DNA of 32,000 nucleotides from Cuniculiplasma divulgatum. GTDB taxonomy: Archaea > Thermoplasmatota > Thermoplasmata > Thermoplasmatales > Thermoplasmataceae. The translations under genes were made by a program, and so were the position numbers. The notes under the pieces are model-generated. The model was not told the origin of the DNA. It searched no databases and worked only from the letters and a program-made list of their open reading frames with translations. Within the stretch, counting starts at the first letter, position 1. The number at the start of each line of letters is the position of its first letter. The stretch is taken from contig NZ_LT671858.1 of NCBI RefSeq assembly GCF_900083515.1, positions 1,650,001 through 1,682,000 of the forward strand. The letters run 5' to 3'. Shown in pieces: positions 1 to 32,000 of the stretch.

Positions 1-849
1 TATACCGGATTGGAAAAACATAAAGATGGCCATCATTATTGTCTGATTCCTAACATCTGGAGCAAATATTTCTTTATACTTAGATACGTGCACTGGAGCC
101 TCTATTGTATCTGTAACTGGAGGAAGAGCTGTCAATTTTGTTTCTTTTAAAACCTCAGCCTCGATTTTATCCATCTCTTTCTTTGCTTCGTCCATTTTTC
201 CGTGAGTAGAAAGCCATCTTGGAGACTCTTTCAATCTGAACCTTATTAACCAGACCACTATTCCAGAAGCTCCCATGAACCATAGTGGAATTCTGAACGA
301 GTAGTATCCAAGTCCTGCAGTCAAAGCTGTGATATATATTATAAGAGGAGCAGCTGTAACTGCTATAGTATAGATGAGAGCCAACCATGCACCTCTCCTT
401 TTCCTGACAAAGATTTCTGTTCCATAACTGTCTACCAGTGGGAATTCTCCACCCACTCCAATTCCGCCAATTAGTACAAAGACTGCAACGAGTTGCCACG
501 AATCCATGAAACCGGCTATTATCATACCAAGCCCAAAAATCAGTTGGTTATAAAGAAACACTGCTCTTCTTCCCCTGGTATCCGCCAGTCTACCAAAAAA
601 TATAGACCCCAAGAACTCTCCCACGAAGAAGAAAGCAGGCAAAGCATAGGTTGCTAATACAGAGGTGCTTGATATTGCAAAGTATGTTGCAACCAAACCA
701 AGGATTGCTCCGTTACCCAGCAGCATTAAACTCTCTGCCCACTCTCCGCTCGTCAGCATAAGAGCAAATTTCACATGAAATCTGCTATATGGCAGCCTTT
801 CCAATCTTCCGGCAATATTATTATCCGGATTCGAGTCATTTTCTACCAT
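1..849 (-). CDS. MFS transporter, sugar-porter-like family, N-terminal part (gene runs off the left edge of the window)
   Basis: Absent from the ORF track because it is open at position 1. The reverse complement of 849..1 reads 283 codons without a stop: MVENDSNPDNNIAGRLERLPYSRFHVKFALMLTSGEW...FFGRLADTRGRRAVF...GGEFPLVDSYGTEIF...LKESPRWLSTHGK... GRLADTRGRR fits MFS motif A and ESPRWL is the sugar-porter signature. Track ORF 167..499 is another frame of the same strand. Confidence 0.8.
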   Translation of the reverse strand, partial: MVENDSNPDNNIAGRLERLPYSRFHVKFALMLTSGEWAESLMLLGNGAILGLVATYFAISSTSVLATYALPAFFFVGEFLGSIFFGRLADTRGRRAVFLYNQLIFGLGMIIAGFMDSWQLVAVFVLIGGIGVGGEFPLVDSYGTEIFVRKRRGAWLALIYTIAVTAAPLIIYITALTAGLGYYSFRIPLWFMGASGIVVWLIRFRLKESPRWLSTHGKMDEAKKEMDKIEAEVLKETKLTALPPVTDTIEAPVHVSKYKEIFAPDVRNQTIMMAIFMFFQSGI

Positions 850-1153
850 GGTGAAATAAAACTTCAACTCTATATATAGTGAGATTATAACAGGTTAGGG
901 GTTGCGTGTGTCGTATATTATTGAATACTTATAAATATAGATAAAATTTTATTTTTTACCACTATATTCATAAATAGACTCACCAAAATAAATCTATGAT
1001 ACATGAACTAAAAATTTAGGCGCAACGGAATTAAATTGTTCTGTAATACATGGTAACTAAAATTTGCCTCTAATATGATAGAATATTTTTGAATTGATAA
1101 ATTTATAAGCCATTTTAGTATTTCCCATAATCTTAGAAAGGAGGATTAATTAA

Positions 1154-1543
1154 ATGGCTGGAGGAAATTCGTTGGCAATCATTGCTGACAAAAAGACTGG
1201 AAAAACATACAAGAAAGAGATTAAACCTGAGAACCTTAGTCTGCTTAATGGAAGGAGAGTAGGAGAGGAAATAGATGGGATATTTTTTGAAATGCCAGGT
1301 TATAAATTAAAGATAACTGGTGGCTCTTCAATAGACGGCTTCCCTATGAAGCCTGATCTTTTCATTCAGGGAAAGAAGAGAATACTTGTGACCTATAGTA
1401 AAGGGAATAGGGGAAAAAGTGGATTAAGGGAGAGAGTTACCTTCAGGGGAGCTATTGTGGGACCAGATATTTCTCAGTTAAACTTTATTGTTACCCAATA
1501 TGGACCAGATCCACTTGAGAAGCCTGAGGAAACCAAAGAATGA
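1154..1543 (+). CDS. rps6e: 30S ribosomal protein S6e
   Basis: 129-aa ORF with ...GFPMKPDL...GKKRILV...RGKSGLRERVTFRG..., typical of S6e. GGAGG at 1140..1144 lies 9 nt before the ATG. Its stop overlaps the aIF2-gamma ATG (ATGA), the conserved archaeal rps6e-eif2g arrangement. Confidence 0.93.
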   Translation: MAGGNSLAIIADKKTGKTYKKEIKPENLSLLNGRRVGEEIDGIFFEMPGYKLKITGGSSIDGFPMKPDLFIQGKKRILVTYSKGNRGKSGLRERVTFRGAIVGPDISQLNFIVTQYGPDPLEKPEETKE

Positions 1544-2766
1544 GCAATCAGTTGCCACAGCCTGTGGTAAATATAGGAATGGTAGGTCACGTAGATCATG
1601 GTAAGAGTACACTTACAAAGGCATTAACTGGTAAGAAAACAGATATACATTCAGAAGAGATAAAGAGAGGGATATCCATAAAGCTGGGATACGCTGATAC
1701 TCCAGTGTATATATGTGAAAATGGAGAAAAAGTTTATTCCAATAAACCAGTTAATGAAAATTGTAAACTTGAGCGTGTTATTTCTTTTGTAGATGCTCCT
1801 GGCCATGAAACTCTGATGGCGACAATGCTTTCCGGTTCGTCTATTATGGATGGTGCACTTTTAGTTGTTGCAGCCAATGAAAAATGTCCCCAGCCTCAAA
1901 CAAGAGAACATCTAACTGCACTGGAAATAATGGGAATAAAGAATATAATAATTATTCAAAACAAGATTGACCTTGTTACTAGAGAAAGAGCACTGGAGAA
2001 CTTCAGAGAAATCAAGAATTTCGTCAAAGGCAGTGTTGCTGAAAATGCGCCCATAATACCGGTGAGTGCTTATCATAACAAGAATATAGACAAGGTTTTT
2101 GAGGCAATTGAGGAATATATCCCAACACCAAAGAAGAGAAAAGATCTTGATCCAATTATGTATGTGGCCAGGTCATTCGATATAAACAAGCCTGGACTTA
2201 TGCCTTCAGAATTAAAGGGAGGTGTTCTTGGAGGGTCACTTGTTCAGGGGACACTGAAGATTGGTGATGAGATAGAGATAGCACCTGGGATTCAACAAAC
2301 CAAAGGAAACAAAAATGTATGGGAAAATATATTTTCAGAAGTTTCATCTCTCATGGCTGGTTCAAGCTCTTATAATGAAATTATACCTGGTGGTCTCTCC
2401 GCAGTTGGGACATACCTTGATCCATTTTTGACTAAGAATGATTCCCTTACGGGGAGGATTCTTGGAAAAGCTGGAAAGGTTCCAGCAGTTGCTACGTTCA
2501 TAGTGGCTGAGTCTCATCTTTTGAACAGGGTTGTTGGATTTGATGAGGAAATGAAGGTTGAACCAATCAAAACAAGGGAAAGCGTGATGCTTACCTTTGG
2601 TACTTCAAATACCATAGGAATGATTTCCAATGCAAAAGAAAATGAAATAGAGATAATGCTTAGATATCCAGTAGCAGTTCAGCAAGACGAAAGAATATCC
2701 ATTGGAAGAAGGATCGCAAACAGGTGGAGACTTATAGGTTACGGTTCAGTCAAATCCTTTTCATAA
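1540..2766 (+). CDS. eif2g: Translation initiation factor aIF2 gamma subunit (GTPase)
   Basis: 408 aa with G1 GHVDHGKST, G3 DAPGHE and G4 QNKID, and a C-terminus ...RWRLIGYG characteristic of aIF2-gamma. Confidence 0.95.
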   Translation: MSNQLPQPVVNIGMVGHVDHGKSTLTKALTGKKTDIHSEEIKRGISIKLGYADTPVYICENGEKVYSNKPVNENCKLERVISFVDAPGHETLMATMLSGSSIMDGALLVVAANEKCPQPQTREHLTALEIMGIKNIIIIQNKIDLVTRERALENFREIKNFVKGSVAENAPIIPVSAYHNKNIDKVFEAIEEYIPTPKKRKDLDPIMYVARSFDINKPGLMPSELKGGVLGGSLVQGTLKIGDEIEIAPGIQQTKGNKNVWENIFSEVSSLMAGSSSYNEIIPGGLSAVGTYLDPFLTKNDSLTGRILGKAGKVPAVATFIVAESHLLNRVVGFDEEMKVEPIKTRESVMLTFGTSNTIGMISNAKENEIEIMLRYPVAVQQDERISIGRRIANRWRLIGYGSVKSFS

Positions 2767-3392
2767 TTACAGTTCTGCCTGAGAAAACAGATTTCACAGA
2801 GTGGTTTTGATTTACATATTTCTTTGCTTATTTCAACTATTTCCCCGTGAAAATTTTTGAGATCCTCAAGATCCATATTCCGCTGGATTTCAACACCCAT
2901 GGAATAGGCATTATTCATTCCTGGTTCAATGAGTCCTAATCTGGAGAAAAACCTTTCAGTGTATTTATCTACAACGAACACTTTTCTGTTGAATGCGTAA
3001 ATCATTATGTCCTGCATCGTTTCAATACCAATCCCCTTAGTGTTTAAGAGAAAATCCTCGATATCACTATCTTTCATTTGATCAATCTTCTCAATGCCAC
3101 CCAATTCCTGAATTCTAGTGCATATTTCCTTAAGATAGACAGATTTCTGGTTAAAGAAACCTGCAGGTCTTATCATTTCTTTCAGATCCTCCTGATCCAC
3201 ATTGGTAATTTCTGGTATAGTGTCAATTTTCTTTTCTTTTAGATTTTTCAGAGCTGCCTCAACATTTTTCCATGATGTATTCTGCGTTAATATCGCACCG
3301 ATTATTATCTGATCTCTTGTTTCCGATGGCCACCATCCAAGGTTTCCATATTTTTCCTTTAATATTTTATGTAATTCAGAATAATTCAACAT
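2739..3392 (-). CDS. Endonuclease III-related HhH-GPD DNA glycosylase family protein with a C-terminal Fe-S Cys cluster
   Basis: 217 aa. N-terminal GNLGWWPSETRDQIIIGAILTQNTSWKNV is typical of the EndoIII-related family, and there is a helix-hairpin-helix region LLNTKGIGIETMQ. The C-terminal CKSKPLCEICFLRQNC is a C-x5-C-x2-C-x5-C 4Fe-4S-loop-like motif. The 3' end overlaps the aIF2-gamma 3' end by 28 nt (convergent). Confidence 0.85.
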   Translation of the reverse strand: MLNYSELHKILKEKYGNLGWWPSETRDQIIIGAILTQNTSWKNVEAALKNLKEKKIDTIPEITNVDQEDLKEMIRPAGFFNQKSVYLKEICTRIQELGGIEKIDQMKDSDIEDFLLNTKGIGIETMQDIMIYAFNRKVFVVDKYTERFFSRLGLIEPGMNNAYSMGVEIQRNMDLEDLKNFHGEIVEISKEICKSKPLCEICFLRQNCNYEKDLTEP

Positions 3393-3797
3393 ATCATGAT
3401 GATTTCTTAATAGGTAAGAATTACCATTTTAATTGTGTCCAAAAATCAATAAAATATAAGAAAAAGATTTCGCATTGTTATTCCTTCCATAGGTTTTTGA
3501 TCTCCATTTTGAAGGATATTGTCAGGTTTTAATTTACACCCAATCTAACATATTACTCAACTTTTTTTATCCCCGTTGATCCAATATTCGTGACATCCGG
3601 GTTCCTGAATACTTTATTCATAAATATGGAAAATAATCAGTAAAAATCATTAAAATTTAAGTTTGTCCGATGGAGTAAGACAAATTATTATTTTAATAAA
3701 AATAATAGTATATCCCGTATATGGCATTTTTACTATGTTTACTAAAAAAGGAATAAAAATATTTTAATACTAGTATGTGTATTAAGTATTGGTAAAA

Positions 3798-4070
3798 ATG
3801 GTAGGCATAAGCGAATTGTCGAAGGAGGTTTCTAAAAAAACCGGACAGACACAGAAAGTTGCCAGAGAGGTCATTAAGGTCTTTCTGGACGAAGTTGTAG
3901 CTGAGGCAAACAGGAAGCAGAAAATAAACCTGGCAGGCTTTGGAATTTTCGAAAGAAAGACACAGAAGCCCAGGACTGCTAAGAACCCGCAAACAAGAAA
4001 GGAGATAAAAGTCCCACAGAAAGAAAAGTTTGTTTTCAGACCATCAAGCAAAATAAAATACAAGAACTGA
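3798..4070 (+). CDS. hta: HU-family DNA-binding protein (Thermoplasma HTa-type chromatin protein)
   Basis: MVGISELSKEVSKKTGQTQKVAREVIKVFLDEVV...INLAGFGIFERKTQKPRTAKNPQTRKEIKVPQKEKFVFRPSSKIK is the HU/IHF fold signature and closely resembles Thermoplasma HTa as I recall it. The track start at 3789 is a TTG; the ATG at 3798 gives the canonical MVGISEL N-terminus. Confidence 0.92.
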   Translation: MVGISELSKEVSKKTGQTQKVAREVIKVFLDEVVAEANRKQKINLAGFGIFERKTQKPRTAKNPQTRKEIKVPQKEKFVFRPSSKIKYKN

Positions 4071-4077
4071 GTTCAAA

Positions 4078-4092
4078 TTTTTTTTTATTTTT
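4078..4092 (+). terminator. Oligo-T tract (T9-A-T5) directly after the HTa stop; candidate archaeal intrinsic terminator
   Basis: tttttttttattttt starts 8 nt after the TGA of hta. Archaeal RNA polymerase terminates at oligo-T runs. Confidence 0.45.
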
Positions 4093-4381
4093 AAAGTTTA
4101 GAAAATCTTTTTTTCCTTTCTTTAGAATCAAAGCCCGTTAGTTCCAGTAGTAGATTGTTGAATATTTTTATAGAATTCATTGGCTCTTTATAGGTTTCAT
4201 CTGTTTCGGTTGAGATGAAAAGATTCTTCTTGCCGCATTCAACATCCACTTTCTTAAGACCTGGTAAAGTGAATGTGATTATTTCCCCATTTGCCTTTGC
4301 GTCCTTTGCAAATTTTCCAACTTTCTCCAGTACTGTGCTTACGTCAGTTTTGTATCCTTTTTTAACCGGGTATTCCCTCAT
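4091..4381 (-). CDS. Hypothetical 96-aa soluble protein, translationally coupled to the upstream TIM-barrel gene
   Basis: Its ATG overlaps the stop of the 345-aa gene (ATGA at 4378..4381). The sequence is Lys/Glu-rich with no motif I recognise. Confidence 0.6.
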   Translation of the reverse strand: MREYPVKKGYKTDVSTVLEKVGKFAKDAKANGEIITFTLPGLKKVDVECGKKNLFISTETDETYKEPMNSIKIFNNLLLELTGFDSKERKKRFSKL

Positions 4382-5415
4382 TTTTCCTTACCTCTCTCCT
4401 TTTTTCTCTGCAGATGCCTTGCAAAATTCCTTGCATATATAACTTCCATATACTGAGCATCGTGTTCCAGCAATGGCGAACATGAAATTAGTGTGAGATC
4501 ATCCTGATAATCCATCAGCACCTCAGACATTGTTTCAAACTTCAGATCACCGTGTTTGATGGCCGTTAGCTTTGTTTCTGTTGAACCGCTGTAATCAACA
4601 CCTGCAAACTCAATATACAGGTCACCCTTGGAATGAGCTTTGAACTTATTTATTACTTCTGTAAAATCCTTTGCCTGTATCAGGCTCCCATTTGTTCTTG
4701 CATGATAATGAGGCATATTCAGGATTGGCTCAACAGATGGGACCTTCTTTGCTATGGAAAACAACTCTTCAGCTGAACCAAATATTTCTGGTTTTCCAGA
4801 TGTTTCAACTCCAATGTATGGAAAGCCATGGTCAGTGCCCATTTCTTTATCGATTGATGAATATATCTCAATTGCCCTTTTGAGACTCCCTTTTTTTGTC
4901 TCGTTGTAGAAACCAGTATGAGTAACAACTCTCTTGGCACCCATGGCTTTTCCTATAATAAGAGACCACTTAAGGTGATTTATTGATCTCTCTGAAATAT
5001 CCTCATCGTTTGATAAGGTCTTTGTCGTTAACATATCCATATAATATGGACTGTGGAGTGAAAGCAAGACATCAAGCTCTCTGGCAAGATCTCCCCCCAT
5101 CTTGAGTTCATCATAGTTTTTTGCCATGTTCCAGAACAGTTCTTCCACAATATCGTCTTCCTGAATTACTGTGTCAGTTCCTATACTTGAATATATACCC
5201 TCTTCGTTTGGTCTTAGAACGTCAATTATTATGGAATTTTCGTTATCTTTTGGTAACATTCCCGCGTATTCAATACCCTGATTTTCCTGAACATTTACCC
5301 TGAGTAGCTGCACTTCCAGCGCCTTTAGCCCCAACTTATAAATTTCCTCAACGGAGTCGACAAATGTTCTTCCCTTGCTGGTAAGTGGTATCCCAGCTAT
5401 ACCATATCTTATCAT
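4378..5415 (-). CDS. Xylose isomerase-like / AP endonuclease family 2 (endonuclease IV-like) TIM-barrel protein
   Basis: 345 aa. MIRYGIAGIP...GLKALEVQL...LSLHSPYYMDM...AKRVVTHTGF...IGVETSG...ILNMPHYHAR follows the beta-strand/His-Glu pattern of the Endo IV/xylose-isomerase-like fold, with an acidic insertion of about 60 aa after strand 1. Family-level call only. Confidence 0.6.
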   Translation of the reverse strand: MIRYGIAGIPLTSKGRTFVDSVEEIYKLGLKALEVQLLRVNVQENQGIEYAGMLPKDNENSIIIDVLRPNEEGIYSSIGTDTVIQEDDIVEELFWNMAKNYDELKMGGDLARELDVLLSLHSPYYMDMLTTKTLSNDEDISERSINHLKWSLIIGKAMGAKRVVTHTGFYNETKKGSLKRAIEIYSSIDKEMGTDHGFPYIGVETSGKPEIFGSAEELFSIAKKVPSVEPILNMPHYHARTNGSLIQAKDFTEVINKFKAHSKGDLYIEFAGVDYSGSTETKLTAIKHGDLKFETMSEVLMDYQDDLTLISCSPLLEHDAQYMEVIYARNFARHLQRKKERGKEK

Positions 5416-5629
5416 AAACTCTTAGTATATTGAACACACCAATTTATTAGTTTTTATTTTCCACAGACACAACAGTTCATTACTGAAAATTGAAAATACC
5501 CATTTTTGCAGTCGCATAATAATTGAAGTTATACTTTTCAATAACTATAAAATTAAATCGATTCTTCTCTTTATATGAGAATAAATTAAATATTAACATG
5601 CAATCAATTCTTAATGGATGTAGATTGGG

Positions 5630-5644
5630 ATAAATTAAATATTA
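5630..5644 (+). promoter_or_regulatory. TATA-like box ATAAATTAAATATTA upstream of dnaG (second of two identical copies)
   Basis: Centred about 44 nt before the dnaG ATG (5681). An AAGGTG Shine-Dalgarno-like element at 5669..5674 lies 6 nt before the ATG. An identical 15-mer occurs at 5581..5595. Confidence 0.3.
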
Positions 5645-5680
5645 GCCATATTCTACCCATAAATAACAAAGGTGTACTTA

Positions 5681-7060
5681 ATGAATGTAGATCCAAATAT
5701 CACAAAATATCTGATAAAAGCAAAAATTTCTGCCGATGGGGTGGTTGAAAAACCCGATGTTGTTGGGGCCATATTTGGCCAGACAGAGGGTCTTCTTGGT
5801 GAAGAACTTGATCTTAGAGATCTCCAGAAAGGAGGAAAGATTGGAAGGATAGAGGTTGAGATTGACAGTAAAAAGGGAAGAACAGAGGGCTTTGCTCTAA
5901 TACCATCTGGTTTAGATCAGGTAGAAAGTTCTATCCTGGCTGCTTCTCTTGAAACAATAGACAGAATTGGACCCTGTAAGGCGAAGGTAGAAATTGAAAG
6001 CGTTGAAGATGTAAGACAGGAACGCAGAAAGAAAATTGTAGAAAGGGCAGAACAGTTATACAAAAAAATGAGTGAGTCTGGAAAGACTGTTAGTGAAAGT
6101 ATAATTTCAACCGTAAGAGAAGAAGTTGAGAGGGGAGAGATTATATCCTACGGAGAGGAAAAATTACCTGCAGGTCCAGCTATAAGAGATTCTGATTCAA
6201 TCATAGTGGTGGAGGGAAGAAACGATGTCCTTAACCTGCTAAAGTACGGTATAAAAAATACAATAGCAGTACAGGGAACAAACATTCCAAGAGCTGTTCA
6301 GAAGCTTTCAACTGAGAGAACTGTAACGGTATTTCTTGATGGCGATAGAGGAGGAGACCTCATACTGAAAGAAATGCTTCAGGTTGCAGAAGTTGATTTC
6401 GTTGCCAGAGCACCACCAGGAACTGAAGTTGAGGAACTGAGCTACAAGCAGATTGTCAAGGCACTGAGATATAAGACTCCCACAGAGCAGTATCTTTCAA
6501 TGAGAGGGATGAATGACGAGCTCAAGAGCTTTAATGAGAAGAATGACAAGGACGCGAACAAGGAAAAACACGAGCCAGAACATGTTAAAAACGACCAGAA
6601 ACTGCATGATCATGAAAGACATGAACAGAAGAAGCCAGATCATAAAGAGCAGGAAAATGAGCCAAAACATGAAAAACAGGAGCATCATCAGAGAGAAATC
6701 CATGTAATAGAGGAAAAGAAAGAGCGACAGCCTGAACCCGATGAGGTCAAAAAGACCAATAAGTTTTCCATAATGGATCCAAACAGTGTAAGAAGAAGAA
6801 TAACAGAGCTTCTGGAGAAAAAGGAAACTCAGGTCGTTGATGAAAAGGGAGAGCCCATGGAAAGCTTCAATCTGGCAGAGGCACCAGATAAAATTTCAGA
6901 AATGGAAAAGGTAGAGTATGTTATGACTGGAGGTGTTATTTCCCAGCGGCTTGTGGATATCTGTCACAAAAAAGGTGTTAAGATAATCTATGGCGTAAAA
7001 AAAGGGAATATCACCAAGAAACCAGAAAATATGAGAGTAGTACCAATAGAAGAGGCGTAG
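5681..7060 (+). CDS. dnaG: Archaeal DnaG-type primase/Toprim protein (exosome-associated DnaG) with a His/Glu/Lys-rich insertion
   Basis: N-terminal [31 protein letters not shown]...GRIEV is the archaeal DnaG N-domain. Toprim motifs are [13 protein letters not shown] and [12 protein letters not shown]. The track start at 5672 is a GTG; the ATG at 5681 has the SD-like AAGGTG upstream. Confidence 0.92.
6533..6754 (+). repeat. Low-complexity His/Glu/Lys/Gln-rich coding insert within dnaG, with imperfect internal repeats
   Basis: Encodes [75 protein letters not shown] count 10 His in the 45 residues H300-H344 of the track numbering. DNA-level near-repeats are present, for example GAGCCAGAACATG and GAGCCAAAACATG. 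Confidence 0.85.
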
Positions 7061-7063
7061 ATT

Positions 7064-8542
7064 TTGCCAAAGAGAAAAGTGAATACAACAGAAGATGTTA
7101 AAATACCATCTAACCCACTTGACAGGGTTATAGGACAGGATGATGCTGTTAAGATAGCAAGAGTTGCAGCAAAACAGAGGAGAAATCTTCTGCTTGTAGG
7201 ACCACCAGGAATTGGAAAGTCAATGATCGCACAGGCGATGTCTTTTCTTATAGAGGTTCCAGAACACGAAGTTAGGGTTATACATAATCTAATGTACCCC
7301 GAAAGGCCATACGTAGAGGTAAAGAGCCGGGCACAGGTTGAACAGGAGAGTGATGAGATCAATGCAGCTGATGGTATTATTGTAAGCCCCGAAGATATAC
7401 CTGCAGATGTGTCTGAGAAACTCGGGTACAGATGCCCATCATGTGGATACATTTCCCTTTACACCGATACAACCTGTCCAAGATGTGGGGAGCCAAAAAA
7501 TAAGAATAATGCACAGGGACCATTCGGAGATATGTTTAATGTTCTGGGTGCTGCCCTTGGAGTACAGAACAATATGGAAAGAGTATCTTCCACCAGAAGA
7601 GTAGGAGAAAAGGAGGAAGTGATAATCTACGAACGATTCAATGACAAGGTAAAGATTCTGGATGAGAAGGCCCTGGAAAGAAAAAAGAAAATGGAGAAGA
7701 AAAGCCCAAGCAAGGTCATAGTACCACTGAACAGAAATACATTCATTCTTGCAACAGGTGCCAGTGAAACAGAACTACTTGGAGATGTGAGGCATGACCC
7801 ATACGGGGGTCACCCACAGCTTGGAACCATGCCCTATGAGAGAGTCATAGCCGGATCTATCCATGAGGCACATGAAGGTGTTCTCTTTATAGATGAGATA
7901 ACACACCTTGGAGAACTGCAAAGGTCTATACTGACTGCAATGCAGGAAAAGAAATTTCCCATAACAGGTAGGAATCCTCAAAGTGCTGGTGCAAGTGTCA
8001 GGGTGGATTCAGTACCAACTGATTTCATTCTTGTGGGTGCATGTAACATTCAGGACCTCCCACAGATTCTCAGTCCTTTGAGATCGAGAATTGCAGGAAA
8101 TGGATACGAGGTGCTGATGGAGGTATCCATGCCATATAACGAAAAGAATGTTGAAAGATATCTACAGTTTATTGCTCAGGAAATAATCAGTGACGGAAAG
8201 ATTCCACATATGGAAATAGATGCAGCCATGATCATCGTTGAGGAGGGAAAAAGAAGGGCCAGTATAATAGATCACAGGGAAAATGCATTGACTCTAAGGT
8301 TAAGGGAACTCGGTGGTCTGATCAGGGCATCAGGCGATATTGCTGTGAGCAAGGAACATAAATACATAACAAAGGATGATGTGATGGAGGCATTAAAGAT
8401 ATACATGCCAGTCGAGGAGAAGATAAACAAGATATATGGTAATATGGGTAATGCTATTTCCAGCGAGTCAACAGCCTCACAGAAAATGTCTGGTTATTAT
8501 GGTGGGTTTCATAACTACTATGTGGACCCTTCATACCAATAA
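7064..8542 (+). CDS. LonB-like AAA+ ATPase lacking the protease domain and membrane anchor, with an inserted Cys4 zinc ribbon
   Basis: LonB AAA+ motifs: LDRVIGQDDAV...LLLVGPPGIGKS (Walker A), LGDVRHDPYGG, GVLFIDEI (Walker B), LTAMQEKKFPITG, DFILVGACN (sensor 1), LRSRIAGNGYEV and LTLRLRELGGLIRASGDIA. CPSCGYISLYTDTTCPRCG lies at 7433..7486. The ORF ends about 35 aa after the lid, with no Ser-Lys protease domain. There is no ATG start: TTG at 7064 (GAGG 8 nt upstream) or GTG at 7079. Confidence 0.8.
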   Translation: MPKRKVNTTEDVKIPSNPLDRVIGQDDAVKIARVAAKQRRNLLLVGPPGIGKSMIAQAMSFLIEVPEHEVRVIHNLMYPERPYVEVKSRAQVEQESDEINAADGIIVSPEDIPADVSEKLGYRCPSCGYISLYTDTTCPRCGEPKNKNNAQGPFGDMFNVLGAALGVQNNMERVSSTRRVGEKEEVIIYERFNDKVKILDEKALERKKKMEKKSPSKVIVPLNRNTFILATGASETELLGDVRHDPYGGHPQLGTMPYERVIAGSIHEAHEGVLFIDEITHLGELQRSILTAMQEKKFPITGRNPQSAGASVRVDSVPTDFILVGACNIQDLPQILSPLRSRIAGNGYEVLMEVSMPYNEKNVERYLQFIAQEIISDGKIPHMEIDAAMIIVEEGKRRASIIDHRENALTLRLRELGGLIRASGDIAVSKEHKYITKDDVMEALKIYMPVEEKINKIYGNMGNAISSESTASQKMSGYYGGFHNYYVDPSYQ

Positions 8543-8639
8543 TATATTTTTTAATGTATTAGAGTCTTTTGCTATGTGCAAATTATGCATGTCATGACGA
8601 TAGTTAATAAAGTTAATATAATATCTACATGGTGATTAA

Positions 8640-9248
8640 ATGCCTATAGCACTAGGGGAGAAAGTCCCTGATTTTACCGTAAACACATCGAAAGGTCCCA
8701 TAACCATGTCTTCCTATAAGGGAAAGTGGGTTTTACTGTTTTCACATCCAGGAGATTTTACTCCGGTATGTACAACTGAATTCATGGCTTTTACAGAAAG
8801 ATATGATGATTTCAAGAAACTTGGAGTAGAACTAATTGGTCTCAGTATTGATAGCGTATTCAGCCATATAGCCTGGATAAGAGATATTAAGGAAAAGTAT
8901 GGAGTAGAGATACCCTTTCCCATAATTGCTGACGTGAACAAGGAAGTAGCAAATATATTCAATATCATAAACCCGGCTGATGGAATGACTGTGAGGGGTA
9001 TATTCATAATTGATCCAAATCAGAAGGTAAGGTGGATGGCTTACTATCCTGCTGAAGTTGGAAGAAGCATATCAGAACTCATTAGGGTTCTCAAGGCCCT
9101 TAAATTCAACTGGGATAGAAAACTAGCAACACCCGCCAACTGGCAGGAAGGTGATCCAGGAGTCATGGGAGCACCGGGAACACTTGAAGAAAGTTACGCA
9201 AGAGAAAAAGATGGCGCTGAGAGATGGTATCTTAAAAGAGTCAAATGA
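8640..9248 (+). CDS. Peroxiredoxin, Prx6-like 1-Cys type (thiol peroxidase)
   Basis: 202 aa with WVLLFSHPGDFTPVCTTE (peroxidatic Cys motif PVCTTE) and SIDSVFSHIAW...RGIFIIDP. GGTGAT lies 3-4 nt before the ATG. Confidence 0.92.
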   Translation: MPIALGEKVPDFTVNTSKGPITMSSYKGKWVLLFSHPGDFTPVCTTEFMAFTERYDDFKKLGVELIGLSIDSVFSHIAWIRDIKEKYGVEIPFPIIADVNKEVANIFNIINPADGMTVRGIFIIDPNQKVRWMAYYPAEVGRSISELIRVLKALKFNWDRKLATPANWQEGDPGVMGAPGTLEESYAREKDGAERWYLKRVK

Positions 9249-9583
9249 CCGATTGCGCAATGTACAATCTCACACTGGATGGATCACATCCATCCACCAT
9301 ATGTGTGGAGATTTCAAATTTGAGGCCATCACTGGAGTCCCTATATGAAATGTTAGATTCCGAATACCTTTCAGAATATTTGTCCGATTTCATTTCCGAC
9401 TTTGCAAGAACTGATGAAATTATGCCAGAAGATCACACACTTGGCTTCGTCATAATTAACTCGAAGAAGAAGCATCTTTCATTTGCATTCAATGGATTGA
9501 AAGAGAACTATATTAAGGATATCAGGGAAATCGGAACTAAGATTCAGCAAAAGGGTTACACAGTTGAATATGATATTGAATGA
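9245..9583 (+). CDS. Hypothetical acidic 112-aa protein, translationally coupled to the peroxiredoxin
   Basis: Its ATG overlaps the Prx stop (ATGA). It contains a short periodic acidic motif SEYLSEYLSDFISDF and two N-terminal Cys. No family recognised. Confidence 0.6.
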   Translation: MTDCAMYNLTLDGSHPSTICVEISNLRPSLESLYEMLDSEYLSEYLSDFISDFARTDEIMPEDHTLGFVIINSKKKHLSFAFNGLKENYIKDIREIGTKIQQKGYTVEYDIE

Positions 9584-9639
9584 TGTAATCAAAATTAAAA
9601 CAAATTTTTCATTATTTTAAATCACGCTTAATTCTTAAA

Positions 9640-9647
9640 TTTTATAT
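9640..9647 (+). promoter_or_regulatory. TATA-like box TTTTATAT upstream of the PDO gene
   Basis: AT box about 57-72 nt before the candidate ATGs at 9704 and 9719. The track's TTG start at 9647 lies inside this box, which argues against that start. Confidence 0.3.
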
Positions 9648-9718
9648 TGCCACAAATAGATGCTATTATAAAGTGCTGTGTGATCAATTTTATATATCCA
9701 GCAATGTATGAGGTTTTC

Positions 9719-10402
9719 ATGATAAACGAGAATACTGAACACTCAGCACTCATAAGGGAAGAAGATAAAAGATTTTTGGCAAACCAGTTCAGGAAGAAGC
9801 TGAGCAAAACTGTAACTCTGATAGTATTCACATCAAGTGACAAGAAATGTATGTACTGTGATAAAGCAGTTGAAATTATTGAAGAGGTTTCCAGCCTGAG
9901 CGATAAGATCAAGACAGTGAAATACTCCTTTGAAAATGATAGGGAAATGGTTGAAAAGTATAATGTAAAAAAGTACCCTGCCATTATTGTAACATCAGAA
10001 AGAATTAGGGATAGTAGGGTTGTTTTCTATGGCCTGCCATCCGGGTATGAATTCGGTTCCCTCGTGGAGAGCATAGAGAGTGCTTCCATGGATGAACCTG
10101 AGATTGCAGATAAGACTAAAGAAATAATTTCAGGGATCAATATGCCTGTTAAAATAACTGTTTATATCACACCTACGTGCCAGTATTGTCCCAGGGCAAG
10201 TACCATAGCAAACAAATTTGCCATACTGAATCAAAACATAAGTTCCGAAATTACAGAAATCCTGGAATTTGGGGATGAAGATGAGATAAAAGATATAGAA
10301 AAGGTTCCATACATTAAGGTAAATGACAGAATTATAGTAATAGGAACGCACACTGAAGAACAGTTTGCAGAATTTGTAATGGGAGCTACCAAAGAACAAT
10401 AA
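9719..10402 (+). CDS. Protein disulfide oxidoreductase (PDO; glutaredoxin-like, two thioredoxin-fold units)
   Basis: Two CxxC sites, DKKCMYCDK and TPTCQYCPR, each after a beta-strand (TLIVFTS / ITVYITP). There is colinear similarity to Pyrococcus/Sulfolobus PDO (about 226 aa). The ATG at 9719 (227 aa, GAGG 5 nt upstream) is preferred; the ATG at 9704 is an alternative. Confidence 0.85.
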   Translation: MINENTEHSALIREEDKRFLANQFRKKLSKTVTLIVFTSSDKKCMYCDKAVEIIEEVSSLSDKIKTVKYSFENDREMVEKYNVKKYPAIIVTSERIRDSRVVFYGLPSGYEFGSLVESIESASMDEPEIADKTKEIISGINMPVKITVYITPTCQYCPRASTIANKFAILNQNISSEITEILEFGDEDEIKDIEKVPYIKVNDRIIVIGTHTEEQFAEFVMGATKEQ

Positions 10403-10447
10403 ATGTGATTTGCGAAAGATATATTAGTATAATAAAGTTGTTGAATT

Positions 10448-10813
10448 ATGGAGAGCAACGAAATTATTGCAGTATCGACAAACTACATTACTGGATATCG
10501 GGTTACAAAGGTTTTTGGAACGGTTTGGGGATTGACCGTAAGAAGCAGAGGAATCGGTGGGAATGTTATGGCGGGTCTGAGATCTCTGAAGGGAGGGGAG
10601 ATAAAGGAATACATAACATTACTAAACGATGCAAGGAATATTGCACTTCAGAGACTTAAGGATGGAGCAAAGTCACTTGGAGCTAATGCCATACTGGATG
10701 TGAGATTTGATTCATCTGATTTTGCTCAGATGATGACGGAAATAGTGGCCTATGGTACTGCTGTTATAGTAGAACAAACTGGCAAGCAGGGAGATCTTGT
10801 ATCACTTTCCTGA
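10448..10813 (+). CDS. YbjQ/UPF0145 family protein
   Basis: 121 aa with GYRVTKVFGTVWGLTVRSRGIGGNVMAGLRSLKGGEIKEY...ARNIALQRLKDGAKSLGANAILDVRFD...AYGTAV, the typical YbjQ-family pattern. Confidence 0.85.
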   Translation: MESNEIIAVSTNYITGYRVTKVFGTVWGLTVRSRGIGGNVMAGLRSLKGGEIKEYITLLNDARNIALQRLKDGAKSLGANAILDVRFDSSDFAQMMTEIVAYGTAVIVEQTGKQGDLVSLS

Positions 10814-10887
10814 TTTTACAGTTAATAACGGAATATAATTGCAAATAGATCAAAGACTTAAATAATCAATTTACATTTAGTATTATT

Positions 10888-11187
10888 ATGATAGATTCAC
10901 TATGGGAATGGCTGATAGTAGGTGTTGTTATACTAGCCTTGTTTGGAAGCGCCAAGAAAATCCCAGATTTTGCCAGAAACCTTGGAAGGGCAACAGGTGA
11001 ATTCAAGAGAGGACAGACTGAGATACAGCAGGAAATTAAGAAATCATTGCTGGAGCCTGAGAAAGTTAACACCCCTGAAAACGAGAAATTAATTGCACTT
11101 GCACAGTCAATGGGAATTGAAACAAGCGGAAAGGATCCGAAACAGATAAAGGTTGAGCTTTCAGAAAAGCTTAAAAGTGATAATTAA
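10888..11187 (+). CDS. tatA: Twin-arginine translocase subunit TatA/E
   Basis: 99 aa. An N-terminal TM helix followed by the hinge/amphipathic helix: WEWLIVGVVILALFGSAKKIPDFARNLGRATGEFKRG. Confidence 0.9.
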   Translation: MIDSLWEWLIVGVVILALFGSAKKIPDFARNLGRATGEFKRGQTEIQQEIKKSLLEPEKVNTPENEKLIALAQSMGIETSGKDPKQIKVELSEKLKSDN

Positions 11188-12023
11188 TGGAAAATGGCCC
11201 GCTGAAGGTCATTACAAATAATATTGATGAACTGCGTTTCAGGGTTATAAGAATTGTAGTTCCGATTCTGGTCTTTTTTAGCATTTTTTTGCTGTTTGAT
11301 CTAAGGTCATTTTATATTGGTCTTGGGTCTATTTCCTTTCATTTTCCCTTCATTTATCCTGATCCCTATGAAAATATGGGAGCACAATTCCTTAAACTCA
11401 TAATTGACCATGTAATAACAGAACATTTCCAGCTGATTGCCATTAAGCCCACAGATGGTGTTGTGGCTGATTTTTACTCCTGCCTGTTCTTATCCATTAT
11501 TGTAACTTCGCCAAATATTTCATACCAGACGGGGAAGTTTATTGGACCTGCGCTTAAAGCCTCAGAAAAGCATCTGATTAAGACAACAATTTACCCAGCA
11601 CTTATACTATTCCTGATTGGAGCACTTGTGGGATTCTATTTTGTAGCCCCGCTTATGTTTAGAATACTGTATGACTTTGATCTTGGCGTTGGAGCCCAGC
11701 CTACAATGAGCATAACTTCCTTTGTCTCATTTTTCTTCATCTACGTTCTTTCCTTTGGATTATCCTTTGAAACACCTGTGATAATGGTTGGGTTGACCTA
11801 TTTATCAATCGTACCAGCAAGCTACTGGAGGAAGAACTGGAGATATGCCATAGTGGCGGCACTTATCTTCGGTGTAATATTTTCTCCAGGAGTGACAGGA
11901 TTTACCATGATTCTACTCGCCATACCCATAATCGCCCTTTATTTTGTTGGAATTTATGCATCCCAGAGAACGGAGAGAAGGAAAAATAATGAAATTCAGA
12001 AAGATCTAGGCGGTCTCTCTTAA
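11187..12023 (+). CDS. tatC: Twin-arginine translocase subunit TatC
   Basis: 278 aa, polytopic. DELRFRVIRIVV...PTDGVVADF...PALKASEKH...FVAPLMFRIL...SFETPVIM fits TatC. Its ATG overlaps the tatA stop by 1 nt. Confidence 0.9.
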   Translation: MENGPLKVITNNIDELRFRVIRIVVPILVFFSIFLLFDLRSFYIGLGSISFHFPFIYPDPYENMGAQFLKLIIDHVITEHFQLIAIKPTDGVVADFYSCLFLSIIVTSPNISYQTGKFIGPALKASEKHLIKTTIYPALILFLIGALVGFYFVAPLMFRILYDFDLGVGAQPTMSITSFVSFFFIYVLSFGLSFETPVIMVGLTYLSIVPASYWRKNWRYAIVAALIFGVIFSPGVTGFTMILLAIPIIALYFVGIYASQRTERRKNNEIQKDLGGLS

Positions 12024-12656
12024 TTTTTGCCGGAAAGACTCAAGTTCTTTTAATCTGATTGTTTTTGTGTTAATTGTTTCTATGTGATGGGCATAAGCCT
12101 TTATGATCTCATTTTTCATGAACCTTGAACCCTTTATTCTCCTGAAGAAAGTGTTATTTAATGAAGTAGCCATGTTTTCGGCGTCTTGAAGATTTCCATC
12201 GCGAAATATTATACCATGTTCCAGTGACTCATTAAATGTTAAGATCCTCCCCGTGGCAAGTTCCTTCACAGTGTTGCCTGAAATGAAATGCCTCATTCCT
12301 TCAGGAGGTATTATGATTGATGGGAAGTTAAAAAGAATATCCGGTAAACCATATTTACTGTTTTTTTCGCCAACAGAATAGTCACTTATCAGGGTTAGTT
12401 CAAGTCCTGCCCCAAGGGTGAACCCCTTACAGTATGAAACAACAGGTGCCTCATAGTTTCTTATGAGTTGCATTATTCCAGTTCCCAGAGATACAACTGA
12501 CAACAGGAAATCATTGTCTTTTACAAGATGACATGAACAGTCGTAACCCATTGAAAAATTATCTCCCCTAGATCTGATGACCACAGGTTTAAAATTACCA
12601 TCTGAAGTTATTGCGGATAAATTTATGAATAATTGCTGCAGAACTTCCATATCCAT
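12006..12656 (-). CDS. Crotonase-fold (enoyl-CoA hydratase/isomerase family) protein, divergent, N-terminus unclear
   Basis: VVIRSRGDNFSMGYD...APVVSYCKGFTLGAGLELTLISDYSVGEKNSKYGLPD matches the crotonase core (vvltG.g.aFcaGaDl ... nG.alGgGlelal.cD...a....f.lpE). Crotonase-like sequence continues 5' of the first ATG (see findings). The 3' end overlaps the tatC 3' end by 18 nt. Confidence 0.7.
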   Translation of the reverse strand: MDMEVLQQLFINLSAITSDGNFKPVVIRSRGDNFSMGYDCSCHLVKDNDFLLSVVSLGTGIMQLIRNYEAPVVSYCKGFTLGAGLELTLISDYSVGEKNSKYGLPDILFNFPSIIIPPEGMRHFISGNTVKELATGRILTFNESLEHGIIFRDGNLQDAENMATSLNNTFFRRIKGSRFMKNEIIKAYAHHIETINTKTIRLKELESFRQKLRETA

Positions 12657-12727
12657 TGAATTCTCAGGTATATTATTTATAATTAAAGAATGAAGAACAT
12701 CATTTTCCTCATGAATTACCTTATTGC

Positions 12728-13000
12728 TCAGTACATTGTCAGGTTGTATCTTTCATCAACCTCCTCGTATGTCTTCCTGTCACTGATGCCGAGGATTTCT
12801 GAAACTTTTTTCATGATGCTTTCGTATGGTGAGTCTTCCTTTCCTTCAATATATGGCCATTCTTCTCCTATGATCAGTCTTTTGGCCTTATCACTGTACA
12901 AAAACTGATAACCTTCTTTTTTCATCTCATGGATTCGCTCTGCAACCTCTTCAGGTTTTTCAAGATTACTGAACTTGTGTTCAAGTTCTCCTATCATCAT
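12728..13000 (-). CDS. Hypothetical 90-aa soluble acidic protein, last small ORF coupled to the nuo operon
   Basis: Its ATG overlaps the stop of the 116-aa ORF (ATGA at 12997..13000). No TM segment and no recognisable motif. Confidence 0.55.
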   Translation of the reverse strand: MMIGELEHKFSNLEKPEEVAERIHEMKKEGYQFLYSDKAKRLIIGEEWPYIEGKEDSPYESIMKKVSEILGISDRKTYEEVDERYNLTMY

Positions 13001-13347
13001 AGATCACCACATCTTTTGCCATTGAATTCCGGGAACCTCACATTATATCTATCAGCAGCATAATACAGATGATATATGAAATTCTTTAGAAAGCCCTCCT
13101 TATCATCAACATCATAGACAAAGTTTGAGTTCATGACGCTTTTCACTGTATCAATATCTATCTTCCCTGTTAAGAAATCACTAATCGACTGCATTACCCT
13201 TAAATGACTCCTGATTCTTTCGTTTTTTGATATATTTTCTGCGTTTTGAAGACTCTTAATTTTCTTTTGGATAAGTTTCATTGCATCATCTATCTCGCCC
13301 GAAAGGACCGCAGAATCTATTACTTCCAGATCATACAAAGGATTCAT
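12997..13347 (-). CDS. Hypothetical 116-aa soluble protein, translationally coupled to nuoN
   Basis: Its ATG shares one nucleotide with the nuoN stop (TAATG at 13345..13349). Predicted helical and hydrophilic. No recognisable motif. Confidence 0.55.
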   Translation of the reverse strand: MNPLYDLEVIDSAVLSGEIDDAMKLIQKKIKSLQNAENISKNERIRSHLRVMQSISDFLTGKIDIDTVKSVMNSNFVYDVDDKEGFLKNFIYHLYYAADRYNVRFPEFNGKRCGDL

Positions 13348-14786
13348 TACACACCAACTCCTAATCCTGAAACTATACTGCTCAAATATGGATATCCATA
13401 AATCAGGAATGAAAGCCCTATGGACATTACTGCTCCTATAACAACAGGTAGAAGTATGGAGCCTGAGAGATTAAATTCTCTGTCCTCTGTTGCAGGTCTG
13501 AACATGACCACAATTACTCTGAGGTAATAGAATACAGATATTGCACTGTTCAATATACCTATTACTGCAAGATACCACAGATTTCCGCTTATGAGTGAAA
13601 GGAATAGATAGTATTTAGCGAAGAATCCTGCAGTTGGTGGTATTCCTGCAAGGGCAAGCATCATTATTCCTAGAGAAATGGCGAATAGAGGTGACTTTAG
13701 ACCAATGCCTGAGAGATCATTTATCATGATTTTTTCCTTCTTCACGGCACCAGATGCAATAAAGGCTCCTCCCTTCATGAAAATATATACAAGAGAATAG
13801 TACATTGCTGCAAAAATTGCTACTGTGATCGCAAACTGAGAGGCAGTACTGGAAACCACCGTAAGTACCAGGATCAGATATCCGGCCTGAGCTATGCTTG
13901 AATATGCAAGCATCCTTTTCAGATTATTTTCAGAGAGTGCCGCGAAGTTTCCATATGTCATGGTTATTATGGAAACTATGGTAAATAGATAGAAAACATC
14001 AGTACTTAATGTGGAGAATCCAACCAGAAATACTCTCAGTATAATAAGAAAGGCAAGTACTTTTGTTCCTGATGAAAGGAAAGCTGAAACAGGATTATTT
14101 GTCCCATCGTACGCATCTACTGCCCATTGCTGAAGTGGTACTAGAGCAAGTTTGAATCCAAATCCAACAAAAAGGAGTATTAAGGCAAGAAGCATTGAAG
14201 GTCTGGTAACATCAGAGATTGAAAACGAAGAAACAAGATTGAATGTGCCTGTTGATAGGAAATAGAATGATGAACCGAGTACTATAAAGCCTGTTGCTAT
14301 AACTCCTGTAAAGAAATATTTAGCAGAAGCTTCCAGGTTTCTTTTTGATTTTCCATGAGCCGACAGAATGTAAGTTCCAATGCTGATTCCCTCAAATGCT
14401 ATGAATATGAATATGAGGTTCAGACTAAAGGCTGCTATTATCATGGCTATGTTTACAAAAAGAAAGACAGAAAAGAAAATTTCAGGATCATGCTTCAGTT
14501 CCGAACCTGCTGTAAATGAGACATAAAGGGATGATGTTATTAGGATAAGTGCAAAGAACAGTCCGAAATTGTTGATAACAAAGGCTCCTCCAAAGAATGA
14601 AGAATTACCTGAATCGAGCAGAATTAGCATAATCATTGATATGAGCAGTGCTATAATTGAAACTGTGGTGTAGACCATCCAGTTTTTTACCCTTCTTCCC
14701 ATCAACAACATTCCAAAAGCCACCAGGCCAAGGAATATCTCAGGGTACAGAGATTTTAGAATTGAAGAATCTAATATAAACGTCAT
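13347..14786 (-). CDS. nuoN: NADH-quinone oxidoreductase (complex I-like) subunit N
   Basis: 479-aa polytopic antiporter-like protein, last in the nuoL/M/N series, with LKRMLAYSSIAQAGY typical of subunit N. Confidence 0.9.
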   Translation of the reverse strand: MTFILDSSILKSLYPEIFLGLVAFGMLLMGRRVKNWMVYTTVSIIALLISMIMLILLDSGNSSFFGGAFVINNFGLFFALILITSSLYVSFTAGSELKHDPEIFFSVFLFVNIAMIIAAFSLNLIFIFIAFEGISIGTYILSAHGKSKRNLEASAKYFFTGVIATGFIVLGSSFYFLSTGTFNLVSSFSISDVTRPSMLLALILLFVGFGFKLALVPLQQWAVDAYDGTNNPVSAFLSSGTKVLAFLIILRVFLVGFSTLSTDVFYLFTIVSIITMTYGNFAALSENNLKRMLAYSSIAQAGYLILVLTVVSSTASQFAITVAIFAAMYYSLVYIFMKGGAFIASGAVKKEKIMINDLSGIGLKSPLFAISLGIMMLALAGIPPTAGFFAKYYLFLSLISGNLWYLAVIGILNSAISVFYYLRVIVVMFRPATEDREFNLSGSILLPVVIGAVMSIGLSFLIYGYPYLSSIVSGLGVGV

Positions 14787-14787
14787 C

Positions 14788-16275
14788 TTAGAATACCCCC
14801 TTTACGAAGCTTAGTATTGGACCAAAGAACAGATTTGGATATATCCCGAGGAGCAGTATGAGTATGAAGAGAAATGAAAGAAGTAATATTTCTGTTCCCT
14901 TTGCATCCTTAAGTTTTCCCATGTTTTCATTGAATGGGCCATTAAGAGTCTTTTGTACTACCCAGATGTGATAGGATGCAGTGATGATCATCCCAAAAAT
15001 AATTAGGAAAATAATGGCACCGATCACATAATATGATGATAATACGATAGATGCTTCGGCTATGAACCCTGCAAGTCCCGGAAGACCCAGTGAGGCCATT
15101 ATTCCTGCAAGGAAAAATGCTGAAATATATGGCATGTCCCTCCACAAACCGCTGACTGAAAGATTGGATTCTGTTCCAGCCCTCTGTTTAATTAGATACA
15201 GTGATGAAAAGACGAGACCCATTATGAGGCCATGTGCAAGTATTTGATAAATGCCCCCTGCATATGCTGTGTATGAGACCTGACCACTGGTGAGTATACC
15301 ATCTCCAAGGGATATGCTAATAAAACCCATTGAAGCCGCACTGGCATACGCCATCATCTTCTTGGTGTTTGTCTGAAACATAGCAGTTAGAGCAAAATAT
15401 ATCAGACTGAAAATGCCCAGTCCGATTATTGTCCATGCTATTCCTGCTCCAATGACTGATGCTATTGGCATCAGTACAGCAAAGAAACCATAACCTCCCA
15501 TAAGGGAAATGGCCCCAGCAAGTACAATGGTTACGGGGTATGGTGCAGATGTATATGCATCCGGTAACCATGAGTGAAGCGGGAAAGATGGCATTTTTAC
15601 CAGGAAGGCAAAGAAAAATCCAAATAGGGCAAAATATGTCCAGAATGGTACCTTATTAGTTATATCATTGATTATAAATGATGGATTTAACAGCGTCGAC
15701 ATGTTTAACGTAAAAACGTTTCCATGTGAAGAACCATAGTAAGAGAATAGTGTCAGTATGGAAAGCAGAAGGAAAACAGATCCTATTTGTGTATATACAA
15801 AGAATTTTAGTGATGCCTTTTCCTTTCTTGAATCCCCGTATATGGCGATTAAAAGGAATACAGGAATGATGATTGCCTCCCAGAATACATAGAAGAACAG
15901 GAAATTTCTTGAAATAAGCAATCCATAAAGCCCAACTTCAGTGAACATCATCAAGCCATAGAATCTTCTGTCAAATTTTTCATTCTTCGCTGTATATATA
16001 GCAGCAAACATTATGACAGTTGTCAGAAATAGAAGTGCTATGGAAAGACCATCCACACCAGTGCTGAACGTAATTCCTATTGATCTGTCAATTGGGTATG
16101 AACTTATGGAAATTAGCCCTCCCGTATATGATTGAAATCTTACAAGAGCATAAATTACAGTTAATACAAGAATTACGAAACTCTCTGTTACTGCAACTTC
16201 CCAAACCTTTTTTTTAAGGAGAATGGATACGATTGCGAATATTATGGTTAATAAAAATATATATAAAATAAACAT
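14788..16275 (-). CDS. nuoM: NADH-quinone oxidoreductase subunit M
   Basis: 495-aa antiporter-like protein with FFYVFWEAIIIP, HSWLPDAY and KKMMAYASAASMG motifs, in the position between L and N. Confidence 0.9.
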   Translation of the reverse strand: MFILYIFLLTIIFAIVSILLKKKVWEVAVTESFVILVLTVIYALVRFQSYTGGLISISSYPIDRSIGITFSTGVDGLSIALLFLTTVIMFAAIYTAKNEKFDRRFYGLMMFTEVGLYGLLISRNFLFFYVFWEAIIIPVFLLIAIYGDSRKEKASLKFFVYTQIGSVFLLLSILTLFSYYGSSHGNVFTLNMSTLLNPSFIINDITNKVPFWTYFALFGFFFAFLVKMPSFPLHSWLPDAYTSAPYPVTIVLAGAISLMGGYGFFAVLMPIASVIGAGIAWTIIGLGIFSLIYFALTAMFQTNTKKMMAYASAASMGFISISLGDGILTSGQVSYTAYAGGIYQILAHGLIMGLVFSSLYLIKQRAGTESNLSVSGLWRDMPYISAFFLAGIMASLGLPGLAGFIAEASIVLSSYYVIGAIIFLIIFGMIITASYHIWVVQKTLNGPFNENMGKLKDAKGTEILLLSFLFILILLLGIYPNLFFGPILSFVKGVF

Positions 16276-18168
16276 CTAAATCCCTCCAAGTAGCTCAAGG
16301 AGAAGCATCAGTATTGCCACACCTGCTATAAGAAATACGAAATAGTATTCCACCACACCATTCTCTATTCTCCTAAGTACTCCTCCAAATCCCATGGCTA
16401 CCTTTCCAGTTCCTTCGATGGAAATTGAGAATCCTTTCTCAAGCCTAGATACACCAGAAGAAAGTGGAAGGATTACCCTCTCTGCTATGACTCTAGTAAA
16501 TAAGGCATCCAGAAAGTACTTTGCCTTTAGAAGCCTGTAGACAGGGTTCCTGTCATAGTTCATTCTCTGCCATCTGGTTGTTGCATAGAGTCCTATGGTT
16601 ATGAGAACACCTATTACAACCATTGTTAATGGTGTATATTCAATGAACAATGGGACAACAACCCTTGTGGTGTCTGGTACTATAAAGTCATAGAAACGGT
16701 ACTGTATAAGCCCGAGTGTTAGAGATAGAAATGCAAGTATCATAAGTGGTATCAATACAACCTTTGGTGGATCTTTTGCCTCTTCTGCAAGCTTAGATCT
16801 TGGTTTACCAAGCGCCACCAGGAAGAACATTCTGAATGTGTAAAGAGCTGTCATTAAGGCACCTATAACCAGGAAAATCCAAGGTAGTATAGAATAAACG
16901 TTGCTACCATTCATTATGAAATAGTTATAAGCAACATCTATAATGGTATCTTTTGAGAAGAATGCTGCAGTGGGCGGTATGGCTGCCAGTGTTATGGAAC
17001 CAATGAACATCAGGGAAATTGTTACCGGCATCCTCTTCCAGAGACCACCCATTTTCTTTACATCTCTTAGTTCCATGAGAGTCAGTAAAATGACTCCGGC
17101 TGACATGAATAGTAATGCCTTGAAAACAGCGTGAACAACTAGATGATAGATAGAATAGCCTATCACACTCTCACCAAAGGTGGAAACCATTCCAAGCGCT
17201 GCCATCATATATCCTATCTGGGAGATTGTAGAATATGCAAGAATCCTTTTCAGGTCGTTTACTACTATCCCTATTGTTCCTGCAAACAATGCGGTAAACG
17301 CACCTATGTAAAGTACTGACTCTGCTGCCAGAGGTGTTGCATTGGCATAAAGTGGAAGTACCCTAGCTATAAGATATACACCGGCTGTTACCATTGTCGC
17401 AGCATGAATCAGCGCTGAAACTGTGGTAGGACCTTCCATTGCATCTGGAATCCATACATGTAATGGAAACTGTGCTGACTTACCGGCTGCTCCTCCCAGG
17501 AAGAGTAATCCTATAATGGTCAGGTTTTGTGCCCCTATTTCTGTGGCTATTGTGTGGGCATTGTTTATCAGATATGGTATGCTAAGTGGTGATGAAACTC
17601 CTCTTACTGTTAGGAGGGAATACAGAACAGCGAGCCCTATTATAAATAGCAGATCACCTACTCGTGTAACTATAAACGCCTTCTTTGCTGCAGAAGCTGC
17701 ATTTGGCTTGAAAAACCAGAATCCTACAAGGAGGTATGAACATAGTCCCACCAGTTCCCAGAACAGAAAGAATTCAAGAAGATTGGATGCAAGTATAAGA
17801 CCAAGCATTCCTCCTGTGAAAAGGGCTGTCTCCCCGAAGTATGTATTCTTCCTCGGGTCATCCTTCATATAATACATGGCAAAAAGATGAATCATTAGGG
17901 AGACAAATGATACCATTAATACCATTACAACTGCAAGGTGATCTACATATATTCCAGCGTTTATGTTATCAAACCAGTTATAACTCTGGTAAATTGGTGT
18001 GGATGTTCCTCTTATATTTAGCCATACAATTATTGAAAGTATGAGCGATATAAATATTGACAGTGACGCTAGTATACCAGCTGTTACTTTGCTTCTTTTT
18101 CCAGCAATGACGCTTATGGGTGCAAATATTATTGGTGTAAGGAATATGAACCATGCATAGTTTAACAT
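16276..18168 (-). CDS. nuoL: NADH-quinone oxidoreductase subunit L
   Basis: 630 aa with LFWELVGLCSYLLVGFW, QFPLHVWIPDAMEGPTTVSALIHAATMVTAGVY and KRILAYSTISQIGYM, plus the long C-terminal extension typical of subunit L. Confidence 0.93.
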   Translation of the reverse strand: MLNYAWFIFLTPIIFAPISVIAGKRSKVTAGILASLSIFISLILSIIVWLNIRGTSTPIYQSYNWFDNINAGIYVDHLAVVMVLMVSFVSLMIHLFAMYYMKDDPRKNTYFGETALFTGGMLGLILASNLLEFFLFWELVGLCSYLLVGFWFFKPNAASAAKKAFIVTRVGDLLFIIGLAVLYSLLTVRGVSSPLSIPYLINNAHTIATEIGAQNLTIIGLLFLGGAAGKSAQFPLHVWIPDAMEGPTTVSALIHAATMVTAGVYLIARVLPLYANATPLAAESVLYIGAFTALFAGTIGIVVNDLKRILAYSTISQIGYMMAALGMVSTFGESVIGYSIYHLVVHAVFKALLFMSAGVILLTLMELRDVKKMGGLWKRMPVTISLMFIGSITLAAIPPTAAFFSKDTIIDVAYNYFIMNGSNVYSILPWIFLVIGALMTALYTFRMFFLVALGKPRSKLAEEAKDPPKVVLIPLMILAFLSLTLGLIQYRFYDFIVPDTTRVVVPLFIEYTPLTMVVIGVLITIGLYATTRWQRMNYDRNPVYRLLKAKYFLDALFTRVIAERVILPLSSGVSRLEKGFSISIEGTGKVAMGFGGVLRRIENGVVEYYFVFLIAGVAILMLLLELLGGI

Positions 18169-18169
18169 T

Positions 18170-18469
18170 TTACCACCTTATCTCCTTCAGCAACGAAATA
18201 TCAATCTTGCCGAATTTCCTGTATATCGAAACCAGTATACTTATTCCAACTGCAGATTCTACTGCAGCAATTGCAATTGTGAAAAGGGCCATAACTAGTG
18301 GATCTACCTTTCCTGTGCCAATAGCTGCTGAGACTAGACTCAGTATGGCCCCATTCAACAGTATTTCAACTGAAATTAGCATCTTGATCCCCACTTTTGA
18401 TACCATTATGCCGTAGAGACCTATGGTGAATAGCGCTAATGAGATTAACTGAACTATGAACTGATCCAT
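18170..18469 (-). CDS. nuoK: NADH-quinone oxidoreductase subunit K
   Basis: 99-aa protein with 3 TM helices and LISVEILLNG...ESAVGISILVSIYR, typical of NuoK/ND4L. Confidence 0.9.
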   Translation of the reverse strand: MDQFIVQLISLALFTIGLYGIMVSKVGIKMLISVEILLNGAILSLVSAAIGTGKVDPLVMALFTIAIAAVESAVGISILVSIYRKFGKIDISLLKEIRW

Positions 18470-18688
18470 TTATTCATCATCCTCCGCTGTATGAAACATT
18501 CCTATAATTCCTGCTACCAGTACGACAGAAAGAAGTTCAAATGGTATAATGTACGTACTGAATAACTCCTTTGATATGCCAGTTATGCTCTGCTGGGTGG
18601 GTACATATGTTCCAGAAATACTAACGACTGAGACAGCCATTACTATGAAGAACAGAATTGCAGATATGGAAGCCGGAATTTTATTCAA
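18470..18688 (-). CDS. nuoJ: NADH-quinone oxidoreductase subunit J, C-terminal half (split nuoJ, part 2)
   Basis: 72 aa with LFSTYIIPFELLSVVLVAGIIGM, the conserved last TM helix of NuoJ/ND6. The only start that keeps the preceding TM helix is TTG at 18688, overlapping part 1 by 8 nt in the +1 frame. Confidence 0.75.
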   Translation of the reverse strand: MNKIPASISAILFFIVMAVSVVSISGTYVPTQQSITGISKELFSTYIIPFELLSVVLVAGIIGMFHTAEDDE

Positions 18689-18929
18689 TTTCCTTACCTC
18701 CTGTTATCATCATTGTAAATACCAGAAGGGCACTGACTGCTCCAACATAAACAAGCAACTCTATTGCTCCTACCAGTGTTGCTCCAAGAAATATAAAATT
18801 TGCAGAAAGTACGAAAAGGAATGCCATGAGGAATATGATACTTCTAACAATATCTTTCTGTTCCACAGAAATTGCTGCAAGAACTACGAGAATTATTGCG
18901 AATATAATTGTAATTATTGTAAAGATCAT
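18681..18929 (-). CDS. nuoJ: NADH-quinone oxidoreductase subunit J, N-terminal half (split nuoJ, part 1)
   Basis: 82 aa with 3 TM helices. SIIFLMAFLFVLSANFIFLGATLVGAIELLVYVGAVSALLVFTMM matches the NuoJ TM2-TM3 region (...f.a..q.lVYaGAi.vLflFviMl). Confidence 0.8.
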   Translation of the reverse strand: MIFTIITIIFAIILVVLAAISVEQKDIVRSIIFLMAFLFVLSANFIFLGATLVGAIELLVYVGAVSALLVFTMMITGGKEIE

Positions 18930-19366
18930 CTTCTTACCTCGTCCTCCCCTTTCTCAAGGTCTGTAGGAGAGTATAAGAAATTGTTCTTAGTTCTTGCAGT
19001 CTCGAACACTTCCTTAAGATATATAGCATCTGTTGGGCAGATCTCCTCGCAGTTCCTGCATACTGTACATGTACCAAAATTGACTGTTGGGTATATCTTC
19101 CTCTTATTTCTCTGATTCTCCTTGTCCAGATTCATCATGGTGATTGAGAGATTTGGGCATACCTGTTCACAAAGTGTGCAACCTACACAGTCATCAGTGC
19201 TCAGATAGACTCTGAATCTGAATCTATCTGGTATTTCACCCTTAACTTCTGGATACTGAACTGTGACAGGCTTTTGAAAGAGATGCTTGAATACGGTAAA
19301 CATCCCCATAACGGAACCGATTATTGGAATTCTCTTGGGTTCCTTCACTTCTTTTATTTCTATCAT
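18926..19366 (-). CDS. nuoI: NADH-quinone oxidoreductase subunit I (2x[4Fe-4S] ferredoxin-type)
   Basis: Two ferredoxin motifs, CVGCTLCEQVCP and CTVCRNCEEICP. The ATG at 19366 (MIEIKEV...) forms an ATGA overlap with the nuoH stop. The track's longer start at 19438 would overlap nuoH by 76 nt. Confidence 0.9.
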   Translation of the reverse strand: MIEIKEVKEPKRIPIIGSVMGMFTVFKHLFQKPVTVQYPEVKGEIPDRFRFRVYLSTDDCVGCTLCEQVCPNLSITMMNLDKENQRNKRKIYPTVNFGTCTVCRNCEEICPTDAIYLKEVFETARTKNNFLYSPTDLEKGEDEVRR

Positions 19367-20403
19367 GCTATCCCTCCAAATATTATGATTCCAGTAATTA
19401 TCAGGTTGATAAATGAGATTGGTAGTAAATACTTCCATCCAAAGTTCACGAACTTATCTATTCTTACCCTTGGCATTGATAGCCAGATTGTAAGTGATAT
19501 AACTACCAGCACAAGTGTCTTTATCATAAGCCATATAAATCCAGCATAGTTTGTGTATGGCCCAAGATATCCACCAAGATATATGGTGCTTATAAGCATT
19601 GAACCAAGGAAGATTGTTCCAAATAATCCAAGGTAAAAAAGACCGAATCTTAGACCACTGTACTCTGTGGTGTTTCCAGTGACAAGTTCACTATCACTTT
19701 CGCCCATATCAAATGGTGAATATGATGCCCTTGCAGCCATGGATATTAGGAAAACGAAAAATCCTAAAGGTTCCAGAATGGCAAAAGGTATTGACTGGGC
19801 AACAACAACTCCGTTTATGTCCAGTGGATCAGACACCTTGACTGATGCCATCATCACAACCGCAAGGATGGAAAGCATCATTGGAACTTCAAAAGATATA
19901 TCCTTCGCAACACCTCTGAGTGCCCCAAGTACAGCATACTTGTTGTTTGAGCTTATTCCAGATAATATTTCTCCTATGGGCATTATGGCTATTAATGCGA
20001 ATAATATGATAATACTCACATCAGAATGAGATACTGTAAGCTGTCCAAACCATGCAAGAGGCCCGTATGGAATGAATATAAATCCCATGATCAGTCCAAA
20101 GAATATTAGGATAGGAGCGACCTTGTATGCAAGATCATCTCTTCCTTCTGGTAAGATTGATTCTTTCTGTATTAGTTTCAGACCGTCAGCCATCACCTGT
20201 AATACTCCTCCCTTGCCCACCCTGTTCGGTCCGATTCTCATTTGGACCCTTGCCATATATTTCCTGAAGAAATACACCATGCCAGCGACAACGACTGTGG
20301 CAAATATTATTACTATCAGGGTTTCAATTATATATGCCAGAATGTATGAAGGATAGTGCCCCAGAACTGATAATATATCAGCTATCCTCAGGAGCAAATT
20401 CAT
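19363..20403 (-). CDS. nuoH: NADH-quinone oxidoreductase subunit H
   Basis: 346 aa, polytopic. RKYMARVQMRIGPNRVG..GVLQ..ADGLKL and PFDMGESDSELVTGNTTEYSG are NuoH/ND1 hallmarks. Confidence 0.93.
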   Translation of the reverse strand: MNLLLRIADILSVLGHYPSYILAYIIETLIVIIFATVVVAGMVYFFRKYMARVQMRIGPNRVGKGGVLQVMADGLKLIQKESILPEGRDDLAYKVAPILIFFGLIMGFIFIPYGPLAWFGQLTVSHSDVSIIILFALIAIMPIGEILSGISSNNKYAVLGALRGVAKDISFEVPMMLSILAVVMMASVKVSDPLDINGVVVAQSIPFAILEPLGFFVFLISMAARASYSPFDMGESDSELVTGNTTEYSGLRFGLFYLGLFGTIFLGSMLISTIYLGGYLGPYTNYAGFIWLMIKTLVLVVISLTIWLSMPRVRIDKFVNFGWKYLLPISFINLIITGIIIFGGIA

Positions 20404-21533
20404 CTATCCACCTCTCCAAATACCAGATCTATGGAGCCTGAAATTGCGACCATGTCTGCAATCAGTACATCCTTTGCAAGATAAGGTAGTACAGAAAGAT
20501 TCTTGAATGATGGACTTCTGACGTGAACCCTGTATGGTTTTACAGATCCGTCTCCCACCAGATATACACCAAATTCACCTTTCGTTGATTCTGTTCTTGC
20601 ATACACATCTCCTTCTCCTCTCAGTCTTACCATAAGTGATTTCTTTGCTTTTGGGTTGAAATAAGGTCCGTCAGGTATCTTGTCCAGAGCCTGATTTATT
20701 ATCCTCACTGATTGCCTCATTTCCTCAAATCTGACTACAAACCTGGCAAGTACATCTTTTCTCTTTGATATTGGAATATCAAAATTTACTTTGTCGTATG
20801 CAAGATATGGTTCTGCCTTACGTACATCATATGGTATTCCGGACGCTCTCAGCATTGGACCTGTTACTCCATAGTCCAGTGCAACTTCTGGTTCAAGTAT
20901 ACCCACATTCTTTGTTCTTGATATAAAAATATCATTCTTTGCAAACAGGTTATAGACCTCGTCGAGTTTCTTCGGAAACTGCTTTGTAAACTCCTTTATC
21001 TTATAAATTATCTTATCATTGAAATCCTGATAGACACCGCCTATGCTCATATAGTTTGTTTCCTGTCTGGAGCCACATATTTCTGTGAACAGATCCAGAA
21101 CTTTTTCCCTCTGTTCGAATACATAGAAGAAAGGTGTAAGCATTCCAAGATCCAGCCCAAAGGCGCCTGCCCATACAAGATGCGAGGCAATCCTGTTGAG
21201 TTCAGCCATGACTGTTCTTATCCATACCACTCTTTCTGGAGGTTCTATATTAAGGAGCTTTTCTGCAGCCTCAAGATAACCCACTTCCATGTTCATTGCT
21301 GCTACATAATCCATCCTGTCGAAATATATTAGAGCATCACAGTAGAAATCAAGTTCACATATTTTTTCAGCGTTTCTGTGAAGATATCCTATAACAGGTT
21401 CTACCTTCTTCACTGTTTCTCCATCCAGCAATAATTTTAATCTGAGCACTCCGTGAGTTGATGGGTGTTGCGGACCCATATTAAGCTCAATATATTTCTC
21501 TTTCAGTCCGTCTTTCTCCATCATTGTTACCAC
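20400..21533 (-). CDS. nuoD: NADH-quinone oxidoreductase subunit D (49 kDa / NiFe-hydrogenase large-subunit-like)
   Basis: 377 aa with [26 protein letters not shown] and a C-terminus ...[11 protein letters not shown]. The track start at 21533 is a GTG; ATGs at 21524 and 21521 are alternatives. Confidence 0.93.
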
Positions 21534-21994
21534 CCATCTCCCGGATCAAAGCTTACCTGATCGTTTCCTTCATCATCCATGTTTACATACTGTATCTTAC
21601 TCAGATCGTAGTCCTTTCTTAATGGGTACCCAACCCATCCCTCTGGCAGCAGTATTCTTTTGAGATTAGGGTGACCCTCGAATATTATCCCCATCATATC
21701 ATACTGCTCTCTTTCATCCCAGTTTGCGCTTTCGAAAAGTGATGTAACACTTGGCATTCTAGAATCTCTAGTTTCTGATTTTATAACAAGCATTTCCTCT
21801 GTTTTTGAATTGGTGAGATGATACACAACTTCAACCCTGTCCCTAAAATCAACTGTGCTTATGAGACTGAGTGAATCGAATCCTCCGTTCTTCATATCTT
21901 TCATAAGGTCCAGCAGGTCTTCTTTAGGTATCCTCAGAACCTTTCTGCCATCCTTGCTTTTTTCTTCCTTAACTTCATAGGCCATCAGGTTCAC
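21527..21994 (-). CDS. nuoC: NADH-quinone oxidoreductase subunit C (30 kDa)
   Basis: 155 aa with [47 protein letters not shown], the NuoC signature. GTG start at 21994 (GTGA overlap with the nuoB stop) or ATG at 21985. Confidence 0.92.
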
Positions 21995-22455
21995 CTCTCT
22001 GCTTCATTTCTTATTTTTTTCTGTAAAAGTATTATCCCATTTGTCAGTGCTTCTGGTGTTGGAGGGCATCCTGGAACGTACACATCCACAGGTACAACCC
22101 TGTCAACACCAAGAACTACCGAATAACCCTGGTTATAAGGTCCACCCTGAATCACACATACTCCCATTGCGATAACGTATTTCGGGTACGGCATTTCATC
22201 ATATAATCTTCTGAGCCTTGGTGCCATTTTCTTGGTTACTGTACCTGAAACGATCATTAAATCGGACTGCCTGGGAGAGTTTCTGAATACTTCACTACCG
22301 AATCTTGAGACATCAAGCCTTGATGCCTGTACCGCCATCATCTCAATTGCACAGCATGCGAGTCCAAAGGTTAGTGGCCATATGGAATTACTCCTTGCCC
22401 ATTCCATAGCCTTATCCAGTGTTGTAGTTACAAAGCCTGTATCACCAGTTTTCAT
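21991..22455 (-). CDS. nuoB: NADH-quinone oxidoreductase subunit B (20 kDa, N2 cluster)
   Basis: 154 aa with [36 protein letters not shown] and VPGCPP, the four Cys ligands of cluster N2. ATGA overlap with the nuoA stop. Confidence 0.94.
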
Positions 22456-22892
22456 TTAATCCACCTCATATACCCCTTTCTGAACGCATAAAAAACCACA
22501 CTCATAGGCATTGAAATAAAAATTATTGTCTCAATGAATGCATATACACCAAGACTCTTAAAATCGTATGCCCATGGAAGAAGCAACGCCATATCAACAT
22601 CAAAAAGTATGAAAAGAAGCACTATTACGTAATACTGTACCCTTACAAATGAACGATATGAACCTCTTGCAACTTCTCCAGACTCATAAGGCTTTGTATA
22701 TACAGAGCCCTTCAAGGGAGAGGATTCCTTTGAAAGATTAGATATTATGTCTGAAGGTTTGAATGAAATCTTTGCCGCTGGACCTTTTGCCCTCCCCTTA
22801 TCCAGACTTGGGAGAATTGTGAAGACAAGGTACATAGCCAGTGCCAGTAAAATGATTGTAATGAGCGCAGGTATGTATCCATACAGTAACAT
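22452..22892 (-). CDS. nuoA: NADH-quinone oxidoreductase subunit A
   Basis: 146 aa with 3 TM helices. KPYESGE...[12 protein letters not shown] is the NuoA/ND3 pattern. It is the first gene of the nuo operon. Confidence 0.88.
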
Positions 22893-22911
22893 AGTTCCAT
22901 ATTTTAGGAAA

Positions 22912-22919
22912 ATATTTAA
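22912..22919 (-). promoter_or_regulatory. TATA-like box TTAAATAT 20-27 nt upstream of the nuoA ATG (leaderless-type promoter)
   Basis: The minus strand reads TTAAATATTTTCCTAAAATATGGAACT-ATG. The box sits in the 34-nt gap between the gatE stop and the nuoA start. Its spacing puts the transcription start at or near the ATG. Confidence 0.4.
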
Positions 22920-22926
22920 GTGTTGT

Positions 22927-24741
22927 TTAATTTGAATCCTTATTTCTTACCGTGTTTATTAACCTGGCAACAATTGATGGATCAATTACACCTTCATTCA
23001 TAGAATTGAGCTTTCTCACTATATCAGTCATGTTTGAGTTTATGTCTATGTCACATTTTTTTATAAGATTCATTATGGATTCCTCAGAAACTGGTTTTAG
23101 CAAATTGAGATTTAGTATTTCCTTGACTGAGTTACCTGAATACAGCATATCAATTGCTCTTTCCATCGAATATCTTCCCAGTGAGTTCTTGATGCAGTAT
23201 TCAATTACAATCCGTATTTGATCCCAGCTTACCTCTTTCCCGTATTTTTTATTCATCTCTGGTATGGTCTGGTTTATTATTCTGGATAATACCTTTCCAT
23301 TTTTTTCATTAGCCAGGAGTGCAAATTTTTCAAGCTTTCCGTCGGATATAATTGTTTCGGCATCCTGAATTGATATTCCGTACTTCCTGCTAATACTACT
23401 TGTGAAAGATTCCAGCCCTTCTGGAATTTCCTCAGAAGCTTCTTCCAATATTTGCCCATCTATTTTAATCACCGGAATATCTGTCTCAGGATACATCCTG
23501 CTGCTCCCAGATAGTGGCCTCATATACCTCGTGGTATTGTCTTCCAGTGCTGCTCTTGTTTCTGAGAAATCCAGTGACAGTAATTTTTCAATTCTTTCTT
23601 TTATTACAGTAGATGCATCCTGGACTTTATCTGGCTCTATGATCAGTAAGAGGAAAGAATCATTATCTTTCAAACTGAAATATTCTGTTATGGTTTCCCT
23701 CTCATTGATTGTAAGTCCATAGGCTGGTAGCTCCTCATAGTGAATTACACCCTTTATGTTTATCTGTTTCAGTGCATCAGCAATCTCACGACCAAATCTG
23801 AAATGATCTGTTTTCATCACTCCCCTGAAGTTTGCGAGTTTTGTTGCATATATTTTTTTTCCGTCATTCAGTCCTTTCCATATTATTTTTGAGTCTGTAT
23901 CCGTAAGAAGAGGTGTAACATCACTGAATTCCAGTTTTTCGAATCCACCATTTGCTTTTACCCTTTTTACTGCTTCTGCCAGCCACTTCTGTCTATCTGC
24001 TTCATTTTCAAGAATTTCTCTGAAAGCGGATAGTTTTGAAACTCCCTTTATCTCTACTCTTCCATATCCCATGGAGAAATTTACATCCTGCCTTATGGCG
24101 TCTGCCCCTTTTCGTAAAAGGCCCATAACAAGCATCCTGTTTCCTATTTCCCTTGCTATGGACATTGCATCTTCTGCGCTTTTCATGTCTGGAGAGGTTG
24201 AAATCTCTATAAGTGGTAACCCCAGTCTGTCCAGAGAATATACAACCATATTGGCTTTTTCCTCTACCTTTCTGCATGAGTCTTCTTCCAGACATATGGT
24301 TGTTATTCCAGCCAATGCCTTTCCTGATTTGATTTCTCCTCCGATTCCAATAAGTGAAGTTCTCTGAAAGCCACTGGTGTTTGATCCATCAATAACCACC
24401 TTCCTCATTACGGAAACTCTGTCCATTATGGAGGAACTGAATGCCATGGACATTGCAAGTGCTGCTTTCAGAGCCTTTCGATTTATCTCTAATGGAGGTT
24501 CCTCATCTGCTTCGACTAGACAGGAATTTTCTGAAACAATGTACTTGAATAGCCTGTCACGTGCCTCTTCATAATATGTTGATATATCTTTGGACCCTAT
24601 TTCGCCGGATGATGAGTGAAGCCTTCTAATAAATGATTCTTCTAAAAGCTGACCCTCTGTATTACACTTGCAGAAAAGCTTTCCCACGTCGATCTGCATA
24701 TGCACTTCGAGACCTATCATCGTATTATCCGGTAATACCAT
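22927..24741 (-). CDS. gatE: Glutamyl-tRNA(Gln) amidotransferase subunit E
   Basis: 604 aa with GLEVHMQI...KLFC, LVEADEEPP, RKVVIDGSNTSGFQRT and MRPLSGSSRMYPETDIP, which are GatE (GatB-like) motifs. Its ATG shares a nucleotide with the gatD stop. Confidence 0.94.
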   Translation of the reverse strand: MVLPDNTMIGLEVHMQIDVGKLFCKCNTEGQLLEESFIRRLHSSSGEIGSKDISTYYEEARDRLFKYIVSENSCLVEADEEPPLEINRKALKAALAMSMAFSSSIMDRVSVMRKVVIDGSNTSGFQRTSLIGIGGEIKSGKALAGITTICLEEDSCRKVEEKANMVVYSLDRLGLPLIEISTSPDMKSAEDAMSIAREIGNRMLVMGLLRKGADAIRQDVNFSMGYGRVEIKGVSKLSAFREILENEADRQKWLAEAVKRVKANGGFEKLEFSDVTPLLTDTDSKIIWKGLNDGKKIYATKLANFRGVMKTDHFRFGREIADALKQINIKGVIHYEELPAYGLTINERETITEYFSLKDNDSFLLLIIEPDKVQDASTVIKERIEKLLSLDFSETRAALEDNTTRYMRPLSGSSRMYPETDIPVIKIDGQILEEASEEIPEGLESFTSSISRKYGISIQDAETIISDGKLEKFALLANEKNGKVLSRIINQTIPEMNKKYGKEVSWDQIRIVIEYCIKNSLGRYSMERAIDMLYSGNSVKEILNLNLLKPVSEESIMNLIKKCDIDINSNMTDIVRKLNSMNEGVIDPSIVARLINTVRNKDSN

Positions 24742-25985
24742 CAGAGAAACACCCCCAATTCCTCCCTTTCGATCAGTTCACCGCGCATATTTTTTCTCAT
24801 CATGGTTTCAAATTCTTCTTCCTCATAATTACCCAGAACATGCATCATCTTGACATAGGCAGTTTCTGGTAGTATGTTTCCCACTGATATTATGCCTGCC
24901 TTTTTCATTTCCCTTCCTGTTGAATATATGTCAAGATTCGTTGTTCCAAAGATGCATTGAGTTGTTATTACAGCCTTCATTCCATCTTTCACCCTTTCAC
25001 TGATGGACTCTAAAAATTTTGTTGCAATGTGTCCAAGTCCGGTTCCCATGAGAATTATTCCTTTCTTACCATCCATTGATTTTGCAAGTTCTTCATGCGT
25101 TAAACCTGGATACATGTAAATTATGGATACCCTCTTTTCTAGATTCGTTTTTAATTTATTTTCATTTTTTTTCCGCCTGTATGATCCATTCAGATTGACC
25201 AGACCTTCCTGGAATGACCCTATGGGTTGTTCACCTATTGCCTTGAATGCATCCCTCCTCGTTGAATGCATTTTTCTTGATCTGGTTCCCCTTATCAGGT
25301 CTATCCTTTCGTCTGATGTGTTGTGGTGCATTGAAATTCCAACCTCTCCGAAATCTGTGGTTGCAAAATCAACTGCAGCCTCAAGGTTCAGGTATGAATC
25401 GCTGCTTGGCCTATCGGAGCTTCTCTGTGATCCTACCAGTACTATGGGTCCGGTCTGTTCTTCAAACATGAATGCAAGTGCTGATGCTGTGTATGACATT
25501 GTATCAGTTCCGTGTGATATTACAACGCCCTCTGAATTATTTAATTCACTGCTTGCTCTTTTGGCAAGGCTTATCCACTGATCTGGTTCCATGTTCTCAC
25601 TTAGAATATTTGAGAAATCCACCCTCTTCAGCCTGTATTTGTTTTCCATATACCTGAATTTGGATGTTAGTTCTCCTATGTCAAGAGATGGAAAAACCGC
25701 ACCTGTTTTATAATCCACCCTGCTCACTATGGTTCCTCCCGTAGTGATAAGTGAAATAGGTTTACCTGTTCCAGACTCTCTCGCCTCTTCTCCTTTACTT
25801 AACGCCTGAATCTTGCCTTTTTTTAAAACAGTAAACGAATCGATCTTAACAGAAATATTATAACCATTTTCCAGTTTAATATTGAAAAAATCATTATCCA
25901 TTGATATAAGGGTTCCGGTCATTTCCCTTCCCCTCCAGCTAAATTTAATTGTGTCACCCATTTGAGGTTTCCTTGAATCTGGCAT
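24741..25985 (-). CDS. gatD: Glutamyl-tRNA(Gln) amidotransferase subunit D (asparaginase-like)
   Basis: 414 aa with asparaginase-family motifs ISLITTGGTI and VVISHGTDTM, and the N-terminal AD1-type domain typical of GatD. Confidence 0.94.
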   Translation of the reverse strand: MPDSRKPQMGDTIKFSWRGREMTGTLISMDNDFFNIKLENGYNISVKIDSFTVLKKGKIQALSKGEEARESGTGKPISLITTGGTIVSRVDYKTGAVFPSLDIGELTSKFRYMENKYRLKRVDFSNILSENMEPDQWISLAKRASSELNNSEGVVISHGTDTMSYTASALAFMFEEQTGPIVLVGSQRSSDRPSSDSYLNLEAAVDFATTDFGEVGISMHHNTSDERIDLIRGTRSRKMHSTRRDAFKAIGEQPIGSFQEGLVNLNGSYRRKKNENKLKTNLEKRVSIIYMYPGLTHEELAKSMDGKKGIILMGTGLGHIATKFLESISERVKDGMKAVITTQCIFGTTNLDIYSTGREMKKAGIISVGNILPETAYVKMMHVLGNYEEEEFETMMRKNMRGELIEREELGVFL

Positions 25986-26018
25986 GATTCATTATGTTTG
26001 ATTCTTATTTTAATTTTT

Positions 26019-26050
26019 AAAAAAAATATGAATTTACTAGAGAAGTAAAT
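26019..26050 (-). terminator. Weak AT hairpin (ATTTACT-5 nt-AGTAAAT) followed by T8 on the minus strand, downstream of the DUF72 gene
   Basis: The minus strand reads atttact-tctct-agtaaat-tcata-tttttttt, starting 31 nt after the DUF72 stop. The same AT-rich stretch probably also carries the gatD promoter. Confidence 0.4.
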
Positions 26051-26080
26051 CCATACTACTTTAGAAGACTCTTTATAGAC

Positions 26081-26869
26081 TCACAAAAGTCTACTCATTT
26101 TATTTATTCCAAGCATGTTTCCAAGTTCCATTGCATTTAGAGGGGCATTTCCGTTAGGATGGTTATTAAAAAATATGAAAATTTCATTAAATTGCTTCTC
26201 GTATCTCATTATTTCATCCTTTATTTCAAGCAATTCCTTTTGATTGTATGCATAATTGAATTTTTCCATTCCTGATTCTTTTTCTGAAAATGCGGGGTTC
26301 CTTCCGTGAAGTCTTATGTAAACGCTTCCTTCATTTGAAATGTTTAACCTCAACGGATTGATATAATTGTCTGTGAAAGATATACTAAATCCGGCATTTT
26401 CAATCAATTTTTGTATTTCAGGGAAATCTTTCTCTTCCAATATCCTTGGCTCGCAGTATATATTGCTTTCATTAAATGTGATTTCTGACATGCTTACGAG
26501 ATATTCCTCCAGGTTGTGATTTGATATCCATGGTGGCAGTGTGAATAGAAATTTTGATTCCTGATCTCTTTTTCTGGCTGGATTCATTACGTTTTTGATG
26601 AACAGATCCATACTCTTTTTCCTGTCACTAATTTCTCCAAAGTGACTTATTGATGAATGGATTTTAATTGATACCTTTATATCTTTATGAATTTTCCGGA
26701 TTGAATTTTCAAATGTTTCCTTTGGAGGAATTGAGTAATATGTTGAATCTATTTCCAGTGCGTTGAAAAAATTTGTGTAGTAGTTGATTGATGGCCTTGT
26801 TCCTTCTGGATAGAATTTGCCCACCCATTCCCTGTATGCCCATCCACATGTTCCAAGAAATATTTTCAA
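26081..26869 (-). CDS. DUF72 (UPF0759) family protein
   Basis: 262 aa. (M)KIFLGTCGWAYREWVGKFYPEG...YYTNFFNALEIDSTYYS...IRLHGRN is the DUF72 pattern. The start must be TTG at 26869 (an in-frame stop lies 2 codons upstream and the next ATG is about 85 codons in). It forms a TTGA overlap with the ACAD stop. Confidence 0.85.
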   Translation of the reverse strand: MKIFLGTCGWAYREWVGKFYPEGTRPSINYYTNFFNALEIDSTYYSIPPKETFENSIRKIHKDIKVSIKIHSSISHFGEISDRKKSMDLFIKNVMNPARKRDQESKFLFTLPPWISNHNLEEYLVSMSEITFNESNIYCEPRILEEKDFPEIQKLIENAGFSISFTDNYINPLRLNISNEGSVYIRLHGRNPAFSEKESGMEKFNYAYNQKELLEIKDEIMRYEKQFNEIFIFFNNHPNGNAPLNAMELGNMLGINKMSRLL

Positions 26870-28011
26870 GGATTAAGTTCCCTCATTACTTCCCTGGCAA
26901 TTATTACTCTCTGAATCTGGTTTGTGCCCTCATATATCTGAGTTATTTTTGCATCTCTCATGTGCCTTTCCGCATCCAGATCTGTTGTGTATCCATATCC
27001 CCCGAAGATCTGAAGTGAATCAGTGGCTATCCGGTTTGCTGCATCAGAAGCGTAGAGCTTTGCCATGGAAGATTCCTTTATGCATGGTTCATGTTTGTCC
27101 CATCTTTCCGCCGCATTGTAAGTCAACAGTTTAGCTGCTTCAATTTCAGTGGCCATATCGGATATCATAAACTGTATTCCTTCCATATTTGATATATTCT
27201 GGCCAAACTGTTTCCTTTGCTGTGAGTAAATAACTGCCTCTTCAAAGGCTGACTCTGCTATGCCAAGGGCCTGAGCTGCAATACCTATCCTTCCTGCATC
27301 AAGGGTTTCCATCACCACCTTAAATCCCTCGTTCAATTTACCTACAATATTTGATTCTGGAACCCTTACATTTTCAAATATGAGTTCAACTGTTGATGAA
27401 CCTCTTATGCCCATTTTATGGATATCCCTGCTAATCTTGAATCCAGGAGCGTCTGAGTCAACTACGAATGTTGTTATTCCCCTGTGACCTTTGGATGGGT
27501 CTGTAACAACATCAACGACGAAAAATTTAGCAAGTCTTCCATTTGAAATAAAAATCTTGGTTCCATTTATTACATAATCATTTCCATCCTTAACCGCAGA
27601 GGTTTTAATGGCTGCTGCATCGCTACCTGCTCCCGGTTCAGTAAGGGCCAGTCCCCCTATTTCACCCTCAGCTACCCTTTTTAAATATTTTTTCTTTAGA
27701 TCTTCCGACCCGAACATCAGAACAGGCTCACCAAATAATGTTAAGGCGCCATCAAGAACTAATGAAGTGCTTGGACAGGCTTTTGATATGATTTCTATTG
27801 CTCTAATCAGGAAGCTAAAACTCATCCCATATCCACCATATTCTTTTGGGATGTAACTCGCAAATAACCCAAGTTCCTTCATTCTATCAATAAGTTTCCG
27901 TGGAACCTCCTCTTTTAGATCTATATCTCTTGCAAGTGGTTTTACCTCTTCATTGGCGAATCTCTTTATGTATTCAAGAACATCCTTTTCCTCTTCCCTT
28001 AATTCACTCAT
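26866..28011 (-). CDS. Acyl-CoA dehydrogenase (short/medium-chain type)
   Basis: 381 aa with GLALTEPGAGSDAAAIKT, GTKIFISNG, ETLDAGRIGIAAQALGIA, QFGQ and the C-terminal QIFGGYGYT...RDAKITQIYEGTNQIQR, the catalytic Glu region of the ACAD family. Confidence 0.93.
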   Translation of the reverse strand: MSELREEEKDVLEYIKRFANEEVKPLARDIDLKEEVPRKLIDRMKELGLFASYIPKEYGGYGMSFSFLIRAIEIISKACPSTSLVLDGALTLFGEPVLMFGSEDLKKKYLKRVAEGEIGGLALTEPGAGSDAAAIKTSAVKDGNDYVINGTKIFISNGRLAKFFVVDVVTDPSKGHRGITTFVVDSDAPGFKISRDIHKMGIRGSSTVELIFENVRVPESNIVGKLNEGFKVVMETLDAGRIGIAAQALGIAESAFEEAVIYSQQRKQFGQNISNMEGIQFMISDMATEIEAAKLLTYNAAERWDKHEPCIKESSMAKLYASDAANRIATDSLQIFGGYGYTTDLDAERHMRDAKITQIYEGTNQIQRVIIAREVMRELNP

Positions 28012-28142
28012 ACCCTAGTAATGTTATTTCAGATATTATTTTTTGGTGGAATTTAATATGACCTTATATTTTTCAGATTTCACATTTTTGAAGTATGAAT
28101 TTTTCAATGTAAGAAACAACAAAATAAACTGGTATGAACGGT

Positions 28143-28718
28143 TTAAATAGGTATTCTATTTTTACTTTTTTTGAAGATCAGGGAAAGCAATCCTATAATA
28201 ACTAAGCCATCAAGGATTTCAAAATAGTTCAATACTGAAAACCCTTCCTGATTCATAATTATAGTATTCTCCTTTCCTGAAAGCGTGCTATTAAGAAAAT
28301 CAGATTTGTTGTAATAGTCAAATATAGTTACCGCATCAATTTTGTACCTCCCAATTCCAAGTTTTATATTTTTACCATAAAATTCCTTATTAGTAATTGT
28401 AAAATTATAGAATTTAACCAAACCAGATGCAGTATCACCCTTCAAGCCACATATTTTTATAGACTCTATAATATTGGCTCCTTTTTGAGATGTACTGTTA
28501 TAAACAAAATTGTTGAAAATGTATAGTTTTGCCATTCCAGTATAGTCAGAAAAGGTTGAAGTGCTAAAAATTTCACCACACAGATTTTTTGTGTTTAGTG
28601 TTTTACATGAATTTGCCTCGAAACGAATTTCGTTTCTCTGATAGGGAGATGCGGAAAATATCAACATGATTATTAATAAAGAAGAAAGAATTACAACCAT
28701 CCTTGTATATTTTATCAT
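28143..28718 (-). CDS. Hypothetical membrane-anchored extracytoplasmic protein (N-terminal signal/anchor plus C-terminal TM and basic tail), last gene of the ABC cluster
   Basis: N-terminus MIKYTRMVVILSSLLIIMLIFSASP and C-terminus GLVIIGLLSLIFKKSKNR. N-x-S/T sequons NST, NFT, NKS and NST. The ATG at 28718 has GGTGA 7 nt upstream; the track's GTG start is at 28736. No family recognised. Confidence 0.6.
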   Translation of the reverse strand: MIKYTRMVVILSSLLIIMLIFSASPYQRNEIRFEANSCKTLNTKNLCGEIFSTSTFSDYTGMAKLYIFNNFVYNSTSQKGANIIESIKICGLKGDTASGLVKFYNFTITNKEFYGKNIKLGIGRYKIDAVTIFDYYNKSDFLNSTLSGKENTIIMNQEGFSVLNYFEILDGLVIIGLLSLIFKKSKNRIPI

Positions 28719-28725
28719 TCTTGAT

Positions 28726-29421
28726 TCACCTTCCACTCTTTAGTCCAAAATTTAGCAACAACCTACTTGAAATCACAACCATTAATATTGAAACTACCAA
28801 TACTACAATAGACTCTATAAGTATGTAGAAAGGATCGATTGAAGATAAATTTAGGTGAAAGTACAATTCTAACTCTATATCGGCTTTATTTTTTGAATTC
28901 CCCGCTATACTAATAGCCTCATACGCAGCAAAAAGTACACCCATTGAAGCGATTCCATCCCTTACAAATACACCTATTATTCTTCCCGCTGCAATAAAAA
29001 GTGAGATCACAGCAACTGAAGCAATCCAGTATAAAACAACATCTTCAACTGGAATGTAGAAGAATTTGATATATAATAAAAGAGATATTTCAATTATTAT
29101 GGCAGAGGGTAATATTATAATATCTATAAAATGGCTTACAAGTAGTGTTGTCATTCTTTTCAAAGGTGCAGTGAACAGGTATCCGAAAACGCCAGATTCT
29201 ATGTTTCTTCCATAAAAATATGACTTTATAAGAGCATAAGCTAATATAGGATAGAAAGCAAAAGACATTGAATTATATAAAAAATATCTATATCCAAAGC
29301 TAACAGCTGAGTATCCTATTATAAGAGATGAAATTAAAATAATTAATTCCTGTACGTGATACTGATTTGAGAGATAGTCAGAAATCCTTATATTAGGGTT
29401 TCTGAACATATGAAAATTCAT
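28726..29421 (-). CDS. Polytopic membrane protein, probable ABC-2-type permease partner of the adjacent ATPase
   Basis: 231 aa with about 6 hydrophobic helices. It overlaps the ATPase gene's 3' end. An alternative ATG lies at 29409. The assignment rests on position and topology only. Confidence 0.6.
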   Translation of the reverse strand: MNFHMFRNPNIRISDYLSNQYHVQELIILISSLIIGYSAVSFGYRYFLYNSMSFAFYPILAYALIKSYFYGRNIESGVFGYLFTAPLKRMTTLLVSHFIDIIILPSAIIIEISLLLYIKFFYIPVEDVVLYWIASVAVISLFIAAGRIIGVFVRDGIASMGVLFAAYEAISIAGNSKNKADIELELYFHLNLSSIDPFYILIESIVVLVVSILMVVISSRLLLNFGLKSGR

Positions 29422-30271
29422 CCTCCATGACTCTTGGAACTGGTATGATGCTCATTATGCTGGCAACCTGATCTGCATTAATTGACGAAATGAAATTTTT
29501 GAAATCTTCATCTCTTATCAAAATATTGTTCCTGATAATTTTATACACTAACTTTCCCTCAATTTTCTTCACTATCTGATCTATTTCCCTAAGTTTTATG
29601 GAAAATAGATTTTCTCCAATTCCTGTTTTTATTGGTATTGGTCCTATTATTTTTTCTGGTCTAAAAATCACTATATTTTCAGCAATTGGAAGCAAATCAT
29701 CAAGAATATGGCTTACTATGATGAATGACAGATCATTTTCATGTCTAAGTCTCTGAATAATGTTGGCCAGAATATTCCTGTTTTCCAGATCTATGTTTGA
29801 ATTTGGCTCATCCAGTACAAAGAATTTACATTCAGTAGAGAGGCAAATGGACATGGATATAAGTTGGGTTTCACCCATGCTAAGGTATTTAGTTCTGGCT
29901 CTCTTTAAGCCGTAAACTCCTAACTCTTCCATTATCATTTTTAATCTTTCAAAATTAATCTTTCTCAATCCAGAATAAAACTCGATCCAGTCCATTACAG
30001 TAAACCCACCTATGGGAAGCGGTCTTTCAGGCAAAAAAGAGACGTCCCTAAAAGCAAGATCTGGATTATAATACGGAAGATGTCCCCCAACCTTTACTTC
30101 ATCTTTTCCCTCTATCTTGGCCAATCCTTCTATGACAGAAATGAGTGAACTCTTTCCTACGCCATTGTGACCTATTATTATTGTAATCCCATCTACAATT
30201 GACACATTAAGATCAGAGAGAGATCTATTCTTAGCATAACTTACCTTTACATGATTTACTTCAAATTTCAT
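29393..30271 (-). CDS. ABC transporter ATP-binding protein (divergent, with an extra C-terminal domain of about 90 aa)
   Basis: Walker A GHNGVGKSS, signature LSMGETQ, Walker B FFVLDEP and H-loop IIVSHIL. The Q-loop position reads FLPERP. GGAGG lies 8 nt before the ATG. ATGA overlap with the upstream gene. Confidence 0.85.
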   Translation of the reverse strand: MKFEVNHVKVSYAKNRSLSDLNVSIVDGITIIIGHNGVGKSSLISVIEGLAKIEGKDEVKVGGHLPYYNPDLAFRDVSFLPERPLPIGGFTVMDWIEFYSGLRKINFERLKMIMEELGVYGLKRARTKYLSMGETQLISMSICLSTECKFFVLDEPNSNIDLENRNILANIIQRLRHENDLSFIIVSHILDDLLPIAENIVIFRPEKIIGPIPIKTGIGENLFSIKLREIDQIVKKIEGKLVYKIIRNNILIRDEDFKNFISSINADQVASIMSIIPVPRVMEDEFSYVQKP

Positions 30272-31152
30272 TGATTTATCCTCCTTCTAATCCTCTTTCT
30301 TACATGTCTTACTGTTAGAACTAAGAATAAGACTCCCACTATCCATATGGCAGCTATAAGATTTATATTCTCAATAAGATAATAAGTATAGTCTAAATTA
30401 AACTTGACATTTGTTCTTGTTAGAGATATGGTAAAATCGCATATAACTTGATCTTTTGTTCCGAGTAATTTATTTGCGAGGGAAAAATTTCCTCCCTGCA
30501 TAACCATATCTGATAAAACGTAATAAGAGCCACTTTGAGACAACCCAACCATACTTTGAGGAAATTCCTGGTAAGCAGAGTGTTGAGATGGATTTTTTAT
30601 TATCGACTCATTATTAATATTTAATGGCACATATAGTCTTTCAATTGCAACTTCTCCATTTATATGAAATACATCTTGAGGCGGTCCAAAATCAACAGTG
30701 TCATCAGAGCAGATGATCTTTCTTGATGCTACTTTCAACAACAGTGAACCGTATTCAAAAAATTGCCCAAATTGGGAAAGATTTCCCATAAAATAACCTA
30801 TTGTGCTACCATTTCTGCTTTGAATACCTGAGATTTTAGACAGTTCAGGTTTTCCTTTTTGACTGCAGCCGTGTATACTTAATGAGTAGCTGTATTTATT
30901 GTTTCCAATGCTAGTTATATTAAGATATGAACAAGGAGTTTCAAGTAAAGTTGTTCCATTTCCATCGTTCTTTAGAATGAATCCACCTATCTGATACGAA
31001 AAATTTGCACCACTACTATCTGGATTAGCCACATAATTGTTTAAAGATGTCTTCTCTATTTCTAGCGGTATAACTGAGATGGTGATTGTAGATATGATAA
31101 GTATGATCAATGTTACAACTATAAAAATTTTAAGTTTCAACCTGAGGTTCAC
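30268..31152 (-). CDS. Hypothetical surface protein with an N-terminal signal/anchor, a sequon-rich ectodomain of about 230 aa, and a C-terminal TM with an Arg-rich tail
   Basis: N-terminus KLKIFIVVTLIILIISTITISVI and C-terminus LIAAIWIVGVLFLVLTVRHVRKRIRRRINQ. Sequons NFS, NGT, NIT, NGS, NLS, NES and NFS, and 4 Cys. GTG start at 31152, 6 nt after the upstream stop. No family recognised. Confidence 0.6.
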   Translation of the reverse strand: MNLRLKLKIFIVVTLIILIISTITISVIPLEIEKTSLNNYVANPDSSGANFSYQIGGFILKNDGNGTTLLETPCSYLNITSIGNNKYSYSLSIHGCSQKGKPELSKISGIQSRNGSTIGYFMGNLSQFGQFFEYGSLLLKVASRKIICSDDTVDFGPPQDVFHINGEVAIERLYVPLNINNESIIKNPSQHSAYQEFPQSMVGLSQSGSYYVLSDMVMQGGNFSLANKLLGTKDQVICDFTISLTRTNVKFNLDYTYYLIENINLIAAIWIVGVLFLVLTVRHVRKRIRRRINQ

Positions 31153-31158
31153 CTGTTA

Positions 31159-31884
31159 CTATTGAGCAAATGATGTTCCTGCCTGTAATACTGTATTTAT
31201 GATACTAGACCAGCTTATTGATGCACCTGATTTGACTGAATATTTTCCTATATCAGATCCGTTTATTCCCCCGTTTCCTATTAGCATATACATTTCTACT
31301 GTGGTACTAGTTTTAGTTACTACGTTTACCGTGTTGAAAAATGTGAATGACCAGATATATAATGTTCCAGTTACCCCATCTTTAGTAATTTGAGTTAAGT
31401 TCATTAAAGTTCCTGTTGAAAGAGATGCTCCACCTGTCAGAATTGGATTAGGGTTAATAGATGCAGAGTTTTCAACCTTAAGCGGGATATTGCAAACTAT
31501 AACTGGATTTTGCCCTGGATATTCATAAACCTTCTTTTCTATAAGGAAAGTTAATTTACCTGTTTCTTTCACACATACTGGTGAATATTGTGGATACGCT
31601 TGAACATAGCAGGTTTGACTAAATTCAATCCCTCCTTGTCTAACTTGCGTTCTACATGTCGGTCCTCTTGATATTGTAGAACAATTGACGTTGGTAGAAG
31701 AGATTGCTGTTTGTTTATTACCACTCGTTGGAGTGTTAATATTTTTGGAGTTTCCAAAGGGCATGGCTATCATTGAAATTATGGCCAGGAAAAATAACCC
31801 CCCCCCAATTACTAATTTTATGTCAGAAAATTTAATTTCTGCATCCATCAGGGTTGAATCCCATGGTTCGTTTATCTTTTTCAT
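31159..31884 (-). CDS. Hypothetical secreted/anchored Ser-Thr-Asn-rich protein, first gene of the ABC cluster; contains a G9 tract
   Basis: 241 aa with an N-terminal hydrophobic segment LVIGGGLFFLAIISMIAMPFG. A Cys-containing region follows (NCS...PTC...QTC...PVC...IVC), then a beta-rich S/T/N/G C-terminal half. No family recognised. Confidence 0.6.
   Translation of the reverse strand: MKKINEPWDSTLMDAEIKFSDIKLVIGGGLFFLAIISMIAMPFGNSKNINTPTSGNKQTAISSTNVNCSTISRGPTCRTQVRQGGIEFSQTCYVQAYPQYSPVCVKETGKLTFLIEKKVYEYPGQNPVIVCNIPLKVENSASINPNPILTGGASLSTGTLMNLTQITKDGVTGTLYIWSFTFFNTVNVVTKTSTTVEMYMLIGNGGINGSDIGKYSVKSGASISWSSIINTVLQAGTSFAQ
31798..31806 (-). repeat. Homopolymeric G9 (C9 on the plus strand) inside the first gene of the ABC cluster
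   Basis: The plus strand reads aataaCCCCCCCCCaatt. The minus strand encodes Gly-Gly-Gly (GGG GGG GGG) in ...KLVIGGGLFF... It is the only G/C run of this length I found in the window. Confidence 0.95.
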
Positions 31885-31906
31885 AAAATCAAATTCTTTT
31901 AATGTT

Positions 31907-31931
31907 ATATAAATATTGCTGATATTTATAT
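31907..31931 (-). promoter_or_regulatory. Perfect 10-bp inverted repeat ATATAAATAT-TGCTG-ATATTTATAT overlapping the presumed TATA box of the ABC-cluster operon
   Basis: It lies 23-47 nt upstream of the ATG at 31884. The proximal arm is at the distance expected for a TATA box of a leaderless or short-leader transcript. Confidence 0.4.
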
Positions 31932-32000
31932 CACACGATTACTTTTGTTCCAAAAATAAAATAAGATAATTGTTTTAATTTAGAACTAAATTTATGAACA

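Follow-up and report, generated by a model that had tools for sequence, protein, structure and literature searches.

What is an ABC transporter doing in the same operon as three large ectodomain proteins of no recognizable family in the wall-less, acidophilic archaeon Cuniculiplasma divulgatum S5? The genes in question, CSP5_1742-1746, form a self-contained, tightly packed five-gene operon on the minus strand of the window, the whole 32,000-nt stretch of DNA that was analyzed. Its features are as follows.

31159-31884, minus strand: gene 1 (CSP5_1746), 241 aa
30268-31152, minus strand: gene 2 (CSP5_1745), 294 aa
29393-30271, minus strand: gene 3 (CSP5_1744), 292 aa
28726-29421, minus strand: gene 4 (CSP5_1743), long form, an ORF of 231 aa
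28726-29409, minus strand: gene 4, short form, 227 aa, favored by homologues and gene callers
28143-28736, minus strand: gene 5 (CSP5_1742), long form, an ORF of 197 aa
28143-28718, minus strand: gene 5, short form, 191 aa, favored by homologues and gene callers
31906..31913, minus strand: TATA-like box TTTATATA, located 22-29 nt ahead of the gene 1 ATG
28111..28128, minus strand: T-rich stretch TTTATTTTGTTGTTTCTT, 14 nt past the gene 5 stop codon

With the long ORF forms, genes 1 to 5 are separated by a 6-nt gap and then by overlaps of 4, 29, and 11 nt, the layout from which the initial annotation recognized a single operon; the short starts of genes 4 (29409) and 5 (28718) give a 17-nt overlap, followed by a 7-nt gap. 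The TATA-like box is likely to be the promoter from which the operon is transcribed with a short leader or none, a candidate role assigned from what is generally known of archaeal promoters. An upstream region resembling that of gene 1 precedes every gene 1 copy in the related loci L007/L008 and all three copies in L020. At the other end, the T-rich stretch is likely a putative archaeal terminator that closes the operon, and the next gene, 131 nt beyond gene 5, encodes an acyl-CoA dehydrogenase. On the gene 1 side the cluster ends before position 32000, although a continuation had been thought conceivable: the next gene encodes a divergently transcribed phosphoribosyltransferase.

A windowed check bears out the earlier impression of an AT-richer block. 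The GC content of the cluster is 33.1%, compared with 38.5% in the rest of the window, and lies below that of all 488 same-size windows outside the cluster (minimum, 35.5%; standard deviation, 1.3%); GC3 is 0.25 to 0.31 in the cluster and ~0.36 elsewhere. The suggestion that this is accessory or acquired DNA fails for a simple recent acquisition, since the module's place in the chromosome is shared by three Cuniculiplasma lineages, but retains some ground in that farther relatives carry it in other neighborhoods, one of them adjoining a transposase.

The gene 3 product matches the Pfam ABC_tran family (52 bits). Its Walker A (G34-x2-G-x-GKS41), signature (LSMGE130-134), Walker B (FVLDE155), and H-loop (H188) motifs are invariant in the family alignment, and so is E82, which replaces the Gln of the Q-loop. 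Full-length profile alignments match residues 3-274 to residues 3-276 of Rv1218c and residues 3-266 to residues 1-262 of the PmtC-type protein 6xjh. The C-terminal extension, previously likened to that of Wzt, thus aligns end to end with those of the DrrA-like ABC-2 ATPases Rv1218c and PmtC, which share it with gene 3, and is of their type rather than a Wzt carbohydrate-binding module. Judged from its sequence, the gene 3 product is a competent but divergent ABC nucleotide-binding domain (NBD) of the DrrA-like ABC-2 type, including the C-terminal domain. The predicted model of the gene 4 product (pLDDT, 84.2; pTM, 0.83) has six long helices. Its closest known structure is NosY (TM score, 0.65; probability, 1.00), and TarG ranks 48th (TM score, 0.38), behind NosY, ABCG, and PmtD. 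The family conserves the motif IExGxxGYxFTxPIxR and an invariant C-terminal L(K/R)(S/N)GR. According to this model, gene 4 encodes a six-TM permease of the ABC-2/type V fold. Together, genes 3 and 4 encode the ATPase and permease of an ABC-2/type V engine like DrrAB, PmtCD, and NosFY; the divergent ATPase with intact motifs and an atypical Q-loop, and the ABC-2-like permease with about six TM helices, had both been described correctly.

The other three proteins resist classification. Searches of Pfam, NCBIfam, PADLOC, and PDB sequences with genes 1, 2, and 5 returned zero family matches, and mutual comparison of the three found no relationship. The gene 1 protein is predicted to have a 21-residue cytoplasmic head and a single N-terminal TM segment (residues 22-40), followed by an S/T/N-rich linker and a β-rich ectodomain with Cys residues. 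In the gene 2 protein, predicted TM segments at residues 9-27 and 263-281 enclose an ectodomain of ~230 aa with 7 sequons and are followed by an Arg/Lys-rich cytoplasmic tail; structure prediction gave no usable model (pLDDT, 41). The gene 5 protein, which closes the module in every case, has the same predicted arrangement, with TM segments at residues 7-25 and 163-181, an ectodomain of ~135 aa with 4 sequons, and a Lys-rich tail. The density of N-x-S/T sequons is 1.2 to 2.4 per 100 aa in these proteins and 0.56 in the other window genes. The initial annotation, which could place none of the three, had assigned them such anchors and multiple sequons in a wall-less archaeon, and on each of these points it agrees with the present results: C. 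divulgatum is S-layer deficient, its cells being bounded by the membrane alone (PMC5155288). The products of CSP5_1742-1746 are not among the S5 proteome entries listed, where both neighbors are present; the published proteome is intracellular.

Outside Cuniculiplasma, HMM searches find all five families in the same order in L016/L017, L018/L019, and L029/L030, with ATPases 40 to 44% and permeases 21 to 37% identical and with different neighborhoods. The co-occurrence that had been proposed as a check thus recurs in other Thermoplasmata lineages, and the retention of five genes in order at 21 to 44% identity argues for function. The gene 2 family comprises just 4 clusters among 5.8 billion proteins, the permease profile finds just 13 representatives among 1.84 billion proteins, and in a set of 185,579 genomes the module occurs in just 1 species besides its own. 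It is a rare module restricted to Cuniculiplasma and a small number of other Thermoplasmata, and its five components travel as an ordered operon.

Strains of C. divulgatum share an average nucleotide identity (ANI) of 98.4 to 98.8% (PMC5155288). Within this 98-99% ANI species, deeply diverged haplotypes of the locus are set in flanking DNA that is 99.5 to 100% identical. dS is 0 to 0.01 in the flanks versus 0.1 to 0.5 in the block, and the lowest nucleotide identity between haplotypes, 78%, is in the gene 1 ectodomain. Gene 1 is the fastest-evolving component (76% identity to the sister haplotype); dN/dS decreases from 0.55 in gene 1 to 0.34 in gene 2 and ~0.2 in the others, values that are all below 1 and so fall short of demonstrating positive selection. 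Because dS is raised in the block and not dN alone, old alleles or recombination are indicated rather than mere relaxation. In sister lineages, where the gene 2 family has been duplicated and diversified, a unit consisting of the promoter, gene 1, gene 2, and a 5' stub of the ATPase gene is found in tandem duplicate or triplicate, and copy-number changes with such stubs are seen in L007, L018, and L020. The gene 1 copies of L020, the sole tandem array available, have leaders that are 91 to 97% identical and ectodomains with dS of >1.4 and dN/dS of 0.27 to 0.41. The diverged haplotype, the amplification of genes 1 and 2, and the poly-G tract described below are the most informative features of the locus; none of them figured in the initial annotation.

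Two further features lie within gene 1.

31798..31806, minus strand: G9 homopolymer (C9 on the plus strand), encoding Gly-Gly-Gly at the start of the gene 1 TM anchor
31159..31773, minus strand: alternative ORF of 204 aa (MIAMPFG...), which remains when the G tract is out of frame

The G9 tract is the sole G/C run of at least 7 nt in the 32 kb, where 0.017 runs of at least 9 nt are expected. GGG accounts for just 14.5% of Gly codons, which makes a GGG-GGG-GGG run improbable. On identical flanks in otherwise nearly identical natural genomes, the tract lengths in public assemblies are G9 (17 cases), G8 (9 cases), G10 (1 case), and G7 (1 case), whereas ten other homopolymers checked in the same assemblies, including A/T runs of 7 to 8, show no length variation. 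L037 and L044 differ by one G, their sole difference in 2561 nt; the polymorphism is seen again on the second haplotype (L007 versus L008/L009), and a third lineage (L020/L021) carries the tract as G8. Across lengths of G7 to G10 the frame therefore alternates between the 241-aa anchored protein and a truncated 34-aa upstream ORF plus the 204-aa ORF, whose ATG overlaps the TGA of the former (CAATGAT). In an exact-protein look-up, which by design returns intact copies only, 21 contigs are in frame and 8 out of frame, i.e., 72% in frame versus the 33% expected if the tract were neutral and free-running, and all 8 of the latter keep the 204-aa ORF 100% intact. The G9 run is thus a candidate slipped-strand phase-variation tract that apparently switches gene 1 on and off. 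In L020/L021 none of the three gene 1 copies is in frame, and in two the tract is interrupted and poorly mutable, yet the ORFs are intact, a pattern for which silent cassettes, reinitiation, or recoding are a better fit than simple ON/OFF switching. The tract is absent from the distant homologues in L016, L018, and L029, so phase variation is not intrinsic to the module. A literature search found no report of such a phase-switching mechanism in archaea.

We favor, with a probability of roughly 55%, the view that this is a candidate archaeal contingency locus, phase- and allele-variable, for a cell-surface complex powered by an ABC-2 engine. The products of genes 1, 2, and 5 are predicted to be anchored in the membrane that forms the sole envelope of this S-layer-less cell. 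Gene 5 and the ABC pair may form the conserved core, and genes 1 and 2 may supply the exposed faces, selected to vary by viruses, other cells, or a tightly attached ARMAN/DPANN ectosymbiont; the ARMAN symbiont Mia14 lives in tight cell contact with C. divulgatum (PMC5498576). ATP hydrolysis might export a small substrate or perform conformational work in extracellular partners, and slipped-strand mispairing at the G tract would turn anchored gene 1 ON and OFF at random, in a way that is inherited yet reversible.

That the module is instead a pump for efflux or self-protection is unlikely, though this alternative survives better than the others. A DrrAB/PmtCD/LanFEG-like ABC-2 exporter would keep the bare membrane clear of a drug, toxic metabolite, or membrane-active peptide, with genes 1, 2, and 5 as sensing or shielding accessory subunits and rapid evolution reflecting an arms race with the antimicrobials of community members. 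Among proteins of solved structure, the closest full-length relatives of the ATPase in sequence are indeed efflux or peptide exporters, Rv1218c and PmtC, a homologue is labeled “ABC-type multidrug transport system ATPase” in one public source, and the operon is self-contained, without biosynthetic genes. The NCBIfam matches, among them ATPases of lantibiotic protection, daunorubicin resistance, and PSM export, all fall far under their cut-offs (60 to 72 bits versus >300), a generic NBD likeness. In none of the lineages does the operon contain or adjoin a gene for a peptide precursor, a modification enzyme, a two-component sensor, or a homologue of an immunity protein, and a pump does not account for the frameshift-prone tract in one accessory gene, the tandem arrays of genes 1 and 2, or the fact that three large ectodomain proteins are conserved.

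It is distinctly improbable that the operon is a plain orphan accessory ABC transporter, with G7 to G10 as assembly or sequencing errors or incipient pseudogenization and the divergence due to a relaxation of constraint on an AT-rich operon of low expression. Homopolymers are prone to sequencing error and all tract data come from assemblies, but the out-of-frame variants recur in independent ENA and Logan assemblies and on two haplotypes, beside ten invariant homopolymers. The low GC3, the lack of module proteins among the listed proteome entries, the out-of-frame gene 1 copies of L020, and a dN/dS that is elevated yet <1 are compatible with relaxation; against it stand the raised dS of the block, the excess of in-frame contigs, the intact 204-aa ORF (in a look-up limited to intact copies), the improbable GGG run, and the ordered retention of five diverged genes.

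Polysaccharide co-polymerases have N- and C-terminal TM segments. The glycoconjugate reading favored by the initial annotation, in which a Wzm/Wzt- or TarGH-like system exports or flips a lipid-linked glycan, lipoglycan, or other glycoconjugate and the bitopic proteins help to build the glycocalyx of a cell without a wall, as assembly or co-polymerase-like adaptors, can draw on that topology in genes 2 and 5, on a type V fold common to Wzm, TarG, and ABCG lipid/glycolipid exporters, and on sugar genes 1 to 6 kb from the module (an epimerase and an NTP-transferase in L016; GT2 and PGM/PMM in L018), but is very unlikely given the DrrA/PmtC-type C-terminal domain, the low rank of TarG, the lack of any adjoining glycan-synthesis gene in the Cuniculiplasma loci examined, the position of the L016/L018 genes, which are not immediate neighbors and in L018 are set off by opposite-strand genes, a distribution much too narrow for a housekeeping envelope role, and a hypervariability atypical of a core exporter.

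The contingency-locus interpretation has counterparts in known systems. In NosDFY, ATP drives conformational work on an extracellular partner, the same option as that proposed for genes 3 and 4. Switching of gene 1 by a G run resembles the on/off switching of surface proteins in bacterial pathogens. In Mycoplasma fermentans, a poly(A) tract, as opposed to the poly-G tract of gene 1, lies at the 5' end of p78 and causes its phase variation, and p78 is a surface subunit gene within an ABC-transporter operon (PMC2831843, PMC3711429).

The operon of five minus-strand genes at window positions 28143 to 31884 encodes an ABC ATPase (gene 3), a permease (gene 4), and three membrane-anchored ectodomain proteins (genes 1, 2, and 5). 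With the poly-G tract of gene 1, the module is a credible archaeal candidate for phase variation mediated by a repeat.

31798-31806, minus strand: G9 tract (C9 on the plus strand), nucleotides 79 to 87 of gene 1, coding for Gly-Gly-Gly at the start of the anchor

This is the sole G/C run of at least 7 nt in the 32-kb window, where 0.017 runs of at least 9 nt are expected; GGG makes up 14.5% of the Gly codons. The initial annotation did not mention the tract. On identical flanks in public assemblies, it is found as G9 in 17 loci, as G8 in 9, and as G10 and G7 in one each, and exact-sequence look-up of assembly contigs finds the 241-aa in-frame product on 21 of them and a 204-aa out-of-frame ORF on 8. 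In one contig pair, one G is the sole difference over 2561 nt. The length polymorphism is repeated on a second haplotype, and a third Cuniculiplasma lineage has the tract as G8; ten other homopolymers in the same assemblies are invariant. Gene 1 thus combines, in these assemblies, two features of a simple-sequence-repeat contingency locus, a long tract within the coding region and a length polymorphism that changes the frame. The distant homologues have no G tract, so the switch would have arisen in Cuniculiplasma, within a module that is older.

Frameshifted gene 1 contains a 34-aa ORF, whose TGA overlaps the ATG of the 204-aa ORF. The sequence CAATGAT is conserved at window 31770-31776 and at the homologous sites of L007 (second haplotype) and L020 (third lineage), where an ORF of 34 to 37 aa stops and one of 204 to 210 aa starts. 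Such a junction is compatible with termination-reinitiation, by which a gene-1 product without the anchor would be made in the "OFF" state.

Further variation is seen between lineages. In a comparison with the second C. divulgatum-type lineage, genes farther upstream prove identical (dS of 0 to 0.01), and a block of ~7.7 kb centered on the operon has dS values of 0.1 to 0.5; in the gene-1 ectodomain, nucleotide identity falls to 78%; C. divulgatum otherwise shows 98.4 to 98.8% ANI worldwide (PMC5155288). The dN/dS ratios in this comparison are 0.55 for gene 1, 0.34 for gene 2, and ~0.2 for the rest, all below 1. Sister lineages contain the operon front as tandem duplications, and each repeat terminates in a short 5' fragment (stub) of the ATPase gene.

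Window ~24750-32000 (locus L001 8700-16400): diverged haplotype block between flanks of 99.5 to 100% identity
L007 8885-9993 (second haplotype): operon-front repeat, ATPase stub of 85 aa
L018 5089-6996 (distant Thermoplasmata locus): operon-front repeat, ATPase stub of 46 aa
L020 337-5568 (third lineage): operon-front repeats, ATPase stub of 82 aa

The haplotype block reaches past the operon into the genes for acyl-CoA dehydrogenase, DUF72, and GatD. The dS peaks at 0.51 in the DUF72 gene (window 26081-26869), where identity dips locally to 79.5%.

There is one extra gene 2 in L007, where the copies are 37% identical, and one in L018, a duplication that appears to be independent. In L020 and L021, both of the third lineage, the gene 1-gene 2 pair is triplicated. 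The three gene-1 heads of this array (leader plus tract) share 91 to 97% identity and have similar upstream regions, but the ectodomains have dS values above 1.4, with dN/dS of 0.27 to 0.41. All three gene-1 copies in L020 are out of frame, two of them with an interrupted tract but intact ORFs, a state better explained by silent cassettes, by reinitiation, or by recoding than by a plain ON/OFF switch.

A second, unrelated cluster is found ~3.7 kb upstream of the operon in a sister strain (L008 1-3516). An ABC ATPase of 287 aa, which shares only 23% identity with gene 3, is encoded there together with a multi-TM permease of 304 aa and an anchored protein of 298 aa that is rich in Cys and Asn. 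The cluster takes the position that the MFS transporter gene has in the window genome and lies beside a gene for a 173-aa anchored protein. This suggests a wider variable neighborhood of modules that combine ABC transporters with surface proteins.

The GC content of the operon block is 33.1%, compared to 38.5% in the rest of the window, and lies below that of all same-size windows elsewhere in it; GC3 is also low, and in all lineages examined, the homologous module has a lower GC content than its flanks. The AT-richness on which the initial annotation based its proposal of accessory or acquired DNA is therefore real. However, the module is found at the same chromosomal site in three Cuniculiplasma lineages, which means that its insertion in this strain is not recent. 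Genomic islands published for C. divulgatum have 37.7 to 43.2% GC, more than the operon block (PMC5155288). The operon cluster is the longest and lowest AT-rich spot of the window, not the sole one: other stretches with a GC fraction of 0.33 to 0.34 are found at window 3001-4500 and 25501-27000, one of which covers the DUF72 gene, and there is a T9 run at window 4078.

The five families are found again, with their gene order retained, in other Thermoplasmata metagenome-assembled genomes, which answers the question of gene-order co-occurrence that the initial annotation had raised. In these distant modules, ATPase identity is 40 to 44% and permease identity falls to 21%; they occupy different chromosomal neighborhoods, in one case next to a transposase. 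The latter copy is the most distant five-gene homologue, with a Transposase_mut/MULE gene directly upstream (906-1943 of locus L029) and, downstream, a second ABC cluster with an HTH_34 regulator. The module is rare. Gene 2 is represented by four clusters among 5.8 billion proteins, and a search of 185,579 genomes with the ATPase alignment finds one other species. Viral contigs searched with gene 1, gene 2, and the ATPase contain no relatives, and searches of JGI metagenomes, by the DNA pattern around the tract and by the ATPase alignment, return nothing relevant.

Gene 3 encodes a genuine ABC ATPase, which scores 52 bits against the Pfam model ABC_tran (PF00005; cut-off, 25). The GxxGxGKS, LSMGE, FVLDE, and SH motifs are invariant in the alignment of 9 family members; LSMGE is an unusual ABC signature, and the Gln of the Q-loop is replaced by an invariant Glu82. 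The intact motifs and atypical Q-loop read from the sequence earlier thus hold across the family. Positions 3-274 of the family profile align to 3-276 of Rv1218c, C-terminal domain included, and positions 3-266 align to 1-262 of the PmtC-type chain 6xjh_C. The TIGR01188 (drrA) model aligns to gene 3 over positions 12-263 of its 302, matching 3-263, with 60 bits against a cut-off of 312; this shows a remote relationship, not equivalog membership. The NCBIfam model galliderm_ABC gives 64 bits (cut-off, 310), and the PADLOC match is generic ATPase similarity only (mad3, 87 bits). By full-length alignment, including the C-terminal domain of ~80 to 90 aa in the family, gene 3 is a DrrA-like ABC-2 ATPase. 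The C-terminal extension of ~90 aa, previously likened to that of Wzt, instead matches DrrA/PmtC-type ATPases as part of a nearly full-length alignment.

The gene 4 product of the window has no match to the Pfam ABC2_membrane models; within its family, PF01061 is matched by 2 of 14 members (best E value, 1.6e-4) and PF12679 by 1 of 14. The profile finds 13 relatives, all of ~230 aa, among 1.84 billion representative proteins and has no match among PDB sequences. The AF2 model of gene 4, built with these relatives, has a pLDDT of 84.2 and a pTM of 0.83, and its best PDB match in Foldseek is NosY (TM score, 0.65; probability, 1.00), followed by ABCG25, PmtD, CcmB, and Rv1217c. By its predicted fold, gene 4 is a six-TM permease of the ABC-2/type V exporter class, in agreement with the earlier description. 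The ATPase alignment and the fold matches of the permease together identify genes 3 and 4 as an ABC-2/type V pair, which is a new, very small ABC-2 subfamily, remote by sequence. The permease family has two characteristic motifs, IExGxxGYxFTxPIxR and a C-terminal L(K/R)(S/N)GR that is invariant in 14 of 14 members and has no known counterpart in other ABC-2 permeases.

Topology prediction gives the three ectodomain proteins the anchors originally described: a single N-terminal TM in gene 1, and an ectodomain between N- and C-terminal TMs in genes 2 and 5, whose cytoplasmic tails are basic. N-x-S/T sequons are 2- to 4-fold enriched in all three, as expected from their earlier description as sequon-bearing surface-type proteins. 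Searches of Pfam, NCBIfam, PADLOC, and PDB sequences with single sequences, family profiles, and members find no match, Pfam scans of every family member give no recurrent match, and hhalign detects no mutual relation among the three families, which thus remain as unplaceable as first reported. Despite this orphan status, genes 1, 2, and 5 are real, conserved families. The AF2 model of gene 2, built from a 4-sequence alignment, has a pLDDT of 40.9. A double-glycine leader at the N terminus of gene 1 (..DIKLVIGG) was considered and rejected, as distant homologues lack the motif and no ABC transporter with a C39 peptidase is present.

The five ORFs and their spacing are exactly as first annotated; homologues place the permease start at 29409 (227 aa) and that of gene 5 at 28718 (191 aa). 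A published proteome table lists GatE as CSP5_1738, GatD as CSP5_1739, acyl-CoA dehydrogenase as CSP5_1741, and phosphoribosyltransferase as CSP5_1747. The last two flank the operon, and the cluster is therefore CSP5_1742 to CSP5_1746 of strain S5. Sequence sources list a C. divulgatum "ABC transporter ATP-binding protein" with 100% identity to the gene 3 product; CSP5_0893, the "ABC transporter ATPase" of the cold-shock proteome paper, is a different locus. Longer contigs with identical genes contain the complete operon, with the divergently transcribed phosphoribosyltransferase gene next upstream, so nothing of the cluster lies past position 32000, a possibility that the initial annotation had raised. 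Thus, the observations in that annotation stand, and its interpretation stands in part, without the Wzt likeness and the possible extension. A TATA-like box lies 22 to 29 nt ahead of the gene-1 ATG; downstream of the operon come a T-rich stretch, 131 nt, and then the acyl-CoA dehydrogenase gene. We infer that the box is the promoter and the T-rich stretch the terminator; a scan for sigma-70 promoters and hairpin terminators, models that are uninformative for an archaeon, gives no excess over shuffles. CSP5_1742 to CSP5_1746 are not among the rows listed in the tables of the intracellular proteome, where both neighbors are found.

These data fit a candidate contingency locus. Its conserved core would be the ATPase, the permease, and gene 5, and the exposed partners encoded by genes 1 and 2 would vary by frameshift switching, by allelic divergence or recombination, and by cassette amplification. 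Stochastic ON/OFF switching of surface proteins via hypermutable repeats is a hallmark of host-adapted bacteria. According to a 2025 review, archaeal phase-variable loci are still to be explored (PMC11868660), and our literature search found no archaeal example among the top-ranked papers. In its full form, the proposal is that a slipped-strand poly-G switch, diverged alleles, and silent or expressed gene 1-gene 2 cassettes, all mounted on an ABC-2 engine, vary the membrane face and control attachment of viruses or of the symbiont Mia14; we give it a probability of roughly one in four. If true, it would represent convergent, mycoplasma-like antigenic variation in Archaea.

Cuniculiplasma is cultivable and has neither a wall nor an S-layer, so its membrane proteins are its cell surface. 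Viruses and Mia14 are candidate selective agents of the variation; Mia14 is an ARMAN/DPANN symbiont in tight contact with Cuniculiplasma, its experimentally established host (PMC5498576). In a cultivable, wall-less, known ARMAN/DPANN host, a surface complex that switches and varies in alleles and copy number is thus a candidate, concrete and open to testing, for the host component in recognition of archaeal symbionts or viruses. Apart from the phase-variation reading, the module comprises a very small and new ABC-2 subfamily plus three obligate partner families of unassigned fold, and it adds to the ABC systems that may work on extracellular partners instead of solutes.

Among known systems, the copper-delivery ABC complex NosDFY(L) (PDB 7o0y, 7qba, and 7znq) contains the closest structural match of the permease. 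It shares with the module an ABC-2/type V six-TM permease, a separate ATPase, and co-encoded extracytoplasmic partners. In NosDFY, the ABC pair powers work in an extracellular partner, not classical solute export. The resemblance suggests that the module might likewise perform ATP-driven work on extracellular partners, for which NosDFY is a plausible model by analogy. However, identity to NosY is 16 to 19%, there is no nos gene context around the module, no NosD (beta-helix/CASH) or NosL homologue is present, and its partners, unlike those of NosDFY, are anchored by one or two TMs. Membership in NosDFYL is rejected, since genes 1, 2, and 5 have no match in Pfam, NCBIfam, or PDB sequences.

The resemblance to PmtCD and DrrAB suggests, again by analogy, that the module might function in export or efflux. 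The gene 3 ATPase is alignable over its full length, C-terminal domain included, to Rv1218c and the PmtC-type ATPase, PmtD and Rv1217c are among the fold matches of the permease, and the genes are translationally overlapped. Unlike these systems, the module scores far under all curated family cut-offs, has the LSMGE signature and the Q-loop Glu, and includes a tiny permease family (13 representatives) with its own C-terminal LKSGR motif; the known systems, in turn, have no counterpart of the three conserved ectodomain partners.

The glycan or teichoic-acid exporters Wzm/Wzt and TarGH, a type also proposed for surface glycoconjugates, resemble the module in their type V fold class and in having a separate ATPase that is extended at its C terminus. 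Sugar-nucleotide and glycosylation genes (epimerase, aminotransferase, NTP-transferase, GT2, and PGM/PMM) are found within a few kb of two distant modules (L016 9209-14383 and L018 12857-14864), which lends weak support to a glycan link; the Cuniculiplasma loci have no comparable genes. TarG has a TM score of only 0.38 to the permease, and a Wzm/Wzt glycan exporter is rejected because the C-terminal domain is of the DrrA/PmtC type and there is no glycosyltransferase in or beside the Cuniculiplasma operon. An immunity cluster of the LanFEG type is also rejected, with no precursor peptide, modification or processing enzyme, or immunity lipoprotein in the contexts examined; genes 1, 2, 4, and 5 match no PADLOC defense-system model.

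For the variable front of the operon, the parallels are bacterial. Tandem gene-1 copies with a conserved 5' head and variable bodies resemble the organization of the mycoplasma Vlp/Vsp families of variable surface proteins. In Mycoplasma fermentans, p78 is a surface subunit gene in an ABC transporter operon, with a poly(A) tract at its 5' end in which a one-base change abolishes the full-length protein, and its switching has been shown experimentally (PMC2831843, PMC3711429). Both hosts are wall-less, and in both, a homopolymer lies near the 5' end of a gene for a surface-exposed subunit of an ABC operon. The differences are that gene 1 is archaeal, has its poly-G in a TM anchor rather than poly-A in a lipoprotein gene, shows no homology to p78 and no lipobox, and would switch only by inference; also, p78 is annotated in an importer-type operon, whereas the engine of the module is of the ABC-2 exporter type. 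By analogy, p78 is the closest bacterial precedent for gene 1, one that would be functional, not homologous.
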